Shown here: positions 1-64,000 of the stretch, in pieces
How positions within the stretch are numbered: position 1 is the stretch's first letter
Layout: the number at the start of each line of letters is the position of its first letter
Sequence record: OL960581
Source: Escherichia phage vB_EcoM_SA20RB
Reading direction: 5' to 3' (one strand)
Length of the DNA stretch: 64,000 bases
The notes under the pieces: generated by a model
Database searches by the model: none
Told to the model about the DNA's origin: nothing
What the model saw: only the letters and a program-made list of their open reading frames with translations
Made by a program: the position numbers and the translations under genes

Positions 1-1
1 C

Positions 2-169
2 TTCCAACCAGTAATGGGATTCAAAACTCGTTACGGTATCGGTATCAACCCATTTGCAGAATCCGCTGCTCAGGCTCCGGCTTCTCGCATCCAGAGCGGT
101 ATGCCTTCTATTCTGAATAGCCTTGGTAAAAACGCTTACTTCCGCCGTGTATATGTTAAAGGTATCTAA
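2..169 (+). CDS. 23: major capsid protein gp23, C-terminal fragment (5-prime end outside window)
   Basis: Frame translates to ...GFKTRYGIGINPFAESAAQAPASRIQSGMPSILNSLGKNAYFRRVYVKGI*, matching the T4 gp23 C-terminus as recalled; followed by a terminator hairpin. Confidence 0.9.
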   Translation, partial: FQPVMGFKTRYGIGINPFAESAAQAPASRIQSGMPSILNSLGKNAYFRRVYVKGI

Positions 170-184
170 TCTTTGACGATTTAA

Positions 185-212
185 GGGACCTTCGGGTCCC
201 TTTAGTTGTTTT
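185..212 (+). terminator. rho-independent terminator hairpin GGGACC-TTCG-GGTCCC plus T-run
   Basis: Perfect 6-bp GC stem with UUCG tetraloop followed by TTTAGTTGTTTTT, directly after the gene 23 stop. Confidence 0.7.
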
Positions 213-218
213 TATGGT

Positions 219-226
219 ATAAATAA
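219..226 (+). promoter_or_regulatory. T4-type late promoter TATAAATA for gene 24
   Basis: Exact TATAAATA 27 nt upstream of the gp24 ATG. Confidence 0.7.
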
Positions 227-252
227 ATCATATAAACCAAAAGGAAAGCGCA

Positions 253-1536
253 ATGGCTAAAATCAACGAACTTCTGCGCGAATCAACCACAACGAATAGC
301 AACTCAATCGGTCGCCCAAATCTCGTTGCTTTGACTCGCGCTACCACTAAATTAATATATTCTGACATTGTAGCAACGCAAAGAACTAATCAACCTGTTG
401 CTGCTTTTTATGGTATCAAATACCTTAACCCAGACAATGAATTTACATTTAAAACTGGTGCTACTTACGCTGGCGAAGCTGGATATGTAGACCGAGAACA
501 AATCACAGAATTAACAGAAGAGTCTAAATTAACTCTCAATAAAGGCGATTTATTCAAATATAATAATATCGTTTATAAAGTATTAGAAGATACACCATTT
601 GCTACCATTGAAGAAAGCGATTTAGAACTAGCTCTTCAGATTGCAATTGTTCTTTTAAAGGTTCGTCTATTTTCTGACGCAGCGTCAACGAGCAAATTTG
701 AAAGCTCTGATAGCGAAATTGCTGATGCTAGATTCCAGATTAATAAATGGCAAACCGCAGTTAAATCTCGTAAACTTAAAACTGGCATTACAGTTGAATT
801 AGCACAAGATTTAGAAGCAAATGGATTCGATGCTCCTAATTTCTTGGAAGATTTGCTTGCAACTGAAATGGCGGATGAAATCAATAAAGATATTCTACAG
901 TCTTTGATTACAGTGTCAAAACGCTATAAAGTTACAGGAATTACTGATACTGGATTCATTGATTTGAGTTATGCATCTGCACCTGAAGCTGGTCGTTCAT
1001 TATACCGAATGGTGTGTGAAATGGTTTCGCATATCCAAAAAGAATCAACTTATACTGCAACGTTCTGTGTTGCTTCAGCTCGTGCCGCTGCGATTCTTGC
1101 TGCATCAGGTTGGTTAAAACATAAACCAGAAGATGATAAATATCTTTCACAAAATGCCTATGGGTTCTTAGCTAATGGTTTACCGCTTTATTGCGATACT
1201 AACAGCCCATTAGATTATGTAATCGTTGGCGTAGTAGAAAATATTGGTGAAAAAGAAATTGTCGGATCAATTTTCTATGCTCCGTATACAGAAGGTCTTG
1301 ACTTAGATGACCCTGAACATGTAGGTGCATTTAAAGTTGTAGTTGATCCAGAAAGTTTGCAGCCATCTATCGGTTTATTGGTTAGATATGCTTTATCTGC
1401 AAATCCTTACACTGTAGCAAAAGACGAAAAAGAAGCAAGAATAATTGATGGTGGAGACATGGATAAAATGGCGGGTCGTTCAGATTTGTCTGTTTTATTA
1501 GGTGTTAAGCTACCAAAAATTATCGTCGATGAATAA
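253..1536 (+). CDS. 24: head vertex protein gp24
   Basis: 427 aa, same length as T4 gp24; sequence recognised; sits directly after gene 23. Confidence 0.95.
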   Translation: MAKINELLRESTTTNSNSIGRPNLVALTRATTKLIYSDIVATQRTNQPVAAFYGIKYLNPDNEFTFKTGATYAGEAGYVDREQITELTEESKLTLNKGDLFKYNNIVYKVLEDTPFATIEESDLELALQIAIVLLKVRLFSDAASTSKFESSDSEIADARFQINKWQTAVKSRKLKTGITVELAQDLEANGFDAPNFLEDLLATEMADEINKDILQSLITVSKRYKVTGITDTGFIDLSYASAPEAGRSLYRMVCEMVSHIQKESTYTATFCVASARAAAILAASGWLKHKPEDDKYLSQNAYGFLANGLPLYCDTNSPLDYVIVGVVENIGEKEIVGSIFYAPYTEGLDLDDPEHVGAFKVVVDPESLQPSIGLLVRYALSANPYTVAKDEKEARIIDGGDMDKMAGRSDLSVLLGVKLPKIIVDE

Positions 1537-1567
1537 AACAAAGGGACCTTTCGGTCCCTTTTTATTT
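1537..1567. terminator. bidirectional terminator hairpin GGGACC-TTTC-GGTCCC between convergent genes 24 and rnlB
   Basis: GC stem flanked by an A-run on one side and a T-run on the other. Confidence 0.7.
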
Positions 1568-2570
1568 AACTTACCAATTCAATCCAAGCCGGGCGAAGTA
1601 CATCTTGTACCATTTTAACTAATTCCTTTTTAATCAAAGAAGGATTATCCGCTTGAGTTAAAGTAATACCTTCACGAGAAGTTTCTTCCAAAATATCTTG
1701 AACAGTTAGTCCCATCACCTTTCCAAAATCCTTCGGACCAATTTCGCCAATTTTAGAAATAACGTTATTTACCCGGTTCAGTGTAACGTAACAAGCTAAA
1801 ATTCCCACCAATTTGTTATCAGCTTCTGACAGTTCAACTTTAGCTTTAATAGGCTTATCAGACTTTTTCTTTTCGCTAAATTTAGAGTTCTTGCATTTAA
1901 TAGCTACACGATTGCCATTAGGCATCCAAGAAGGATAACAAGGTTTCAATACATAACCTTCAGCGGTAAATACTTCGCCTTTTGCTTCGGCATTCCAAAC
2001 GCATTTATTTGCATCAACTAATCCAGCATGGTCTACTGTAAAATTATAATCTTGAACGACAGAATCTAAATCGTTTGGCAATTTAATAAGCTCTTCAAAT
2101 TTACCGCGACCTAAAAGTGGAGCCATTTTAAATTTAAATGTATTACAGAATGATTCCATCATATAATCATCGACATAAGTCACATCACCACTTTCGGTAG
2201 TAACAATAATGTCAAATACATAAAAATCTTTATCGCCATAATCGACATTCTTCTGAATGCCAGGTCCAGCGAATTCGCCAAAGACTTGATAAGATACAAC
2301 CGCTGAAGTTTCCATAATATCTTGTACTGCTTTAATGGAATCAGCATAATTCTTTAGAATAATTTCATACCCAAAGAAATCTTCAGCAGGAAGAATCGGT
2401 CCAGTACGTTTAGCACAAGTTGCTTTATCGCGCTCAATAATCAACGAGAAATTTGTACCATGAATCTTTTCACGAGCTACCCATTCGCCGCCAGTCAATC
2501 CTAGACTGTAAAGTTTTTCAATGAATTTAGAGTTGTAATGATTTTCAAGACTGCTATACTTTTTAAACAT
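1566..2570 (-). CDS. rnlB: RNA ligase 2
   Basis: 334 aa, same length as T4 Rnl2 (gene 24.1); nucleotidyltransferase lysine motif EKIHGTN near the N-terminus. Confidence 0.9.
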
Positions 2571-2579
2571 AATTAATCC

Positions 2580-2858
2580 TCAAAATGTAATTTCTAACCA
2601 ATCACCATCACGCTGATCACTATTGACTTTAAAGCTAAATCCTTCTTTTCTCAGCCAATCACCAATTTCTTCAGTAATCAATTTATCGCGAGCGGTACAA
2701 TAATAACTAAAATATGTTTTACCTTGTTCAGCTGCTTTATTAGCAAGTTCTGAAAAATCTTTAATAAAACACTCTAGCTTAAACTGTTTACTTTTAAGTG
2801 CTTTTTCGCGTAATTGATTAGCAAAAGATTCATTTTCATAAAGATCATACTGTTCCAT
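2580..2858 (-). CDS. hypothetical protein (position of T4 24.2)
   Basis: 92-aa ORF, position conserved relative to rnlB and hoc. Confidence 0.6.
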   Translation of the reverse strand: MEQYDLYENESFANQLREKALKSKQFKLECFIKDFSELANKAAEQGKTYFSYYCTARDKLITEEIGDWLRKEGFSFKVNSDQRDGDWLEITF

Positions 2859-3060
2859 TTTTCACCTTTTTATTAATATGTCTTTTTCTATAGACAACTT
2901 TTTCTCGAGTCTCAAATTTATTCTTAGCAGTCATAGCTCGAGCCCATAATACAGCCACTTCTTTCGCCTGTAAGTTCAATTCACGAGCAATTTCAATGAA
3001 TGACTTTCCAGACTCATGGAGTGTAAACACCACAACCTCAGTTCTCATAATCAATCTCAT
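2845..3060 (-). CDS. hypothetical protein (position of T4 24.3), possible helix-turn-helix
   Basis: 71-aa ORF overlapping the downstream gene by a few codons. Confidence 0.55.
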   Translation of the reverse strand: MRLIMRTEVVVFTLHESGKSFIEIARELNLQAKEVAVLWARAMTAKNKFETREKVVYRKRHINKKVKNGTV

Positions 3061-3117
3061 GTTATCGAGTTGGTGCCATTATATACATCGTTTTCCGATT
3101 GTGTTTTGTGTGCTTTC

Positions 3118-3146
3118 AAAATGAAGAAAGGGGCCGAAGCCCCTGA
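3118..3146 (-). terminator. terminator hairpin GGGGC-CGAA-GCCCC downstream of hoc
   Basis: GC stem and tetraloop followed on the minus strand by TTTCTTCATTTT. Confidence 0.6.
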
Positions 3147-3148
3147 GA

Positions 3149-4567
3149 TTATGGATAGGTATAGATGATACCAGTTTCTAAAGCAGTTTTATGAATGATG
3201 TATCCATTACGTGATTCTTGAACATCAACTTCTGGATAGTCTTTCATCATCTTCTGAAGAGTGTAACGATGCAAGTAGTATTTACTATCTGGATCTTCAG
3301 TTTTCCAATCTTTACCTTCTTCAGTCATTTTTTGGATTTCATCCATAACCCACCAACCGCACCAGATATAAGCTGAAGTACGATGTGGAAGAGGATGAAC
3401 ATAAGGTAATTCACCTTCTGGTTCCGGAGCAACTTTATCAGTTACCTGAACTTGACCTTCTGCTGTGATAGTTTTGCTATCATAATCAGTGGCAGTAACA
3501 GTTGCAGTAACTTCAATAGTTTGACTTCCAATAGATGATGTATCAACGGTGTATACATTAGTTGACCCTTCTACAGGAGAAGAATCTTTCTTCCATGAAT
3601 ACGTAATTTGTGCTTCTTCCGGAGCATCCGTAACATTAGCAGTAAATGTAGCCGAAGCATCTTGCTGAACATTAATAGAAGGAGGAGTCAATGTAACCTG
3701 TGGATTCATTGTCTTCTTATTAACTGTCAATGATACTTCATTAGAAGTAACTTCCTTTTCATTATAATTTTCTGCAGTTACTTGGGCTACGCATTTAATT
3801 CTTTTTACTCCACTTGTAGTTGGAGTATAGTTAAATGTAGAGTTAGTTTCTCCACCAACTTGTGAATCATCTACATACCACTGATACGTGGCAGACGCTC
3901 CATCAGGTTGAGAAGCTAAGGCAGCAGTAAATTGAACCGGGGTTCCAATTACTCCAGCAGCAGGACTAGCAGGAGTTACTGCCAAGGTAGTTGTCTGCGT
4001 CTTTTTATTAACAGTCAGTGACACTTCATTAGAAGTAACTTCCTTTGTATCATAATCTGCCGCGGTTACTTGAGCTACACACTTAATTGTTTTAACTCCG
4101 CTTGTGGAAGGAGTGTAATTGAATGTAGCAGAAGTTGCTTCGCCTACAGGAGAACCGTCAACGTACCATTGATACGTAGCAGTTGCGCCAGATGGCTGTG
4201 AAGCTAAGGCAGCAGTAAATTCAACGGCTGTTCCGATTACTCCTTCTGGAGGACTATTAGGAGTTACAGCTAAGGTAGTTGTTTGTGTCTTATTTTGAAC
4301 TGTGATAGTTATAGTAGCTTCTGCTGTTTCAGCATCAGTATCTGGAACTGGGTTTGTTGCAACTACTTTAATAGTTTTTTGACCGGCAGGTCCTTTTAGT
4401 ACATAACTAAAAGTTGCTTCAGTTCCATCTTGTGGAACATCGTCTACAGTCCAAGCATATGTAATAGGTCCATCTCCAGTTTGACCACTGGGTGTAGCAG
4501 TAAACTGCTGAGTCTGATCTATAACTCCAGTAGGTGTTTTAGGAGTTATATCAACTGTAAAAGCCAT
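3149..4567 (-). CDS. hoc: highly immunogenic outer capsid protein Hoc, with four Ig-like domains
   Basis: 472 aa; recognisable Hoc C-terminal capsid-binding region; two near-identical tandem 96-aa Ig-like modules; T4 Hoc as recalled is 376 aa. Confidence 0.9.
   Translation of the reverse strand: MAFTVDITPKTPTGVIDQTQQFTATPSGQTGDGPITYAWTVDDVPQDGTEATFSYVLKGPAGQKTIKVVATNPVPDTDAETAEATITITVQNKTQTTTLAVTPNSPPEGVIGTAVEFTAALASQPSGATATYQWYVDGSPVGEATSATFNYTPSTSGVKTIKCVAQVTAADYDTKEVTSNEVSLTVNKKTQTTTLAVTPASPAAGVIGTPVQFTAALASQPDGASATYQWYVDDSQVGGETNSTFNYTPTTSGVKRIKCVAQVTAENYNEKEVTSNEVSLTVNKKTMNPQVTLTPPSINVQQDASATFTANVTDAPEEAQITYSWKKDSSPVEGSTNVYTVDTSSIGSQTIEVTATVTATDYDSKTITAEGQVQVTDKVAPEPEGELPYVHPLPHRTSAYIWCGWWVMDEIQKMTEEGKDWKTEDPDSKYYLHRYTLQKMMKDYPEVDVQESRNGYIIHKTALETGIIYTYP
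3719..4294 (-). repeat. tandem duplication of a 288-bp Ig-like domain coding unit inside hoc
   Basis: Protein segments KKTQTTTLAVTPNSP...SNEVSLTVN and KKTQTTTLAVTPASP...SNEVSLTVN are about 85 percent identical; the DNA copies are visibly similar. Confidence 0.85.
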
Positions 4568-4576
4568 AAGTTATCC

Positions 4577-5257
4577 TTATTTTAATGTTACGAAAGAAGA
4601 ATTGCGTGTTTCACGAATTAGAACTGATCCGTCGCGATTAATGTAATAAATTAAGCTAAATAAAGTTTGGTGTGCCAACGCATGTTCAAAACTAGTTGGG
4701 TGAGATTTCCAATCCGGAGTTTCAGCAATCCACTGGTAAATCCACCAAGGAACAGTGCAGAATCCTGGATTTTTTCCAATTAGCTGAAGATTCGGACTAA
4801 AGTTTTCCGGAAGAGTAAATACAGACGGCTTTTCAGATTCAATAATCTCAGCTACAGCCTGTTCGAATTTTTCTTCAACAAAAGGAGTATCTTCAATCAA
4901 AACATCGGTATTTTCAGGAATTTTATCCGTTTCTACTACTTCAATTTTAATGTCAGATTTAACCGGAGAATCAATCAGAAGTGCTGCTTCTGGATTGACT
5001 TCTTCATCGTCATATTTTAACCCCTCTGCAGCATCAGCAGCATTGATTAAGTCTTTAATAGATAACCCATCAGTCTCTGGCATAGGTTCACTAGCGAGCT
5101 TCTGGAGGGCTTCTTCAATATCAACAACGATATTATCAAAAGATTTATTCTTTTTGACCTTTATACCAAACTGTTCAGCATATTCAGCTAATTTAGCCTT
5201 AGCTTCTTTATTATCATCAAGAGCCTTCAGCTCTGCAATATAATCTTTATCTATCAT
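4577..5257 (-). CDS. inh: inhibitor of prohead protease Inh
   Basis: 226 aa, acidic; position between hoc and uvsW as in T4; SD GAGGAAA upstream. Confidence 0.8.
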   Translation of the reverse strand: MIDKDYIAELKALDDNKEAKAKLAEYAEQFGIKVKKNKSFDNIVVDIEEALQKLASEPMPETDGLSIKDLINAADAAEGLKYDDEEVNPEAALLIDSPVKSDIKIEVVETDKIPENTDVLIEDTPFVEEKFEQAVAEIIESEKPSVFTLPENFSPNLQLIGKNPGFCTVPWWIYQWIAETPDWKSHPTSFEHALAHQTLFSLIYYINRDGSVLIRETRNSSFVTLK

Positions 5258-5270
5258 AATATTTCCTCAG

Positions 5271-5278
5271 TATAAATA
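5271..5278 (+). promoter_or_regulatory. late promoter TATAAATA for uvsW
   Basis: Exact TATAAATA about 30 nt upstream of the uvsW ATG. Confidence 0.6.
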
Positions 5279-5307
5279 TAGATATATTTATTACATGGTA
5301 TTTAGAC

Positions 5308-6819
5308 ATGACTGACATTAAAGTACATTTTTATGATTTTAGTCACGTGAGAATTGATTGTGAAGAAAGTACATTTCATGAACTCCGTGATTTCTTTAGC
5401 TTTGAAGCTGATGGGTATCGTTTTAATCCGAAGTACAAATATGGCCACTGGGATGGACGAATCCGTCTTTTAGATTATAATCGTCTTCTTCCATTCGGCT
5501 TAGTCGGACAAATTAAAAAGTTCTGCGATAACTTTGGCTATAAAGCTTGGATTGACCCACAGATTAACGAAAAAGAAGAATTATCAAGAAAAGATTTTGA
5601 TGAATGGCTTTCTAAGTTAGAAATCTATTCAGGAAATAAAAGAATTGAACCACACTGGTATCAAAAAGATGCAGTGTTCGAAGGATTAGTTAATCGTCGT
5701 AGAATTCTTAATCTTCCAACATCCGCAGGTAAATCTTTAATTCAAGCTTTGCTTGCACGTTATTATTTGGAAAATTATGAAGGTAAAATTCTTATCATTG
5801 TTCCAACAACTGCTCTGACAACTCAGATGGCTGATGACTTTGTTGACTATCGTTTATTCAGTCATGCAATGATAAAGAAAATCGGCGGTGGAGCATCAAA
5901 AGATGATAAATATAAAAATGATGCACCGGTAATTGTTGGTACATGGCAAACTGTAGTAAAACAACCAAAAGAATGGTTCTCACAGTTTGGAATGATGATG
6001 AATGATGAATGCCATCTTGCCACAGGAAAAAGTATTTCATCTATCATATCAGGTTTAAATAACTGCATGTTCAAATTCGGTTTGTCTGGTTCATTACGTG
6101 ATGGCAAAGCCAATATCATGCAGTATGTTGGAATGTTTGGTGAAATATTTAAGCCAGTAACGACTTCTAAATTAATGGAAGATGGACAAGTAACTGAGCT
6201 AAAAATTAATAGTATTTTTCTTCGTTATCCTGATGAGTTCACTACTAAATTAAAGGGAAAAACTTACCAAGAAGAAATAAAAATTATTACTGGGCTCAGT
6301 AAAAGAAATAAATGGATCGCTAAATTAGCTATTAAACTTGCGCAAAAAGATGAAAACGCTTTTGTCATGTTTAAGCATGTATCACATGGTAAAGCTATTT
6401 TCGATTTAATTAAAAATGAATACGATAAAGTTTATTACGTATCAGGGGAAGTTGATACCGAAACACGCAACGTAATGAAAACCCTAGCTGAAAACGGTAA
6501 AGGAATAATTATAGTAGCTAGTTATGGTGTATTTTCTACTGGTATTTCAGTTAAAAATCTGCATCACGTTGTTTTAGCACACGGTGTTAAATCTAAAATT
6601 ATTGTATTGCAAACAATAGGTCGCGTATTACGTAAGCATGGTTCTAAAACAATCGCAACGGTCTGGGACCTCATAGATGATTGCGGTGTTAAGCCAAAAT
6701 CTGCTAATACGAAAAAGAAATATGTTCATTTGAACTATCTTTTAAAACACGGCATTGATCGTATTCAGCGATACGCAGATGAAAAATTTAATTACGTAAT
6801 GAAAACAGTTAATTTATAA
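5308..6819 (+). CDS. uvsW: UvsW DNA/RNA helicase (SF2)
   Basis: 503 aa; Walker A PTSAGKS and DECH box; sequence recognised. Confidence 0.95.
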   Translation: MTDIKVHFYDFSHVRIDCEESTFHELRDFFSFEADGYRFNPKYKYGHWDGRIRLLDYNRLLPFGLVGQIKKFCDNFGYKAWIDPQINEKEELSRKDFDEWLSKLEIYSGNKRIEPHWYQKDAVFEGLVNRRRILNLPTSAGKSLIQALLARYYLENYEGKILIIVPTTALTTQMADDFVDYRLFSHAMIKKIGGGASKDDKYKNDAPVIVGTWQTVVKQPKEWFSQFGMMMNDECHLATGKSISSIISGLNNCMFKFGLSGSLRDGKANIMQYVGMFGEIFKPVTTSKLMEDGQVTELKINSIFLRYPDEFTTKLKGKTYQEEIKIITGLSKRNKWIAKLAIKLAQKDENAFVMFKHVSHGKAIFDLIKNEYDKVYYVSGEVDTETRNVMKTLAENGKGIIIVASYGVFSTGISVKNLHHVVLAHGVKSKIIVLQTIGRVLRKHGSKTIATVWDLIDDCGVKPKSANTKKKYVHLNYLLKHGIDRIQRYADEKFNYVMKTVNL

Positions 6820-6832
6820 GGGCTTTGGCCCT

Positions 6833-7075
6833 TTGGAGAAAAAGATGTTACTAGAATTTAAACAATTTCTTTATGAAGCTTCTATTGATGAATTTATGGG
6901 TAAAATTGCCTCTTGTCAAACATTAGAAGGTCTAGAAGAACTTGAAGCTTATTACAAGAAAAGAGTTAAAGAAACTGAATTAAAAGATACTGATGACATC
7001 TCTGTGAGAGATGCTTTGGCAGGAAAAAGAGCTGAATTAGAAGATTCAGACGATGAAGTAGAAGAAAGCTTTTAA
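6833..7075 (+). CDS. uvsW.1: UvsW.1 small acidic protein
   Basis: 80-aa ORF immediately after uvsW with SD GGAG; position as in T4. Confidence 0.7.
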   Translation: MEKKMLLEFKQFLYEASIDEFMGKIASCQTLEGLEELEAYYKKRVKETELKDTDDISVRDALAGKRAELEDSDDEVEESF

Positions 7076-7130
7076 ATTAAAAAAGGCCCAACCAAAAAGG
7101 AAGGGCCAAAACTATAGACTAAAGGTCACA

Positions 7131-7298
7131 CTATAGCAAAAGTTGTGTTTCATTTAATTGTTCTTCCGAACTTTCTGAAACTGGTAGTTCTTTAATGTAA
7201 TTATAACAAGGCCCAGGATGTACAGGACCTTTGTCTGTTTCAACAACCAATGCAGAATCGATTGGAGTTTTACAGACAACACAAATCTTATCTGACAT
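7131..7298 (-). CDS. small Cys-containing protein (position of T4 uvsY.-2)
   Basis: 55-aa ORF read by hand (MSDKICVVCKTPIDSALVVETDKGPVHPGPCYNYIKELPVSESSEEQLNETQLLL); SD GAGGAG 7 nt upstream; late promoter upstream; below the 60-aa cutoff of the ORF track. Confidence 0.55.
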   Translation of the reverse strand: MSDKICVVCKTPIDSALVVETDKGPVHPGPCYNYIKELPVSESSEEQLNETQLLL

Positions 7299-7323
7299 GA
7301 TTGTCTCCTCTAAATTATATATC

Positions 7324-7331
7324 TATTTATA
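7324..7331 (-). promoter_or_regulatory. late promoter TATAAATA (minus strand)
   Basis: Exact TATAAATA on the minus strand 26 nt upstream of the 55-aa ORF. Confidence 0.55.
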
Positions 7332-7551
7332 TAACTCTCATATGCATATCAATGCCCATATCTTTAGAATAAAAATATTCATCAAGATATCCGGCAAATT
7401 TTCCTTTAATATAAAGTACATCTTCACCGCATGGATGGTCGGCCAGGATACGAATATCCTGACGCTTGAGATTATACTTTTTCATTAAGAATTGAATTTC
7501 CGTTTCAAATTCTTCTTCATAATTAAAAGCATCATCAATGCTATATTTCAT
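7327..7551 (-). CDS. hypothetical protein (position of T4 uvsY.-1)
   Basis: 74-aa ORF whose start overlaps the uvsY stop. Confidence 0.6.
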   Translation of the reverse strand: MKYSIDDAFNYEEEFETEIQFLMKKYNLKRQDIRILADHPCGEDVLYIKGKFAGYLDEYFYSKDMGIDMHMRVI

Positions 7552-7964
7552 TATTTTCCAGCCTCAAATGCTCGCATGTCTTGAATATGCTTAATAGCAA
7601 ATCCACGTGATTTAATAGCATCAAGAGCTCCGCTACAGAAATCCAATAAAATTCCCCAATATTGTAATGAAGTATCAACTTTTAAAACATCCTTATCAGC
7701 TGATAGAACTGTCTTCATTTCTGATTTCTCATAACGGTCCATACTAAATTCATCACCATCTCCTCGTCCCGAGTAGTAGTCTAATTTAGCTTTAAGAGCA
7801 ACTTTTTTCTGTGCGTCAATTCTAAGCATTTCCTTTTTAATACTTGAATGCTTATTGAGCCATTTACTATATAACATCACATTATTAGCTGCTTCATACT
7901 GTAATTTAGTCGAATCTATAAACACATCTTTCTTCAATTCTTCTTGAAGATCTTCTAATTTCAT
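7551..7964 (-). CDS. uvsY: UvsY recombination mediator
   Basis: 137 aa, same length as T4 UvsY; sequence recognised. Confidence 0.95.
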   Translation of the reverse strand: MKLEDLQEELKKDVFIDSTKLQYEAANNVMLYSKWLNKHSSIKKEMLRIDAQKKVALKAKLDYYSGRGDGDEFSMDRYEKSEMKTVLSADKDVLKVDTSLQYWGILLDFCSGALDAIKSRGFAIKHIQDMRAFEAGK

Positions 7965-8004
7965 ATTGTTCTCTATTCAATTGTTATTGGATGGACTTAG
8001 ATTC

Positions 8005-8030
8005 ATTATACCACGTTTATACGTGAAGCA
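8005..8030 (-). promoter_or_regulatory. MotA-dependent middle promoter for uvsY
   Basis: Minus strand reads TGCTTCA, 13 nt, TATAAT, about 35 nt upstream of the uvsY ATG. Confidence 0.65.
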
Positions 8031-8429
8031 TTATACTCTGTTACTGGAAGCCAGTTGTAGTTTTATCTGCTCAATATCATCAGGGTTATCGATGACCGAA
8101 AAGCGTATTTCTACTATCAGAGTATAATCATCATAAACTGGTATTACATTAACTGCTAATTTATCAATACGTGGCTCGTAGTTTCTTACTGCGCTTTCAA
8201 TGTTACGCTCAACAGTATCAGCAGTAAGAGGAGTCATATTCTCAAAAAGCTGATCAGATAAATCGCATCCAAATTCTGGGTCAAATGGCCTTGACCCTTT
8301 CCTGGTTGTAATAATTCCTAAAAGACTATTTTTAATTGACCTTAATCCAAGAGATCTGGAAACGTCTTTGTCCCAATCCATTTTCATTTCTGGGTCAATG
8401 TCAGAATAAAGCTTATTAATATTTGCCAT
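8031..8429 (-). CDS. 25: baseplate wedge protein gp25
   Basis: 132 aa, same length as T4 gp25; conserved position. Confidence 0.9.
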   Translation of the reverse strand: MANINKLYSDIDPEMKMDWDKDVSRSLGLRSIKNSLLGIITTRKGSRPFDPEFGCDLSDQLFENMTPLTADTVERNIESAVRNYEPRIDKLAVNVIPVYDDYTLIVEIRFSVIDNPDDIEQIKLQLASSNRV

Positions 8430-9055
8430 TACAATAGCTCAAAGAATTCTTTGAGTCCTCTTATTACATGAGCGTGAGATTTTCCACACTCTGGACACTT
8501 AATTGGAACAGCCAAATAAACAGTAGGCTTTAAAAGCATATCTTTTATAGCTACAATATCTGACTCTGTGATGATAGAATATAAATCTTCCAACTCTTTT
8601 TCATTTAAGTCTTCAATTGGAATGCTTTCACCGTTAGCATGAATCGTTTCTATACATGATACTATCATGTGGGCTATATTTTTATCATCAAAAATTTTAG
8701 GGTAATGGAACTTAATTTTAATGTCACCCAGTGTATACCAGAGGTCTTCTGGTGCATCTATTTGTGTATGTAATAGATTTATATGGGTTGGTATTTCAGT
8801 TCCGCAGGTGCACTTCCAGGAGTTTTCGTGATTAACTTCTCCAAGAGAATGTGCCCATAAATGAATCAATAGTAGTTCTGATTCTTGGCGGTTTAAATCT
8901 TTTGCATTTGTGCATTCTTTGATTAGCTTTTTAACGATCTCTTCTACTGAACCGTTCTTTTTAGCAGTAATAAGTTCTAGATATTCTTTAAGAGTAAATG
9001 CGCGACAGTTGATTATTTTAGAACCAACTCTCACATCAAATTTGTATTCATACAT
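8429..9055 (-). CDS. 26: baseplate hub protein gp26
   Basis: 208 aa as in T4; start/stop overlap with gene 25. Confidence 0.85.
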
Positions 9056-9076
9056 ATTTAGCTCCTTTATTTATCA

Positions 9077-9088
9077 TATTTATAAATA
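9077..9088. promoter_or_regulatory. overlapping divergent late promoters for genes 26 (minus) and 51 (plus)
   Basis: TATTTATAAATA contains TATAAATA on both strands, 22 nt and 18 nt from the two ATGs. Confidence 0.6.
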
Positions 9089-9105
9089 GAATAAAAGGAG
9101 CATCT

Positions 9106-9855
9106 ATGGCAAACATTATTCGTTGTAAATTACCAGATGGTGTTCATCGTTTTAAACCATTTACGGTAGAAGATTATCGAGATTTTTTGTTAGTTCGAAA
9201 CGATATAGAACATCGGTCACCACAAGAACAAAAAGAAATAATTGCTGATTTAATTGCTGATTATTTTGGAGACTATCCGAAGACTTGGCAACCATTTATA
9301 TTTTTGCAGGTATTTGTAGGGTCAATAGGTAAAACTAAAGTACCGGTCACATTTGTATGTCCAAAATGTAAAAAAGAAAAGACAGTTCCATTTGAAATAT
9401 ATCAAAAAGAATTAAAGGAACCTGTTTTTGATGTAGCTAATGTTAAAATTAAATTAAAGTTTCCTTCTGAGTTTTATGAAAATAAAGCAAAGATGATTAC
9501 TGAAAATATTCATTCTGTTCAAGTAGATGAAACATGGTATGATTGGAAGGAAATTAGTGAATCAAGTCAAATAGAACTTGTTGATGCCATCGAGATAGAA
9601 ACATTAGAAAAAATTCTCGATGCAATGAATCCTATTAATTTAACGCTACACATGTCCTGCTGTGATAAGTATGTAAAAAAATACACTGATATAGTAGATG
9701 TGTTTAAGCTATTAGTTAACCCAGATGAGATATTTACTTTTTATCAAATTAATCACACACTCGTAAAAAGTAATTATAGCTTAAATTCAATAATGAAAAT
9801 GATTCCTGCCGAGCGCGGATTCGTATTAAAACTGATTGAGAAGGATAAACAATAA
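9106..9855 (+). CDS. 51: baseplate hub assembly protein gp51
   Basis: 249 aa as in T4. Confidence 0.85.
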
Positions 9856-11030
9856 TGAGTATGTTGCAACGCCCAGGATATCCAAATCTCAGCGTTAAAT
9901 TATTTGATAGCTACGACGCTTGGAGTAATAATAGATTTGTTGAATTAGCTGCTACTATTACCACATTAACTATGCGGGATTCTCTTTATGGCCGAAATGA
10001 AGGAATGCTGCAGTTTTATGATTCTAAAAATATCCATACAAAAATGGATGGAAATGAAATAATTCAGATTTCTGTAGCTAATGCAAACGATATTAATAAT
10101 GTTAAAACACGAATTTATGGATGTAAGCATTTTTCCGTGTCAGTAGATTCAAAGGGTGATAACATCATTGCTATTGAATTGGGAACTATTCATTCTATAG
10201 AAAATCTTAAATTTGGCAGACCGTTTTTCCCTGATGCAGGTGAATCTATAAAGGAAATGCTTGGCGTCATTTATCAAGATCGCACATTATTAACTCCAGC
10301 GATAAATGCTATAAATGCTTATGTTCCTGATATTCCGTGGACTAGCACATTTGAAAACTATTTGTCGTATGTCAGAGAAGTTGCTCTAGCTGTAGGAAGT
10401 GACAAATTTGTGTTTGTGTGGCAAGACATCATGGGAGTTAACATGATGGACTATGATATGATGATAAATCAAGAACCGTATCCAATGATTGTCGGTGAGC
10501 CATCTTTAATAGGCCAATTCATCCAAGAATTAAAATATCCATTAGCATATGATTTCGTTTGGTTGACTAAATCGAATCCTCACAAACGTGACCCAATGAA
10601 AAACGCTACTATCTATGCGCATTCATTTTTAGATTCTTCATTGCCAATGATTACTACAGGAAAGGGCGAAAACTCTATTGTAGTGTCAAGGTCAGGTGCT
10701 TATTCTGAAATGACTTATAGGAATGGATATGAAGAAGCTATTCGTCTTCAAACTATGGCACAATACGATGGCTATGCTAAATGTTCTACTGTCGGTAATT
10801 TTAACTTGACTCCTGGCGTTAAAATTATTTTTAATGATAGTAAAAACCAATTTAAAACAGAATTTTACGTTGATGAAGTTATCCATGAATTATCTAATAA
10901 TAATTCAGTAACTCATTTATATATGTTCACTAATGCAACGAAACTGGAAACAATAGACCCAGTTAAGGTTAAAAATGAATTTAAATCTGATACTACCACT
11001 GAAGAAAGTAGTTCTTCCAATAAGCAATAA
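9855..11030 (+). CDS. 27: baseplate hub protein gp27
   Basis: 391 aa as in T4. Confidence 0.9.
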
Positions 11031-11508
11031 AGAAGTTTCTATTCCTAAAATGGGTCTTAAACATTATAACATTTTAAAAGATGTTAAAGGTCCTGATGAA
11101 AATTTAAAACTTCTTATTGATTCTATTTGCCCGAATTTATCACCAGCAGAAGTTGATTTCGTTTCCATTCATTTATTGGAATTTAATGGAAAGATTAAAT
11201 CTCGTAAAGAAATAGATGGTTATACTTATGACATTAATGATGTTTATGTATGCCAAAGATTAGAATTTCAATACCAAGGAAATACATTTTATTTTAGACC
11301 TCCTGGAAAATTTGAACAATTTTTAACGGTGAGCGATATGTTATCCAAATGCTTGCTTAAGGTCAATGATGAAGTTAAAGAAATTAATTTTCTTGAGATG
11401 CCAGCATTCGTTTTAAAATGGGCAAATGATATTTTTACAACTTTAGCAATTCCTGGCCCTAATGGTCCAATAACCGGAATTGGCAATATTATTGGATTAT
11501 TTGAATGA
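10975..11508 (+). CDS. 28: baseplate hub distal subunit gp28
   Basis: 177 aa as in T4; overlaps the gene 27 3-prime end. Confidence 0.8.
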
Positions 11509-13277
11509 AAAAGCCACAAGAAATGCAAACGATGCGTAGAAAAGTTATTTCAGATAATAAACCAACACAGGAAGCAGCTAAATCCGCTTCTAACACTTTA
11601 TCTGGACTTAACGATATATCTACGAAATTGGATGATGCTCAAGCTGCTTCTGAATTAATTGCTCAAACTGTCGAAGAAAAATCGAATGAAATAATTGGAG
11701 CAATTGACAATGTAGAAAGCGCAGTGAGTGATACTACTGCTGGTTCTGAGTTAATTGCTGAAACTGTCGAAATTGGCAATAATATTAATAAAGAAATCGG
11801 TGAATCGCTCGGAAGTAAATTAGATAAATTAACAAGTTTACTCGAGCAAAAAATCCAGACAGCCGGAATTCAACAAACAGGAACTAGTTTAGCTACGGTT
11901 GAAAGCGCTATTCCTGTTAAAGTTGTTGAGGACGATACAGCTGAATCTGTGGGTCCTTTATTACCGGCTCCTGAAGCAGTTAATAATGATCCTGATGCTG
12001 ATTTTTTCCCTACCCCTCAGCCAGTTGAACCTAAACAAGAATCGCCAGAAGAAAAACAGAAAAAAGACGCATTTAACTTAAAATTATCTCAAGCTTTAGA
12101 TAAATTAACAAAGACTGTTGATTTTGGATTTAAGAAATCTATTTCAATTACTGATAAAATATCAAGCATGTTATTTAAGTATACCGTCAGTGCTGCTATT
12201 GAAGCCGCTAAAATGACTGCAATGATATTGGCTGTTGTTGTTGGAATAGATCTGCTGATGGTTCATTTCAAATATTGGTCAGATAAATTTTCGCAGGCTT
12301 GGGATTTGTTTAGTTCAAACTTTACTAAATTCTCTAGCGAAACCGGAACATGGGGTCCTTTATTACAGAGCATCTTTAGTTCTATTGATGAAATTAAAAA
12401 ATTCTGGGAAGAGGGAGATTGGGGCGGTTTGACGGTAGCTATTGTAGAAGGGCTTGGAAAGGTTCTTTATAATTTAGGAGAACTTATTCAGCTTGGAATG
12501 GCTAAATTATCTGCTGCAATTCTTCGAGTCATTCCTGGCATGAAGGATACCGCTGATGAAGTAGAAGGAAGAGCACTAGAAAATTTCCAAAATTCTACTG
12601 GAGCATCTCTCAATAAAGAAGACCAGGAAAAAGTTGCAAATTATCAAGATAAACGAATGAACGGAGACCTTGGTCCGATAGCAAAAGGATTAGATAAAAT
12701 TGCTAATTGGAAAACTCGTGCATCTAACTGGATTCGTGGCGTTGATAATAAAGAAGCACTAACTACCGACGAAGAACGCGCAGCAGAAGAAGAAAAATTA
12801 AAGCAACTTTCACCAGAAGAAAGAAAAAATGCTTTAATGAAGGCTAATGAAGCCCGGGCCGCGATGATTCGTTTTGAAAAATATGCTGATTCAGCTGATA
12901 TGAGTAAAGACTCAACGGTTAAATCAGTTGAAGCTGCCTATGAAGACCTTAAAAAACGGATGGATGACCCGGATTTAAATAATTCACCGGCAGTTAAAAA
13001 AGAACTTGCTGCTAGATTTTCTAAAATTGATGCTACTTATCAAGAGCTCAAGAAAAATCAGCCTAATGCCAAACCTGAAACTTCTGCTAAATCGCCAGAA
13101 GCAAAACAAGTCCAGGTAATAGAAAAGAACAAAGCACAGCAAGCTCCTGTTCAACAAGCATCTCCTTCAATCAATAATACTAATAATGTTATTAAGAAAA
13201 ATACTGTCGTTCATAATATGACACCCGTAACGAGCACGACTGCTCCTGGTGTATTTGATGCGACCGGAGTTAATTAA
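11505..13277 (+). CDS. 29: tail tube tape-measure / baseplate hub protein gp29
   Basis: 590 aa as in T4. Confidence 0.9.
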   Translation: MKKPQEMQTMRRKVISDNKPTQEAAKSASNTLSGLNDISTKLDDAQAASELIAQTVEEKSNEIIGAIDNVESAVSDTTAGSELIAETVEIGNNINKEIGESLGSKLDKLTSLLEQKIQTAGIQQTGTSLATVESAIPVKVVEDDTAESVGPLLPAPEAVNNDPDADFFPTPQPVEPKQESPEEKQKKDAFNLKLSQALDKLTKTVDFGFKKSISITDKISSMLFKYTVSAAIEAAKMTAMILAVVVGIDLLMVHFKYWSDKFSQAWDLFSSNFTKFSSETGTWGPLLQSIFSSIDEIKKFWEEGDWGGLTVAIVEGLGKVLYNLGELIQLGMAKLSAAILRVIPGMKDTADEVEGRALENFQNSTGASLNKEDQEKVANYQDKRMNGDLGPIAKGLDKIANWKTRASNWIRGVDNKEALTTDEERAAEEEKLKQLSPEERKNALMKANEARAAMIRFEKYADSADMSKDSTVKSVEAAYEDLKKRMDDPDLNNSPAVKKELAARFSKIDATYQELKKNQPNAKPETSAKSPEAKQVQVIEKNKAQQAPVQQASPSINNTNNVIKKNTVVHNMTPVTSTTAPGVFDATGVN

Positions 13278-13285
13278 GGAATAAT

Positions 13286-14380
13286 ATGGCAATTGTTAAA
13301 GAAATAACTGCTGATTTAATTAAAAAGTCCGGTGAGAAAATTTCAGCCGGACAGAGTACTAAATCAGAAGTAGCAACTAAAACATACACTGCCCAGTTTC
13401 CAACTGGGCGTGCTAGTGGTAATGACACTACAGGGGACTTCCAGGTAACAGATCTATATAAGAATGGATTATTATTTACTGCATACAATATGTCATCTAG
13501 GGATTCTGGAAGTCTTAGATCGATGAGATCTAACTACTCTTCTTCATCTTCGAGTATTTTAAGTACAGCTAGAAACACTATTAGTAGTACAGTATCAAAA
13601 CTATCAAATGGATTAATATCAAACAATAATTCAGGAACAATAAGTAAAGCTCCTGTGGCAAATATTCTTTTGCCGAGATCTAAATCTGATGTTGATACAT
13701 CATCACACCGATTTAATGATGTTCAAGAAAGTCTTATCAGCAGAGGCGGAGGTACTGCTACTGGCGTGTTAAGTAATATTGCTTCAACTGCAGTATTTGG
13801 TGCGCTAGAAAGTATAACACAAGGTATAATGGCTGATAATAATGAACAGATTTATACGACAGCCAGAAGTATGTATGGCGGTGCTGAGAATAGAACTAAA
13901 GTGTTTACATGGGATTTGACTCCACGTTCAACAGAAGATTTAATGGCTATTATTAATATCTATCAATATTTTAACTATTTTTCTTATGGTGAAACGGGCA
14001 AATCTCAATATGCTGCTGAAATAAAGGGGTATTTGGATGATTGGTATCGTTCTACGTTAATTGAACCTTTATCTCCGGAAGACGCAGCTAAAAATAAAAC
14101 GCTATTTGAGAAAATGACATCGAGTTTAACTAACGTTCTAGTAGTTTCAAACCCGACAATTTGGATGGTGAAAAACTTTGGTGCAACATCTAAGTTTGAT
14201 GGAAAAACGGAAATATTTGGCCCATGCCAAATACAGAGCATCAGATTTGATAAAACACCTAATGGTAACTTTAACGGATTAGCTATTGCTCCAAACCTCC
14301 CTAGTACATTTACTCTTGAGATTACTATGAGAGAAATTATCACGTTAAACCGTGCTTCTTTATATGCGGGGACTTTTTAA
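13286..14380 (+). CDS. 48: baseplate tail-tube junction protein gp48
   Basis: 364 aa as in T4. Confidence 0.9.
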   Translation: MAIVKEITADLIKKSGEKISAGQSTKSEVATKTYTAQFPTGRASGNDTTGDFQVTDLYKNGLLFTAYNMSSRDSGSLRSMRSNYSSSSSSILSTARNTISSTVSKLSNGLISNNNSGTISKAPVANILLPRSKSDVDTSSHRFNDVQESLISRGGGTATGVLSNIASTAVFGALESITQGIMADNNEQIYTTARSMYGGAENRTKVFTWDLTPRSTEDLMAIINIYQYFNYFSYGETGKSQYAAEIKGYLDDWYRSTLIEPLSPEDAAKNKTLFEKMTSSLTNVLVVSNPTIWMVKNFGATSKFDGKTEIFGPCQIQSIRFDKTPNGNFNGLAIAPNLPSTFTLEITMREIITLNRASLYAGTF

Positions 14381-15345
14381 TGTATTCTTTAGAGGAATTT
14401 AATAATCAAGCAATAAACGCAGATTTCCAACGTAATAATATGTTTAGCTGCGTTTTTGCGACAACTCCATCAACTAAAAGCTCTTCGTTGATAAGTTCAA
14501 TTAGCAACTTTTCTTATAATAACTTGGGTCTAAATTCAGATTGGTTAGGATTGACTCAAGGCGATATTAATCAGGGAATTACCACGCTAATTACTGCTGG
14601 CACACAAAAACTGATAAGAAAATCAGGGGTTAGTAAATATCTTATTGGTGCCATGAGTCAACGCACAGTTCAAAGTTTATTGGGCTCATTTACAGTTGGT
14701 ACATATTTAATTGACTTCTTTAACATGGCATATAACTCATCTGGATTGATGATATATTCTGTAAAAATGCCAGAGAATAGATTATCCTATGAAACTGACT
14801 GGAACTATAATTCTCCTAATATTCGTATAACTGGGAGAGAATTAGACCCTTTGGTTATTTCATTTAGAATGGATTCAGAAGCTTGTAACTATCGTGCAAT
14901 GCAAGACTGGGTTAACGCTGTTCAAGACCCAGTAACTGGATTGCGTGCTTTGCCACAAGATGTCGAGGCAGATATTCAGGTTAATCTTCATGCTCGTAAT
15001 GGATTACCTCATACTGCGGTGATGTTCACTGGATGCATTCCAGTGTCAGTGAGCGCTCCTGAGTTATCATATGATGGAGATAACCAAATAACTACATTTG
15101 ATGTTACTTTTGCGTATAGAGTCATGCAGGCTGGGTCGGTTGATAGACAAGCTGCGCTTGAATGGCTTGAATCTGCTGCTATAAACGGTATTCAAAGCGT
15201 TCTTGGAAATAGTGGAGGTGTTACTGGACTATCTAATTCGCTTTCACGACTTAGTAGATTAGGAGGAACTGCTGGAAGCATTTCAAACATTAATACTATG
15301 ACGGGAATTGTCAACTCGCAAAGTAAAATATTAGGAGCAATATAA
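14380..15345 (+). CDS. 54: baseplate tail-tube initiator gp54
   Basis: 321 aa (T4 about 320). Confidence 0.9.
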   Translation: MYSLEEFNNQAINADFQRNNMFSCVFATTPSTKSSSLISSISNFSYNNLGLNSDWLGLTQGDINQGITTLITAGTQKLIRKSGVSKYLIGAMSQRTVQSLLGSFTVGTYLIDFFNMAYNSSGLMIYSVKMPENRLSYETDWNYNSPNIRITGRELDPLVISFRMDSEACNYRAMQDWVNAVQDPVTGLRALPQDVEADIQVNLHARNGLPHTAVMFTGCIPVSVSAPELSYDGDNQITTFDVTFAYRVMQAGSVDRQAALEWLESAAINGIQSVLGNSGGVTGLSNSLSRLSRLGGTAGSISNINTMTGIVNSQSKILGAI

Positions 15346-15349
15346 CAAT

Positions 15350-15378
15350 GGGGACCTTTCGGTCCCCATATTTTTATT
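15350..15378 (+). terminator. terminator hairpin GGGGACC-TTTC-GGTCCCC after gene 54
   Basis: 7-bp GC stem followed by ATATTTTTATTT. Confidence 0.7.
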
Positions 15379-15664
15379 TACGGAATGAAATAAAAGCAGC
15401 AACTGAAGCAACTAAACTGTCTTCAATATAAACTTCAATTTTTACCGGAGCTTCTGACTCAAATTTACCTGTTACTACACCTTGGAAAATGCTTTCAGTC
15501 TGTTCTGGCTTTGAAAAATTTTCAGAAGGAAAAATTCCGAACTTTTTATCTGTTCCAAAAATTTTGATAAATTCATCGTAAACCGCTTCATTAAAAGCAT
15601 TATCAGCAGGAATAACGCCTTCAACTACGAGTTCTTGACCTAAAAAGCGCAAAGAAGATTTCAT
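15374..15664 (-). CDS. hypothetical protein (alt-distal ORF)
   Basis: 96-aa ORF; SD AGGA; early promoter immediately upstream. Confidence 0.6.
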   Translation of the reverse strand: MKSSLRFLGQELVVEGVIPADNAFNEAVYDEFIKIFGTDKKFGIFPSENFSKPEQTESIFQGVVTGKFESEAPVKIEVYIEDSLVASVAAFISFRK

Positions 15665-15695
15665 TTTGTGTTCCTCATGTTATATCAGTAAGTCT

Positions 15696-15725
15696 ACTAT
15701 AACACAACATGAGGGACTTGTAAAC
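15696..15725 (-). promoter_or_regulatory. T4-type early promoter
   Basis: Minus strand reads GTTTACA, 17 nt, TATAGT. Confidence 0.6.
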
Positions 15726-17782
15726 TACATCTTGAACTTTTTAGACATTCCGTTGATGTTAACCAAAGAAGCTAAGATTTGAGAAACTTCGTTTTCCTCT
15801 TCTTTTGATTCTTCTACAAGGAATTGGTTAAATCCAGTCATTGGACGAACTTCACCAGTTTCCATCAGATGATCGCCATCATATACCGATTCTTCTAATT
15901 GTTCAGAAGGAGGAACGATTGTGCCTTCGATTAGATACTTGTTATAAGCAGTTTCTTTCATCATGTACGTGCTTACTTTATTAATCTTCAACAAAATTCC
16001 ACGCGGTAAAATAACTTCAGCTTCTGATGGAAATCCTGATAAATGACCTGGAACGATAACTTTAATTCGCTCAGCTCCTTTTATTACCATACCTACGCTA
16101 GTTTCAGCATCTTCATTAGCATATGCAGAATGACTACCCATATGCATTAAATCTTCAGCATCAACGGAACCTTCTCCTTCACCAGAAAATACTGCACCGG
16201 AATCATCTAGAGCCATATAGTTTTTACCATGCTCACCGAAGATATTTGGTTTAAGCGATGTTGATACGAAGTTCTTGAAATAGAACATTTTATTTTCAAT
16301 ATTATGACGTAAAGTTTTAAAGGTAACTTCTTGTCCACGGTAAAGTGTAGTTCCTGGAGGAAGAACTGATCCTTTGGCAAAGGCAGAATCCATTGTCTCG
16401 ATGTGTTTAATAGCTCGTTCCATGTATTCTTCACGGGTAGAATCTGGTTTACCCAAGAGGAACGAGTTCATTTCAACATATGAATCTGCACAATAATCTT
16501 CAATTACATCAGACTCAGCCTGAGTCAGTCCTTTTGGAGTTACTTCGGTGCTTGCGTATTCATATGCCTGAGCAGCAGATTCATTAATCAATTTATAAAT
16601 GCTATTCATGACAAATTGAATAATAGCTACTTTTTCGTCTGGCGTGGCTTTAGAACCTTTAACTAAATCATTGATAATTTTCTTAATAACATCAAAGCTA
16701 TTAGAAATATTAATGTCAGCGAGATCGCTTAAAATTTTATCAGTTTTATAATCAAAAAATTCTTTATTCTTTAAATATTCTTTAGAACCTTGATATGTTA
16801 TATCGCTCTGCAGCTTGATAGATGGATCACGTAAACGTGCATGGGCCAATGCAATATGATTTCGGAAGCTTTCTAGTTCATAATCGTTAGATTTAAAACG
16901 AGAAGCACTTCTCATACCACCGATAGCTCCTTTGCCGAAGTTTGAACCAATCTGAATAACACCAGAGTTCATTGGTCCTTCTGCTTTATATACCGGAACT
17001 TTAGATTCAAACTCTTGATATTTCTTGGCAGCGAAGCTATCACCCTGAAGTGAAGCATCGACAGTAGAATATTGAGCTTGTGCTGCTAATCGACGACTAA
17101 TTTTAGTTTTCTGAATAACAGCTTGATCCGTGCGCTTATCATTTTCTAAAGCAATAGAAGCAGCAACAGCAACAGCTTTAGGAACAGCATTACCTGTTTT
17201 AACATCTACATAAACATCACCAACCTTTGATTCAACTTTTGTGAATAACTCAGTTGAAATAGGAGGTACACCTGGAATGTCTTCTAAATTGGCATTTTTA
17301 CGGTAAACCATAATATATGCATACTTTTTATCATAATCCCAAATTTCCTTTAAAAGAACATATCGACCTGCTCCTTTAGTACGTACTAAACGGTCAGCAA
17401 TAACTTGCATTTGACGAGCAGCGCCATTTGTTTTACTTTTTAGTACGCGGAATAGGCATGCGTCAATTTTATACTGTTTCATTGTTTGAAGAGCAGTATC
17501 AAAAACCGCATTAATGACACCAATTGGATTTCCACCCAAGTTTTTAAGTTTAACGAGCGATAGTTTCTCATTGACACCTATCATTACGATATGCATCATT
17601 TTATCGCCTGGCTTAACGTTTTTATTTGTATCACCGCCAGAGGTGTATGTACAAAATCTAAATCCAGGAAGCACACTTTCTTCGCCGGCTTGAATAGCAA
17701 AAATTTGAGGTATTTTATGCTTAGGATTTAAGTTAACAACCGGCGCCGAAGCGCCGTCAAATAATTCTGTAATAAGTTCCAT
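15725..17782 (-). CDS. Alt-family ADP-ribosyltransferase paralogue (possibly the ORF called alt.-2 in T4-type genomes)
   Basis: 685 aa; N-terminus MELITELFD... shared with the adjacent Alt; C-terminal region with an R...STS...E ART-like signature. Confidence 0.8.
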   Translation of the reverse strand: MELITELFDGASAPVVNLNPKHKIPQIFAIQAGEESVLPGFRFCTYTSGGDTNKNVKPGDKMMHIVMIGVNEKLSLVKLKNLGGNPIGVINAVFDTALQTMKQYKIDACLFRVLKSKTNGAARQMQVIADRLVRTKGAGRYVLLKEIWDYDKKYAYIMVYRKNANLEDIPGVPPISTELFTKVESKVGDVYVDVKTGNAVPKAVAVAASIALENDKRTDQAVIQKTKISRRLAAQAQYSTVDASLQGDSFAAKKYQEFESKVPVYKAEGPMNSGVIQIGSNFGKGAIGGMRSASRFKSNDYELESFRNHIALAHARLRDPSIKLQSDITYQGSKEYLKNKEFFDYKTDKILSDLADINISNSFDVIKKIINDLVKGSKATPDEKVAIIQFVMNSIYKLINESAAQAYEYASTEVTPKGLTQAESDVIEDYCADSYVEMNSFLLGKPDSTREEYMERAIKHIETMDSAFAKGSVLPPGTTLYRGQEVTFKTLRHNIENKMFYFKNFVSTSLKPNIFGEHGKNYMALDDSGAVFSGEGEGSVDAEDLMHMGSHSAYANEDAETSVGMVIKGAERIKVIVPGHLSGFPSEAEVILPRGILLKINKVSTYMMKETAYNKYLIEGTIVPPSEQLEESVYDGDHLMETGEVRPMTGFNQFLVEESKEEENEVSQILASLVNINGMSKKFKM

Positions 17783-17785
17783 GAT

Positions 17786-19882
17786 TTATCCTTGAACGAA
17801 CTTGTAAGGCATGTTTGCAATATCTATGCAAGATGCAATAATTCCAAGAGATGATTCTACTTTTTGTTTAACATTTGATGAAACAAATGATGCAAAGTCA
17901 ACTCTGTCTTCTATTTCAATATCACCTGTCATTGCAACTACTTCACCAGTTTCCATTAGACGGTCACCGTCATAAATTACTGATTCGGTGAGTTCTTCCG
18001 TAGTCATAACTTCAGCTTGAATGAGTTTTGTATTATTAGATGTTGTTCCGTCATTATTAGAAGCATCAGTTATTTTATTAACTTTGACCATCAATCCGCG
18101 TGGTAGAATTACTTCAGCTTCTGTTGCTATTCCTAGACTTCCTGGATATACAACATTAACTTTATGAGCTCCATCAATTGCCCATCCTATTTGAACTTTA
18201 ACGTATTCAGGATTTTCTTTATACGCTCTTATTTCGTTTGGATTAATAGTTATTCCTTCTTCATTTTTATCAACTGTCAATTCATTACGAGCTTCTGGTT
18301 CTAAAAGACCAATACCAGCATGTGTAATTCCAAAACGTCCAAAAATGATAGGAGTTAAAGAAGTAGATACAAAATTTCTGAAATAGAACACTTTATTTTT
18401 AACTAGTGCTTCGTATATAGGAGCAGTCATGCTTTGAGCACGATAAACTGTAATGCCTTCTGGTATACGATCACCATTTTCAAAAGCTGAATCTAAGTTA
18501 TTTATAGCAGATTCAATTTCTTTTTCACTCATTACATCATATCGTTCTGGATTGTAACGACCCAAAAGAAGATTATTGATGTCAGTATATCCTGAACCAC
18601 AATACTCTCTAATGCCGCGCTTTTGTGATGGAGTATATTTAGAACCATCACGGGCAATAGTAATATCAATCATTGGACCTGCACCAATTCCAGAAAAGCT
18701 ATAAATCATTCTTTTAAGGAATTTAGTTTTTGCTGCGTTCCAGGAATTTTTAGTTATTTCTTCCCAGACTTCATCTGGCTGCCCTTTACGAGTTTTATTA
18801 TGTTTATCAAGCCAATTATCTTTATATTCTTCAAAGAATTGATTAACAGCTGCTGCGTATTTCTCTAAACATTTTATTGAAGTAGTTGGTTCATTTTTAA
18901 TCGCATTAAGAATTACATCTTTAATTTTTTCAGAAACTTCATTAACCTCACTTTTTGAAAAGAATTTATAATCATAGTGAAGTTCATTTGCAGTTCCTTC
19001 AGCAATAATTTTTGCTGTCTTTGTTTTAGAAGCTAATGAATTAATTCCAAGCTTCATTTCTTCTGCTTCGGGAATTAAAGGAGCGGTAGCAGGTTTATTG
19101 AAATTAGCTGCGGTAGATTCATACTTCTGGAATAATTCACTTTCAAATCTAGAAGATTCTAATGATTGACTTTGCGCAATTGCTCTACGGGAAATTTTAA
19201 CTTTAACGATTACAGCTTGGTCAGAACGTTTATCATTTTCTTGCGCAATAGATGCAGCAATTGCCTCATTTTTAGTTACTTGAGCTCCAGTATCTTTATT
19301 GATATAAACATCACCAACCTTCGATTCAACTTTAGTAAAGAGCTCGGTACTAATTTCCGGAACTCCTGGAATGTCTTCTAGTGATACATTTTTGCGATGT
19401 ATAAGAATATATGCATACTTTTTATCGTAATCCCAAAGTTCCTTAAGAAGGACGTATCTGCCGCCTGAGCGACTACGGATAAGTCTATCAGCAATAAGTT
19501 GAATTTGACGAGCTTGACCAGCAGTTTTAGACTTAAGAATACGGAGCATGCAGGCATCAATTTTATACTGACGCATCGTCTGCATCGCAACAGTAAAAAC
19601 TGAATTGATGTAATTAATTGGGCTTGGACCGAGACCTTTTAATTTAGCAATTGAACCTTTAGCAGTTAATGTAAAAGGAACAATATGCATCATTTTATCG
19701 CCCATTTTTAAATCGCGATTAGTATCACCTCCAGATGTATAGGTACATAAACGAAAGCCTGGTTGTTCAATTGCGTCATCAACATGAACTGAAAAAATTT
19801 GCGGTATTTTCTTCTTTGGATTTAAGTTTGTAATCGGAAGAGTAGTATCTTCGTCAAATAATTCTGTAATGAGTTCCATCAT
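17786..19882 (-). CDS. alt: Alt ADP-ribosyltransferase (packaged head protein)
   Basis: 698-aa ORF (697 if the second Met is used); adjacent to gene 30 as in T4; late promoter upstream. Confidence 0.85.
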   Translation of the reverse strand: MMELITELFDEDTTLPITNLNPKKKIPQIFSVHVDDAIEQPGFRLCTYTSGGDTNRDLKMGDKMMHIVPFTLTAKGSIAKLKGLGPSPINYINSVFTVAMQTMRQYKIDACMLRILKSKTAGQARQIQLIADRLIRSRSGGRYVLLKELWDYDKKYAYILIHRKNVSLEDIPGVPEISTELFTKVESKVGDVYINKDTGAQVTKNEAIAASIAQENDKRSDQAVIVKVKISRRAIAQSQSLESSRFESELFQKYESTAANFNKPATAPLIPEAEEMKLGINSLASKTKTAKIIAEGTANELHYDYKFFSKSEVNEVSEKIKDVILNAIKNEPTTSIKCLEKYAAAVNQFFEEYKDNWLDKHNKTRKGQPDEVWEEITKNSWNAAKTKFLKRMIYSFSGIGAGPMIDITIARDGSKYTPSQKRGIREYCGSGYTDINNLLLGRYNPERYDVMSEKEIESAINNLDSAFENGDRIPEGITVYRAQSMTAPIYEALVKNKVFYFRNFVSTSLTPIIFGRFGITHAGIGLLEPEARNELTVDKNEEGITINPNEIRAYKENPEYVKVQIGWAIDGAHKVNVVYPGSLGIATEAEVILPRGLMVKVNKITDASNNDGTTSNNTKLIQAEVMTTEELTESVIYDGDRLMETGEVVAMTGDIEIEDRVDFASFVSSNVKQKVESSLGIIASCIDIANMPYKFVQG

Positions 19883-19902
19883 ATCCTCTCTAGTGTTTAT
19901 TC

Positions 19903-19910
19903 TATTTATA
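19903..19910 (-). promoter_or_regulatory. late promoter TATAAATA for alt
   Basis: Exact TATAAATA on the minus strand about 20 nt upstream of the alt ATG. Confidence 0.6.
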
Positions 19911-19931
19911 AAATTAAAGGCCCGAAGGCCT

Positions 19932-20120
19932 TTAATAATCTATTGGTAAGAGAGTACGATATATTTCAAACTTTGGACCTTTTTCGTAGGCATCAAATGT
20001 TTCTGTAAATTTATTATAAGCATATGCATCTATAAATTCAATCATAATTTGTGATACAGAAGTAGAAACATCTCCACCTTCTTTTTGAGCAACGACAATT
20101 GTTTCTAAGTAAGCTTTCAT
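19932..20120 (-). CDS. hypothetical protein
   Basis: 62-aa ORF whose start overlaps the gene 30 stop. Confidence 0.5.
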   Translation of the reverse strand: MKAYLETIVVAQKEGGDVSTSVSQIMIEFIDAYAYNKFTETFDAYEKGPKFEIYRTLLPIDY

Positions 20121-21580
20121 AGACCAGTTACCTCATGAAAATCACCAAATACATCCTCGAATGTATTAGCTTTAGTTTTATCTTCACGTAAACGAATCGC
20201 AATCGGAAGAAATAATTTAACGTAATCAGTGCGGCCATCAGATTTTAGCCAACCGTTGCATTCGCACTCTAGAATTTTTCCAATATAATAATTTTGGTTT
20301 TCCATAATGCGAGTACGGTCAAGTTCATGTGATTTTACACCGGCTTTATCTTTTAAGCCTGAACCAGCATTTACTTTAATTTTTCCACACTCTGATTCAA
20401 GAATAAATCCACCTGCTTTAGTAGGGTCTTTACGGTGAGGATAAATTCCTACAATTTTTAAATCAACATCAATTACTTCTTTAAATTTATAGAGATTTTT
20501 TGAACGAGCATTTTCCCACAATCCATCGGTATTTTTGAGAATAATACCTTCAAGACCTTGGTCAATATATTTTTTATAAATTACCTTAGCTTCATCTAGG
20601 TTATTTACTACCTGGTTTTCAATTAAAATTACTTTATCATATCCTGATGTCATTTGTTCTAGTTTAGAAAAACGTACATCATATTTTAAACGAAACGCCG
20701 GAAGACCGTATATTTCTACCAACGGGACATAATCCCAGACCTGAAACTTCATGCATTTGGCTTCTTTTTCGGAAATGGTTCCTTTTAAGGATTTATTGGC
20801 GATTCCATTAGAAGTAGTACGAGATTCCGCTACTTCGGCGAATTCTTTAGCTTTACTAATTTCAGGATAAGCATCAAAAAGAAAATCTAGGCCTTCTGGT
20901 TCCTTTTTAACTTGCTCATGGTATACCAATTCGCCATCAATTAACACACCTTCTGGATGAATCTGGCGGGCTTCAGCAGTCATTTTGATTAACTCTTCCT
21001 TAAGAAGATCTAATCCTAGATATTCATTACCAGCTCGTGATAAAAGACGAACATCATCTAATTCATCACCTCGAACTTCAGCAAAACACCGAGCTCCATC
21101 TGCTTTTAGCTGTGCAAAAGCTGGAAACTTGATATTCTTACTAATGCCTTTTTCATCATAAGAACTTGCCAGCATTTGAGGTTGTTCAGGAATTAAACCT
21201 GGCCAAACTTTGTTTGCAATAGATACTGAAGCACCGCATTCAAGGTCTCGCATCATAACTCGACGCAAAACTTCAACATCATCCTTTTTACCATCAGTGA
21301 TATATCCAGTTAATTCCTCAATTGCAGCATTTCCAGTCAATTTCCGAGTAGCTAACGTGAATTCAATGAAGTCAAGCATATCGGTAATAGTCAGCATTCC
21401 AAAACTCTGGGTAGCAATACCAGGTTTAGGCCATTTCTTTATATAATACTGTAACCCACGAGAATAAGTCAGACGATATACCCGTTTAAGCAATTCATTA
21501 TCTTTATTCTTTTCAAGAATTGCTTGCTTCTGCTTAGTTGATCCAATAGATGCTATTTCATTCAGAATTTTAAGAATCAT
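20117..21580 (-). CDS. 30: ATP-dependent DNA ligase gp30
   Basis: 487 aa as in T4; KxDG adenylation motif (LKADGAR). Confidence 0.95.
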   Translation of the reverse strand: MILKILNEIASIGSTKQKQAILEKNKDNELLKRVYRLTYSRGLQYYIKKWPKPGIATQSFGMLTITDMLDFIEFTLATRKLTGNAAIEELTGYITDGKKDDVEVLRRVMMRDLECGASVSIANKVWPGLIPEQPQMLASSYDEKGISKNIKFPAFAQLKADGARCFAEVRGDELDDVRLLSRAGNEYLGLDLLKEELIKMTAEARQIHPEGVLIDGELVYHEQVKKEPEGLDFLFDAYPEISKAKEFAEVAESRTTSNGIANKSLKGTISEKEAKCMKFQVWDYVPLVEIYGLPAFRLKYDVRFSKLEQMTSGYDKVILIENQVVNNLDEAKVIYKKYIDQGLEGIILKNTDGLWENARSKNLYKFKEVIDVDLKIVGIYPHRKDPTKAGGFILESECGKIKVNAGSGLKDKAGVKSHELDRTRIMENQNYYIGKILECECNGWLKSDGRTDYVKLFLPIAIRLREDKTKANTFEDVFGDFHEVTGL

Positions 21581-21846
21581 TGTTCATCCTTCAGAGTTTG
21601 ATTTACAGCTCTATTATAAATCAATTCATCATTAAGCTCAGGCAAAGACTTATGATATGTAGTTCTAACTTTATTTCCTTGCATCCAGTGCTTGACATAA
21701 ATGAAACCTTGCTCTACACATTTTTTAAAAATTCGTTCGTCTTTTTGAGCTCGGAATTCTGGATTGCATCTAAAAAATTGATTTACGTGACCGTAATCAC
21801 GTGTAGTATTACCTTCATTTTCATAAATAGTGTGAACGACAAACAT
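21577..21846 (-). CDS. hypothetical protein (30.1 position)
   Basis: 89-aa ORF overlapping its neighbours by 4 nt. Confidence 0.55.
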   Translation of the reverse strand: MFVVHTIYENEGNTTRDYGHVNQFFRCNPEFRAQKDERIFKKCVEQGFIYVKHWMQGNKVRTTYHKSLPELNDELIYNRAVNQTLKDEQ

Positions 21847-22709
21847 TAGAATGCTCCTTGGAAAATATTATCACCACTAGTAAATCTATTAAAATACCCT
21901 GCATCGCCAGGCTTGGTATAACTCCACGTATGGAATGGATTCATATGATATGGGTGTGTATAATATGGATTATATGGATGTGTATAATATGGATTATACG
22001 GATTAAATCCAGGAGTTCTCCAGGTAGTGTTCCAACGAAAAGAATCGTTTTTAACCATCTTCTCAATTACATCTTTTATAGCTTTTTCACTATCAAAACT
22101 TTCTTTATTTTCCTTTGGTGAAAAAAGCTTATTTTCTATATCATTCCATGTATAAACTCGCTGTGCAGTTTTTGGAATTTTATCACGCTCTCCTCGAGCC
22201 ATCCAATAAACCGGAACATTTAATATTTCACTCGCATGGTCGCAGTGGTGAGCGAGATCGTCAATATAACAAATTACGTTATATTTCTCTTTTGCCTTTT
22301 TGAATAACTCTTCTTTTGAAGAATCATGACCACACATCATTACTTCTGAGAAGGCACCAGGAAAAAGAGCATTCAAATTAAATTGACGATTCAACAGAGC
22401 GTCAATAGAATCACCCAATGCTGTAACAGCTACAAAATTATAATCTTCTTTTAATTTGTTAATTACACACAGGGCATCTTTATACGGAGACAAATAACGA
22501 ATAAAATCTGAACGATTGTATTTTTCAATTAACTTGACACCAAGTTCTTCATCACAATTAAAGAGTTTACCTGGAGAAATAAATTTCTCATCTTGGATCA
22601 TTTTTAAAATATGTTCTAACGGAAGATTATATTTCTGAGCAAAATAAGGAAGGCCTGATTGCCAGCTTAAACATACTCCATCAATATCAGTCAAAATAGT
22701 TGGCTTCAT
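21846..22709 (-). CDS. HAD-like hydrolase with a C-terminal Pro/Tyr-rich repeat (30.2 position)
   Basis: 287 aa; N-terminal DIDGV motif typical of HAD phosphatases; C-terminal NPYNPYYTHPYNPYYTHPY. Confidence 0.65.
   Translation of the reverse strand: MKPTILTDIDGVCLSWQSGLPYFAQKYNLPLEHILKMIQDEKFISPGKLFNCDEELGVKLIEKYNRSDFIRYLSPYKDALCVINKLKEDYNFVAVTALGDSIDALLNRQFNLNALFPGAFSEVMMCGHDSSKEELFKKAKEKYNVICYIDDLAHHCDHASEILNVPVYWMARGERDKIPKTAQRVYTWNDIENKLFSPKENKESFDSEKAIKDVIEKMVKNDSFRWNTTWRTPGFNPYNPYYTHPYNPYYTHPYHMNPFHTWSYTKPGDAGYFNRFTSGDNIFQGAF
21955..22002 (-). repeat. 24-bp tandem repeat (2 copies) encoding NPYYTHPY
   Basis: TGTGTATAATATGGATTATA recurs with a 24-bp period. Confidence 0.7.
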
Positions 22710-23170
22710 AGAGAGTCTCTTAATAGGTTTAACACATCAATAAATTCAGCTTCGGTTAGTATTGTATCATCTTTTGTTAGACCACTAGCCATGCTATGCT
22801 TCAAAACTTTTCCTTTCGAGGCTTGTAATGCATTGCGAAATCCCTTGTTTTGGATCGCTGCTTCAAAATATGCATTTGTGTATAATTCTTTCCATGCTTC
22901 GGAATATCTTGAAAACGGAGTTCCAAGCCAGAACAACGTGCCACGGTCCTGAGCTCTTGCATAAGACCTTCCAGCTTGTTGGGCGGCAAGCCCGGATAAC
23001 CCAAATATACGACGCTGTTGTTCAACATTTTTCACCTTGCACCCTTGGAGGAATCCTTCAAGACCTCCAAATTGAATACCATCCATAACGAAAGGCCATT
23101 TGGCGAAATTACTTAATGCACATGATGGCCACCTAAAATTGCTTCTAATCTCTAACTCAGACATTTTCAA
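22706..23170 (-). CDS. hypothetical protein (30.3 position)
   Basis: 154-aa ORF. Confidence 0.6.
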   Translation of the reverse strand: MKMSELEIRSNFRWPSCALSNFAKWPFVMDGIQFGGLEGFLQGCKVKNVEQQRRIFGLSGLAAQQAGRSYARAQDRGTLFWLGTPFSRYSEAWKELYTNAYFEAAIQNKGFRNALQASKGKVLKHSMASGLTKDDTILTEAEFIDVLNLLRDSL

Positions 23171-23363
23171 TGCTTATAATTTCAACATCAGCCCAATGAC
23201 CATAGCAAGGAAGACGAAATTCAACTGGCCAGTTAGGGTCCTTTTCTAATATAATAGACTTAACTTGTGGTTCTTCATGTTCATCTGTATACGGATTTTT
23301 ATCTGTTACTTTATATGTGACCTTAATGTACTGAATTCCAAAAATCTTATTAATTATATTCAT
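23157..23363 (-). CDS. hypothetical protein
   Basis: 68-aa ORF. Confidence 0.5.
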   Translation of the reverse strand: MNIINKIFGIQYIKVTYKVTDKNPYTDEHEEPQVKSIILEKDPNWPVEFRLPCYGHWADVEIISIENV

Positions 23364-23557
23364 ACTAATTCCTTTAATCCATAGATAGGAGATAATTCAT
23401 CACCCATACGAAGGTCTTCATTTCCATCTACCCAGGAAACAATATAAGCATCTTTTACTTGAACATCTCCCAATTTAAATGCAGGTAAAACCTTAGAAAT
23501 TAATCCAGGTATACCAATTCCCTTTAATTCAACAGTTTGACCTAAAAAGAATTTCAT
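23360..23557 (-). CDS. hypothetical protein
   Basis: 65-aa ORF. Confidence 0.5.
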   Translation of the reverse strand: MKFFLGQTVELKGIGIPGLISKVLPAFKLGDVQVKDAYIVSWVDGNEDLRMGDELSPIYGLKELV

Positions 23558-23844
23558 TAGAACCTCATCTGAAAACCATGCGATTTAACATTACCACCAC
23601 CAATATCAGAGATATTAATTTCGCGCGCAATTGAAGGGTCAATGTCAATTTCGCGATTGAGTTTAGTGATAGCTAAAGTATCACGCCCATTTACAGTACG
23701 GAACTCTAAAGGGCAGACTACATTAACGTAGTTTTTAATTGATTCACTGGTAGGTTGCAAATGAGCAGGAAGGTCTTTAGGTGCCTTAGAGAAAACCACT
23801 TCACAGAAATTTTTGCGGGTATCAAAATAAGTAGTCATAAACAT
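23557..23844 (-). CDS. hypothetical protein
   Basis: 95-aa ORF; SD GAGGA. Confidence 0.55.
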   Translation of the reverse strand: MFMTTYFDTRKNFCEVVFSKAPKDLPAHLQPTSESIKNYVNVVCPLEFRTVNGRDTLAITKLNREIDIDPSIAREINISDIGGGNVKSHGFQMRF

Positions 23845-23861
23845 AGTATTTTCCTCAGTAA

Positions 23862-23888
23862 GGGGCCGAAGCCCCTCATTTTTATTTT
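23862..23888. terminator. GC-rich tetraloop hairpin GGGGC-CGAA-GCCCC in an intergenic gap
   Basis: Hairpin between two minus-strand ORFs; the T-run is on the plus strand, so its role on the coding strand is unclear. Confidence 0.4.
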
Positions 23889-24252
23889 AAATATCAAATT
23901 CGTTAAGAACTACATCAAAGATCGCTTCAAGATGCTCAGGTTTAGCTCTGTTACTCAGAATATGACGAATCCAAGTTTTAACCAGAAGCTTACGATTGAC
24001 GCCATTCCAGCAAGGATGAGTACCTAAATCGCGTTGACGGAAATCATCATCTAATGCGATTTTAAAAGAAGAACCTTCTTTCGTGATTGAAACCGTGATG
24101 CCATTTTCAAATCGCATATAAACGTAGTTAGGAGTCATATACTGTTCAATTTCGCATACTGATCCATTTTGATGTTTCCAAAGGCAGATAGTATCAATAG
24201 AACCTGCAATACCATTAGAAACATATTTACGTTCAAAGTTGATGTAGTTCAT
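23887..24252 (-). CDS. hypothetical protein
   Basis: 121-aa ORF; early promoter upstream. Confidence 0.6.
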   Translation of the reverse strand: MNYINFERKYVSNGIAGSIDTICLWKHQNGSVCEIEQYMTPNYVYMRFENGITVSITKEGSSFKIALDDDFRQRDLGTHPCWNGVNRKLLVKTWIRHILSNRAKPEHLEAIFDVVLNEFDI

Positions 24253-24289
24253 TTTTATTCTCCGAGATGTTTAATTGCGGTACAGGTAT

Positions 24290-24318
24290 ATAATATCATA
24301 TCCTGTACCAAAGTAAAC
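24290..24318 (-). promoter_or_regulatory. T4-type early promoter
   Basis: Minus strand reads GTTTAC, 17 nt, TATTAT. Confidence 0.55.
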
Positions 24319-24320
24319 AA

Positions 24321-24653
24321 TTATTTTACTACTTTCCAATGTTGCATGTCAAGTTTACCAACTTTTTTCATCTTCTCAATTAAGCGTTCGGCACGTTGGC
24401 GGGCTGTAACATAATACCATTCACCCAATTCATTTTGTTCAATTTTTCCAACGATTACTGTATTCAATTCATAAATCCAACCAGTAAAGAAATTATGAAC
24501 TTGAATTGTAAAGGTGAAATCTGTTCCCATACCTTCTGTTGTTTCTACTTCAATAATATCACCTTCAACTGCCATTAAGAACCACATAGTTTCATCATAT
24601 TTACCATTGAAGCATTTAGTTTTAACTGTAGCGTTCAGATTAATCGTTTTCAT
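24321..24653 (-). CDS. hypothetical protein
   Basis: 110-aa ORF; early promoter upstream. Confidence 0.6.
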   Translation of the reverse strand: MKTINLNATVKTKCFNGKYDETMWFLMAVEGDIIEVETTEGMGTDFTFTIQVHNFFTGWIYELNTVIVGKIEQNELGEWYYVTARQRAERLIEKMKKVGKLDMQHWKVVK

Positions 24654-24680
24654 TTTATTCTCCTTTGTTTGTGTAAGATA

Positions 24681-24710
24681 ATACTATCACAAAGGAACTA
24701 TACTGTAAAC
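24681..24710 (-). promoter_or_regulatory. T4-type early promoter
   Basis: Minus strand reads GTTTACA, 17 nt, TAGTAT. Confidence 0.55.
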
Positions 24711-24723
24711 AACTTTATGCAAT

Positions 24724-24758
24724 CTTTGGAAAATAAAAAAGGACTCCCGAAGGAGTCC
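24724..24758 (-). terminator. terminator hairpin GGACTCC-CGAA-GGAGTCC plus T-run
   Basis: 7-bp stem followed on the minus strand by TTTTTTATTTT, directly after the upstream ORF stop. Confidence 0.65.
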
Positions 24759-24763
24759 TCAAC

Positions 24764-24982
24764 TTATGCTTTCTGCTTACCAAAACGAGAAGCATCATCT
24801 CGAAGAACCGCACGTGCTCGGCGCATGATCTTCTCAACAGTTTGATTGATACGAGAGTTCGACCCACGCTTGTAACCAGCGCGTTTAGAATCACCAACTT
24901 TCTTTTCAACTGCTTTCTTTGCTTTAGCTTGTTTTGCCATTATAAATTCTCTTTTAAATGAAAATGCAGGACTTATTGGCAT
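24764..24982 (-). CDS. small highly basic protein (start may be the internal Met at 24940)
   Basis: 72-aa ORF; the MAKQAKAKKAVEKK... portion is Lys/Arg-rich. Confidence 0.5.
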   Translation of the reverse strand: MPISPAFSFKREFIMAKQAKAKKAVEKKVGDSKRAGYKRGSNSRINQTVEKIMRRARAVLRDDASRFGKQKA

Positions 24983-25134
24983 TGCCTGCGAAAGCCCTCA
25001 AGGGGTACTTAGGTTTTGAATATTTACCGACAGGATAACCATAAACCTCGTCAACATTCAAGAGGTACACCGTAAAACAAAGTTCGACGGCTCCTCGTTT
25101 TAACTTCACACTAAGGCAGTGACTCTCCAATAAA

Positions 25135-25383
25135 TTACTTCAGTGTTACCACAAAGTGACGAACTGCTTTTCGTGCAGCAGAAGCCAGAGGCTTAGCATA
25201 CTTAAGTTCATCTTTTTCCTGAAGCTCAGCGGCTAATGCAGTTTGAGCAGGATTCAGATGTTTGAAATAACGCAGGATTTCAAGAGCTTCGGCTTCAACA
25301 TCAATAGATGCGCCATAGTTTTCGTGACCATTATTCCATGCGTTTCGTTGCAGTTCAAGAGCGTGTTGTAATTGTTTAATCAT
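25135..25383 (-). CDS. rIII: rIII lysis-inhibition accessory protein
   Basis: 82 aa as in T4; position between 30.x and 31. Confidence 0.8.
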   Translation of the reverse strand: MIKQLQHALELQRNAWNNGHENYGASIDVEAEALEILRYFKHLNPAQTALAAELQEKDELKYAKPLASAARKAVRHFVVTLK

Positions 25384-25522
25384 TTAAAAATTCTCGTTAG
25401 AGATTAAAACTCGGTAGTCACGTTCTTCTGAATTTCATCTTCTTTCGACAGATCTCTCAGTTGTAGACTACCACATAGAATTGTTCGGTTAACTTATTAT
25501 TCCGACACCCAATTCATATTAT

Positions 25523-25530
25523 TATTTATA
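25523..25530 (-). promoter_or_regulatory. late promoter TATAAATA downstream of 31, upstream of rIII
   Basis: Exact TATAAATA on the minus strand immediately after the gene 31 stop. Confidence 0.5.
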
Positions 25531-25866
25531 TCACTTATAAAGACACGGAATAGCTTTATAGTGACAGGTTACGAATTTTTGTTTAATTTCTTTTGGCTGC
25601 TTAAGACCCAGAGCTACAAAAGGATGAGGAACGTTTCGAATTTGACCAACTGGAAGAGAAGTCAAATCACCAACTTCGCAGAAACCTTCAGGAACATCAG
25701 GACCAACAGAGTGAACTACACACAGTTCAGGAACTTCACCTTGGACACGTTTACCAATAATAAGTCCTGATTCTGTAACTTCTTCATCACCGGCTTGTGC
25801 AGGTTCAGAAACTAAAATAACATATTCACCGACAGCACGAATTGGTAGCTGTTGTACTTCAGACAT
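25531..25866 (-). CDS. 31: co-chaperonin gp31 (GroES analogue)
   Basis: 111 aa as in T4; sequence recognised. Confidence 0.95.
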
Positions 25867-25896
25867 CGTTTTTCCTTTTTGTTAACAGATGAATTA

Positions 25897-25921
25897 ATAA
25901 TAACAAATAATTCTTAAAGCA
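25897..25921 (-). promoter_or_regulatory. MotA-dependent middle promoter for gene 31
   Basis: Minus strand reads TGCTTTA, 12 nt, TATTAT, about 30 nt upstream of the ATG. Confidence 0.55.
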
Positions 25922-25922
25922 T

Positions 25923-26231
25923 TTATTTACCAATAAATTGAAGCAAATGCTCAACTTTCATGCCATTAACGGAAATCAATTTGTCAATAGAAAAACCTCG
26001 CCATGCACCGAGCTCAACATCAAATACCGGAATCATATCAGTAGATTCTTTCCGAGTAGATTCAGTCAATTTACCAGTTTGCATGGTTGGCATAAAGTCT
26101 GCATCACGAGTGCCTTTCATGGTACGAATAGTACCATCAGACTTTTCAAAAACCACGTTTGAAATACCCATGGACAATTTAGTTTTCAAAATTTCACGAA
26201 TTGCTACTTTCTGTTCAGTTGTCAATTTCAT
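25923..26231 (-). CDS. hypothetical protein (31.1 position)
   Basis: 102-aa ORF. Confidence 0.6.
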   Translation of the reverse strand: MKLTTEQKVAIREILKTKLSMGISNVVFEKSDGTIRTMKGTRDADFMPTMQTGKLTESTRKESTDMIPVFDVELGAWRGFSIDKLISVNGMKVEHLLQFIGK

Positions 26232-26468
26232 TTATTTACCTATTACAGTTTTAATATGGGTTGTTCCACGTTCTTTAAGAGTGGAAAGCAACTTTTGGCA
26301 TTTTTCTAAATCAGATTTCCAACTATACGGCCTATCAATACAAACCCATTCTGACTTATAATACTGTTTCCATTTAGAGAAAAAATACTTCTTATACTCT
26401 ACAGCAAATGAAATGTTCTCGTTAGAATAAGAACTAATTGCTGTGAGCTGTACCAAACGAAATTTCAT
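26232..26468 (-). CDS. hypothetical protein (31.2 position)
   Basis: 78-aa ORF. Confidence 0.55.
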   Translation of the reverse strand: MKFRLVQLTAISSYSNENISFAVEYKKYFFSKWKQYYKSEWVCIDRPYSWKSDLEKCQKLLSTLKERGTTHIKTVIGK

Positions 26469-27049
26469 TATTCACCACAGAATTCGTTGATATTTTCCCA
26501 ATTTAACTTATTCAAGTTTTTCTTAGGAACATTAAACACTTCAATACCTGCATTTCGCAGAATATCATCCCAGCCAGGTTTATTCTTATCGTATGTTTCG
26601 CAATAAACCAGTTTTTTAATTCCAGATTGAGCTATGGCTTTTGCACAATCCGGACAAGGAGAAAGTGTTACATACATAGTAGCACCTTCAATTGAAGAAC
26701 CATTTCGCGCAGCAAACAAAATCGCATTTAGTTCAGCATGAATTTCATTTTTAGACGACCACTCAGAGTGAGCACTACGATGTTCTTTCGCCAAGACAAA
26801 ACGATCAGTTGAACCAAATGATACACATTCAGGCTTATGACCTTGAATAATAGTATGTTTAGGCTTATTTAGCAACCAACCTTGCTCAACAGCATAATCG
26901 CAGCAATTCACACCCCCGGCAGGTGAACCATTATATCCGGTAGAAATAATACGTCCATTCTTTTCAATTACCGCTCCTACCTTCCAGGAGCAACATTTTG
27001 ATTCTTGTGATACTAAATATGCAATTTGAAGTACTGTACTCGCTTTCAT
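26468..27049 (-). CDS. cd: dCMP deaminase
   Basis: 193 aa as in T4; zinc-binding HAE and PCxxC motifs. Confidence 0.95.
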   Translation of the reverse strand: MKASTVLQIAYLVSQESKCCSWKVGAVIEKNGRIISTGYNGSPAGGVNCCDYAVEQGWLLNKPKHTIIQGHKPECVSFGSTDRFVLAKEHRSAHSEWSSKNEIHAELNAILFAARNGSSIEGATMYVTLSPCPDCAKAIAQSGIKKLVYCETYDKNKPGWDDILRNAGIEVFNVPKKNLNKLNWENINEFCGE

Positions 27050-27384
27050 TTCATAATCACCAGATAAGCAGATTTAGCAGTTTCAACACGATAAATTTCG
27101 TGACGAAGTTTAGTTATACTTTTAATAACAGAACTAATTATATTCTGCCCATCTTTAAAGCGGTTTTTCTTATCAATAAAAATTGCACCAACCATCTTTT
27201 TGTGAAGCTCAACAGGATACTTCGTCACAATAATAGCATCATACACAGAAGGATGAATACTGTTCACCAGAGTATCGTTCATTAAAGTTATTCTAATGAA
27301 CTGTGCTGTTTCAGAATCAAGCGCTCTATGATCGCCAGTATCATTTTCAAGACAATTATCAATTATATCAGTTAAATTCATCAT
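27046..27384 (-). CDS. hypothetical protein (cd.1 position)
   Basis: 112-aa ORF. Confidence 0.55.
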   Translation of the reverse strand: MMNLTDIIDNCLENDTGDHRALDSETAQFIRITLMNDTLVNSIHPSVYDAIIVTKYPVELHKKMVGAIFIDKKNRFKDGQNIISSVIKSITKLRHEIYRVETAKSAYLVIMK

Positions 27385-27617
27385 AGTACGCCATACACCC
27401 TTTGTGCTTCAACTAATCCATCAAAATCCAGTTTAAGATGTGTTATTTGGTCACCATCACCTGGATTCACAATTACTAATACTGAACGAGGAGTTTCGGT
27501 AATAACACGAACCGATGTTTCAGGAAATCGTTCAGAAACCTTATTTACCAATTCCTGAGCAAATAGTTTAACTTTTTCTTGGAATTCTTTAGTAGTAATT
27601 GGTTTTTCACTTAGCAT
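27381..27617 (-). CDS. hypothetical protein (cd.2 position)
   Basis: 78-aa ORF. Confidence 0.55.
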   Translation of the reverse strand: MLSEKPITTKEFQEKVKLFAQELVNKVSERFPETSVRVITETPRSVLVIVNPGDGDQITHLKLDFDGLVEAQRVYGVL

Positions 27618-28138
27618 GTTGATCCCAGCTCCTTACTTTCAACGTTTTTAACTAATTTGACAGAAACTAATTCGGCATCTTGGGTAATCATTACCGGGCC
27701 TTCTTCATACTCTTCAAGATATTCTAGAGCTTTCTTTTTAGCTTCTTCCTTCGTATCAGTTTGAGCATAGATATAAAACATACAACCAGTAATACCTACT
27801 ACTTTCCACTTAATTTCTTTATCAGTTTTAATTTCAAATTTACTGATAGAGTCATCTTTTTGAACTTCTTCGAAAAAATAATATTCTGACATATAAGTAA
27901 TTGAAAATAGCGGGCTTTCTTTATAAGATTCGCCCATTACATCAACAGCTTTATACCAGCAATCGTCAATTTCGCGTTTAATGCTAATAACATTTTTCGC
28001 AGGATCTATTTTTACTTTAAATGAATTTTCCCCAATAAACTGAGCAATTCGTTTATTAGCCCCACAAGTTTCATTAAAAATATCTTTATATCCAGCTTTA
28101 AAGCGATAAACCTTATCTTCTTCAAACCATTCGCTCAT
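27611..28138 (-). CDS. hypothetical protein (cd.3 position)
   Basis: 175-aa ORF; early promoter upstream. Confidence 0.6.
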   Translation of the reverse strand: MSEWFEEDKVYRFKAGYKDIFNETCGANKRIAQFIGENSFKVKIDPAKNVISIKREIDDCWYKAVDVMGESYKESPLFSITYMSEYYFFEEVQKDDSISKFEIKTDKEIKWKVVGITGCMFYIYAQTDTKEEAKKKALEYLEEYEEGPVMITQDAELVSVKLVKNVESKELGSTC

Positions 28139-28168
28139 TTCAATTTCCTCATTTGTTTTGGTAGAGCT

Positions 28169-28198
28169 ATAATATCACAACTCTACCGTAAAGTAAAC
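28169..28198 (-). promoter_or_regulatory. T4-type early promoter
   Basis: Minus strand reads GTTTAC, 17-18 nt, TATTAT. Confidence 0.5.
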
Positions 28199-28200
28199 TA

Positions 28201-28476
28201 TTAAATTGCTTTGAATTCTGATGTCTGTGATTCAAAGCGAATATCGCCTTTGATGACTAGCTCAGCATCAAGACCGAATACGACAATAATATGAGCAGAA
28301 CCTGGATACAGAGTAATTGCAATAGAATCCACCTGGTCTGGAAGCAAAGTATTCAATACATGAGTCACTTGAGCATGAATTCGAAGCTCAGCTGCATTAT
28401 CAAGCTTTTCAAACATATTATTAGCAATAATTTGGCTAAACACTACTTCTACGATTTTAGAATAAGTTGGAAACAT
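28201..28476 (-). CDS. hypothetical protein (cd.4 position)
   Basis: 91-aa ORF. Confidence 0.55.
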   Translation of the reverse strand: MFPTYSKIVEVVFSQIIANNMFEKLDNAAELRIHAQVTHVLNTLLPDQVDSIAITLYPGSAHIIVVFGLDAELVIKGDIRFESQTSEFKAI

Positions 28477-28478
28477 AT

Positions 28479-28679
28479 TTACCTCACATAATTTTCTTCA
28501 AGCCAATCAATAACATCCAACGCATTATCAAAAGTTGAACCATCTACTTTATCTTCTGTTTCATAATCAAGAACATCTAAGCCTACTCTTCCATCAACAA
28601 TAGGCCATAAACAAAATAGATATTTCTTTTCTTTTTCAATTTTATCACAAAGTCGATAAATCTTTTCTATGTTATTCAT
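28479..28679 (-). CDS. hypothetical protein (cd.5 position)
   Basis: 66-aa ORF. Confidence 0.5.
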   Translation of the reverse strand: MNNIEKIYRLCDKIEKEKKYLFCLWPIVDGRVGLDVLDYETEDKVDGSTFDNALDVIDWLEENYVR

Positions 28680-28868
28680 AAGTTTTCCATGGTAAAGGCA
28701 GTTTAGTTTTCTTTACTGTTAGTTCAACATCAGGATTCTTTTCTCTTAATTTAAGGCATTCCTCCCAAGCTCTGATTTCACTAGTGAATACACAAAATTG
28801 TCCATTACTAGTACCAACTAAACCACTATTTACAATAACAATAGACCAAGTTTCATGATGCCACGCCA

Positions 28869-28869
<1 letters not shown>
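28672..28869 (-). CDS. hypothetical protein
   Basis: 65-aa ORF. Confidence 0.5.
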
Positions 28870-30072
<1,203 letters not shown>

Positions 30073-30076
<4 letters not shown>

Positions 30077-30309
30077 TTATTTTTCTCAACTAATGATTGA
30101 ATATAATCATGCAGGTCTTTAGATGCTTTACCCCACTTATTTTGATATTCATTTTTAAGATTAGCACGTGATTGAGCTAATAAAACATCATTGGTTGGAG
30201 GTAAAGATTCTAATCGTTGAATCTGGCGTCCATAAATCATTGCAGCCATCTCGGATTCATAAATCAATCCTTTGAGATGTTCAAATTGATGCCATGAAAT
30301 CATTTGCAT
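30073..30309 (-). CDS. hypothetical protein
   Basis: 78-aa ORF. Confidence 0.5.
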
Positions 30310-30599
30310 TTATCCTCTTTTAACTCTTGGCGATAATAACATATCATAGTTTTTTGGTCATGTACATATCGTTTTACATCATTAAGCCAAATACGAAATT
30401 CCTGGGAATCTTCGAATGGCATACCGACCCAAGCTTTACCATCAATAACTTTAACTTGCCAGGATAGTTTAGCTTCATCATATGACTTTATCTGCACAGG
30501 CCAATTAGGATGAACTGTTTCTTTCTTTACTTCTAGAGGCTTTGTCGAACAACCAACTAGAAGACCAATAGATAATATTACTGCTGATAGTTTAATCAT
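30300..30599 (-). CDS. outer-membrane lipoprotein, likely o-spanin (position of T4 pseT.2)
   Basis: 99 aa; signal peptide with lipobox LLVGC; translationally coupled to the upstream TM/coiled-coil ORF. Confidence 0.7.
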   Translation of the reverse strand: MIKLSAVILSIGLLVGCSTKPLEVKKETVHPNWPVQIKSYDEAKLSWQVKVIDGKAWVGMPFEDSQEFRIWLNDVKRYVHDQKTMICYYRQELKEDKCK

Positions 30600-30949
30600 T
30601 TAGAAAGGTCCTGGATGTCTTCTGCGAACTTGTTGAAGGAGTTGTTGATTTGTTTTTCAACCAATCCTGGCTTATGAGCCACCACATCCGCCTTCTTTGC
30701 GTCTTTGCGCAGTTTTTCATTTTCACGCTCAATAGCAGCAATTGCCTCACGATTTTTATTATTCATCGCATCAATATAATTATACTGAATTCGCAAATTA
30801 TCTAATGCTAAAGCGTTTTCATTGGCCGTTTTTGTAATTTCTACAACAGACGTTTCTAATCTTTCAATTTTACTTTTTAAAATTAAAGAAGTTCCGCCCA
30901 ATGCAATTACAATTAATAGCAAGCCTGCTGTCGTATTACTTAATTGCAT
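30596..30949 (-). CDS. N-terminal TM plus coiled-coil protein, likely i-spanin (position of T4 pseT.3)
   Basis: 117 aa; hydrophobic N-terminal segment then a charged helical region; ATGA overlap with the lipoprotein ORF. Confidence 0.7.
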   Translation of the reverse strand: MQLSNTTAGLLLIVIALGGTSLILKSKIERLETSVVEITKTANENALALDNLRIQYNYIDAMNNKNREAIAAIERENEKLRKDAKKADVVAHKPGLVEKQINNSFNKFAEDIQDLSK

Positions 30950-31446
30950 AAAGTTTTAATAACCTCTATAATATCGTCTTGAGAAAGACCGTTAATTAAA
31001 ATATGATGTTCAGCAGGAGATTTAGAAATTTTAAAGCATGCCTCAACATCTTCTGCCATATCCGATGCGCTACGATTTGGATTACTGATTCCAAGACGAT
31101 GTTTTCCCGTCAAAGGATTAACGATGATGTAGCATTTACAATTATTGATATGAACATTAGGTTGAGTCTGATTAATGAACACATCACAATCATATTTCGC
31201 AAGCTGATTTTCTAAAAAGACTTTCATCTCCTCAACTGCATCAGGAAGCATATCACGGGCTTGCTCAAGACGACGATTTCGATATTCTTTAATGGTCGTT
31301 TTCCGCTTGACTTGCTTAGCTAAATCTTTCTTAAGATCGGTGATATATCCAACTCGACGATTTCCTTTAAATACAGAAATCCCATCTGTAGTATCACCGT
31401 ATGCTTCAACGACCATCTCAGTAGTAATAAGCTGCAAATCCATCAT
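30940..31446 (-). CDS. alc: Alc, inhibitor of host transcription on cytosine-containing DNA
   Basis: 168-aa ORF (167 from the second Met, as in T4); sequence recognised. Confidence 0.85.
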   Translation of the reverse strand: MMDLQLITTEMVVEAYGDTTDGISVFKGNRRVGYITDLKKDLAKQVKRKTTIKEYRNRRLEQARDMLPDAVEEMKVFLENQLAKYDCDVFINQTQPNVHINNCKCYIIVNPLTGKHRLGISNPNRSASDMAEDVEACFKISKSPAEHHILINGLSQDDIIEVIKTLCN

Positions 31447-31474
31447 AAAGTCCTCATGTTATGTCAGTAAAATT

Positions 31475-31504
31475 ACTATAACACAACACGAGGGACTTGT
31501 AAAC
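31475..31504 (-). promoter_or_regulatory. T4-type early promoter, near-identical to the copy at 15696-15725
   Basis: Minus strand reads GTTTACA, 17 nt, TATAGT; the spacer differs from the other copy at one position. Confidence 0.6.
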
Positions 31505-31507
31505 AGC

Positions 31508-33095
<1,588 letters not shown>

Positions 33096-33122
33096 AATAA
33101 AATGGGCCTTGCGGCCCACTCC
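33096..33122 (-). promoter_or_regulatory. structured ribosome-binding site: hairpin between the SD and the denA start codon
   Basis: Minus strand reads TAA-GGAG-TGGGCCGCAAGGCCCA-TTTTATT-ATG; the 5-bp GC hairpin would bring the SD to a normal distance from the ATG. Confidence 0.45.
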
Positions 33123-34292
33123 TTAAAAATATTTTTTAAAACTCATCATAACTTTATCATCAACATCATTATCAATCTGTGCTACAAGGTAAGATGACAG
33201 TTCTACTTCTTGTGGCGCGGATTGAACATTATCAGAATTAAGATATTCACGAATCCAAGGATACGGGTGTTTAACCGGAGCATCGGTAATTGGGCATGGA
33301 AGACCGCACTGTTTCATACGAGATACAGTTAAGTAATCAATAAAGCTCCACATGCTATTTGTATTTAATCCAGGAACATCACCATCTTTAAATAAATGAA
33401 CTGCCCAGTCTTTTTCTTGACGGTTAACTTCCATGAAAATATCAACTGCTTCTTGTTCACACTCTTGGGTGATTTTAACCCATTCATCACCATCAGTGCC
33501 AAGTTGAAGTTGACGAATAATATATTGGGTGCCTTTAAGGTGAAGCTGCTCATCACGTGCAATGAACTTCATAATCTTGGCATTACCTTCCATGATTTCC
33601 ATGTTCTTATGGAAGTTAAAGGTACATGCGAAAGATACATAAAAACGAATAGCTTCCAATGCGTTGATTACGTGCAGGCAGAGGTAAAGAGATTTCATTA
33701 GTGCTCGTTTAGTACATTCAACAACTTTGCCTAACTCTTCTTTACGAAATCCTTCTGATAAAATTCCTTCATAATCTTCAACCGCATTCTGATATTCACG
33801 AGTCTTAACTAGAACATCATCATAATAGCGACCGATAGATTCAGCACGTTTCATGATAGCTTCATCTAGTACAATCTCATCAAATACCTTCGATGGATCA
33901 GTATAAAGATTTCGCATGATATGAGTATATGAACGACTGTGAATAGTTTCACTAAAAGTCCATGTAGCAACCCATGTATCAAGACTTGGGTCTGAAATTA
34001 ATGACATAAGTACAGCAGACGGTGCACGACCCTGAATGCTATCTAGAAGTGATTGATACTTCAAGTTATTAGTAAAAATATCTTGCTGATACTGAGGAAG
34101 CTTGTTAAATTGTGCAGCATCCATCATCAAGTTTACTTCTTCAGGACGCCAGAAAAATGATAATTGCTTTTCGGTTAAATCTTCAAAAACTTTATGGCGT
34201 TGAATATCATAACGCGCAATACCAAGACCTGAACCGAAGAACATAGGTTCTTTTAAAACATCAACTGGATTTGTATTAAAAACTGTGCTCAT
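33123..34292 (-). CDS. nrdB: ribonucleotide reductase beta subunit (uninterrupted, no intron)
   Basis: 389 aa continuous ORF; T4 NrdB as recalled is 388 aa. Confidence 0.95.
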   Translation of the reverse strand: MSTVFNTNPVDVLKEPMFFGSGLGIARYDIQRHKVFEDLTEKQLSFFWRPEEVNLMMDAAQFNKLPQYQQDIFTNNLKYQSLLDSIQGRAPSAVLMSLISDPSLDTWVATWTFSETIHSRSYTHIMRNLYTDPSKVFDEIVLDEAIMKRAESIGRYYDDVLVKTREYQNAVEDYEGILSEGFRKEELGKVVECTKRALMKSLYLCLHVINALEAIRFYVSFACTFNFHKNMEIMEGNAKIMKFIARDEQLHLKGTQYIIRQLQLGTDGDEWVKITQECEQEAVDIFMEVNRQEKDWAVHLFKDGDVPGLNTNSMWSFIDYLTVSRMKQCGLPCPITDAPVKHPYPWIREYLNSDNVQSAPQEVELSSYLVAQIDNDVDDKVMMSFKKYF

Positions 34293-34343
34293 AAATTTTC
34301 CGCTTAGTTAATAGATAGTGACTCGTCCGTGAGTCAAATTATA

Positions 34344-36608
34344 TCATAATTTACAGGATGAACAATCTTCAGCTTTTGGAGTTTCTATTTCATAATCATC
34401 AGTACCAGAACCGTCGCGAGTATTATGATAATAGAAATTTTTTCCGCCAAAATACCAAAAGTACAAAAGGTCATCAATCATTATTGACATTGGAACCTTT
34501 CCTTTTGGAAAAATCTGCGGGTCATAATATGTATTCGCTGAAGCTGATTGACATACCCATTTCAGCATAATAGCTACCTGCGTAAGATAAGGTTTATTAC
34601 CTTTCTTAGCTAATTTCCATGTATAATCATATAGGTCTATGTTATGTTCAATATTGGGCACGACTTGATTAAAGGAACCCTCTTTTGATTCTTTAACAGA
34701 GACTGGTCCACGTGGAGGCTCGATACCGTTTGTACTGTTAGAAACTTGGGAAGATGACTCACATGGCATAAGTGCTGATAATGTGCTATTACGGATGCCA
34801 AAGAGCTTAAGGTCTTCCCGCAGCGACGACCAGTCACAAACGTATTTTGGAGCTGCGATTTGGTCAATCTTTTTATTGTACCAGTCGATAGGTAATTCGC
34901 CTCGAGACCAACGAGTGTCTGAATAATATTCGCAAGGTCCTTTTTCTTTGGCGAGCTTAATGGATGCTTTAATGAGTCCATACTGTAATCTCTCAAATAG
35001 TTCATGTGTTAAATCGTTAGCATCTTCATAAGAAGCAAAGTTACTTGCCAACCAAGCTGCATAGTTAGTAACACCTACACCAAGATTTCGACGCTTTTTA
35101 GCCTTTTCTGCTTCAGGAACTGGATATCCTTGGTAATCCAAAAGATTATCAAGAGCACGAACTTGGACTTCTGCTAATTCATTAATTTTATCTTGGTCTT
35201 GCCAATCGAAGTTATCTAACACAAATGCAGATAACGTGCACAATCCAATTTCAGCATCAGGACTATTCACATCATTTGTTGGAATAGCAATTTCACAGCA
35301 CAAGTTACTCTGACGAATAGGTGCCTTTTCACGAATAAATGGAGTATAGTTATTCGTATTATCAATGAACTGTACATAAATCCTTGCTGTTCCTGATCGT
35401 TCAGTCATGAGCAATTCAAACAGTTCACGGGCTTTAATACGCTTTTTGCGAATATTAGGGTCTTTTTCTGCGGCTTCATACAATTCACGGAAACGGTCTT
35501 GGTCTTTAAAATAAGAATAATAAAGCTCGCCACCCATTTCGTGTGGACTGAACAAAGTAATGTAGTCGTTCTTTCCGAATCGTTCCATCATCAAATCATT
35601 CAGTTGAACGCCATAATCCATATGACGGATACGGTTTTCTTCTACGCCTTTGTTATTTTTCAAAACGAGAAGATTTTCAACTTCCAAATGCCAAATAGGA
35701 TAATAAGCAGTAGCAGCGCCGCCACGAATTCCGCCTTGTGAACATGATTTAACAGCAGTCTGAAAATGTTTCCAAAAAGGAATAACGCCAGTATGACGCA
35801 CTTCACCTGTGCCAATCTTAGAACCTTCAGCACGAATCATACCAACGTTAATGCCAATTCCAGCTCGTTTAGAAATATACTCAACAATTGAAGCAGAAGC
35901 CTTATTGATAGACTTCAGCGAATCACCTGCTTCAATAACAACGCATGAACTAAACTGTCGAGTTGGAGTACGACAACCAGCCATAATAGGAGTTGGCAAT
36001 GAAATCTGTCGAGTAGATACTGCTTCATAAAAACGGATAACGTGTTTTAATCTATCAACAGGTTCATCTTGATGCAATGCCATTCCAATAGTCATAAATG
36101 CAAACTGTGGAGTTTCATAAATTTGACCAGTGGTTTTATCTTTAACTAGATATTTTTCTTTTAATTGCATCGCCCCGGAATAAGTAAATTCCATATCCCG
36201 CTCATGCTTAATTTTTGATTCTAAAAATGTAATTTCTTCGGCAGAATATTTTGACAACAATTCAGGGTCGTATTTACCTTCATTTACACAGTAAGAAATA
36301 TGATCAATAAATGAACGTGGTTCATACTGCCCATAAACATGCTTACGAAGAGCGAACATTAAACAGCGTGCAGCTACATATTGATAATCAGGCTCTTCAA
36401 CTGAAATAGAATTCGCAGCAGCCTTAATGACAATGGTTTGAATGTCATCAGTTGTCATTCCATCACGGAGATATGATTTAATATTTTCATATAATTCATA
36501 AGGATCTACAGATGTTCCTTCAGCTGCCCAAGATAAAACTTTAATAATTTTTTGCGGGTCAAAGCTCTGAGAAACACCACTACTTTTGATAACATTAATT
36601 AATTGCAT
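34344..36608 (-). CDS. nrdA: ribonucleotide reductase alpha subunit
   Basis: 754 aa as in T4. Confidence 0.95.
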   Translation of the reverse strand: MQLINVIKSSGVSQSFDPQKIIKVLSWAAEGTSVDPYELYENIKSYLRDGMTTDDIQTIVIKAAANSISVEEPDYQYVAARCLMFALRKHVYGQYEPRSFIDHISYCVNEGKYDPELLSKYSAEEITFLESKIKHERDMEFTYSGAMQLKEKYLVKDKTTGQIYETPQFAFMTIGMALHQDEPVDRLKHVIRFYEAVSTRQISLPTPIMAGCRTPTRQFSSCVVIEAGDSLKSINKASASIVEYISKRAGIGINVGMIRAEGSKIGTGEVRHTGVIPFWKHFQTAVKSCSQGGIRGGAATAYYPIWHLEVENLLVLKNNKGVEENRIRHMDYGVQLNDLMMERFGKNDYITLFSPHEMGGELYYSYFKDQDRFRELYEAAEKDPNIRKKRIKARELFELLMTERSGTARIYVQFIDNTNNYTPFIREKAPIRQSNLCCEIAIPTNDVNSPDAEIGLCTLSAFVLDNFDWQDQDKINELAEVQVRALDNLLDYQGYPVPEAEKAKKRRNLGVGVTNYAAWLASNFASYEDANDLTHELFERLQYGLIKASIKLAKEKGPCEYYSDTRWSRGELPIDWYNKKIDQIAAPKYVCDWSSLREDLKLFGIRNSTLSALMPCESSSQVSNSTNGIEPPRGPVSVKESKEGSFNQVVPNIEHNIDLYDYTWKLAKKGNKPYLTQVAIMLKWVCQSASANTYYDPQIFPKGKVPMSIMIDDLLYFWYFGGKNFYYHNTRDGSGTDDYEIETPKAEDCSSCKL

Positions 36609-36925
36609 AAGTCCTCAACTTGAAAATCGTCTTTAAACAATCGGTTAACTATATGAGCTATTATATCACCATGACACGGCTTTGGTTTACATGTGCATCC
36701 TAGCCTCATTCCACGTAAAGGCTCTAAATGTGCTTTAGTTATTTCTCCGGATTTAATTCGACGTATAAAATCTTTTTTGAATAATTCAATGGCAGCCTCC
36801 CGGCTGCCAGCATCTTTACCGACGTAATTTCCCCAAAATGTACCACGGTGAATATTAACATCAAAGTCGGATTTATATTTATTCACTACCCGGCATAGAC
36901 GGCCCGCGCGGTAATAGTTCGTCAT
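36599..36925 (-). CDS. conserved hypothetical protein with a GCxCxPxPCHGD motif (nrdA.1 position)
   Basis: 108-aa ORF; Cys/His motif [20 protein letters not shown]. Confidence 0.6.
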
Positions 36926-37154
36926 ATTGTTTTTCCGTTAAAACAGTAATATCATAATAACAATCTGAAGAAGTTTTAACTGTAGAAATTTTATTGTCAA
37001 AATACTCACGAGTCATTTTATGAGTATAATATTTTTTGCCATAAATGATAATAGGCTGTTCTGGTCCTGGAACTTCTAACTCGCTTGGATTAGGAAGTGT
37101 AAAAAGAACGACACCAGAAGTATCCTTAAATCGTAAAATCATATATCCTCTCAA
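36879..37154 (-). CDS. hypothetical protein (nrdA.2 position)
   Basis: 91-aa ORF. Confidence 0.55.
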
Positions 37155-37165
37155 TTAAATTAAAA

Positions 37166-38026
37166 TTACACCGCCATCTTTCCTTTCAAGACACCATGGG
37201 ACTGATAATCTTTGAGAACGAAATCTCGTGCTGTCATATATTCAGTTAACCAATACATTTGAGTTTCAGTATCGCATTGACTGAATCCATTAGGCCAATT
37301 AATACTAAGTTTGCATAGATCCATAGGAGTTCTATTTAATATCTCTTTGCATTGCTCAATATGGTTAGAATAAATGTGTGTATTACCACCCGAGAATACC
37401 AAATCGCCCGGAACTAGTTCACACATGTCAGCAACAATATGTAAAAGAGCAGCATAACTCGCGATGTTAAATGGAAGACCGAGGAAAACATCTACCGAAC
37501 GTTGATACCATTGTAGGTCAAGGTATCCGTTACGCACATTAAACTGATAGAACATATGACAAGGTGGTAATGCCATCTGCTTGAGTTCAGCTGGATTCCA
37601 TGCCGACACAATTTGACGTCTATCATTGGGAAATGTTTTAATACGATTAACAACTTCTACAATTTGATCTACACCACCAAAATCACGCCACTGTTTTCCG
37701 TAAATTGGACCAAGTTCACCGCTATGATAACCTAAGTCTTTGGCCTGGTTTTCGTAGTTTTCATCCCAAATTGTTTTTCCTGCAATTAAAGATCCATGAG
37801 TACGTTGACGTAAATCATTTACGTTAGTACTTCCTGATAAGAACCACAATAACTCAGAAATACATGCATTCCAGGCGAGCTTCTTAGTTGTTACTGCAGG
37901 AAAACCTTTAGTTAAATCCCAGCGTAATTTAGTACCGAACAAAGCAATTGTTCCTGTGCCTGTTCGGTCATCAGTTTCATAGCCGTTTTCAAAAATGTCT
38001 TTAATTAAATCTTGGTATTGTTTCAT
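37166..38026 (-). CDS. td: thymidylate synthase (uninterrupted, no group I intron)
   Basis: 286 aa continuous ORF, same length as the spliced T4 Td; catalytic motif PPCH. Confidence 0.95.
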   Translation of the reverse strand: MKQYQDLIKDIFENGYETDDRTGTGTIALFGTKLRWDLTKGFPAVTTKKLAWNACISELLWFLSGSTNVNDLRQRTHGSLIAGKTIWDENYENQAKDLGYHSGELGPIYGKQWRDFGGVDQIVEVVNRIKTFPNDRRQIVSAWNPAELKQMALPPCHMFYQFNVRNGYLDLQWYQRSVDVFLGLPFNIASYAALLHIVADMCELVPGDLVFSGGNTHIYSNHIEQCKEILNRTPMDLCKLSINWPNGFSQCDTETQMYWLTEYMTARDFVLKDYQSHGVLKGKMAV

Positions 38027-38070
38027 TTAGTACCTTATATAAATTATAATACATTTTATGAAGCTAATAA

Positions 38071-38418
38071 TTAATACGGTTTAGCATCAAATTTTCTTTC
38101 AATTTCAGGCGTAAAATACAATTCTTTACCACGCTTGGAAAAGCGACCAATAATATGATAATTATTCTCATCAAACGTGATATTGCCGATATCCATAGCT
38201 TTCAACCAAATATCGATATTTCTGTCAAGCTTTATATCAAAATTCCAATACGGAGAACTATTACCGAAAATACTACAAGCGGATTCAGTGAAACAACTGC
38301 TATAAATCTTGTCTTTAGGAACTACTAATTGATAGACGCCTTTAATAAACTGAGGACCCTGCCAATTTGGTTGTTTCGCGTCTTTTTCTAATAGAATAGG
38401 GTAATAATTAAAATTCAT
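38071..38418 (-). CDS. hypothetical protein in a frd-td insertion
   Basis: 115-aa ORF occupying a 411-bp gap between frd and td; no motif recognised by eye. Confidence 0.6.
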   Translation of the reverse strand: MNFNYYPILLEKDAKQPNWQGPQFIKGVYQLVVPKDKIYSSCFTESACSIFGNSSPYWNFDIKLDRNIDIWLKAMDIGNITFDENNYHIIGRFSKRGKELYFTPEIERKFDAKPY

Positions 38419-38437
38419 ATTTTCCGCCAGTGTTATT

Positions 38438-39260
<823 letters not shown>

Positions 39261-39264
<4 letters not shown>

Positions 39265-39503
39265 TTTAATTCCTCAATATAAAATATGTCAGACGGTTCA
39301 ATATAATTGTTAGAGCGTTGGCCATGATAATTATAAATGCAAAAGTAAAATTTATTTTTAAATTTATTTCGCACTAAAGAAACCGTATAGTAATCACCAT
39401 TTAAGGTTTGAACGACAAATAAATTATCATAATAAGTTAGATTTTTGTAGATATCAGCAATATCTATGTCTTCCCCAACCTTAAGCAAATTTAGTGTTTT
39501 CAC
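39261..39503 (-). CDS. hypothetical protein
   Basis: 80-aa ORF. Confidence 0.55.
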
Positions 39504-39512
39504 TATATTTCC

Positions 39513-39755
39513 TCAGACAGACTTTTTCACAATTTTCCAATCAGCTTTAAACTGATCAACGTCAGAATGGTAAATCCAGAATCCTGCGCTTTCTCCATCC
39601 TCATAAAGAGGGCATCCATCGCATTCATCTTCCCATCCCATATCACGCAAAAGACGTTCAGCTTTTTCAACAAGTTCAGAATCTTTACCGATGATATTAA
39701 AATACCATTTACCCCTAACTTCTGAATCTTTAATGCTCTGACGTTGTAATCTCAT
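39513..39755 (-). CDS. hypothetical protein
   Basis: 80-aa ORF; early promoter upstream. Confidence 0.55.
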   Translation of the reverse strand: MRLQRQSIKDSEVRGKWYFNIIGKDSELVEKAERLLRDMGWEDECDGCPLYEDGESAGFWIYHSDVDQFKADWKIVKKSV

Positions 39756-39780
39756 TTTATTCTCCTTAGTTGATAGGGTA

Positions 39781-39810
39781 ATAGTATCACACTACTACCC
39801 TTCTGTAAAC
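39781..39810 (-). promoter_or_regulatory. T4-type early promoter
   Basis: Minus strand reads GTTTACA, 17 nt, TACTAT. Confidence 0.55.
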
Positions 39811-40187
39811 TACTTTTTGAAAGTTTTTCGCAAAAGTTCAATGATTTCATCTACATTGTTTTCGTCAACAATGCAATGAATTTTTGTTACGCCAGAAACC
39901 TTGTCTTCGACTTCATCTTCAGAAGTCGGTTCTTTATACTCACGAAAACAATGAAATTCATCTTCGCAAATTTCTAAAAGTCTATCTTTGAGATAAAAAT
40001 GCTTTCCATTTGCACATTCAATGTGTTTTACTGCTTTGTATCCATTGGCGACGGAAACTTCTTTAACTTCAAACCATCCGCCATTATCTCGAATAGCTTT
40101 AACTATTGATGAATTAGAACGTGGGCTATAATTAATAAATGTATCAATAAGTCTTGGAACAAGTTCATACTTTTTGCCAATATACAT
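39810..40187 (-). CDS. hypothetical protein
   Basis: 125-aa ORF. Confidence 0.6.
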   Translation of the reverse strand: MYIGKKYELVPRLIDTFINYSPRSNSSIVKAIRDNGGWFEVKEVSVANGYKAVKHIECANGKHFYLKDRLLEICEDEFHCFREYKEPTSEDEVEDKVSGVTKIHCIVDENNVDEIIELLRKTFKK

Positions 40188-40231
40188 TACGTTTTCCTCA
40201 TTTTAACGGGGCTGTAATAGCCCCCTGATAA

Positions 40232-40462
40232 TTATTGTTCAATCAATCCCATGTAAAATTCTGCGTCTTCAGAATCCATGCCGTCACAATACTCATTAGC
40301 CATAAAGCGGGTGAGGTCTTCAAGAGGACCTTCAATGACAATAGAAAAATTGCAATAATTGGGATCATCGTGAATACTTGTGATACTAAGTTCAGGATAA
40401 CGATTACGAATAATTTCTTCAATATATTCAAAATCAACGATGTCAATATCAACTTTAGCCAT
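40232..40462 (-). CDS. hypothetical acidic protein
   Basis: ORF track gives 40232..40483; the internal Met (MAKVDIDIV) is preceded by SD AAAGAGGAAA, so the shorter form is preferred. Confidence 0.5.
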
Positions 40463-40505
40463 ATTATTTTCCTCTTTAATCATCAGCAGTATTGCCGATA
40501 GTTGT

Positions 40506-40535
40506 ATAGTACCACGGAAGAACAGGGATGTAAAC
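40506..40535 (-). promoter_or_regulatory. T4-type early promoter
   Basis: Minus strand reads GTTTACA, 17 nt, TACTAT, with an AT-rich upstream element. Confidence 0.6.
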
Positions 40536-40551
40536 AGTTTTGTGAAAAAAT

Positions 40552-40585
40552 TTTTGAAATAAAAAAGGGGACCTCTAGGGTCCCC
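40552..40585 (-). terminator. terminator hairpin GGGGACC-TCTA-GGGTCCCC downstream of gene 32
   Basis: GC stem followed on the minus strand by TTTTTTATTTC. Confidence 0.7.
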
Positions 40586-40607
40586 AATTAATTAGTAATA
40601 TAATCTA

Positions 40608-41516
40608 TTAAAGGTCATTCAAAAGGTCATCCAGGTCCGTGTCATCAGCACTAGATGAACTGCCAGAGCTTGAGCTCATAAAATCATCTTCAGTTTTTGT
40701 TTTGAAGTCATCAACATTAAATGCATCCAAATCATCAGCAACTTTATCAGCTTTCTTAGCGGCAGTCGCTGCGGCACCACCCATAGCAGCAGTTCCCATA
40801 ACTTGACTGAACTTAGTGCTCAGTTCTTCAAACGATTTGAATTTATCTTTAGAAGTCATTTCAGAAAGGTCAACCATTTGTTCGAACAGTTCTTTCTGGA
40901 AAGATTCATCATCAATGTTTGGAATCGCAGATTGATTCAGGAATTTAGATTCGTCGTAGTTACTAAAACCAGAAACTTGTTTAACTTTCAGTACAAAGTT
41001 AGCACCTTCCCACGGACAAGTTACATCAACCGGAGTTTCACCCATTTCAACATCAACTGCAATCATTGCATTGATTTTATCCCAGATTTTCTTACCGAAA
41101 CGGTATTTAAATACTTTACCTTCATTTTCTGGAGCAGCTGGGTCTTTTACAACAAGAATGTTAGCCCAGTAAGAAGTTTTACGTTTAACAAGACCGTACT
41201 CTTTATTGTCAGTGTTATACAAATCATTTTTACTGATGTACTGACATACTGGACAAGAATCGTAATCACCGTAGGTAGATGAGCATGTTTCGATATACCA
41301 TTTACCATTTTTCTTGAAACCGTGATTTACAAGAAGTGCAAATGGTGCTTGTTCATCATTTTTAGACGGAAGAAAACGAATTACTGCTTGACCGTTACCC
41401 GCATTATCGAGTTTCAGTTTCCACTCGCCTTTATCTTCAGAAGAAAAACCACCTTTATTTCCAGCCAGTTTAGCCATTTGTGCAGCGAGTTCAGCAGTAG
41501 ATTTACGTTTAAACAT
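40608..41516 (-). CDS. 32: single-stranded DNA-binding protein gp32
   Basis: 302 aa (T4 301); sequence recognised, including the acidic C-terminal tail. Confidence 0.95.
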
Positions 41517-41553
41517 TTTTATTTCCTTTTTAATTTAATTTAATTTAATTAAC
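41517..41553 (-). promoter_or_regulatory. gene 32 translational operator (AT-rich repeated UUAAA region)
   Basis: Minus strand reads GTTAATTAAATTAAATTAAATTAAAAAGGAAATAAAA-ATG, matching the known gp32 autoregulatory binding region. Confidence 0.6.
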
Positions 41554-41576
41554 AGTTGGTGCTATGACACTTTACC

Positions 41577-42209
41577 TCATAGCTGGCATAATTCGCAATA
41601 CTCTGGGTCTTCGAGAGGTATCCAACCTGAGTTGAAATACTTTACCATCGATTTAGCAGTTGTATCAGTTATATTTATATTACCTTTAACTCTTCGCCAT
41701 CCAGGAGTTTTACCGTACAGATTAGAGGATAATAATAACACATAATTCTCGTAAGCAATATGAGATAATTTCCAAGACTCTATATTAGCTCGTGATGTTT
41801 TCCAAGGTCTAAAATCGTCACGGTTCATATAATTAGCCAATCTCATATGCTCTCTAACTTCCGGGTCTTTGGCTGGATGAGTTTCACCACTCACACCAAA
41901 TCCACCACCAGCATATACCAGATTAAAATAGTCTGGATTATCTCTGGCATTTACTTCAAGTTGGTATTTTCGTTCTGCTTCAATAACATCCAAGTCATCA
42001 TCAATTTGAATTATTTTAACGCTCGGTTTTTGAAGCATTAGCGCATTCAAAAATCTTTTTTGTTTACATGAGCTCCAGTATTCCTTTCCGGAAGAGTCAT
42101 ATATTATTCCGTTCTCAAATGAGCAATTTAATTTACTACCGATATAGTAGTATGGCGGAGTCTTATTTTTGACACGGTCTTCAAATGTAAACCAATATAC
42201 TATATTCAT
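41577..42209 (-). mobile_element. free-standing GIY-YIG homing-endonuclease-like gene between 32 and 59 (segG-like)
   Basis: 210-aa ORF; N-terminal GIY-YIG-like motif IVYWFTF...YYYIGSK; occupies the position of T4 segG. Confidence 0.7.
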
Positions 42210-42210
42210 A

Positions 42211-42864
42211 TTAATACTTGCAAGATTTCACAGTTTCAATGAAAACACTTTTGGCTTTCTGTGAATCAATATTTAAAATTTTTCTATAAGCTTTTAACTT
42301 TATAGAATAATTATTCCAGACTAAATTATCAGTCTGTTCATCATGTTTATCGATTATATTTAAAAACGAATCAAGCAAGATAAACGTCTCAAACGAAATT
42401 ATATTCGATTGAAGTAGTTTAAAAATATAACTTGATTGAACTTTTGGATTATATTCAAAAATTTCTTTAAAAGCAGAAACTTCAACTTTTTTACTAAAAT
42501 AATAAATGTTGCGAATATCTTCTTCAAACTTAAATTTAATTTGCTTTAAGCGTCCGATATATTCACGATAAAACACAAGTGCATCAGCGTCAGAGATGTC
42601 ACCAATCCAAGCATCTTGGTTAGCAACAAGATTGCTTATAAAGATTAAAGCAAGTTCCTTTAATTTATATTTTTCTGATAACTTCTGGAAAAAATACTTA
42701 TCCCTTCGCTTTTGATAAGCGGCATCAGACACCCGCATGCACCAATTATACTTAATTACATCATACTTTCCATTCATATGTTGTTTTATCATTAAGTATA
42801 ATTTATAAACTGATTTACCATCAATGTATCTTTCACCACCAGCAGGCATGCGGAGTTTAATCAT
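42211..42864 (-). CDS. 59: helicase loader gp59
   Basis: 217 aa as in T4. Confidence 0.9.
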   Translation of the reverse strand: MIKLRMPAGGERYIDGKSVYKLYLMIKQHMNGKYDVIKYNWCMRVSDAAYQKRRDKYFFQKLSEKYKLKELALIFISNLVANQDAWIGDISDADALVFYREYIGRLKQIKFKFEEDIRNIYYFSKKVEVSAFKEIFEYNPKVQSSYIFKLLQSNIISFETFILLDSFLNIIDKHDEQTDNLVWNNYSIKLKAYRKILNIDSQKAKSVFIETVKSCKY

Positions 42865-43199
42865 AGTAGAAAATCTAATGTATTAGTTTTTTCACAACGA
42901 ACAACAGAAGGACGTAAAAGATTTTCGTCGATAGCTTCTGACTGAATTTTTTCAATTATACCCGAAGGAATAAATTTAGCAAATTGAGTTTCAGGAATAG
43001 AATTTTCTTCTAAGAATGCTGTTGTAGCTTCAAGATAACTCATTCCAAACTCTTCTACCATTTTTTCAATAATAAATCCATTTTCTTGACGGTCAAGAAG
43101 CTTTGCTATTTCATCCTTTTCTTTCTTAATTGAAAGTTCTTTTTCTGAAAGACCGGTCTCATCGACCGGACGAATATCATTTAGAGAAAACTGTGTCAT
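42861..43199 (-). CDS. 33: late transcription co-activator gp33
   Basis: 112 aa from MTQFSLNDI (T4 length); the ORF track extends 3 codons upstream. Confidence 0.85.
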   Translation of the reverse strand: MTQFSLNDIRPVDETGLSEKELSIKKEKDEIAKLLDRQENGFIIEKMVEEFGMSYLEATTAFLEENSIPETQFAKFIPSGIIEKIQSEAIDENLLRPSVVRCEKTNTLDFLL

Positions 43200-43446
43200 A
43201 AAGTTCAACTACCTCTTCAGTTTCAGCTTCAAACACATCACGGTTATCTTTATGATACAAAGCTAATAGACGATTAAACATCTTACCATCAACGCCAAGT
43301 TCATCTTTGGCACGAATTCGAATATCTTTAATCAATTCATTATAACCAGAAATTTTCAGTTTATGGTCAGATGCTTCTTTAATAAATTTAGCTAAGTCTT
43401 CGCCATGGATAGCTTCATCAAATTCAACCATTTCTTTTTTAGCCAT
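43177..43446 (-). CDS. dsbA: dsDNA-binding protein DsbA
   Basis: 89 aa as in T4; position between rnh and 33. Confidence 0.8.
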   Translation of the reverse strand: MAKKEMVEFDEAIHGEDLAKFIKEASDHKLKISGYNELIKDIRIRAKDELGVDGKMFNRLLALYHKDNRDVFEAETEEVVELYDTVFSK

Positions 43447-43454
43447 TATTCACC

Positions 43455-44372
43455 TCAAAATTCATTAATGCTATTAGTTAATTTAGAAAGACCCGCTTTT
43501 ACAAAATATGAATAAATTTTGCCGCGCGGTGGTAATTTATATGAATTATAGTAATTCACAATGTTTGAAGCAATATTATCAGGAATATAATCAAAATCAA
43601 TTAGAACTAAATTTTCTTTATACCGATTATATTCAGATTCAGTGAGAAGCACCTTAGCTTGCTCACGGTCATTAGCAATAGCTTCAACAATAGAGGTTTT
43701 CATTGAAGGAGTTCGTTCACCTTCAACTCTGGTAAACCAAAAGTCAGATCGTACTTTAACTGAAGCAACGTTATCCTTTTTGTCACCTTTAAGGATTTTA
43801 GTCATACAGTCAATTTCAGCAGAACCGCTTTTAATTTTAACCCATTTCTTGTGCATCGGTGACCATTGCTTAACATTTGGGTATTTGTGAAGTTGAGTAA
43901 AGTCACCATCCGATGAAATGATTAAAATCTTATGTCCTTCTAAAGAGAACTTTTTAACAAGAACAGCAATATGGTCATCTGCTTCATACTTATCAATATC
44001 CATAACAATGTATGGCATATAAGCTTTCAATTCATCTATAACTTTATGACTGGATTCAAAATAACCTTCCCAGTCCCAAGTAGATTCTTCTCGTGCTTTT
44101 CCACGGTTTTTCTTATAATAATAAGCAAAATCACGACGCCAGTATCCAGATTTCGCGTTATCAATACACAGTACAATTTTAGTGTATCCAAGAGTTTTTG
44201 CTTTTTTGACATTAAACTTAATTGAGTTCAATATCAAATGACGAACCATTGATAAATTAATTTTTTCTTTATCTGGGAAGTTTACCAAAGCAGTTGAAAG
44301 CGCAATTTGACTAAAGTCAATTAAGCAGATTCCTTCTTTGTAATCTTCATCCAGCATCATTTCTAAATCCAT
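43455..44372 (-). CDS. rnh: RNase H (5-prime to 3-prime exonuclease, FEN family)
   Basis: 305 aa from MDLEMMLDE (T4 length); the ORF track extends 5 codons upstream. Confidence 0.9.
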   Translation of the reverse strand: MDLEMMLDEDYKEGICLIDFSQIALSTALVNFPDKEKINLSMVRHLILNSIKFNVKKAKTLGYTKIVLCIDNAKSGYWRRDFAYYYKKNRGKAREESTWDWEGYFESSHKVIDELKAYMPYIVMDIDKYEADDHIAVLVKKFSLEGHKILIISSDGDFTQLHKYPNVKQWSPMHKKWVKIKSGSAEIDCMTKILKGDKKDNVASVKVRSDFWFTRVEGERTPSMKTSIVEAIANDREQAKVLLTESEYNRYKENLVLIDFDYIPDNIASNIVNYYNSYKLPPRGKIYSYFVKAGLSKLTNSINEF

Positions 44373-44434
44373 ATGAACCTCGTTCAATTAGTGAGATTTC
44401 TATTATATACCATCCGAATCTTAAAGTAAACAAG

Positions 44435-44442
44435 TATAAATA
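44435..44442 (+). promoter_or_regulatory. late promoter TATAAATA for gene 34
   Basis: Exact TATAAATA 35 nt upstream of the gp34 ATG, in the divergent rnh/34 intergenic region. Confidence 0.65.
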
Positions 44443-44476
44443 CTTATTATTGAAAACACAATAGGAGCCCGGGAGA

Positions 44477-47400
44477 ATGGCCGAGATTAAAAGAAAGTTC
44501 AGAGCAGAAGACGGTCTGGACGCAGGTGGCGATAAAATAATCAACGTAGCTTTAGCTGATCGTACCGTAGGAACTGACGGTGTTAACGTTGATTACCTAA
44601 TTCAAGAAAACACAGTTCAACAATATGATCCAACTCGTGGATATTTAAAAGATTTTGTAATCATTTATGATAACCGCTTTTGGGCTGCTATAAATGATAT
44701 TCCAAAACCAGCAGGAACTTTTAATAGTGGACGCTGGAGAGCATTGCGTACTGATGCTAACTGGATTACAGTTTCATATGGTTCATATCAATTAAAATCC
44801 GGTGAAGCTATTTCGGTTAACACTGCAGCTGGTAATGATATTACGTTTACTTTACCATCTTCCCCAATTGACGGTGATACTATCGTTCTCCAAGATATTG
44901 GAGGAAAACCTGGAGTTAACCAAGTTTTAATTGTAGCTCCAGTGCAAAGTATTGTAAACTTCAGAGGTGAACAAGTACGTTCAGTACTAATGACTCATCC
45001 AAAGTCACAGCTAGTTTTAATTTTTAGTAATCGTCTGTGGCAAATGTATGTAGCTGATTATAGTAGAGAAGCTGTAGTTGTAACACCAGCGAATACTTAT
45101 CAAGCACAATCCAACGATTTTATCGTACGTAGATTTACTTCTGCTGCACCGATAAATATTAAACTTCCGAGATTTGCTAATCACGGCGATATTATTAATT
45201 TCGTCGATTTGGATAAATTAAACCCTCTTTATCATACAATTGTTACTACATATGATGAAACGACATCAGTACAAGAAGATGGAACTCATTCCATTGAAGG
45301 CCGTACATCGATTGACGGTTTCTTGATGTTTGATGATAATGAGAAATTATGGAGATTGTTTGACGGGGACAGTAAAGCACGTTTACGTATCATAACAACT
45401 AATTCAAACATTCGTCCAAATGAAGAAGTTATGGTATTTGGTGCGAATAATGGAACAACTCAAACGATTGAGCTTCAGCTTCCAACTAATATTTCTGTTG
45501 GTGATACTGTTAAAATTTCCATGAATTACATGAGAAAAGGACAAACGGTTAAAATCAAAGCTGCCGGTGAAGATAAAATTGCTTCTTCAGTTCAATTGCT
45601 GCAATTCCCAAAACGTTCAGAATATCCACCTGAAGCTGAATGGGTGACTGTCCAAGAATTAGTTTTTAACGGTGAAACTAATTATGTTCCAGTTTTACAA
45701 CTTGCTTATATAGAAGATTCTGATGGAAAATACTGGGTTGTACAGCAAAACGTTCCAACTGTAGAAAGAGTTGATTCTTTAAATGATTCTACTAGAGCAA
45801 GATTAGGCGTGATTGCTTTAGCTACACAAGCGCAAGCTAATGTCGATTTAGAAAATTCTCCGCAAAAAGAATTAGCAATTACTCCAGAAACATTAGCTAA
45901 CCGTACTGCTACAGAAACTCGTAGAGGTATCGCAAGAATAGCAACCACTGCTCAAGTAAATCAGAACACCACATTCTCTTTTGCTGATGATATTATCATC
46001 ACTCCTAAAAAGCTGAATGAAAGAACTGCTACAGAAACTCGTAGAGGTGTTGCTGAAATTGCTACGCAACAGGAAACTAATGCAGGTACTGATGATACTG
46101 CAATCATCACTCCTAAAAAGCTTCAAGCTCGTCAGGGTTCTGAATCATTATCTGGTATTGTAACCTTTGTATCTACCGCAGGAGCTACTCCAGCTTCTAG
46201 TCGTGAATTAAATGGTACAAACGTTTATAATAAAAACACTAATAATTTAGTTGTTTCGCCTAAAGCTCTGGATCAGTATAAAGCTACTCCAACACAGCAA
46301 GGTGCAGTAATTTTAGCAGTTGAAAGCGAAGTAATTGCTGGACAGAGTCAAGAAGGATGGGCAAATGCGGTTGTAACACCAGAAACGTTACATAAAAAGA
46401 CATCAACTGATGGAAGAATTGGTTTAATTGAAATTGCTACGCAAAGTGAAGTTAATACAGGAACTGATTATACTCGTGCAGTCACTCCTAAAACTTTAAA
46501 TGACCGTAAAGCAACTGAAAGTTTAAGTGGTATAGCTGAAATTGCTACGCAAGTTGAATTCGACGCAGGCGTCGACGATACTCGTATCTCTACACCATTA
46601 AAAATTAAAACTAGATTTAATAGTACTGATCGTACTTCTGTTGTTGCTCTATCTGGATTAGTTGAATCAGGAACTCTCTGGGACCATTATACCCTTAATA
46701 TTCTTGAAGCAAATGAGACACAGCGTGGTACACTTCGTGTAGCTACACAAGTTGAAGCTGCTGCAGGAACATTAGATAATGTTTTAATAACTCCTAAAAA
46801 GCTTTTAGGTACTAAATCTACCGAATCGCAGGAAGGTGTTATTAAAGTTGCAACTCAGTCTGAAACTGTAACTGGAACGTCAGCAAATACTGCTGTATCT
46901 CCAAAAAATTTAAAATGGATTGTACAGAGTGAACCTACTTGGGCAGCTACTACTGCGATAAGAGGCTTTGTTAAAACTTCATCTGGCTCAATTACATTCG
47001 TTGGTAATGATACAGCTGGTTCAACGCAGGACTTAGAGTTATATGAGAAAAATAGCTATGCAGTATCACCATATGAATTAAACCGTGTATTAGCAAATTA
47101 TTTGCCATTAAAAGCAAAAGCTGCTGACGCAAATTTATTGGATGGTCTAGATTCATCCCAGTTCATTCGTAGGGATATTGCACAGACTGTTAATGGTTCA
47201 CTAACCTTAACCCAACAAACGAATCTGAGTGCCCCTCTTGTATCATCTAGTACTGCTACGTTTGGCGGATCAGTTTCGGCAAACAGCACATTAACTATTT
47301 CTAATACTGGAACGGCAACTCGTCTGATTTTTGAGAAAGGACCTCAAACTGGAACTAACCCAGTACAGACGATGACTATCAGAGTTTGGGGAAATCAGTT

Positions 47401-48346
47401 TGGTGGCGGTTCAGATACAACACGTTCTACTGTATTTGAAGTTGGTGATGAAACGTCTAATCACTTTTATTCTCAACGCAATAAAGCTGGGAATATAACG
47501 TTTAGTATCAATGGTACTGTAATGCCAATAAATGTTAATGCTTCGGGTTCTTTGAATGCGAACGGCGTTGCAACATTTGGTAGCTCAGTTACAGCAAATG
47601 GTGAATTCATCAGCAAGTCTGCAAATGCTTTCAGAGCAATAAACGGTGATTATGGATTCTTTATTCGTAATGATGCTGCTAACACCTATTTTATGCTTAC
47701 TGCATCGGGTGATCAGACTGGCGGATTTAATGGATTACGTCCTTTAGCTATTAATAATGCATCTGGTCAAGTAACGATTGGTGAAAGCTTAATCATTGCC
47801 AAAGGTGCTACTATAAATTCAGGTGGTTTAACTGTTAACTCGAGAATTCGTTCTCAAGGTACTAAAACATCTGACCTATACACCCGTGCGCCAACATCTG
47901 ATACTGTAGGATTCTGGTCAATTGACATTAATGATTCAGCTACTTATAACCAGTTCCCGGGTTATTTTAAAATGGTTGAAAAAACTAATGAAGTGACTGG
48001 ACTTCCATACTTAGAACGTGGCGAAGAAGTTAAATCTCCTGGTACATTAACTCAGTTTGGTAACACACTTGATTCGCTTTACCAAGATTGGATTACTTAT
48101 CCAACGACTCCAGAAGCGCGCACCACTCGCTGGACACGCACATGGCAGAAAACCAAAAACTCCTGGTCAAGTTTTGTTCAGGTATTTGATGGAGGTAACC
48201 CTCCTCAACCATCTGATATTGGTGCTTTACCATCTGATAATGCTACAATGGGGAATCTTACTATTCGTGATTTCTTACGAATTGGTAATGTTCGCATTAT
48301 TCCTGACCCAGTGAATAAAACGGTTAAATTTGAATGGGTTGAATAA
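44477..48346 (+). CDS. 34: long tail fibre proximal subunit gp34
   Basis: 1289 aa as in T4; internal tandem repeats of the ATQ..GT..T.ITPKKL type. Confidence 0.95.
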   Translation: MAEIKRKFRAEDGLDAGGDKIINVALADRTVGTDGVNVDYLIQENTVQQYDPTRGYLKDFVIIYDNRFWAAINDIPKPAGTFNSGRWRALRTDANWITVSYGSYQLKSGEAISVNTAAGNDITFTLPSSPIDGDTIVLQDIGGKPGVNQVLIVAPVQSIVNFRGEQVRSVLMTHPKSQLVLIFSNRLWQMYVADYSREAVVVTPANTYQAQSNDFIVRRFTSAAPINIKLPRFANHGDIINFVDLDKLNPLYHTIVTTYDETTSVQEDGTHSIEGRTSIDGFLMFDDNEKLWRLFDGDSKARLRIITTNSNIRPNEEVMVFGANNGTTQTIELQLPTNISVGDTVKISMNYMRKGQTVKIKAAGEDKIASSVQLLQFPKRSEYPPEAEWVTVQELVFNGETNYVPVLQLAYIEDSDGKYWVVQQNVPTVERVDSLNDSTRARLGVIALATQAQANVDLENSPQKELAITPETLANRTATETRRGIARIATTAQVNQNTTFSFADDIIITPKKLNERTATETRRGVAEIATQQETNAGTDDTAIITPKKLQARQGSESLSGIVTFVSTAGATPASSRELNGTNVYNKNTNNLVVSPKALDQYKATPTQQGAVILAVESEVIAGQSQEGWANAVVTPETLHKKTSTDGRIGLIEIATQSEVNTGTDYTRAVTPKTLNDRKATESLSGIAEIATQVEFDAGVDDTRISTPLKIKTRFNSTDRTSVVALSGLVESGTLWDHYTLNILEANETQRGTLRVATQVEAAAGTLDNVLITPKKLLGTKSTESQEGVIKVATQSETVTGTSANTAVSPKNLKWIVQSEPTWAATTAIRGFVKTSSGSITFVGNDTAGSTQDLELYEKNSYAVSPYELNRVLANYLPLKAKAADANLLDGLDSSQFIRRDIAQTVNGSLTLTQQTNLSAPLVSSSTATFGGSVSANSTLTISNTGTATRLIFEKGPQTGTNPVQTMTIRVWGNQFGGGSDTTRSTVFEVGDETSNHFYSQRNKAGNITFSINGTVMPINVNASGSLNANGVATFGSSVTANGEFISKSANAFRAINGDYGFFIRNDAANTYFMLTASGDQTGGFNGLRPLAINNASGQVTIGESLIIAKGATINSGGLTVNSRIRSQGTKTSDLYTRAPTSDTVGFWSIDINDSATYNQFPGYFKMVEKTNEVTGLPYLERGEEVKSPGTLTQFGNTLDSLYQDWITYPTTPEARTTRWTRTWQKTKNSWSSFVQVFDGGNPPQPSDIGALPSDNATMGNLTIRDFLRIGNVRIIPDPVNKTVKFEWVE
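45840..46920 (+). repeat. intragenic tandem repeat motifs in gene 34 (about eight copies of a 35-45-aa unit)
   Basis: Reiterated TETRRG(I/V)A(R/E)IAT...TPKKL units; they generate the spurious antisense ORFs in the track. Confidence 0.7.
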
Positions 48347-48354
48347 GAGGTATT

Positions 48355-49470
48355 ATGGAAAAATTTATGGCAGAGTTTGGACAAGGATATGTCCAAACGC
48401 CATTTTTATCGGAAAGTAATTCAGTAAGATACAAAATAAGTATAGCGGGTTCTTGCCCGCTTTCTACAGCAGGACCATACGTTAAATTTCAGGATAATCC
48501 TGTCGGAAATCAAACATTTAGCGCAGGTCTTCATTTAAGAGTTTTTGATCCTTCCACCGGAGCATTAGTTGATAGTAAGTCATATGCTTTTTCGACTTCA
48601 AATGATACTACATCAGCTGCTTTTGTTAGTTTCATGAATTCTTTGACGAATAATAGACTTGTTGCTATATTAACTAACGGAAAGGTTAATTTTCCTCCTG
48701 AAGTAGTATCTTGGCTAAGAGCCGCAGGAACGTCTGCTTTTCCATCTGATTCTATATTGTCAAGATTCGACGTATCATATGCTGCTTTTTACACTTCTTC
48801 TAAAAGAGCTATTGCATTAGAGCATGTTAAATTAAGTAATAGAAAAAGCACAGATGATTATCAAACTATTTTAGATGTTGTATTTGACAGTTTAGAAGAC
48901 GTTGGAGCTACCGGATTTCCAAGAAGAACGTATGAAAGCGTTGATCAATTTATGTCGGCAGTTGGCGGAACTAATAATGAAATTGCGCGATTGCCAACTT
49001 CAGCTGCCATAAGTAAATTATCTGACTATAATTTAATTCCTGGTGATGTTCTTTATCTTAAAGCTCAGTTATATGCTGATGCCGATTTACTTGCGCTTGG
49101 AACTACAAATATATCTATCCGTTTTTATAATGCATCGAATGGATATATTTCTTCAACACAAGCTGAGTTTACCGGACAAGCTGGGTCTTGGGAATTAAAG
49201 GAAGATTATGTAGTTGTTCCAGAAAATGCAGTAGGATTTACGATATACGCACAAAGAACTGCACAAGCCGGTCAAGGTGGCATGAGAAATTTAAGCTTTT
49301 CTGAAGTGTCAAGAAATGGAGGTATTTCGAAACCTGCTGAATTTGGCGTCAATGGTATTCGTGTTAATTATATCTGTGAATCTGCTTCACCTCCGGATAT
49401 AATGGTACTTCCTACGCAAGCATCGTCTAAAACTGGTAAAGTGTTTGGGCAAGAATTTAGAGAAGTATAA
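48355..49470 (+). CDS. 35: long tail fibre hinge connector gp35
   Basis: 371 aa (T4 372). Confidence 0.9.
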   Translation: MEKFMAEFGQGYVQTPFLSESNSVRYKISIAGSCPLSTAGPYVKFQDNPVGNQTFSAGLHLRVFDPSTGALVDSKSYAFSTSNDTTSAAFVSFMNSLTNNRLVAILTNGKVNFPPEVVSWLRAAGTSAFPSDSILSRFDVSYAAFYTSSKRAIALEHVKLSNRKSTDDYQTILDVVFDSLEDVGATGFPRRTYESVDQFMSAVGGTNNEIARLPTSAAISKLSDYNLIPGDVLYLKAQLYADADLLALGTTNISIRFYNASNGYISSTQAEFTGQAGSWELKEDYVVVPENAVGFTIYAQRTAQAGQGGMRNLSFSEVSRNGGISKPAEFGVNGIRVNYICESASPPDIMVLPTQASSKTGKVFGQEFREV

Positions 49471-49475
49471 ATTGA

Positions 49476-49503
49476 GGGAGCCTTCGGGTTCCCTTTTTCT
49501 TTA
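49476..49503 (+). terminator. terminator hairpin GGGAGCC-TTCG-GGTTCCC after gene 35
   Basis: GC stem with UUCG loop followed by TTTTTCTTTAT. Confidence 0.65.
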
Positions 49504-49509
49504 TAAATA
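49502..49509 (+). promoter_or_regulatory. late promoter TATAAATA for gene 36
   Basis: Exact TATAAATA 24 nt upstream of the gp36 ATG. Confidence 0.65.
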
Positions 49510-49532
49510 CTATTAAAATAAAGGGGCATACA

Positions 49533-50192
49533 ATGGCTGATTTAAAAGTAGGTTCAACAACCGGAGGCTCTGTCATTTGGCATCAAGGAAATTTTCCATT
49601 GAATCCAGCCGGTGACGATGTACTCTATAAATCATTTAAAATATATTCAGAATATAATAAACCACAAGCTGCTGATAACGATTTCGTTTCTAAAGCTAAT
49701 GGCGGTATTTATCTAAACCGAGTTACCTTTAACCAGGGTATTCAAGTCCCGGGAGCTGGCAATGGTCTGACCGGGATGTTTGTTGGGCCAGGTGATGGAG
49801 CAACTTATGATAATGTTAACCTTGATATAATATCTTGGTATGGTATCGGATTTAAATCATCTCAAGGAACAGGACCTAGGACAATTGTTTTTAACGTTCG
49901 TGACGGTGAAATTTCGGCCCGTGGTAATATAAATTCACAGCGTCAGGTGCGAGCCGAAGCCGCAGCGCCCATTGCCGCAAATGACCTTACTAGAAAGGAC
50001 TATGTTGATGGAGCAATAAATACTGTTACGGCAAATGCGAACTCTAGAGTGTTACGATCTGGCGATACTATGACGGGTAACTTAACCGCACCAAACTTTT
50101 TCTCGCAGAATCCTGCATCTCAACCTTCACACGTTCCGCGATTTGACCAAATCGTAATTAAGGATTCTGTTCAAGATTTCGGCTATTATTAA
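49533..50192 (+). CDS. 36: long tail fibre distal connector gp36
   Basis: 219 aa (T4 221). Confidence 0.9.
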   Translation: MADLKVGSTTGGSVIWHQGNFPLNPAGDDVLYKSFKIYSEYNKPQAADNDFVSKANGGIYLNRVTFNQGIQVPGAGNGLTGMFVGPGDGATYDNVNLDIISWYGIGFKSSQGTGPRTIVFNVRDGEISARGNINSQRQVRAEAAAPIAANDLTRKDYVDGAINTVTANANSRVLRSGDTMTGNLTAPNFFSQNPASQPSHVPRFDQIVIKDSVQDFGYY

Positions 50193-50200
50193 GAGGACTT

Positions 50201-53200
50201 ATGGCTACTTTAAAACAAATACAATTTAAAAGAAGCAAAACCGCAGGTGCACGTCCTGCTGCTTCAGTATTAGCCGAAGGTGAATTGGCTATAAACTTAA
50301 AAGATAGAACACTTTTTACTAAAGATGATTCAGGAAATATCATTGATTTAAGCATTTCCACTGGCGGTAATATCAGTGGAAATATCACTCAAACTGGTGA
50401 TTATTTACAAAATGGAACATATAATCTTAATGGAAACCAGTTTGTTTATGCAGGAAAATATATTGAATTTTTACCTAAAACTGCTGGTAATGGTGCTTGG
50501 GCAAACCAACATAAAAATAAAGCTCCTATCTTTACCGATTTGAGTTCAACTACTTCTACTTCAGAATACCATCCGCTAATTAAACAACGCTATAAAGATG
50601 GAACTTTTTCTGTTGGTACGTTAGTAAATGAAGGAAGTTTTAAAATTCAATATATCAATGAATCTGGTGATTCAAAATATTGGACTTTTAATCGAAACGG
50701 TAGTTTTATTGTAGATAATGGCAGTATTGAAGTCCGTGCAGGTAATATTTCGGCTTCAGGTAATATTAACTCGGCAACTGGATTTGTTTCTGCACCGCGC
50801 GTCAATACAAAAAATATTAACCTGAGTTCTAAAACCTTTATACCGAATAATGACACGGGTTATGACATTGTTTCTTTACCTACTTGGATTTATAATCCAC
50901 CAGCAGATGGTTCTGACCGTGATACAAACGGATTGAACTACATGCGTAAAATGCGGGCTTCAAATACTTCTAGCATTTTCCATGAAATAGTTGACTGTCG
51001 TTCGGGAAAGCCGCAAGAAATTTCTTGGTGGACCGGCGTAGGACCTTCGTCTTTCCAGTGGGCGTTTGATACCTCTGGACGTATTACCGCAGGTAAATCT
51101 ATTTCAGTAGGTCTTCCTGATAATGGTACAAATGGGCGTTATCCTTTAGAGTCTGCCATTTCCATTGGTATTGCAATTGGCGATAACGATACTGGTATTA
51201 AATGGGTCCGTGATGGCGTTTATGACCTGATGGCTAACGGTATTTCATCCGCTACCATTTTGAATAATGGTATTAATAGTACTAAAAAATTGATGGTTGG
51301 TTATAGCCGTGATTCCGGCTCTACTTGGGATTTCCCAAATAACAACCAGGCAATGTTTACTGCGCGTACCGATGTTGATGGTAATAATAACGGCGATGGT
51401 CAGACTCATATCGGTTATAGCAGCAATTCTAAAATGTATCACTATTTCCGTGGCACAGGTCGTATGTCTGTTAGCATGGGCGATGGACTTCTTGTTGAGC
51501 CAGGTATTTTAGATATTAAAACTGGGTCTAATAGAGTTGCTATTAGAGCAGATGGTACATTTGACTCAACCCAACGTATTTCAATGCGCACTGGGTTATT
51601 TTTATCAGGTGATGACAATACCAATGCTCTGTCATTTAAAGCGCCTACAGGTGTTGACGGGACAAAAACCATTAACTGGGATGCAGGTACTCGTAATGGT
51701 CAGAATAAAAATACTGTAACCATTAAAGCGTGGGGTAACTCATTTAACTCAAATCCGGGTAATAGAGAAACTGTATTCGAAGTTTCAGATTCACAAGGTT
51801 ATTATTTCTACGCTCAACGTACTAATCCTGCGCCAGGTCAAACAGTAGGTCCGGTTAACTTTAAATTTAACGGAACTGTCGAAACAGGCCATATCATAGG
51901 CCTTGGTAATATAAGTGCCTCTGGTACAGGTTCTTTTGGTGGCAATGTTACCATGTCTAATGGTTTGTTTGTTCAAGGTGGTTCTTCTATTACTGGACAG
52001 GTAAAAATTGGTGGAACAGCTGATGCATTAAGAATTTGGAATGCTGAATATGGTGCTATTTTCCGCCGTTCGGAAAGTAATCTTTATATTATCCCGACTC
52101 CTAAAGGTGCCGGAGAATCAGGCGGTATAAGTAATCTTAGACCATTGATAATAGAACTGAACACCGGCACAGTTAAAATGTCGCATGATGTTCATTTAGG
52201 AGATTCTGGATCTGGTACAGGATTATTACAAGTAAGTAATAGTCTTAAAACTATTAAAATGATATGTCCAGTAACTATTAATGAACGTAATGCAGCGCTT
52301 ACTTTAGATTCTCCTTCATCTTCTTCTGCTAATTATTTGCAGGGTTCTAAAGCTGGAACTAGATCGTGGTATGTTGGTCTTGGTGGTGCTGGAAATGATT
52401 TATCACTTTATAGCCAATCTTATGGACATGGTCTTGTTATAAGTGATAATTTCACGTCAATCACTAAACCTCTTAAAGTCGGAAATGCCCAACTAGGAAC
52501 TGACGGTAATATTACCAACGGTTCAGGAAACTTTGCCAACTTAAATACCACGTTAAATCGTAAAGTTAATTCTGGATTTATTACTTACGGTTCAACTGCT
52601 GGATGGTATAAGTTTGCAACAGTAACAATGCCACAATCTACTTCGACAGTCTTCTTTAAAATAGTTGGAGGTTCTGGATTTAATAGCGGATTATTCACCC
52701 AATGTAATATTGCTGAAATTGTTTTACGTACTAGTAATGAAAGACCTGCTGACTTAAATGCTGTATTATACACAAGAACATCTGGAATGTATAGCGCAGC
52801 ATTTAGAAATATTTCAGTTAACAATGTCTCTGGAAATACATATGACATTTATGTTTATGCTGGAACATATTGTAATCAACTAGTTTGTGAGTGGTCATGT
52901 ACCGAAAATGCTACTGTTAGTGTTATTGGTATTAACTCATCTACCCAATCACCGGTGGATGCTCTTCCAGATACAGCAGTCGATGGGCAAGTTGCTAATG
53001 TTCTTAATAATTTAGTTGATCGTGGCAAAGTTAAGCGCTTCGAAGCTGATTCTGAAATAGCTATTAATAATCAAACCGGTATTCGTATCAGAAGCAACAG
53101 CGATAAAACTGGTTCTGTTGCTACAATGCTACGAAATGATGGCGGTAGTTTTTATATTCTATTTACAGATAAAAATGCCACCGATGGCGCAGCAACCGTT

Positions 53201-54010
53201 AATGGTGATTGGAATAGTAAACGTCCTTTTGCAATTAACTTAACAACCGGCGAAGTGCTAATGAATAACGGCATAGCTGTTCGCAGCGCTGCTTTATTCT
53301 ATAATAGTATAAATGTCAAAGATAACGGTTCTATTAACTTTGATAAGTCTGGTGCTAACCCAAGAAATATGAGAATATTTCATGCTGGCGATGCTTCTCG
53401 TGGTAACCGTATTGAAATTGCAGATGAAACTAACTATATTGCTTACTTTGAAAAAGCTCCAGGTGGAGCTAACCGCTTTGTAGTAAATAATGCTACTGTA
53501 GCTGGTGTTAATCAAATGAATTCATTTGGTATTAACATCAATAACGCACTTGGTGGAAATAGTATAGCATTTGGTGATAATGATACTGGAATTAAACAAT
53601 CCGGCGACGGACTTCTTGATATTATTACTAACGCCGCACGCCGAATGAGATTCCAGACGGGTGACACTTATTCTGACATGAATATAAATGCCCCAAACGT
53701 TTATATTCGTTCTGATATTCGTTTGAAATCTAATTTCAGACCTATTGAAAATGCTCTTGAAAAGGTTGAACAGCTTGATGGTTTAATCTATGATAAAGCT
53801 GACTATATAGGTGGTGAAATTGTTCAGACTGAAGCGGGTATTGTGGCTCAAACACTGCAAGACGTTTTACCAGAAGCAGTTCGTGAAGTTGAAGACATTA
53901 AGGGTAATAAAATACTCACTGTTTCTTCTCAATCCCAGATTGCTCTTCTAGTTGAAGCTGTGAAAACACTTTCTTCTCGTGTAAAAGAACTTGAATCTAA
54001 ACTTATGTAA
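50201..54010 (+). CDS. 37: long tail fibre distal subunit gp37 (T2-type, with a C-terminal intramolecular chaperone domain)
   Basis: 1269 aa (T4 1026); C-terminal 99 aa starts with SDIRLKSNF, typical of auto-cleaving chaperone domains; a mid-region segment is homologous to gp34. Confidence 0.9.
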   Translation: MATLKQIQFKRSKTAGARPAASVLAEGELAINLKDRTLFTKDDSGNIIDLSISTGGNISGNITQTGDYLQNGTYNLNGNQFVYAGKYIEFLPKTAGNGAWANQHKNKAPIFTDLSSTTSTSEYHPLIKQRYKDGTFSVGTLVNEGSFKIQYINESGDSKYWTFNRNGSFIVDNGSIEVRAGNISASGNINSATGFVSAPRVNTKNINLSSKTFIPNNDTGYDIVSLPTWIYNPPADGSDRDTNGLNYMRKMRASNTSSIFHEIVDCRSGKPQEISWWTGVGPSSFQWAFDTSGRITAGKSISVGLPDNGTNGRYPLESAISIGIAIGDNDTGIKWVRDGVYDLMANGISSATILNNGINSTKKLMVGYSRDSGSTWDFPNNNQAMFTARTDVDGNNNGDGQTHIGYSSNSKMYHYFRGTGRMSVSMGDGLLVEPGILDIKTGSNRVAIRADGTFDSTQRISMRTGLFLSGDDNTNALSFKAPTGVDGTKTINWDAGTRNGQNKNTVTIKAWGNSFNSNPGNRETVFEVSDSQGYYFYAQRTNPAPGQTVGPVNFKFNGTVETGHIIGLGNISASGTGSFGGNVTMSNGLFVQGGSSITGQVKIGGTADALRIWNAEYGAIFRRSESNLYIIPTPKGAGESGGISNLRPLIIELNTGTVKMSHDVHLGDSGSGTGLLQVSNSLKTIKMICPVTINERNAALTLDSPSSSSANYLQGSKAGTRSWYVGLGGAGNDLSLYSQSYGHGLVISDNFTSITKPLKVGNAQLGTDGNITNGSGNFANLNTTLNRKVNSGFITYGSTAGWYKFATVTMPQSTSTVFFKIVGGSGFNSGLFTQCNIAEIVLRTSNERPADLNAVLYTRTSGMYSAAFRNISVNNVSGNTYDIYVYAGTYCNQLVCEWSCTENATVSVIGINSSTQSPVDALPDTAVDGQVANVLNNLVDRGKVKRFEADSEIAINNQTGIRIRSNSDKTGSVATMLRNDGGSFYILFTDKNATDGAATVNGDWNSKRPFAINLTTGEVLMNNGIAVRSAALFYNSINVKDNGSINFDKSGANPRNMRIFHAGDASRGNRIEIADETNYIAYFEKAPGGANRFVVNNATVAGVNQMNSFGININNALGGNSIAFGDNDTGIKQSGDGLLDIITNAARRMRFQTGDTYSDMNINAPNVYIRSDIRLKSNFRPIENALEKVEQLDGLIYDKADYIGGEIVQTEAGIVAQTLQDVLPEAVREVEDIKGNKILTVSSQSQIALLVEAVKTLSSRVKELESKLM
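53711..54007 (+). other. gp37 C-terminal intramolecular chaperone / autoproteolysis domain
   Basis: Motif SDIRLKSNFRPIENALEKVEQLDGLIYDK followed by a helical tail; this family is removed from mature fibres in T2-type phages. Confidence 0.7.
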
Positions 54011-54011
54011 A

Positions 54012-54029
54012 AGAGGGCTTCGGCCCTCT
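54012..54029 (+). other. RNA hairpin AGAGGGC-TTCG-GCCCTCT between genes 37 and 38
   Basis: 7-bp stem with UUCG loop immediately before the gene 38 SD AAGGA. Confidence 0.5.
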
Positions 54030-54040
54030 AAGGATTTTTA

Positions 54041-54832
54041 ATGGCAATTGTAGGTGTTCCTGGCTGGATTGGTGAATCTGCCGTAAATGAAACTGGACAA
54101 CGCTGGATGGATGCTGCGATGAAAGCAGTTCGTGTTTCAGTTCCTGGTTGGATGAGCTCAATGGCTGGACAATCTAAAGAAGTATATTACAGTATTGGTG
54201 CTAGCAATTCTTATAATAAAGACACACTAATAAATTGGATAAAAGCCCAAGGAAGTACTCCTGTTGTTATTACAATTACAGGCAATATCGTTTCTTCATC
54301 GACAGGTCAACCATGCTTAGATTTTCCTAGCTCATTAACTAATGCATACGTTACCTTAAATATTAATAGCGGGGTTCATGTATTAGGTCGGGGAGGAAAT
54401 GGCGGAAGTAACTCTGCCGGTGGAGCAGGCGGAACTGCAATAAATAACGGAATTGGAACTCGTTTAAGAATAAACAATAATGGTATTATCGGTGGTGGTG
54501 GTGGCGGGGGCGCTGGTGCTAGATATCATCCTTTCCCCCAAATGGATATGATATTTGGTGGCGGCGGCGGTCGTCCATTTGGTGCAGCAGGTGCAGCAGG
54601 CGGCGGCGCAGCGGCAGCATCTGCCGCTACAATTTCTGCTCCTGGTAAAGGCACTGTTTCTGGGGTTCACCATGGAGGAGATGGTGGAGATTTGGGGGCT
54701 GCGGGCAAATCTTCATATATTCAAGGTGGTACTGGAGGAACTGTTCACTCGGGTGGCGCAGCAGGTAAAGCTGTTACTGGTAATGCTCCAACTTGGACTA
54801 AAGTTGGTACAATATATGGTGCAAGAGTATAA
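54041..54832 (+). CDS. 38: tail fibre tip adhesin gp38 (T2-type, glycine-rich motifs)
   Basis: 263 aa (T4 gp38 chaperone is 183 aa; T2 adhesin about 262); C-terminal half has poly-Gly blocks (GGGGGGG, GGGGG, GGG) separating variable segments. Confidence 0.85.
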   Translation: MAIVGVPGWIGESAVNETGQRWMDAAMKAVRVSVPGWMSSMAGQSKEVYYSIGASNSYNKDTLINWIKAQGSTPVVITITGNIVSSSTGQPCLDFPSSLTNAYVTLNINSGVHVLGRGGNGGSNSAGGAGGTAINNGIGTRLRINNNGIIGGGGGGGAGARYHPFPQMDMIFGGGGGRPFGAAGAAGGGAAAASAATISAPGKGTVSGVHHGGDGGDLGAAGKSSYIQGGTGGTVHSGGAAGKAVTGNAPTWTKVGTIYGARV

Positions 54833-54863
54833 TTTTGAATAAATATCCTTAAAAGGAGGGTCT

Positions 54864-55520
54864 ATGGCAGCACCTAGAATATCATTTTCGCCCTCTGATA
54901 TTCTGTTTGGTGTTCTAGATCGCTTGTTCAAAGATAACGCTACCGGGAAAGTTCTTGCTTCCCGGGTAGCTGTCGTAATTCTTTTGTTTATAATGGCGAT
55001 TGTTTGGTATAGGGGAGATAGTTTCTTTGAGTACTATAAGCAATCAAAGTATGAAACATACAGTGAAATTATTGAAAAGGAAAGAAATGCACGCTTTGAA
55101 TCTGTCGCCCTGGAACAACTCCAGATAGTTCATATATCATCTGAGGCAGACTTTAGTGCGGTGTATTCTTTCCGCCCTAAAAACTTAAACTATTTTGTTG
55201 ATATTATAGCATATGAAGGAAAATTACCTTCAACAATAAGTGAAAAATCACTTGGAGGATATCCTGTTGATAAAACTATGGATGAATATGCAGTTCATTT
55301 AAATGGACGTCATTATTATTCCAACTCAAAATTTGCTTTTTTACCAACCAAAAAGCCTACTCCCGAAATAAATTACATGTACAGTTGTCCATATTTCAAT
55401 TTGGATAATATCTATGCTGGAACAATAACCATGTACTGGTATAGAAATGATCATATAAGTAATGACCGCCTTGAATCAATATGTGCTCAGGCGGCCAGAA
55501 TATTAGGAAGGGCTAAATAA
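54864..55520 (+). CDS. t: holin T
   Basis: 218 aa as in T4; sequence recognised; single N-terminal TM. Confidence 0.95.
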   Translation: MAAPRISFSPSDILFGVLDRLFKDNATGKVLASRVAVVILLFIMAIVWYRGDSFFEYYKQSKYETYSEIIEKERNARFESVALEQLQIVHISSEADFSAVYSFRPKNLNYFVDIIAYEGKLPSTISEKSLGGYPVDKTMDEYAVHLNGRHYYSNSKFAFLPTKKPTPEINYMYSCPYFNLDNIYAGTITMYWYRNDHISNDRLESICAQAARILGRAK

Positions 55521-55793
55521 TTATTTGTTCGTATACATCTCTAGATATCGATATACACCCTCAAAACCCTCGTTGAATTCGTCGATGAGGGTTTTCTTAT
55601 CTTCTTGAGTTAATTCAGAAACAATTTTACGGAATGAATTCTGATTTAATTTTCTACCTTCATGCGTTACTCCAATCTCATTCAGAAATGCAATAAAATT
55701 AGCACGATTCTCAACAATATCTTCTCTGGAAAATTTAATCAAAATAGACGCAACAGTAATAATTTCACGAACTGTATCAATATTTTTATTCAT
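55521..55793 (-). CDS. asiA: anti-sigma-70 factor AsiA
   Basis: 90 aa as in T4; sequence recognised. Confidence 0.95.
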   Translation of the reverse strand: MNKNIDTVREIITVASILIKFSREDIVENRANFIAFLNEIGVTHEGRKLNQNSFRKIVSELTQEDKKTLIDEFNEGFEGVYRYLEMYTNK

Positions 55794-55805
55794 TAACTAT
55801 ACCAC

Positions 55806-55958
55806 TCAATTAGTTGACTTTATTATAATATCATCAGACGCTTGATTTGTAAACTGGTCTGTGTTATTTTCTTCAAAAATTTTTTCTACGAATTCCTTGA
55901 ACGACTCACGTTCCTGAGCTACATTATGCTCGATTACTTTTTCAAGATTATGACTCAT
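55806..55958 (-). CDS. small acidic hypothetical protein
   Basis: 50-aa ORF read by hand; its ATG overlaps the arn stop (ATGA); only a weak SD. Confidence 0.4.
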   Translation of the reverse strand: MSHNLEKVIEHNVAQERESFKEFVEKIFEENNTDQFTNQASDDIIIKSTN

Positions 55959-56233
55959 TCGAAATAATCTTCAATTTCATAATCAAGGACATAAATCATT
56001 ATAGTTTTTAATACATCATCAATACTTTTTCCTGGAGCTGGAATTACGTAAAAATATCCCGCCTTTGAGGTATCTTTATAAGTTCCAACCAAGAAATCAT
56101 TATTCTCGAGATGTAGTTCTTCAACTAATTCATTAACAATTGAGTGGTATAAATTTGGTAGAAACTTATATAGCTTTTCTAGAATATCAATTTTGATTGT
56201 GTATTGAACCACAGATTGAGAATCAATAATCAT
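55955..56233 (-). CDS. arn: Arn, anti-restriction inhibitor of McrBC
   Basis: 92 aa as in T4; position between asiA and motA. Confidence 0.8.
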   Translation of the reverse strand: MIIDSQSVVQYTIKIDILEKLYKFLPNLYHSIVNELVEELHLENNDFLVGTYKDTSKAGYFYVIPAPGKSIDDVLKTIMIYVLDYEIEDYFE

Positions 56234-56316
56234 AGACCTTCCCCTTATGTTTCTGTTTGCGATTAGATTCTTTAAACGCTTTCTTCTTATCCTTATGAAC
56301 AGAAGCTTTATTAAAA

Positions 56317-56535
56317 TTATGTTTTGCGACTAAATTGTTCATAGTGCTGAATTACCTCTCTCAAACATTTGCATGTGAATGAAAACTTTTTAGCTACACC
56401 ACATTCAAATATATGTTCTCTTAAATCACGTGTGTCAGTATATCCCATCTCAACAATAAAATGTCGTATTAGATTTTTATCTTTATCATTGAGAGAATTA
56501 AAATAATCGGATTTTGAATTAATTTCCCTGGCCAA
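56317..56535 (-). CDS. hypothetical Cys-containing protein
   Basis: 72-aa ORF. Confidence 0.5.
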   Translation of the reverse strand: MAREINSKSDYFNSLNDKDKNLIRHFIVEMGYTDTRDLREHIFECGVAKKFSFTCKCLREVIQHYEQFSRKT

Positions 56536-56815
56536 ATTGAATAACCTTTAGTTGACGTTTTAGTTCTTTTATCATTTCTTCGTTCATCGCAATATAAAGA
56601 TCGCGTAAAGCAGGTTTTAACATGTCATTTATTATAGAACTAAATGGACATACATAATCTTTTCCTACAAGCTTTTTAGTGAATTCCATATCGCAGAACT
56701 TAAATCCCGGTTCATTGGCATAAATTCCCCAATTAGTTGACATCATTTTATTAGCATATTCCAGTGCCTGGATTTGATTCATAATTCCATCAATTTGAAA
56801 CTTTTTAATATTCAT
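56519..56815 (-). CDS. hypothetical protein
   Basis: 98-aa ORF. Confidence 0.55.
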   Translation of the reverse strand: MNIKKFQIDGIMNQIQALEYANKMMSTNWGIYANEPGFKFCDMEFTKKLVGKDYVCPFSSIINDMLKPALRDLYIAMNEEMIKELKRQLKVIQFGQGN

Positions 56816-57276
56816 TAGTAAAGGTCCTCAGAGTAAAGTTCTTTTTCACTACCACCGCGTTCAATACGTACTTGTCCGGCGTAAGTTGCAATAATCATTG
56901 CTTCTTCACGTGTCCAATAATTACTATATTGGTCAATAAACCCTTGGTCATCATCACAAACTTGCTGAGTAACTAATTGAGGTTTAACTACATCTAAAAC
57001 TTCTGCCATATCTTTAGAATAATGACGAGCACCTGGAATAACAAGAGTTCGTCCATCTTTTAATTTAAAACGGTTGGCTGCGCAAACAATTCGTCGTTGA
57101 TACTTTTGGTTTTCGTCCCAATATGCGGTTTGCCAACAGATTTCAGGAACTTCTGCAAGAATATCTTCTTCTGTGCATTTATAACCATGTGCTTTAAATT
57201 TTTCAACAAGACTTTCTGGAGTTTCACGAGATAAAGGCACATTCAGCATTTTTAAACGATTAATAAATGGGTTCAT
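56815..57276 (-). CDS. hypothetical protein
   Basis: 153-aa ORF. Confidence 0.6.
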
Positions 57277-57602
57277 TTAAACCATCCTTTAATACGCTGC
57301 CACAAAGTTTTCTGTTGAGCTTTGTTAACACCAATTGAGCGAATAACTGGTTGAGATTCCTGGAATTCTTTATAATCAGCAAGGTAAATTTCGTAAGCTG
57401 AATCCGTAAAGGAACTTATCGCTGCCATGAAATTATTGCGAATACCTACTGGAGCATCTTTACTTTCACGAATAATCATGTATTTACCAGTCTTAATCTT
57501 TACAATAGTTCCAAGATAAGCTCCGTGGTACCAGATGTCCCACCCCTCTTGAGTGGGTTCTGCACAACGACGAAGTTCATTGATAATTTCTAACTTGTTC
57601 AT
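57273..57602 (-). CDS. hypothetical protein
   Basis: 109-aa ORF. Confidence 0.55.
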
Positions 57603-57612
57603 TATTTATTCC

Positions 57613-58248
57613 TCACAGTTCAGATGCTACGGTGATTACTGCTTCAATGTTTTCTGCCGAGCGTTTAATGTCAAGATACACATTACCGTTTTTAGCGATT
57701 TTACATGACATTCCGATATCAGTAAATTTCTGAATATGGTGTTCCATCATTTTGTATCCAAAAATTCGCATATTTCCATTGTTATTAATTTCAAAATTGC
57801 GAATTCCGTGAGTGCGTTTTTCTAAAATAGCAAGATAGTTACTGCGGTAAGTTTCAACCTTTTTAAGAACAAATCCATTTTCATCTAAAAGTTTTAACAT
57901 GAAGTCTTTATCTTCTTCCATATCGGAAGTAATCTCACGAGCTTTACGAGTTGCTCGTTTTTTCAGCAGTTCAGGAGCGTTTTCCTGTGCGTATAAAGTT
58001 GCTGCATTTGAAATAATATCCTGAGCTTCACCCGTAATGATTAATCCATCACCAGATTTCTCTACCAGGCCTTTTTTAATCAATACACCAATATTACTAT
58101 TAACTACTGCATTACCTAAATCTGGATGCACCTCACGAACTTCTGCAGCTGTAATGAAATCTTTCTTAGCAATGGTAATTAAAATCGCAGCAGTTTTTTC
58201 ATTCAGAACATCGTTAGAAGCTTTGATGATGTAAGTTACTTTAGACAT
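57613..58248 (-). CDS. motA: MotA middle-transcription activator
   Basis: 211 aa as in T4; sequence recognised. Confidence 0.95.
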   Translation of the reverse strand: MSKVTYIIKASNDVLNEKTAAILITIAKKDFITAAEVREVHPDLGNAVVNSNIGVLIKKGLVEKSGDGLIITGEAQDIISNAATLYAQENAPELLKKRATRKAREITSDMEEDKDFMLKLLDENGFVLKKVETYRSNYLAILEKRTHGIRNFEINNNGNMRIFGYKMMEHHIQKFTDIGMSCKIAKNGNVYLDIKRSAENIEAVITVASEL

Positions 58249-58289
58249 TTTCTAATCTCCGTAATTCTGTATCAGTAGTTGATAGTTGT

Positions 58290-58319
58290 ATAGTACCACA
58301 GTATGCTTTGGTTGTAAAC
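58290..58319 (-). promoter_or_regulatory. T4-type early promoter for motA
   Basis: Minus strand reads GTTTACA, 17 nt, TACTAT, preceded by an AT-rich UP-like element. Confidence 0.65.
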
Positions 58320-58340
58320 CGTTTTGTGAAAAAATTTTTG

Positions 58341-58369
58341 AAATAAAAAGGGAGAGCCTCGGCTCTCCC
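58341..58369 (-). terminator. terminator hairpin GGGAGAGC-CTCG-GCTCTCCC
   Basis: 8-bp stem followed on the minus strand by TTTTTATTTC. Confidence 0.7.
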
Positions 58370-58374
58370 TAAAA

Positions 58375-58524
58375 TTACTGCATGACTGTGATAACTGTCA
58401 TGATAACACGTTGAATTCCGAATGCAAGAAGACCTCCTGCTACGGCTGGAACAACACCTAACCCCGCCAGTAAAATGCCACCAGATACTAATGCAGCGCT
58501 TGTAATACCAATGAATGGACTCAT
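58375..58524 (-). CDS. small hydrophobic membrane protein
   Basis: 49-aa ORF read by hand (MSPFIGITSAALVSGGILLAGLGVVPAVAGGLLAFGIQRVIMTVITVMQ); SD GAGGAAA; ATG overlaps the gene 52 stop. Confidence 0.55.
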   Translation of the reverse strand: MSPFIGITSAALVSGGILLAGLGVVPAVAGGLLAFGIQRVIMTVITVMQ

Positions 58525-59849
58525 TTGATTTCCTCTAAATCTTTGGTGTATTCAGTAACTACATCAGTAGTTTTCCAATATTCGTTTTCTTCTTTTTTGG
58601 CTTTAGCTTCTTCAGCAAGTTTCTTCGCTTCATCGGAAGTCATATGAAAAATATTCATTCCGACTAGTTTATCAACATAAGAAGAATACATCTCAATTTT
58701 AGAAAGTTCTTCGGTCAGTTCTTTACGAGTTTTACCCTGCACAACAATTTCACCTGAAATTACTTTCTTAATGAAATGTGCCTTGGCAAAGGCTAAACGA
58801 AATGCTGATTCAGTTTCTTTGATTTTGTTATCAATTCGTTTTTGGACATAAGTTTTACGAACTTCAACGAAGTCTTTAATTAAATCAACTACGTTATCGT
58901 AAACTTGTAACTTTCCTTTCTCGTTGATGATTGTAATATTTTGGGAACGACGCTCAATCAACCCGAAGTCTTTCATGATTTTTGCATGGCGTTCTTCTTC
59001 GTTATCGCTCAAAGAATATTCTTTGCGGAATTTAACTTTAAAGCCAAAACCATGCTCACCGCAAGCATCATCCCACGTAATGAAGCCTTTATCTTCAAGC
59101 GGGTCTAAGATTTTACTCACATAAGTTTCACGATCATACTTATACGGAATCTCAGTGATATGCATTTGAGTTCGTGAAGTAAACTTGTACGTTCCACGAA
59201 TTTCATATTGACCGTCAATTTCAACGACTTCACCGCGAAATTCTGGGAATTCTACCTTCGGTTTAGTTACTTTCTTTCCTTGAAGAGCTTGCAATACAGC
59301 TTTCTTGACAGAAGAAACACTATGAGGAAGAATGTAAGTTGCATAACCAGTTGCAATACCGGAAACACCATTAAGAAGAACAGTAGGAATAATAGGCAAA
59401 TAGAAAGCAGGCGGAATGTGTTCTTTATCTTGATGTACCGGAGCATATTCAGTATCTTTATATACGTTATAGAAATTTTTACTTACACGAGCAAAAATAT
59501 AACGACTTGCTGCTGCTTTTTGGACGGTACGAGAACCAAAGTTTCCTTGACCATCTAACAGAGGGAAGTTATTATTCCAAGTATTAGCCATCAAAGCCCC
59601 CGCATCTTGTGCAGAGTTTTCACCATGATGATATCCAAGGTCAGCTACACCACCTGCAATAGAAGCAAGTTTGTGAAACTTATCTTTATTTCCTCGCGCC
59701 AAATCAAGAGCTCGAGCAATAACAAATCGTTGAACTGGCTTAAATCCATCAATCATATTTGGAATAGCACGATTTTCAACCGTGTACATAGCATAAGCCA
59801 ATGCTTCATTATCAATGATACTTTTTAAATCGCGATTATTCAGTTGCAT
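58521..59849 (-). CDS. 52: DNA topoisomerase II medium subunit gp52
   Basis: 442 aa as in T4; GyrA-like N-terminal region. Confidence 0.95.
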   Translation of the reverse strand: MQLNNRDLKSIIDNEALAYAMYTVENRAIPNMIDGFKPVQRFVIARALDLARGNKDKFHKLASIAGGVADLGYHHGENSAQDAGALMANTWNNNFPLLDGQGNFGSRTVQKAAASRYIFARVSKNFYNVYKDTEYAPVHQDKEHIPPAFYLPIIPTVLLNGVSGIATGYATYILPHSVSSVKKAVLQALQGKKVTKPKVEFPEFRGEVVEIDGQYEIRGTYKFTSRTQMHITEIPYKYDRETYVSKILDPLEDKGFITWDDACGEHGFGFKVKFRKEYSLSDNEEERHAKIMKDFGLIERRSQNITIINEKGKLQVYDNVVDLIKDFVEVRKTYVQKRIDNKIKETESAFRLAFAKAHFIKKVISGEIVVQGKTRKELTEELSKIEMYSSYVDKLVGMNIFHMTSDEAKKLAEEAKAKKEENEYWKTTDVVTEYTKDLEEIK

Positions 59850-59986
59850 AAATTTACCATACTAGTGAATGTAGTGCCATAATAACATCAGAAATGAAAA
59901 GCACGACTTGAATTAATCCGAACATTACTCCATAATATAGTGCTACTAATAAAGTAGCAAGGGCTAATGAATAGCCCAAGATTTTC

Positions 59987-60145
59987 TTAATCATTAGTAG
60001 ATAACAACACAAATGTTAAATATGCACACATACCCTGGGCTAAAGCTTGCGAAAACACGCTGCTGGCATCAATACAGATAGTTAAAACACATGCTACTAT
60101 CCAACAAATAAATGAAATAACTCCTAATAATTTTGCGATATTCAT
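59987..60145 (-). CDS. small membrane protein, possibly Ac (acriflavine-sensitivity protein)
   Basis: 51-aa hydrophobic ORF read by hand (MNIAKLLGVISFICWIVACVLTICIDASSVFSQALAQGMCAYLTFVLLSTND); strong SD GAGGAAAA; sits between stp and 52; the ac identity is from recalled T4 gene order only. Confidence 0.5.
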   Translation of the reverse strand: MNIAKLLGVISFICWIVACVLTICIDASSVFSQALAQGMCAYLTFVLLSTND

Positions 60146-60155
60146 ATTTTCCTCA

Positions 60156-60233
60156 CTAGCGTCCGAAGATGCCTTTAGTTTTAAGATTGTTACGATAGAA
60201 CTGCATTACATGTTCGTTATGAAAATTACTCAT
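60156..60233 (-). CDS. stp: Stp peptide (suppressor of pseT; modulator of the host PrrC anticodon nuclease)
   Basis: 25-aa [28 protein letters not shown], matching T4 Stp as recalled (26 aa); ATG overlaps the ndd stop. Confidence 0.8.
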
Positions 60234-60688
60234 TAGTATGCCTGCAAAACAAATTTAAAGTTATCAGCCAACATACGGTTCATTTCTTCAAGTGTTTGAT
60301 ACTCAGAATGATGATTACGAGTAAACGCCAAAGCTAACTGACCTTTTCCAAATCCCGTCGTCAGAGGTTTCATCTTAGAAGCAGGTAGATAAAATACCGT
60401 GTATGGAACATTGTTATTTGCAATAGTACGCGCGAGCTGAGACCGACGTTGACGAATATGACTTAGAACTGCACTAAATCCTTGCTTAGAACGCTGATTA
60501 CCTACATAAAATCGCGCAGATACGCACGGACTATCAAATGGACCACCAAATTTGCTCACTAAAAAGTAAAATCCAGGGTTAGATAAAATGTCTTTATGCG
60601 GAGTTCCAAAAACCCATTCACCGCCCTTGATTGTACCAATAACAGTTGCGCCTGCATTATTCAGATCAGTAACAGTCATGTATTTCAT
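60233..60688 (-). CDS. ndd: nucleoid disruption protein Ndd
   Basis: 151 aa from MKYMTVTDL, preceded by SD GAGGAAA; the ORF track extends 16 codons upstream. Confidence 0.85.
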
Positions 60689-60748
60689 ATTGATTTCCTC
60701 TAAATTATTTTCTACTCCAAGGCCGCATGAATACACACGGCCAATAAA

Positions 60749-60964
60749 TTAATCGTCGCAGTCGACGCTCAATTCCCAGAACTCTTCTACGGTATAAGTT
60801 TCAGTATCATTTTCAATACAGAAACGTTCATTACTGTTATTTGCTAAAGTAGCGTTAACTGTCATTTTCTCGCTAGTGCTCTTAAGAGGAGAAATACGAA
60901 TTAACTGATCACCATTATCTAAACAGAAAATTTCACCAACTTTTACATCTTTAAAAATTTTCAT
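60749..60964 (-). CDS. hypothetical protein
   Basis: 71-aa ORF. Confidence 0.5.
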   Translation of the reverse strand: MKIFKDVKVGEIFCLDNGDQLIRISPLKSTSEKMTVNATLANNSNERFCIENDTETYTVEEFWELSVDCDD

Positions 60965-61079
60965 AATTCACCTCAAGGAGTATAAAATCCAAATGCAGTT
61001 GTTGACCATCCCATCCAATATGGGATATTTGCGCCAATGTAAAATACAAGAATATAAAACCAAATGCTTAGTAAATTCA

Positions 61080-61298
61080 TTATTTTACACCATTCCAAAT
61101 TGTTTCAACCACAGATTTCAAACCATTTTGGTGAATATCCATTCCGACAACTGCCATCAAATAAATTCCAACTACAACTGAACCCAAGGCGAAAATCAGC
61201 ATGAAAATGAATAAAGCCGGAAAAATATTATCGAAAAACCATTCAATAAATGTAAAAGCACTGCGTTTACGCTTCATATTTTCCTCACATAAATCCAA
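61080..61298 (-). CDS. small membrane protein (start may be the internal MKRKR Met)
   Basis: 72-aa ORF with one strongly hydrophobic segment. Confidence 0.5.
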   Translation of the reverse strand: MDLCEENMKRKRSAFTFIEWFFDNIFPALFIFMLIFALGSVVVGIYLMAVVGMDIHQNGLKSVVETIWNGVK

Positions 61299-61398
61299 AG
61301 TAAGCGTTTAATATATCAATCATTAAAACGATTGGGAATATACTCAAAACTACTAGTATTATAACTACATTCCATATAGCTTTAACAATCTTTTTCAT
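61285..61398 (-). CDS. small membrane protein
   Basis: 37-aa form MKKIVKAIWNVVIILVVLSIFPIVLMIDILNAYFGFM with SD GGAGG; the 82-aa track ORF would run through the early promoter upstream. Confidence 0.45.
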   Translation of the reverse strand: MKKIVKAIWNVVIILVVLSIFPIVLMIDILNAYFGFM

Positions 61399-61426
61399 TT
61401 TCTGTTCCTCCGTAGTTGATAGGATA

Positions 61427-61456
61427 ATAATACCACAGAGGAACAGTCTTGTAAAC
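61427..61456 (-). promoter_or_regulatory. T4-type early promoter
   Basis: Minus strand reads GTTTACA, 17 nt, TATTAT. Confidence 0.55.
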
Positions 61457-61641
61457 AACTTTTTTAAAAATATTCGTAATAAATGTGAATACCAACTACT
61501 ACCGCTGAAACTTGTGCAACCCACCACGCACAAGCAATAAGTACAGAATTCAAAATTTTCATAATAACCTCATCACAAAAGTAAATGTTAAACAAATTAA
61601 TGGAATACTAATTAACCAAACGAAACACCACCATAATGAAC

Positions 61642-61914
61642 TCATAGTTCAATCTCAGCGATTTTCATTTCATTACTATTAATAGCCGCTTTAAGACTAT
61701 TTGAAAGAATTACATTCCAGTGGTCATTCATATGACCATTAACTAAGCGTGTAATTTCTTCGGGAGTTGAAAAATAAGGCGTATCAGACTCCCAATGCGA
61801 TAGTCCCAAGCGAGTATAAATCATACCTTCATCATCGCTAGAATATTCAACTGACACAAACTCATCAGTTATTTTATGTTTAGCGTAATAAAATTTAAAT
61901 TTCATTTTACTCAA
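61642..61914 (-). CDS. hypothetical protein
   Basis: 90-aa ORF. Confidence 0.55.
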   Translation of the reverse strand: MSKMKFKFYYAKHKITDEFVSVEYSSDDEGMIYTRLGLSHWESDTPYFSTPEEITRLVNGHMNDHWNVILSNSLKAAINSNEMKIAEIEL

Positions 61915-62117
61915 TAATCCGCTAAAAGATCGACGATTGCATCACGAAGACACTTATTCGCAATACGTTTAAGAGCAATTTCAGTTTCTGGAGCATTTTG
62001 AATAATCATTGAATTCAATTCAGCCTCAGCAAACTGAAGTTCTTTAACTAATTCAGCTTTATATTTTCCTTGCCCTTTCTTAGCTTTTGCTCGTTTTAAT
62101 TCAGCTGTAGTAAACAT
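61911..62117 (-). CDS. hypothetical protein
   Basis: 68-aa form from MFTTAELKR with SD GGAGAA; the longer track ORF would overlap the early promoter and denB. Confidence 0.5.
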   Translation of the reverse strand: MFTTAELKRAKAKKGQGKYKAELVKELQFAEAELNSMIIQNAPETEIALKRIANKCLRDAIVDLLADY

Positions 62118-62151
62118 TTTATTCTCCAAATCCGTATCAGTTGATAGTTGT

Positions 62152-62181
62152 ATAGTACCACGGTCCTTGTGGTATGTAAAC
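62152..62181 (-). promoter_or_regulatory. T4-type early promoter
   Basis: Minus strand reads GTTTACA, 17 nt, TACTAT. Confidence 0.6.
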
Positions 62182-62197
62182 CGTTTTGTGAAAATTT

Positions 62198-62755
62198 TTA
62201 AATGGAAAGATACCATCCGTTGTAGTTGCTTTTTCTTACAACCTTACGAAGGTCTTCTCTGTCACCGATGAACTTCGGAGTGTACTGGATGACACCTGGA
62301 TGAATTTCTTTAGTGTTGAATATAATTATACAGTCAGCGACCTGATGATTCAGAATGGGCCCTAGATTTATTCCAGAACCATATGGATACTCTCCGCTGC
62401 ATCCGGTTGTTACCGAAATCCAACGTGAGTCAGTTTGATGTGTCTTAACTTCTACACGAAGCCCACAGTATTTTGGATGCGCCAATACATCCCATGCATA
62501 TGTGTACGGATCATCGACATCTTCTTGACCTTTGTTAACATACCCGCTCAGCCAATCTGCTACAAAAAACTCTGCGTACACAGCGATACGGCATCTTTCG
62601 ATAACTTCTGCCTTATCCTGATTCGGATTTTGTTTTAAAGAGTATCTTGCTGTATCAGCAATTTTGACCTTCATTTCACTAGTCAAGTCACTGTTCGATA
62701 GAGTAAATGTCGGAATCTGAAATAGTCTCTGTAACCCAGGATTCGTTTTCTGCAT
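62198..62755 (-). CDS. denB: endonuclease IV (position of T4 denB)
   Basis: 185 aa, same length as T4 DenB; adjacent to rIIB as in T4. Confidence 0.65.
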   Translation of the reverse strand: MQKTNPGLQRLFQIPTFTLSNSDLTSEMKVKIADTARYSLKQNPNQDKAEVIERCRIAVYAEFFVADWLSGYVNKGQEDVDDPYTYAWDVLAHPKYCGLRVEVKTHQTDSRWISVTTGCSGEYPYGSGINLGPILNHQVADCIIIFNTKEIHPGVIQYTPKFIGDREDLRKVVRKSNYNGWYLSI

Positions 62756-62811
62756 TTAAACTTTCCTTTATGTCGGAATCACTGATATTCATATAAATCA
62801 TAATTTCTCTT

Positions 62812-62836
62812 AAAACAAAAGGGCCGAAGCCCTTTA
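62812..62836. terminator. hairpin GGGC-CGAA-GCCC flanked by A-run and T-run
   Basis: Short GC stem with GAAG/CGAA loop between two minus-strand ORFs. Confidence 0.5.
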
Positions 62837-62838
62837 TT

Positions 62839-63033
62839 TTACTTGAATTGTGCAATTCTTTTCTCTAGACATTCAGCATAAGATTTCATTGAGATAAACT
62901 GCGAAAGTAGCAGTTCTTGCTCAACTGCACTAACCGTTAGAAACTTTGTGCTTTCTAAAAATTTACTCAGTGCATTAATTTTGAGCATTAATTGATCGTA
63001 TTCTTCTTTTACTCGTGCTTGATAACCTAACAT
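62839..63033 (-). CDS. hypothetical protein
   Basis: 64-aa ORF with SD AAGGA. Confidence 0.5.
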   Translation of the reverse strand: MLGYQARVKEEYDQLMLKINALSKFLESTKFLTVSAVEQELLLSQFISMKSYAECLEKRIAQFK

Positions 63034-63049
63034 AATTTTCCTTAGTTAA

Positions 63050-63061
63050 GGGCCGAAGCCC
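63050..63061 (-). other. RNA hairpin GGGC-CGAA-GCCC between rIIB and the downstream ORF
   Basis: Same hairpin sequence as at 62821-62832; lies just upstream of the SD of the next ORF. Confidence 0.45.
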
Positions 63062-64000
63062 TTATTTAAATTGTTCAGTAACGTCTTCAACTACTTCGTA
63101 TTGGCAGGTACGCATTTTAGCATCGTTGTAATCAATCGGAATTGATACTACATCGCGTGGATGTACTTTAACTTTTACAACTCGGCTGGTTGAACCACCG
63201 AAGTGACGAATATAAGATTTAGAACACACATGCAGACCACGAGAACAAGTTTGTGTATCATCGTCATTCACACGAGTACGCGGCATTTTAACTACTTTAC
63301 CCGGACTGTTATCAAAGGTGTTTGAGTGACAGTCAAAGTAATTGCTGCGAACTACTTTCCAAGCATAGAAGTAACCATCTTCTGTAATTTCAATATCGTT
63401 TGCTACCAAGAAATCAAAGAGTCGAGATACCGCTTTTTGGCTTGGGTTTTCCAGCAGATTTTCCAAGAACGGAAAATAAAATTCAAAGTTTTCGCCTTTT
63501 TCCATCGAGTCAAGAATACGATCAACCAAACCAGACCGCAATTCGATATTTTGATAGAACAAGCTTCCACCTTCAATTCGAACATCACCGGAAATATATT
63601 TTTCAACAGCACGGCGAACATTAATTTTTTGTGCAGCTTCTTCCAGCTTATCCGCTACAAGCAGATTAAGAATTTCCTGGAAGTTTAAATGAGTATTAGG
63701 AGTTGCGTTATAAGTTACGCCGTCAACAGTAATTGAAATGAATTTTTTAGATGCATTCCAAATAATGTCAGATTTAGCAACTGGAGCAATAGCTACATCG
63801 CTCTTAACTTCAACTGTAATGTCACCGCTAATGGCAACTTTGGAGCGTTCAGCTTCTTCAGCATTTTTCAAAACACGACGGATTGTGTCCACCGATACAT
63901 CTTTCCAATAAGCCAATTCCTGTTGGGTATAATTACCGCTTGAATACAGTTTAACAATTTCAGCTTGTTCGTTTTTGGTCAGGCATTTAATATTGTACAT
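63062..64000 (-). CDS. rIIB: rIIB protein
   Basis: 312 aa as in T4; sequence recognised; the start codon is the last 3 bases of the window. Confidence 0.9.
   Translation of the reverse strand: MYNIKCLTKNEQAEIVKLYSSGNYTQQELAYWKDVSVDTIRRVLKNAEEAERSKVAISGDITVEVKSDVAIAPVAKSDIIWNASKKFISITVDGVTYNATPNTHLNFQEILNLLVADKLEEAAQKINVRRAVEKYISGDVRIEGGSLFYQNIELRSGLVDRILDSMEKGENFEFYFPFLENLLENPSQKAVSRLFDFLVANDIEITEDGYFYAWKVVRSNYFDCHSNTFDNSPGKVVKMPRTRVNDDDTQTCSRGLHVCSKSYIRHFGGSTSRVVKVKVHPRDVVSIPIDYNDAKMRTCQYEVVEDVTEQFK

Follow-up and report, generated by a model that had tools for sequence, protein, structure and literature searches.

The region between the genes for the anti-sigma factor AsiA and the activator MotA raises a simple question: which of its small reading frames are genes, and what may their products do for the phage? 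A preliminary description of this region in the window, i.e. the whole 64,000-nucleotide stretch of DNA analysed here, listed several ORFs of 50-153 aa and one of 39 codons. All the ORFs of 50-153 aa are present where that description placed them, on the minus strand, and so is the 39-codon ORF at 56223-56342 (hereafter orf39), whose translation is exactly the one it had quoted. In all likelihood the region is a T-even accessory block in which orf39 is a genuine seventh small gene, co-expressed with the others before replication as one message.

Genes and transcription of the block

The block and its two flanking genes comprise the following features:

55521..55793, minus strand: asiA, anti-sigma-70 factor, flank of the cluster (Pfam AsiA, E 1e-42)
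55806..55958, minus strand: asiA.1, 50 aa, acidic, pI 4.6 (phrog_3762, E 1e-37)
55955..56233, minus strand: arn, 92 aa, DNA-mimic McrBC inhibitor (Pfam DM_Arn, PF22134, 172.9 bits; PDB 3WX4, E 2.4e-53)
56223..56342, minus strand: orf39, 39 codons, DUF7230 / phrog_1359 (Pfam and PHROG match, conservation)
56317..56535, minus strand: arn.1, 72 aa, predicted TTG start (phrog_4452 over 72/72 positions)
56519..56815, minus strand: arn.2, 98 aa (phrog_1844, E 2e-50; named arn.2 in T4)
56815..57276, minus strand: arn.3, 153 aa, core motifs AANR, RHY and QGFxD (phrog_839, E 6e-74)
57273..57602, minus strand: arn.4, 109 aa, ATG start (phrog_1594, E 2e-54)
57613..58248, minus strand: motA, middle-transcription activator, other flank of the cluster (Pfam MotA_activ, E 5e-61; MotCF, E 9e-67)

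The order is motA > arn.4 > arn.3 > arn.2 > arn.1 > orf39 > arn > asiA.1 > asiA, with all genes on the minus strand. They are tightly packed, the stops and starts of neighbouring block genes overlapping or abutting; the ATG of asiA.1, for instance, overlaps the stop of arn (ATGA). The DNA shares 97-98% identity (97.9%) with Tequatrovirus genomes and close relatives, and by this measure the source of the window is a Tequatrovirus, a T4/T2-like phage. The block matches the annotations of ime09 and T4 gene for gene, the name asiA.1 being annotated in both, and 55806-57602 on the minus strand corresponds to the named T4 genes asiA.1, arn, arn.1, arn.2, arn.3 and arn.4, plus orf39. The flanking asiA is identical in length and position to that of T4. 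Genes, order, strand and spacing are the same as in T4 (NC_000866) and in the arn operon of T2 (bioRxiv 10.64898/2026.06.19.733364). With asiA.1 and arn.1-arn.4 named in T4, the block is already known and is neither unnoticed nor unusual; the earlier finding adds little on its own, because it re-describes a named, published gene block.

Three candidate transcription signals were read from the sequence:

55825..55853, minus strand: sigma-70-like promoter TTTACA-17-TATTAT with TG, within asiA.1 and upstream of asiA (10/12 in a consensus scan; a pattern match only)
58290..58318, minus strand: sigma-70-like promoter TTTACA-17-TACTAT with TG, upstream of motA (consensus scan)
58349..58370, minus strand: terminator-like hairpin upstream of the motA promoter (9-bp stem with 6 GC pairs, T run)

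In the consensus scan, motA and asiA were the only genes preceded by promoter-like sites, and the minus strand showed no terminator-like site between the motA promoter and asiA. The promoter upstream of motA likely feeds read-through transcription into the cluster. Because no MotA box was found within the block, with up to one mismatch allowed, the ‘middle’ timing rests on the T2 preprint, in which arn.4 to arn form one abundant transcript (bioRxiv 10.64898/2026.06.19.733364). The genes of the block would be expressed jointly before replication as one polycistronic message, a picture that has published support. The five-gene operon description of that preprint (arn.4-arn) leaves the 39-codon gene out.

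The ORFs had been described as having no recognisable motifs. This was not borne out, as every ORF has a PHROG family, orf39 has DUF7230 in addition, and all 156 homologues of Arn.3 carry a precomputed match to PF26092; none of these families has a known function. NCBIfam gave no match for any ORF of the block, and PDB sequence searches with Arn.4, Arn.2 and Arn.1 returned nothing below E 0.29. Across Pfam, PHROGs, NCBIfam, PDB sequences and PDB folds, AsiA.1, Arn.1-4 and orf39 found no informative match, and none to a characterised inhibitor; nor did the homology searches (Pfam, PHROGs, NCBIfam and PDB) point to a structural or housekeeping role for any of the proteins. Structure prediction succeeded in part. 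The AlphaFold2 model of Arn.3 is confident (pLDDT 87.3) and matches no PDB fold (best Foldseek E 0.17), whereas the single-sequence AlphaFold model of Arn.4 (pLDDT 42) is unusable. The BFVD matches of the Arn.3 model are uncharacterised phage proteins, and its fold recurs widely among phage proteins, with weak matches among polyvalent conflict proteins. By these searches, AsiA.1 and Arn.1-4 are accessory proteins confined to phages, for which no homology of an enzymatic or structural kind is detectable.

That these neighbours are uncharacterised agrees, for arn.1-4, with the T2 preprint of June 2026, which states their functions as unknown (bioRxiv 10.64898/2026.06.19.733364). The proposal that they are takeover or anti-defence candidates finds circumstantial support in the T2 transcript shared with arn and in the recurrence of the Arn.3 fold. 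A counter-defence or takeover role for AsiA.1 and Arn.1-4 is plausible but unproven.

The start of arn.4 bears on the T4 annotation. In the window it is an ATG with a candidate Shine-Dalgarno sequence, GAGGA, 8 nt upstream; T4 has ATA at this position and an annotation of 68 aa. A frameshift in T4 arn.4 was considered and rejected, the DNA alignment containing a single ATG-to-ATA change. The T4 annotation of arn.4 is probably too short.

The start of arn.1 and the ArcZ site

In T4, just the last 43 codons of arn.1 are annotated, from the ATG at 56448. Comparison with relatives identifies Arn.1 as a 72-aa protein that starts from a TTG further upstream. At the upstream start HX01 carries an ATG, leucine replaces the internal methionine in PEi20 and KM16, and the N-terminal extension is under constraint equal to that on the rest of the protein. 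The 72-aa form is covered to at least 80% in 802 of the 807 tblastn records, and a candidate Shine-Dalgarno sequence, AAAGG, is present upstream of the TTG.

The 72-aa Arn.1 changes how the published ArcZ mechanism would be read. In T2, the host sRNA ArcZ pairs at arn.2 +285..+294 and protects the message from RNase E, and a 70-nt non-coding intergenic region is described between arn.2 and arn.1 (bioRxiv 10.64898/2026.06.19.733364). The ArcZ site and the sequence of the putative RNase E site are both present in the window:

56522..56531, minus strand: ArcZ pairing site CCAGGGAAAU, a perfect 10-nt complement of ArcZ AUUUCCCUGG
56460..56465, minus strand: GACAUU, at the putative RNase E site of the T2 preprint (read from the sequence, ending 11 nt before the ATG at 56448)

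Within the block the pairing site forms the best duplex, its position agrees with the one reported in T2, and the identity of ArcZ was confirmed with Rfam RF00081 (117.6 bits). With this site intact, the message would be shielded from RNase E by ArcZ as in T2. The site spans the final codons of arn.2 together with codons 2-5 of arn.1, and GACAUU falls within the redefined arn.1 coding sequence. Whereas the preprint takes the first 29 codons of arn.1 as intergenic, in the window we read them as coding; the non-coding 70-nt intergenic region was rejected, since the stretch corresponds to the conserved N-terminal 29 codons of Arn.1. If Arn.1 begins at the TTG, the ArcZ site therefore lies on the region of initiation, and the RNase E site reported in T2 falls within coding sequence.

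The 39-codon gene between arn.1 and arn

The preliminary description had orf39 overlapping both arn and its upstream neighbour. This is correct for its ends only, where the overlap is 11 nt for arn and 26 nt for arn.1; the remaining 83 of its 120 nt are common to no other gene and occupy the stretch between arn and arn.1 for which T4 has no annotation. orf39 is an ordinary tandem gene with short terminal overlaps, not a nested alternative-frame ORF.

The peptide has a pI of 10.2, with 12 K+R vs 3 D+E. It matches Pfam DUF7230 with 44.9 bits (cutoff 27; E 1.2e-11) and phrog_1359 with E 5e-23 over 39/39 positions, and DUF7230 also matches 11 of 11 orthologues, the best with E 2e-15. Two motifs are conserved, NNxVAKHxFN at the N-terminus and RKQKHKGK at the C-terminus, where the tail reads AFKESNRKQKHKGK. 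Fourteen residues are invariant in the genomes compared (N3, V5, A6, K7, F10, N11, D18, K20, R28, K29, Q30, K31, H32 and K33). orf39 fits both family models over its full length and has the same invariant motifs and syntenic position, and no feature sets the copy in the window apart from the family. The family comprises 151 clusters in metagenomes, with a length of mostly 36-48 aa among the best 120 of the 151 database matches. Literature searches returned nothing relevant on DUF7230.

In a tblastn search, orf39 was found in 1218 of 50,697 phage records, compared with 807 for Arn.1 and 484 for Arn, and no other gene of the block is retained so widely. Six of 10 relatives, from different genera, have it annotated in a syntenic position, and in many relatives it is listed as a hypothetical protein, e.g. 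AEK12508 in ime09 and RB32ORF249c in RB51; the family also includes hypothetical proteins of Straboviridae. T4 (NC_000866) encodes a 100% identical peptide, with its start at about 161,699, and does not annotate it. Both the T4 reference annotation and the five-gene operon description thus lack the gene that is conserved most widely in the block, and knockout, CRISPRi and proteomic studies that are based on the annotation will miss it.

The length of orf39 alone is not beyond chance, because 48 ORFs with 25 aa or more overlap the 4.5 kb here; it is taken as real because it is conserved. A chance ORF in AT-rich, Lys-codon-rich sequence, conserved through overlapping signals only, would agree with this abundance of short ORFs, with the lack of annotation in T4 RefSeq and with the codon-aligned antisense frame, which 7 of the 11 compared genomes likewise keep open. 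However, the 83 nt lie free of any overlap, and of the six frames that of orf39 alone stays open throughout the 11 genomes, which represent different genera. The median pN of 0.24 against a pS of 0.81 (pN/pS ~0.3) indicates purifying selection, with synonymous sites saturated and residues conserved. Both motifs are kept at the protein level by the measure of codon usage: synonymous codons vary beneath the invariant residues R-K-Q-K-H-K and V-A-K-H. Membership in Pfam and PHROG families and the 151 metagenome clusters also speak against chance, an origin whose probability we regard as close to nil; the pN/pS ratio, the synonymous variation and the frame comparison effectively refute it. On the evidence of its conservation, orf39 is a genuine protein-coding gene, and its earlier listing as a possible gene is supported by the 1218 records together with the selection and frame comparisons. 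Literature searches found no ribosome profiling or proteomics showing its translation, and nothing relevant on T4 ribosome profiling of small proteins.

A candidate Shine-Dalgarno sequence, GAGAGG, lies 12 nt upstream of orf39, a long spacing. orf39 may be translated from this site, via coupling to arn.1, or both. Ribosomes that end orf39 would then cross the Shine-Dalgarno sequence of arn, AAGGGGAAGG, which coincides with the H-K-G-K codons of orf39, and the ATG of arn. Because the last codons of orf39 are the Shine-Dalgarno sequence of arn, the expression of the two genes would be coupled. It could then be the translation of orf39 that matters and not the peptide, as a coupling ORF that brings ribosomes to the arn start or as a shield of the mRNA against RNase E. 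This would be consistent with the 26-nt overlap with the 3' end of arn.1, with the presence of both the Shine-Dalgarno sequence and the ATG of arn inside orf39, and with the T2 study, where arn expression depends on the stability of that part of the transcript (bioRxiv 10.64898/2026.06.19.733364). Yet 14 invariant residues with synonymous variation beneath them and a pN/pS of ~0.3 argue for a functional peptide, and orf39 is kept in genomes without arn and in T7-like phages with other neighbours. We consider such a purely translational role very improbable.

Possible functions of the orf39 peptide

By analogy, we tentatively suggest that the peptide may be a small host-takeover factor, whose basic tail would dock onto a polyanion of the host, with ribosomal or other RNA as the most plausible target, and whose N-terminal motif would give specificity. 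ArfA-type factors would be the analogues for this guess, homology to them not being demonstrable.

The peptide could instead partner the small acidic protein encoded just downstream (Arn in T4-type phages) or bind DNA or the nucleoid directly. It would then act as a basic partner, regulator or chaperone of the DNA mimic, or as a histone-like DNA binder. The gene that overlaps orf39 downstream encodes an acidic protein of 88-110 aa (pI 4.2-4.6) in the window, HX01, PEi20, CkP1, phiEap-3 and leE, and in four of these six proteins the C-terminus is E-[IL]-[EQ]-D-Y-like. The 12 basic vs 3 acidic residues of orf39 would be an electrostatic complement to a DNA mimic, and the contribution of its final codons to the Shine-Dalgarno sequence of arn also fits a partnership. 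However, no downstream protein outside Tequatrovirus matches DM_Arn, and the notion that all the genes downstream of orf39 are divergent forms of Arn was rejected on this ground. The downstream gene is hydrophobic/basic in Aeromonas phage GomatiRiver_11 and in the contig that encodes the metagenomic phage protein P0104, and it is a different gene in T7-like contigs. Moreover, orf39 occurs in 2.5x more genomes than arn, and neutralising a DNA mimic would have no obvious benefit for the phage. Taken together, a partnership with Arn or direct DNA binding appears quite improbable.

The docking of the basic tail onto ribosomal RNA would take a specific form if orf39 were a miniature ArfA-type factor. 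In this case ribosomes stalled on truncated messages would take up the RKQKHKGK tail in their empty mRNA channel, and the N-terminal motif would act on a release factor, recruiting or modulating it, so that the stalled ribosomes would be rescued or, alternatively, blocked. Truncated messages are plentiful in T4 infection and after the action of mRNA-cleaving defence toxins, and rescue would sustain phage translation despite the cleavage of mRNA by host or defence. We judge it unlikely that orf39 works in this way, and the broader proposition that T4-like and some T7-like phages carry a stripped-down ArfA-like factor of ~40 residues, rescuing or locking ribosomes on cleaved messages, is a long shot as well. 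For the peptide, an ArfA-like role in docking onto ribosomes or RNA is a hypothesis that is cheap to test; if true, T-even takeover would be tied to ribosome rescue, which would be a core and hitherto unrecognised part of it.

The resemblance to ArfA is speculative and consists of one hybrid metagenomic sequence and a weak match of the tail. The hybrid, P0104, joins the DUF7230 N-terminal motif to the ArfA tail KGKGSYxRK. It scores 27.2 bits against Pfam ArfA (gathering 25.5) and 38.9 bits against a DUF7230 core HMM, and 0 of 20,000 shuffles in the test of P0104 reached either score; however, it is a singleton, and degenerate-pattern scans of viral and metagenome contigs found no relatives. 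As for the tail, E. coli ArfA matches DUF7230 weakly (E 0.11, residues 29-51), and hhalign pairs RKQKHKGK with ArfA residues 40-49 (RKQKHK with R41-H45). Only 2 of 200 column shuffles reached the score of this alignment, yet its probability is 5% over 10 columns. The comparison used the first sequence as master and 126 diverse ArfA sequences from an exhaustive representative search; with a low-diversity ArfA alignment, hhalign gave E 0.09 over 8 columns. A scan of contigs for ArfA yielded only near-identical enterobacterial copies.

Direct comparison is less favourable, as ArfA and DUF7230 are not significantly similar to each other in HMM-versus-shuffle tests. Pfam ArfA (PF03889) matches 0 of 11 orf39 orthologues at E up to 10, an enterobacterial ArfA HMM scores 0.6 bits against the peptide, which equals the shuffle median, and the DUF7230 alignment, used as a profile against the PDB, gave no match at E up to 10. 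Like orf39, ArfA is small and has a Lys/Arg-rich C-terminal tail, in which R-K-x-K-H is spaced similarly from a hydrophobic/aromatic segment at the N-terminus. In contrast to ArfA, orf39 lacks the KGKGSY motif, which only the hybrid P0104 carries, and also the counterpart of ArfA residues ~1-13. [quoted passage not shown] Relatives with the DUF7230 motif and acidic tails exist as well, so the N-terminal motif does not always come with a basic tail.

Literature searches returned nothing relevant on phage-encoded ArfA, but true ArfA genes are present in the virulent phages Arash, pf16 and J2-1. The size of orf39 also fits a rescue factor, as ArfA truncated at N47 is still active and ArfT of Francisella has 40 aa. 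ArfT is a precedent for a functional tiny rescue factor from comparison of size only; its tail is KKGGSTNKK and no sequence similarity to orf39 was seen. The arfT gene was unannotated in many strains. Within T4 itself, the 26-aa effector Stp is a further precedent for peptides of ~26-40 residues as fully functional effectors in translation or defence, whose genes are easily missed in annotation.

Gene content and transcription signals of the asiA–motA block

Tequatrovirus genomes, for example ECP2301 and ime09, share 97.9% identity with the 2.8 kb around the 39-codon ORF (orf39), of which at least 80% is present in 477 phage records. Its minus-strand ORFs match the ime09 and T4 annotation gene for gene.

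Genes and promoter-like sites of the block
55521-55793, minus strand: asiA (Pfam, E 1e-42)
55806-55958, minus strand: asiA.1 (agrees with ime09/T4 annotation)
55955-56233, minus strand: arn (Pfam, E 1.7e-51; solved structure 3WX4, E 2.4e-53)
56223-56342, minus strand: orf39 (DUF7230, phrog_1359)
56317-56535, minus strand: arn.1 (agrees with ime09/T4 annotation; start redefined to TTG at 56535)
56519-56815, minus strand: arn.2 (agrees with ime09/T4 annotation)
56815-57276, minus strand: arn.3 (agrees with ime09/T4 annotation)
57273-57602, minus strand: arn.4 (agrees with ime09/T4 annotation)
57613-58248, minus strand: motA (Pfam, E 5e-61/9e-67)
58318-58290, minus strand: sigma-70-like promoter upstream of motA
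55853-55825, minus strand: sigma-70-like promoter upstream of asiA

Given this ORF-by-ORF agreement and the confirmed AsiA, Arn and MotA, what the preliminary description called an uncharacterised cluster is the named T4 set asiA.1 and arn.1–arn.4. Both the block and the orf39 family have been described before, and relatives carry annotations for them.

Sigma-70-like promoters were found only at the two places upstream of motA and asiA. A strong terminator-like site precedes the motA promoter, and between the two promoters no minus-strand terminator-like site was found; a search for MotA boxes at up to one mismatch also found none inside the block. Gene starts and stops abut or overlap, and most genes have a GAGG-type Shine-Dalgarno sequence. 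For T2, a June 2026 preprint reports that arn.4-arn.3-arn.2-arn.1-arn forms one abundant transcript and that host ArcZ pairs with arn.2 at +285 to +294 and shields this RNA against RNase E; it describes arn.1-4 as genes of unknown function (bioRxiv 10.64898/2026.06.19.733364). The ArcZ complement CCAGGGAAAU is intact at 56531-56522 (minus strand) as a perfect 10-nt match, and no other site of the block forms a better duplex; the identity of ArcZ was verified by Rfam (117.6 bits).

Upstream of the block, motA.1 (58375-58524, minus strand) is a very hydrophobic, Gly/Ala/Val-rich ORF of 49 aa that overlaps the end of gene 52 and is annotated in relatives as a predicted periplasmic protein. The glycine-rich 263-aa ORF at 54041-54832 (plus strand) we take to be a T2/T6-type gp38 adhesin and not a T4-type gp38 assembly chaperone, so that vB_EcoM_SA20RB, judged from sequence, is presumably T2/T6-like at the tail-fibre tip.

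Orf39 as a protein-coding gene

The preliminary description is confirmed in its observation: every coordinate it gave is correct, as is its 39-aa translation of the ORF. The frame does overlap its neighbours, by 11 nt with arn and 26 nt with arn.1, but it is not nested out of frame, and its central 83 nt form the gap between arn and arn.1 left unannotated in T4 RefSeq. With short end overlaps and an unshared centre, orf39 is an ordinary tandem small gene with overlaps typical of T4, which encodes the identical peptide. Its Shine-Dalgarno GAGAGG lies 12 nt from the ATG, a long spacing, and its H-K-G-K codons make the arn Shine-Dalgarno (AAGGGGAAGG).

By itself, the existence of this frame is within chance, as the same 4.5 kb is overlapped by 48 ORFs that reach 25 aa or more. 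Five lines of sequence evidence identify it as a real protein-coding gene: family match, phage spread, synteny, purifying selection and metagenome clusters. The peptide matches Pfam DUF7230 with 44.9 bits (cutoff 27) and phrog_1359 with E 5e-23. By tblastn, orf39 occurs in 1218 of 50,697 phage records, with the lowest identities (57-70%) in Klebsiella, Cronobacter, Edwardsiella and Aeromonas phages. Arn.1 occurs in 807 records and Arn in 484, so by record count orf39 is retained more widely than any other gene of the block. Ten diverged relatives from different genera were fetched, giving 11 genomes with the window. In the fetched Straboviridae, orf39 has the motA or ndd side on one flank and the asiA or holin side on the other, and six of the ten relatives carry it in their annotation as a hypothetical protein. 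Across the 11 genomes its frame is the only one of six open in all; median pN is 0.24 against a saturated pS of 0.81, and the codons of 14 invariant residues vary synonymously (CGC/CGT, AAA/AAG, CAG/CAA, CAT/CAC, GGG/GGT/GGA/GGC). A profile search of 5.8 billion proteins returned 151 clusters, most of the best 120 being 36-48 aa long and from phage contigs.

The gene is intact and unannotated in Klebsiella phage KEN25_2 (locus L011, 2501-2626) and phage CJ20 (L012, 2501-2620). In KEN25_2, an annotated 121-aa CDS from 2523 overlaps it in a different frame, probably with a mis-called start.

Start codons of arn.1 and arn.4

Comparison with relatives shows that Arn.1 is 72 aa long, from TTG at 56535, and not 43. 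The upstream start is ATG in HX01 and PEi20 and TTG with an AAAGG Shine-Dalgarno in the window and T4, whereas at the internal Met from which T4 arn.1 is annotated, PEi20 and KM16 encode Leu. The 29-codon extension is constrained as much as the remaining protein, and the long form is covered by 802 of 807 tblastn matches. It follows that the "70-nt intergenic region" of the T2 study is coding (56449-56535, minus strand), namely the conserved N-terminal part of Arn.1, with the proposed RNase E motif within the gene. The ArcZ site (56522-56531) falls on Arn.1 codons 2-5, inside the translation initiation region, so ArcZ could act on Arn.1 translation as well as on RNase E access.

The arn.4 start is ATG in the window (57600-57602, minus strand) and ATA in T4 (locus L003, about 3955-3957), with no indel. 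The 41 codons unannotated in T4 remain in frame, with 8 synonymous changes versus 1 non-synonymous. The 68-aa T4 annotation is therefore probably too short; T4 may initiate arn.4 at AUA or have lost the start very recently.

Candidate roles of the encoded proteins

The ORFs had been proposed as takeover or anti-defence candidates. Searches of Pfam, NCBIfam, PDB and PHROG assigned none of them a structural or housekeeping function, which leaves them as plausible candidates. AsiA.1, Arn.1, Arn.2 and Arn.4 matched only PHROGs of unknown function and had no matches in Pfam, NCBIfam or PDB; the "anti-restriction nuclease" label of phrog_4452, matched by Arn.1, was apparently carried over from the name of arn. 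Modelling Arn.4 from its sequence alone gave no usable structure. For Arn.3 there are 156 homologues, every one with PF26092 (not in our local Pfam copy), and an invariant core AANR / RHY / QGFxD / Y..R. Its AlphaFold2 model from the homologue alignment is confident (pLDDT 87.3, pTM 0.75), with no PDB match by sequence or fold (best Foldseek E 0.17). Its BFVD hits include many phage proteins that are uncharacterised. Proteins labelled "large polyvalent protein associated domain" are matched too, though weakly (E 0.01-0.02), which faintly suggests a part in conflict.

The orf39 peptide is very basic (pI 10.2; 12 K+R versus 3 D+E), with an N-terminal NNxVAKHxFN and a C-terminal RKQKHKGK motif. 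It might partner the protein encoded just downstream, which is small and acidic (pI 4.2-4.6) in six genomes (window 55955-56233; HX01, PEi20, CkP1, phiEap-3 and leE, loci L004, L005, L006, L007 and L009) and ends in a shared E-[IL]-[EQ]-D-Y-like sequence in four of the six. This reading is weakened, as the pairing is not universal among the genomes examined and no downstream protein outside Tequatrovirus matches DM_Arn; the acidic proteins may represent DNA mimics, either divergent or analogous, that share one slot.

ArfA, the alternative ribosome-rescue factor A, acts on stalled ribosomes, whose vacant mRNA tunnel it occupies with its basic tail (residues 31-48); residues 15-31 contact RF2, and activity is kept on truncation at N47. 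Objective tests of a resemblance to orf39 were mixed, mostly negative. The Pfam ArfA model matched 0 of 11 orthologues, and a PDB profile search with DUF7230 was empty. The DUF7230 HMM scored 3.4 bits against E. coli ArfA (p about 0.04 by shuffling), whereas the reverse comparison, ArfA HMM against the peptide, was null. An exhaustive search supplied 126 diverse ArfA sequences, against which hhalign aligned only RKQKHKGK, to ArfA 40-49, at 5% probability, a score that 2 of 200 column-shuffled controls reached. In favour of the resemblance, a single phage protein from a metagenome (P0104) joins the DUF7230 N-terminal motif to the ArfA KGKGSYxRK tail; both models score it significantly (0 of 20,000 shuffles reach either score), and it passes the ArfA gathering score. 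Its contig, from a large phage, carries Thy1, NAMPT and CsrA, and no relatives of P0104 were found in the viral and metagenome contigs scanned. ArfA-like docking of the orf39 peptide to ribosomes or RNA is thus an improbable guess and not a classification.

A further point for the link is that true ArfA genes occur in the virulent phages Arash, pf16 and J2-1; we found no paper on phage-encoded ArfA. The homologue of Salmonella phage Arash (L020, 2417-2641) lies in the tRNA gene cluster, mislabelled "ribosomal protein L2"; that of Pseudomonas phage pf16 (L019, about 3486-3638) lacks annotation on the correct strand; that of Pseudoalteromonas phage J2-1 is at 2483-2638 (L021).

Some DUF7230 motif members have acidic tails, so the family is defined by its N-terminal motif and not by its tail. 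Members also adjoin primase-helicase genes in T7-like contigs. In the metagenomic podophage-like set (L015-L018), a 54-aa protein with NPVAKHDHNKGG.HKDRKK (L015, 3926-4090) lies directly upstream of primase-helicase and DNA polymerase genes, and the motif is therefore not confined to T4-like phages.

Follow-up and report, generated by a model that had tools for sequence, protein, structure and literature searches.

Among known phage systems, the closest counterpart of the locus described here is the stp gene of bacteriophage T4, the product of which has been defined both genetically and biochemically (PMC3014915). T4 Stp binds the type IC complexes EcoprrI and EcoR124I, whereby restriction is blocked and modification is not (Penner et al. 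1995, cited in PMC3014915). Classic stp suppressor mutants arise under prr selection, and their loss-of-function mutations cluster at residues 4-14, while removal of eight C-terminal codons lowers both Stp activities only moderately (PMC3014915). Transferred by analogy to the phage analyzed here, the peptide would be made early in infection and would bind type IC restriction-modification complexes (EcoprrI, EcoR124I), so that restriction of DNA would be blocked and modification spared. Where, in rare hosts, EcoprrI has PrrC docked on it, the same binding would unmask this latent anticodon nuclease, and tRNA-Lys would then be cut on the 5' side of its wobble base. The cut ends would be healed by PseT and resealed by Rnl1. 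An earlier reading of the sequence, hereafter the first-pass annotation, had proposed this chain in outline, i.e. inhibition of EcoprrI by Stp and activation of PrrC, against which polynucleotide kinase and RNA ligase 1 act, in agreement with PMC3014915. A PDB sequence search with Stp found no structure, and the literature yielded no cryo-EM study of a complex containing Stp.

The window, by which we mean the whole 64,000-nucleotide stretch of DNA that was analyzed, derives from a Tequatrovirus and shows 94-96% identity over 24 kb to REP4, NR1, G50 and others. Its features of interest are collected in Table 1. Judged from its sequence, the 25-codon ORF listed there is almost certainly the stp gene of this T4-like phage. 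The translated peptide matched the Pfam family PF08133 (Anticodon nuclease activator family; Nuclease_act) with 71.1 bits (E 4.5e-20), for a family cut-off of 25 bits, and residues 1-25 were aligned to profile positions 1-25 out of 26. It was also matched by phrog_6763, annotated as 'activator of host PrrC lysyl-tRNA endonuclease' (E 1.9e-20). In the T4 reference genome (NC_000866), stp is found at 165505-165585 and encodes 26 amino acids (NP_049878). Stp of T4 and of the window share 24 out of 25 residues, with residues 1-18 being identical, and alignment with T4 stp hence upheld the match proposed in the first-pass annotation. Two coding changes separate the two genes, namely GTC to ATC (V22I) and CAG to TAG (Q26 to amber), and the DNA alignment contains three synonymous changes besides these. 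The T4 ending given in the first-pass annotation, GVFGRQ in a peptide of 26 residues, was right according to NC_000866, and so was the observation that the C-terminus in the window, with its 25 residues, is different. Furthermore, the window shares its local gene order, ndd.1-ndd-stp-ac-52.1-gene 52, with T4, RB27 and T2. Taken together, the profile score, the identity of residues 1-18 and the conserved gene order support orthology between the peptide and T4 Stp. From T4 the gene is already known, and the observation is correct and ordinary.

Table 1. Positions of stp, its neighbors and the tRNA-repair genes in the window.
Feature	Position	Strand	Product or composition	Evidence
stp (predicted)	60156..60233	minus	25 codons plus TAG stop, ATG start	translation; PF08133, phrog_6763; 24/25 residues as in T4 Stp
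C(UUCG)G hairpin remnant	60157..60172	minus	GGCAUC-UUCG-GACGCU, with A.C mismatch and G.U pair	
ndd	60233..60688	minus	nucleoid disruption protein, 151 aa	PF06591, E 6.4e-89; 144/151 residues as in T4 Ndd
ac	59987..60145	minus	acridine resistance membrane protein, 52 aa	phrog_2501; position of T4 ac
pseT	28869..29774	minus	polynucleotide 5'-kinase / 3'-phosphatase, 301 aa	phrog_505, E 2.4e-125; PF25109 and PF13671
rnlA (gene 63)	31508..32632	minus	RNA ligase 1, 374 aa	phrog_562, E 2e-157; PF09511 and PF20819

On the minus strand, stp opens with ATG AGT AAT TTT and closes with GGC ATC TTC GGA CGC TAG. The overlap with the ndd stop that had been reported for the gene is indeed present: the strand reads GCA TAC TAA TG AGT across the junction, and the final A of the ndd TAA serves as the A of the stp ATG. 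Both this one-base TAATG overlap and the placement between ndd and ac are the same in T4. At the other end, the stp TAG directly abuts a TGA, within which GAGGAAAATATG begins, a sequence comprising the ribosome-binding site of ac and its start. The overlap of ndd and stp suggests translational coupling, and since the Shine-Dalgarno match upstream of stp is weak (GCAGGC), translation of stp probably depends on coupling to ndd. Near stp, the promoter scan gave 10 hits where 7.2 were expected, which does not exceed background. The length of the ORF is in itself no proof of a gene, as a listing with a minimum of 20 amino acids returned 46 ORFs in the same 3.5 kb around stp.

It could then be argued that the ORF goes untranslated, that the ndd-ac interval acts as an RNA spacer or stability element, and that the similarity to Stp is plain nucleotide conservation. 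The stp region of relatives does partly encode an RNA hairpin (see below), and with the window being about 96% identical to known phages, conservation within Tequatrovirus alone is uninformative on this point. Codons 1-18 of homologues were compared with those of the window. Synonymous and non-synonymous differences numbered, respectively, 3 and 0 in T4, 2 and 0 in T2, 2 and 0 in JS10, 6 and 1 in the Kagunavirus Ro145clw, 6 and 3 in SP18, and 7 and 4 in the Nouzillyvirus XT34, all of these counts being biased by the selection of homologues on protein similarity. Codons 19-25 vary much more in the same phages. The predominance of synonymous changes in the N-terminal codons across lineages is the pattern expected of a translated, constrained peptide, and it extends to Kagunavirus and Drexlerviridae, where a Stp-like peptide is equipped with an ATG, a stop and a ribosome-binding site of its own despite unrelated flanks. 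As the stp product of T4 is, in addition, established by genetics and biochemistry (PMC3014915), an untranslated spacer has next to no probability in our estimation. From the conservation and the coupling, we instead infer that the stp ORF is translated.

By tblastn, Stp-like micro-ORFs were detected outside Tevenvirinae in Kagunavirus, Nouzillyvirus, Veterinaerplatzvirus, Henuseptimavirus, Deseoctovirus, Skatevirus and Webervirus, and most of them are unannotated. Siphoviruses in which such ORFs were found here are Ro145clw, XT34, Henu7, S192 and seszw. The coordinates of the Stp-like ORFs in the retrieved loci are L018:2501-2578, L019:1975-2052, L023:583-675, L024:601-681, L025:601-684, L026:601-684 and L027:526-684. 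What the siphovirus peptides have in common with T4 Stp is the core HNEH[VI]MQ[FWL]YR..[LI]K. They differ from the window in that their tails are diverged and neither ndd nor ac is found nearby; the flanks are unrelated, and each ORF has its own ATG, stop and GGAG-type ribosome-binding site. In Drexlerviridae, the Stp-like peptide co-occurs with polynucleotide kinase, e.g. in Henu7, where the ORF is situated about 480 nt upstream of the kinase gene. The Stevie genome announcement (PMC4319613) describes a T4 Stp-like peptide together with polynucleotide kinase in TLS and Stevie, both T1-like phages, and the idea that the siphovirus ORFs constitute a new observation was consequently rejected in part. 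They are an extension of known facts and not a discovery. A literature search joining Kagunavirus with Stp found no paper mentioning Kagunavirus. Another family, phrog_28068 ('unknown function'), matched the window peptide with an E-value of 7.9e-5 and may be the PHROG of the siphovirus Stp-like peptides. A single divergent case was encountered in IMG/VR, where a short contig of siphovirus type (3300023038_000081, L011:226-375) carries a Stp-like ORF that lacks a stop and continues in frame into the downstream ORF. This is either a fusion or an artefact of assembly or frameshift.

The variation within stp itself is concentrated in the tail. Residues 1-18 are the same in the window, T4, T2, RB27 and JS10, and comparison of the predicted peptides indicates that this part is fixed while the tail is free to vary. 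T2 Stp (AYD82853), for example, agrees with the window in residues 1-18 and in position, but has an unrelated tail, NFGILGFKK, giving a peptide of 27 amino acids, and has no hairpin. SP18 Stp ends in GVFGRP. In Dhakavirus (JS10 and the JS98 group), Stp consists of 25 residues, ending in GVFGR followed by a stop, with the same ndd overlap and the same downstream ribosome-binding site as in the window. It differs from the window in having V at position 22, TAA instead of TAG as its stop, and a hairpin that is kept with a G.U pair. In JS10, the 25-codon ORF is annotated as stp (ACL78482).

In order to trace the amber allele, GenBank was queried with 40 nt of the window, with each 28-mer seed spanning the TAG. 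The amber codon at position 26 was thereby found in nine records, i.e. GEP001, EC121 (two records), UFV05, UFV06, UFV09, UFV10, UFV11 and KIT06. A TAA version of the query was found in 58 records, largely of the JS98/JS10/QL01 group (Dhakavirus). Two of the amber records were translated: GEP001 encodes the identical peptide, and UFV09 ends with GVFGR-TAG-TGA. Escherichia phage GEP001 thus has the same 25-residue Stp and also the same TAG-TGA ending as the window, and EC121 is identical across the 40 nt around the stp stop. The flanking DNA of GEP001 and EC121 is only about 97% identical to that of the window, which places the allele in a mosaic background in different phages. Degenerate DNA patterns run on IMG/VR returned 13 and then 16 loci, a sample that reveals variants and is too small for frequencies, and these gave the same allele picture as GenBank. 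A sequencing error as the origin of the amber codon was rejected, because independent isolates share it.

The first-pass annotation had implied some significance in the difference between 25 and 26 residues. This has to be toned down, because the shorter form is a recurrent natural allele and the change lies in a part that is reportedly dispensable. The V22I substitution and the loss of Q26 are real but trivial, and the C-terminal difference is a common allele, probably a neutral one. Since both changes fall within the variable and largely dispensable tail, the 25-residue I22 allele would be expected, by analogy with the T4 mutants, to work like T4 Stp.

Codons 21-26 of stp also coincide with an RNA structure. 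The T4-type hairpin, GGCGUC-UUCG-GACGCC, is made up of a six-pair stem and a UUCG tetraloop and is encoded by GGC GUC UUC GGA CGC CAG (L029:1506-1525 in T4). In T4 and RB27 its folding energy is -11.5 kcal/mol, with z-scores of about -2.8 to -3.0. The hairpin adjoins the ac ribosome-binding site on its 5' side. Tuerk and colleagues reportedly found in 1988 that C(UUCG)G hairpins have exceptional stability and occur often in T4 RNA. Both coding substitutions that separate the window from T4 are situated in the stem. The G to A change underlying V22I produces the A.C mismatch and breaks the stem, and the stem-loop is missing from the MFE structure of the window. N2, which carries the same G to A change, has a weakened hairpin. 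In JS10 and UFV09, on the other hand, the stem is kept, as the stop-creating C to U merely converts a G-C pair to G.U. SP18 keeps the hairpin with the loop UUUG, and it is missing in T2 and Kagunavirus. On the plus strand at 60159-60172, the reverse complement of the palindrome is followed by CTTTAGTTTT, a configuration that was flagged as terminator-like and lies antisense to stp. Several GenBank records of T4-like phages annotate a 'terminator' at the position of the palindrome.

The hairpin may represent an RNA element that is constrained jointly with the Stp C-terminus, and where the predicted stem is lost through the G to A change, the stability of the transcript or the expression of stp and ac could be affected. 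That the I22/amber-26 allele, as found in GEP001 and EC121, is functionally distinct and not neutral, through loss of the hairpin that most Tevenvirinae retain together with trimming of the peptide, is nevertheless very unlikely. Were it true, the allele could tune the anti-restriction benefit against the triggering of PrrC, by way of stp/ac transcript stability or Stp dosage.

The same sequence changes might also be taken as signs of decay, the nonsense codon at position 26, V22I and the loss of the hairpin reducing or abolishing the function of stp, e.g. so that triggering of PrrC is avoided. Suppressor mutants of stp are after all known under prr selection (PMC3014915). The nine records from the 40-nt search make amber-26 a minority among those of Tequatrovirus, and in a 73-nt search 181 records matched, of which GEP001 alone was identical over the whole length. 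Moreover, the hairpin that is lost in the window is retained by T4, JS10, SP18 and UFV09. Yet the peptide loses nothing but its last residue, where a deletion of eight C-terminal codons keeps most of the activity (PMC3014915), and the loss-of-function sites at residues 4-14 are unaltered. A Stp of 25 residues is the norm in Dhakavirus, and the amber-26 allele is fixed in several independent isolates. There is also no pressure toward loss of stp, because pseT and rnlA are intact. All considered, we hold attenuation of the gene to be most improbable, and a working Stp with an ordinary variable tail remains the preferred reading.

Both tRNA-repair genes were present where the first-pass annotation had placed them. 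PseT is identical to its T4 counterpart in 289 out of 301 positions (96%) over the full length, and it retains the P-loop GCPGSGKS as well as the HAD phosphatase DxDxT motif (FDVDGT). For Rnl1 the corresponding figure is 369 out of 374 (99%), likewise over the full length, and the nucleotidyltransferase motif I KEDG (TKEDGS) and the Rnl1-specific C-terminal domain are both retained. The genes pseT.1, pseT.2, pseT.3 and alc are found between pseT and rnlA in the T4 order, and the pair is co-carried with stp. The description of stp as occurring together with the two repair genes holds in so far as all three are located in the same genome, but they are not neighbors, the pair being 28-31 kb away from stp as in T4. 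To the extent that sequence features can tell, the phage side of the Stp-PrrC-repair circuit is intact in all its parts in the window.

A few further observations concern the annotation of the region. The ndd ORF extends upstream to a GTG 16 codons before the T4-equivalent start at 60688 (60689-60736, minus strand). Similarly, the pseT ORF has one extra in-frame ATG (MMKK...) at 29775-29777 on the minus strand, with the T4-equivalent start at 29774. Among the T4-like GenBank records that were inspected, four, i.e. N2, GEP001, UFV09 and SP18, have no CDS for stp. Small genes next to stp in GenBank records matching 59850-60750 furthermore bear automatically assigned names that are hard to believe; for example, ndd.1 or ndd.4 is called 'naphthalene 1,2-dioxygenase', and ac is called 'sugar ABC transporter permease'.

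Lastly, the circuit formed by Stp, PrrC, PseT and Rnl1 is a textbook case of a phage anti-restriction factor that has been turned into a host alarm, which in its turn is answered by tRNA repair on the part of the phage. The window represents a T4-like phage with a full and intact phage-side set for this circuit, and the finding matters little beyond annotation. Its value in that respect is that an stp ORF of 25-26 codons lies under the cut-offs of gene callers, and that a 25-residue Stp should be treated as a normal allele and not as a pseudogene.

Follow-up and report, generated by a model that had tools for sequence, protein, structure and literature searches.

AcrZ, MgrB and MgtS are small inner-membrane regulators of bacteria that bind a larger membrane protein. 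In bacteriophage T4 the small membrane proteins Imm, Sp, RI, RIII and T fill roles in superinfection exclusion and lysis, and the T4 annotation has for decades also carried the short ORFs treated here, which lie between denB and motA. Only ac among them has a phenotype, a classical one: T4 lacking ac is acriflavine-resistant, and expression of Ac makes Escherichia coli sensitive to acriflavine and ampicillin (preprint 10.1101/2025.06.30.662393). An interaction of Ac with AcrAB-TolC has been proposed in that preprint, and the proposal is repeated in PMC13250531. The remaining T4 counterparts are without an assigned function, in keeping with the remark in an initial annotation of the present DNA that peptides of this kind are rarely characterised.

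In T4, the transcripts of all these genes belong to the early class (PMC9697503, Table S2). The T4 time-course proteome included Ndd and Ndd.1 but none of the peptides (PMC9697503, Table S2); this is a weak negative result, because the products are short and hydrophobic, have few tryptic sites and are thus expected to be missed. A search of the literature collection used here found no ribosome-profiling study of T4. All these genes were scored as 'Not Fit' in T4 by CRISPRi-ART, in which gene 52 was 'Fit' (PMC11879866, supplement), and by HIDEN-SEQ all are non-essential in T4, with 86-100% of TA sites hit (bioRxiv 10.1101/2025.11.20.689424). In one condition comparison of the HIDEN-SEQ work, 52.1, motA.1 and ndd.2 to ndd.6, including ndd.2a, exhibited no conditional depletion (q = 1.0; 10.1101/2025.11.20.689424). 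On laboratory E. coli the genes are dispensable, as neither knock-down nor transposon insertion leads to a phenotype. By term counts, a preprint on the Mosigvirus 'Emp' peptide makes no mention of ndd, 52.1, denB or transmembrane, and its bearing on the present locus is one of analogy only.

Results

The window analysed, 64,000 nt of Escherichia phage vB_EcoM_SA20RB (OL960581), is that of a Tequatrovirus (T4-type phage), about 97% identical to the nearest T4-like phages. The region is 97.5% identical to that of the closest Tequatrovirus, and 80% or more of its length is represented in 484 phage records. The initial annotation had described a chain of tiny hydrophobic ORFs of 28, 32, 37 and about 64 codons on the minus strand, and three more of 49, 46 and 51 codons around gene 52. 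The first three were present as claimed and correspond to ndd.6 (61559..61645, minus strand; one hydrophobic helix, 27/28 residues identical to T4 Ndd.6), ndd.5 (61464..61562, minus strand; one hydrophobic helix, 32/32 residues identical to T4 Ndd.5) and ndd.4 (61285..61398, minus strand; a basic N-terminus and one transmembrane helix, 33/37 residues identical to T4 Ndd.4). T4 annotates the start of ndd.4 five codons upstream of the start used here. The fourth ORF (61080..61277, minus strand) exists, with a length of 65 aa instead of about 64, and represents a full-length ndd.2a (DUF7248) whose C-terminal 40 residues are all identical to T4 Ndd.2a (40/40). The 49-aa ORF (58375..58524, minus strand), Gly/Ala-rich and hydrophobic, and the 46-aa ORF (59854..59994, minus strand; DUF7396) were likewise found as described and are motA.1 (48/49 residues identical to T4 MotA.1) and 52.1 (45/46 identical to T4 gp52.1), respectively. 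The remaining ORF (59987..60145, minus strand) is the acridine sensitivity gene ac, a two-segment hydrophobic product that matches T4 Ac at 51/51 residues and carries one inserted residue; it is 52 aa long, not 51, because of one extra Thr codon in this allele. A fifth member of the chain, ndd.2 (60973..61080, minus strand; 35 aa, 31/35 residues identical to T4 Ndd.2), had not been listed in the initial annotation. Altogether, the eight peptides show 89-100% protein identity to the T4 products.

The gene order, all on the early-gene strand, is denB, orf68, orf87, ndd.6, ndd.5, ndd.4, ndd.2a, ndd.2, ndd.1, ndd, stp, ac, 52.1, 52, motA.1 and motA. This ORF map agrees with the annotation of T4 (NC_000866) and of ime09, and the placement originally given, in the ndd-denB interval and flanking gene 52, was confirmed. 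Every ORF is an already annotated T4 gene, and none is novel.

The 65-aa ORF corresponds to what the T4 reference lists as two genes, 'ndd.3' and 'ndd.2a'. The reference sequence lacks one G after codon 2 of the 65-aa frame, and the split results from the omission of this single base; in resequenced strains of T4 the gene product is a 65-aa protein identical to the one found here. The 65-aa ORF is therefore the true gene, and the ndd.3 and ndd.2a entries of the T4 reference should be merged. In its product a basic N-terminus precedes a hydrophobic core, and the C-terminal motif GLK....(W/M)NG is invariant. A word-indexed homology search with this protein retrieved only close T4-like relatives, all DUF7248, and an exhaustive phmmer search against 1.84 billion representatives gave eight matches: three T4-like proteins, a 25-residue fragment without assignment, and four partial matches, to the hydrophobic core or the C-terminal motif, inside proteins of 419-6939 aa. 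The four matches in large proteins were regarded as compositional, and these searches gave no link beyond T4-like phages.

Kyte-Doolittle analysis bore out the strongly hydrophobic character ascribed to the ORFs, with best 19-residue windows of 2.17-3.06, and of 1.64 for the 35-aa ndd.2; one or two hydrophobic helices predominate in each product. The 64 kb contain 270 ATG-initiated ORFs of 25-70 aa, 29 of them hydrophobic. When only free-standing ORFs were counted (no overlap with an ORF of at least 90 aa), 10 hydrophobic ones were left in the 64 kb, seven of which fell within the 3.3 kb between 58375 and 61645, on the coding strand.

Among 18 Tequatrovirus genomes, third codon positions accounted for 83 of the 135 variable sites (binomial p = 2e-11), and they dominated the variation in all but one of the eight genes. 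The variable sites at codon positions 1/2/3 numbered 3/0/5 in ndd.6, 1/2/9 in ndd.5, 3/2/20 in ndd.2a, 4/3/13 in ndd.2 and 3/1/19 in motA.1, and for each gene 15-18 genomes were compared, 14-18 of which had the frame intact. Most members are thus under purifying selection of the ordinary kind within the genus. For ndd.4, 26 copies within the genus revealed seven non-synonymous and two synonymous variable sites, that is, no synonymous excess, and polymorphic third positions seemed too few, 2/36 against 51/156 (p = 7e-4). RNA structure was rejected as the cause of this apparent synonymous shortage, the fold z-score of -1.14 not being significant, and the ORF map of the window contained no alternative ORF spanning ndd.4. 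The almost exclusive amino acid variation of this gene might be a sign of co-evolution with a target in the host. Elsewhere in the region, a candidate overlapping gene inside gene 52 (59267-59446) was dismissed, its deficit of synonymous variation being only weak (p = 0.03).

All eight peptides matched PHROG profiles, with complete coverage of both peptide and profile and with E-values from 3e-17 to 7e-31, namely phrog_8851 (ndd.6, 3e-17), phrog_5011 (ndd.5, 4e-26), phrog_3098 (ndd.4, 8e-21), phrog_2401 (the 65-aa ndd.2a, 3e-30), phrog_4135 (ndd.2, 1e-22), phrog_2501 (ac, 4e-25), phrog_3487 (motA.1, 7e-31) and PHROG 3595 (52.1). In Pfam, the 65-aa ORF matched PF23906 (DUF7248) with 71.9 bits over residues 6-63, and 52.1 matched PF24129 (DUF7396) with 81.9 bits over residues 1-46, the gathering threshold being 27 in both cases. 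A search of NCBIfam gave no significant match for the peptides.

Homologs with 27-61% identity that retain family-specific motifs are present in other T4-like genera, where Ndd itself is only 45-66% identical, and such motifs are kept across genera by Ndd.6, Ndd.4, Ndd.2a, Ndd.2, 52.1 and MotA.1. The Ndd.6 homologs (39-59% identity) share WC..W...IP.IC..F, and those of Ndd.2 (32-56%) share F..G.N.PYW.G. Ndd.4 is the most widely retained member in distant T4-like phages, in which it shows 33-61% identity and the conserved motif KAIWN...FP...D; in one metagenome scan with an ndd.4 pattern degenerate at third positions only six true copies were found. Homologs of 52.1 (27-93% identity) with an invariant C-terminal Trp occur in nearly all T4-like loci examined, and MotA.1 homologs (38-45% identity) in one more distant genus; in other genera, the position of motA.1 is taken by unrelated hydrophobic ORFs of 22-59 aa. 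No homolog of ndd.5 outside Tequatrovirus was found among the T4-like loci sampled. The genes ndd.4 and ndd.2a are neighbours in the window, as they are in two distant genera, and phage Sf25 has them fused. An obligate pair of the two products was nevertheless rejected, since different genera carry Ndd.4 without Ndd.2a or Ndd.2a without Ndd.4, each being found alone in several of them; this speaks for members that are independent of each other.

With regard to expression, the linkage by ATGA or TAATG overlaps described initially was seen at some junctions: ATGA overlaps join orf87 to ndd.6, ndd.6 to ndd.5 and gene 52 to motA.1, and in a TAATG overlap the stop of the 65-aa ndd.2a meets the start of ndd.2. 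The overlap of ac and 52.1 comprises 8 nt. Such linkage is absent between ndd.5 and ndd.4, which are separated by a 65 nt spacer containing a promoter-like site, and between ndd.4 and ndd.2a, which are 7 nt apart and each preceded by a Shine-Dalgarno sequence of their own. Translational coupling, which had been claimed for the whole chain, is thus suggested by the geometry of some junctions and does not hold for ndd.4, upstream of which lie both the promoter-like site and a Shine-Dalgarno sequence stronger than any other in the region (GGAGGA; anti-SD pairing energy -9.5 kcal/mol, within the top 0.1% of ATGs). The Shine-Dalgarno sequence of ndd.5 is GAGG. No such sequence precedes ndd.6 (-2.7 kcal/mol), 52.1 (+0.9 kcal/mol) or stp, and all three belong to the six genes whose start overlaps an upstream stop. 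Every start has either a good Shine-Dalgarno sequence or a stop/start overlap.

The promoter-like site in the ndd.5-ndd.4 spacer (61427..61455, minus strand) reads TTTACA, 17 nt, TG-n-TATTAT; in a consensus scan it matched 10 of 12 consensus positions and additionally the extended -10 TG, and its designation as early-type is by consensus match only. The scan detected 23 such sites as compared with 17.4 expected from shuffled sequences, which is not a clear enrichment. Early promoters of T4 are of the UP/-35/TGn/-10 type (PMC2988021). Just after motA.1, a hairpin resembling an intrinsic terminator (58349..58370, minus strand) comprises nine pairs, six of them G-C, followed by a T-run; phage fPS-65 has a terminator annotated at the corresponding place, and the hairpin probably ends the transcription unit. 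A 37-codon ORF in an alternative frame (61382-61495), annotated in some records, was rejected as spurious, as it runs across the promoter and homopolymer indels disrupt its frame.

The product of 59987-60145 differs from T4 Ac by one Thr inserted near the C-terminus. An ac allele with this additional Thr is that of phage PP01, and its phenotype is unchanged (preprint 10.1101/2025.06.30.662393). By sequence, the window gene encodes Ac itself, and it would confer the acridine phenotype described for the T4 and PP01 alleles. Of the roles put forward in the initial annotation, namely superinfection exclusion, lysis timing and inhibition of host membrane complexes, only the last has support, as a proposal made for Ac only (10.1101/2025.06.30.662393).

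Discussion

Each of the eight ORFs is a conserved protein-coding gene of 28-65 codons. Identity to T4, synteny, family membership, codon-position pattern and diverged homologs all agree that these are genuine genes for small membrane peptides, as had been surmised initially. They are the annotated early accessory genes of a Tequatrovirus, and we consider it probable that their products are independent peptides of the inner membrane, made early, which modulate envelope proteins of the host. According to the sequence signals and the T4 data, transcription would begin immediately after infection from two early-type promoters, of which the first lies downstream of denB and the second in the ndd.5-ndd.4 spacer, and the transcripts would run as far as the terminator after motA.1. 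Translation of ndd.4, ndd.5, ndd.2a, ac and motA.1 would start at their own Shine-Dalgarno sequences, and that of ndd.6 and 52.1 by re-initiation at the overlapping stop and start codons. From their composition and the positive-inside rule, the products are predicted to be inner-membrane proteins of the infected cell whose basic N-terminus faces the cytoplasm. By analogy with the Ac proposal only, each peptide alone might then bind a larger host envelope protein and alter its activity, in the way that Ac is proposed to block the AcrAB-TolC efflux pump so that acridines accumulate in infected cells. The benefit may be visible only on particular hosts or under particular conditions, and this would reconcile the dispensability of the genes in the laboratory with their retention across genera.

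That some of these ORFs are not translated at all, but are T4 annotation carried over, open by chance in AT-rich DNA or present as promoter, spacer or mRNA-stability sequence, we regard as very improbable. Hydrophobic small ORFs do arise commonly by chance at 36% G+C (29 in the window), the neighbouring alternative-frame ORF 61382-61495 is clearly spurious, ndd.4 has no synonymous excess and proteomics detected no peptide, but all this is outweighed by the predominance of third-position variation in every gene but one, the integrity of the frames throughout the genus, the motifs preserved at 30-60% identity by diverged homologs of Ndd.6, Ndd.4, Ndd.2a, Ndd.2, 52.1 and MotA.1 in other genera, the good Shine-Dalgarno sequence or stop/start overlap at each start, and the genetic phenotype of ac. 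Least credible of all is that the products are the outer-membrane, periplasmic or enzymatic proteins named in GenBank, for which there is hardly any room left. Many records do carry the names 'outer membrane protein', 'periplasmic protein' or 'naphthalene 1,2-dioxygenase', and L-I-A-C in Ndd.5 resembles a lipobox. However, neither a beta-barrel nor a dioxygenase can be built from peptides of 28-65 aa that consist mostly of a single hydrophobic helix, Pfam and NCBIfam give the labels no support, and the 'periplasmic' call for Ndd.2a rests on the truncated 40-aa product of the T4 reference, which is an artefact. The Cys of Ndd.5 is at residue 11, a shorter distance from the N-terminus than the PROSITE lipoprotein rule gives for canonical signal peptides; Ndd.6 and Ndd.2 are without a lipobox, and the lengths of Ndd.2, Ndd.5 and Ndd.6 are 28-35 aa. 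These database labels are unfounded.

Among readings that accept the genes as coding for membrane peptides, a role in superinfection exclusion, by blocking the DNA entry of a secondary phage, or in lysis timing, by tuning the holin/antiholin clock, has its precedent in the small T4 membrane proteins Imm, Sp, RI, RIII and T, and early expression would suit exclusion. Against this, the peptides matched no lysis or exclusion family in PHROG or Pfam, where they fall into the categories 'other' or 'unknown function', neither the lysis genes nor imm and sp are adjacent, and a late lysis role conflicts with early transcription; no r-type or exclusion mutants are known to map to this interval. With regard to holins and antiholins, no family match was found (PHROG, Pfam), the genes are located between denB and motA behind early-type promoters, and their T4 transcripts are early. 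Matches to PHROG and Pfam were limited to the peptides' own families, with none relating them to Imm or Sp. Such a role is therefore quite improbable. Rather less so, yet still unlikely in our opinion, are counter-defence or host-range factors. These would neutralize abortive-infection or exclusion systems that act at the membrane and belong to particular hosts or prophages, much as the neighbouring genes rIIA and rIIB counter RexAB, and would not be directed at housekeeping machines of the envelope. The peptides share an early non-essential block with the host-conflict genes rIIB, denB, ndd and stp, the last of which encodes the activator of the PrrC anticodon nuclease. Their gene content is mixed and matched between genera as for arms-race genes, laboratory strains show no phenotype, and ndd.4 varies within the genus almost solely by amino acid changes. 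Opposed to this are the ordinary purifying selection on most members within the genus and the absence of conditional depletion (q = 1.0) in the one HIDEN-SEQ comparison considered. A counter-defence function differs from the modulation of host envelope proteins solely by the kind of target, and the two overlap to a large extent.

Extending the modulation of host envelope proteins, the denB-motA interval might be a mix-and-match arsenal in which the inner-membrane peptides are independent and each specifically inhibits a target of its own, be it an envelope machine of the host or a defence effector anchored in the membrane, an idea that we put forward tentatively and with more doubt than conviction. 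Ac, with its proposed block of efflux, would be the first example of such an arsenal. If each peptide does target a host envelope complex, the set would offer small, ready-to-use tools for probing or inhibiting the membrane machines of bacteria. The discovery value as such is small, the genes being already annotated and assigned to PHROG and Pfam DUF families. Still, these are eight conserved early membrane peptides of the best-studied phage with a function assigned only for ac, which standard proteomics misses and for which two genome-wide fitness screens were blank on laboratory hosts.

Compared with T4, the order, strand, spacing and overlaps of ndd.2 to ndd.6, 52.1 and motA.1 are the same in the window. 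In contrast to the T4 reference, which divides the 65-aa ORF into ndd.3 and ndd.2a, the ORF is intact here, and the non-hydrophobic orf87 and orf68 (87 and 68 aa), located between ndd.6 and denB in the window as well as in ime09 and RB14, are absent from T4. T4 Ac has 51 aa, whereas the window allele has the extra Thr that is phenotypically neutral in PP01; the other peptides have no detectable sequence similarity to Ac. T4 Imm and Sp, and likewise RI, RIII and T, resemble the present peptides as small phage-encoded envelope proteins, but they are larger (83-218 aa), are encoded elsewhere in the genome, have phenotypes that map elsewhere and share no family match. Unlike AcrZ, MgrB and MgtS, which are bacterial and bear no sequence relationship to them, the window peptides are phage-derived; they have in common with these regulators a length below about 65 aa and a single transmembrane helix, and may also act by binding. 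Their resemblance to the class of small membrane-protein modulators, as we infer it, is one of size and hydrophobic-helix content, together with the analogy to the mode of action proposed for Ac.

Identity and arrangement of the tiny ORFs

The end of the window coincides with the start codon of rIIB (312-aa ORF, 63062–64000, minus strand), which is the customary end point of T4-type genome records. On the same strand rIIB is followed by denB.1, denB (62198–62755), a 68-aa ORF (61911–62117), an 87-aa ORF (61642–61905), the chain of tiny ORFs, ndd.1, ndd (60233–60688), stp (60156–60233), ac, 52.1, gene 52 (58521–59849), motA.1 and motA. A 4 kb segment spanning the tiny ORFs was 97.5% identical to Escherichia phage vB_EcoM_SP1 and matched 759 phage records, 484 of them with at least 80% coverage; nearly all belonged to Tequatrovirus.

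The tiny hydrophobic ORFs reported in the initial annotation, between ndd and denB (61080–61645) and around gene 52, were all present. They correspond, on the minus strand, to ndd.6 (61559–61645, 28 aa), ndd.5 (61464–61562, 32 aa), ndd.4 (61285–61398, 37 aa), full-length ndd.2a (61080–61277, 65 aa), ac (59987–60145, 52 aa, an allele with an extra Thr), 52.1 (59854–59994, 46 aa) and motA.1 (58375–58524, 49 aa); ndd.2 (60973–61080, 35 aa), missing from the earlier list, is the eighth. A hydrophobic helix dominates each peptide, the best 19-residue Kyte-Doolittle window being 2.17–3.06, and 1.64 in Ndd.2. All eight matched PHROG families over their full length (E 3e-17 to 7e-31), the 65-aa protein matched Pfam DUF7248 (71.9 bits, cut-off 27) and 52.1 matched DUF7396 (81.9 bits, cut-off 27); an NCBIfam search of the peptides gave nothing significant. 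The earlier interpretation was broadly right, except that all eight genes are already annotated in T4 and hence are not new, being rediscovered T4 genes without an assigned function.

The claim that the chain is linked throughout by ATGA or TAATG overlaps applied to only some of the junctions. ATGA joins the 87-aa ORF to ndd.6 and ndd.6 to ndd.5, and TAATG joins the 65-aa ORF to ndd.2, whereas ndd.5 and ndd.4 are 65 nt apart and ndd.4 and the 65-aa ORF 7 nt apart. Elsewhere, gene 52 and motA.1 overlap by ATGA, ndd and stp by TAATG, and 52.1 starts 8 nt within ac.

Between ndd.6 and denB, the non-hydrophobic 87-aa (phrog_2390) and 68-aa (phrog_4535) ORFs have no counterpart in T4 but occur in ime09 and RB14. 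Variable sites of the 87-aa ORF among Tequatrovirus genomes were spread almost equally over codon positions 1/2/3 (66/61/72), and this pattern suggests very divergent alleles across the genus. The window Stp has 25 aa, lacking the final Gln of the 26-aa T4 protein and carrying V22I; at the stp position in ime09 and IsaacDaniel, a 57-aa ORF (174 nt) is annotated instead.

The tiny ORFs are conserved protein-coding genes

As the genome has a G+C content of 36%, hydrophobicity alone is no evidence of a real gene: 29 of the 270 ATG-initiated ORFs of 25–70 aa in the window passed the hydropathy threshold, mostly as alternative frames of real genes. Of the hydrophobic small ORFs in the whole window, only ten did not overlap any ORF of 90 aa or longer, and the stretch 58375–61645 held seven of the ten on its coding strand. 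In a comparison of 18 Tequatrovirus genomes, among them T4, ime09, RB14, RB51 and ten further isolates or viral contigs, the variable sites of the eight genes were distributed 30/22/83 over codon positions 1/2/3 (p = 2e-11), and those of the four ORFs of 61080–61645 11/7/34 (p = 2e-6). Each frame was intact in 14–18 of 15–18 comparable genomes.

T4-like phages at a greater distance, with an Ndd of just 45–66% identity, were searched by tblastn and ORF maps, and homologs of most of the eight were found: Ndd.6 (39–59% identity), Ndd.4 (33–61%), the 65-aa protein (28–51%), Ndd.2 (32–56%), 52.1 (27–93%), MotA.1 (38–45%) and Ac (∼34–56%). Family motifs were kept, namely WC..W...IP.IC..F in Ndd.6, a basic N-terminus with KAIWN and then an invariant Asp ending the helix in Ndd.4, an invariant C-terminal GLK....(W/M)NG in the 65-aa protein, F..G.N.PYW.G in Ndd.2 and a C-terminal Trp in 52.1. 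Taken together, the placement, third-position variation, intact frames and family motifs indicate, at the level of sequence comparison, that these are protein-coding genes under selection.

ndd.4 differed from its neighbours. Over its length, 490 of 494 records had a DNA identity of 95% or more to the window, and among 26 Tequatrovirus copies nine nucleotide haplotypes occurred, each encoding a different protein, with variable sites 4/3/2 at codon positions 1/2/3. Third positions varied at 2/36 compared with 51/156 in four neighbouring tiny genes (Fisher p = 7e-4), and the amino-acid changes were conservative swaps (I/V/T/A) within the helix. No alternative ORF was found that might account for the synonymous deficit, and the RNA fold was not significant (z = −1.14). 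Two histories would fit this small sample: selection acting on the protein, or near-neutral change after a recent sweep.

Inside gene 52, a very hydrophobic 59-codon ORF lies in frame +1 (59267–59446, minus strand). This frame is open (59–128 codons) in several distant T4-like phages, and gene 52 third-position variability was lower over it (10/61 versus 115/381), a weak signal (p = 0.03) that may simply be a consequence of the conserved gp52 sequence.

Correction of ndd.3/ndd.2a in the T4 reference

In the T4 reference (NC_000866, 166432–166628) the 65-aa ORF is divided into ‘ndd.3’ (26 aa) and ‘ndd.2a’ (40 aa). Alignment revealed that one G is missing directly after codon 2 (ATGAA-CGT versus ATGAAGCGT). 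This state was found in three records only (X75802, AF158101 and NC_000866), which descend from the same original sequence, whereas the extra base is present in nine independently sequenced T4 stocks, RB55 and RB59; two T4 stocks, when translated, gave a 65-aa protein identical to that of the window. As the resequenced stocks carry the full gene, the DUF7248 profile runs across the whole 65 aa and the HIDEN-SEQ T4 annotation coordinates also include the extra base, the sequences identify ‘ndd.3’ as an artefact, and so is the label ‘periplasmic protein’, which came from the truncated product. In phage T2 (PV648363) the 65-aa gene carries a nonsense codon, and in phage Sf25 the Ndd.4 N-terminus is fused in frame to Ndd.2a.

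Putative expression signals

Early-type promoter-like sites were detected on the minus strand in the ndd.5–ndd.4 spacer (61455–61427; TTTACA, 17 nt, TG-n-TATTAT) and downstream of denB (62180–62152), and a third upstream of motA; such consensus matches numbered 23 against 17.4 in shuffles, without clear enrichment. T4 early promoters are of the −35/TGn/−10 kind (PMC2988021). A strong terminator-like hairpin follows motA.1 (58370–58349, minus strand), and the annotation of phage fPS-65 includes equivalent promoters and terminators. An alternative-frame 37-codon ORF with a TTG start (61382–61495, minus strand), annotated as a gene in ime09, HP3 and IsaacDaniel, crosses the ndd.5–ndd.4 spacer, where it overlies both the ribosome-binding site of ndd.4 and the promoter-like site. 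Homopolymer indels disrupt this frame in other genomes, and the call is very probably spurious.

Pairing with the 16S 3' end was strongest at ndd.4 (−9.5 kcal/mol, top 0.1% of 1394 same-strand ATGs) and good at ndd.5, the 65-aa ORF, ac and motA.1 (−6.0 to −6.4 kcal/mol). By the same energies, Shine-Dalgarno pairing was absent at ndd.6, 52.1 and stp. Since all three of these starts overlap the upstream stop, their geometry fits termination–reinitiation coupling, with independent initiation elsewhere; ndd.5, ndd.2 and motA.1 show a stop/start overlap too, yet keep some pairing. The ribosome-binding sites of ndd.4 (61413–61398, minus strand; GGAGGA) and motA (58264–58248, minus strand; GGAGA) both contain GGAG, while those of the other tiny genes have GAGG. 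The RegB endoribonuclease of T4 cleaves early mRNAs at GGAG, which might lead to early shut-off of ndd.4.

Experimental record and possible function

When the transcriptome and proteome of T4 were followed over time (PMC9697503, Table S2), motA.1, 52.1, ac, stp, ndd.2, ndd.2a, ndd.3, ndd.4, ndd.5 and ndd.6 gave early transcripts; the proteins of these ten genes were undetected (‘NA’), whereas Ndd and Ndd.1 were detected. No T4 ribosome-profiling study was found in the literature searched. In CRISPRi-ART all tiny genes were ‘Not Fit’ and gene 52 ‘Fit’ (PMC11879866, supplement). Transposon sequencing classed them all as non-essential, with 86–100% of TA sites hit, and one condition comparison showed no depletion (bioRxiv 10.1101/2025.11.20.689424). 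Among the tiny genes only ac has a phenotype: its expression in E. coli confers sensitivity to acriflavine and ampicillin, T4 without ac is acriflavine-resistant, and the extra-Thr allele is also described there (preprint 10.1101/2025.06.30.662393). Ac was proposed to be located in the membrane and to block AcrAB-TolC (same preprint; repeated in PMC13250531).

That the ORFs are not translated is contradicted by their conservation pattern. Records of relatives (e.g. ime09, IsaacDaniel and Sf23) label the 28–65-aa peptides ‘naphthalene 1,2-dioxygenase’, ‘outer membrane protein’ or ‘periplasmic protein’, and motA.1 bears a propagated ‘transcriptional regulator’ label; no profile support was found for such labels on the tiny peptides, and to take them as correct is untenable, since peptides of 28–65 aa are too small for such products. 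Superinfection exclusion or lysis timing, raised in the initial annotation, has the wrong expression timing and genome location, and a family match is absent. With rIIB, stp and ndd nearby, the peptides could plausibly serve in counter-defence, directed at membrane-acting systems of the host, a reading that differs from the model favoured here only in the kind of target.

The tiny genes are conserved coding sequences that lie in an early-gene context, and their products are dominated by hydrophobic helix. In the model that we favour, they would be transcribed as immediate-early polycistronic messages, and the peptides, translated from their own Shine-Dalgarno sequences or via coupling, would insert in the inner membrane with their basic N-termini on the cytoplasmic side. 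Which members are present differs from genus to genus, so that they look like independent units and not like subunits of one complex: Mosigvirus-like loci have Ndd.4 without the 65-aa protein, and other loci have the 65-aa protein without Ndd.4. At matching positions, e.g. at the end of gene 52, other genera have hydrophobic ORFs that are unrelated. By analogy with the proposal for Ac, each peptide may bind and alter a larger host envelope protein.
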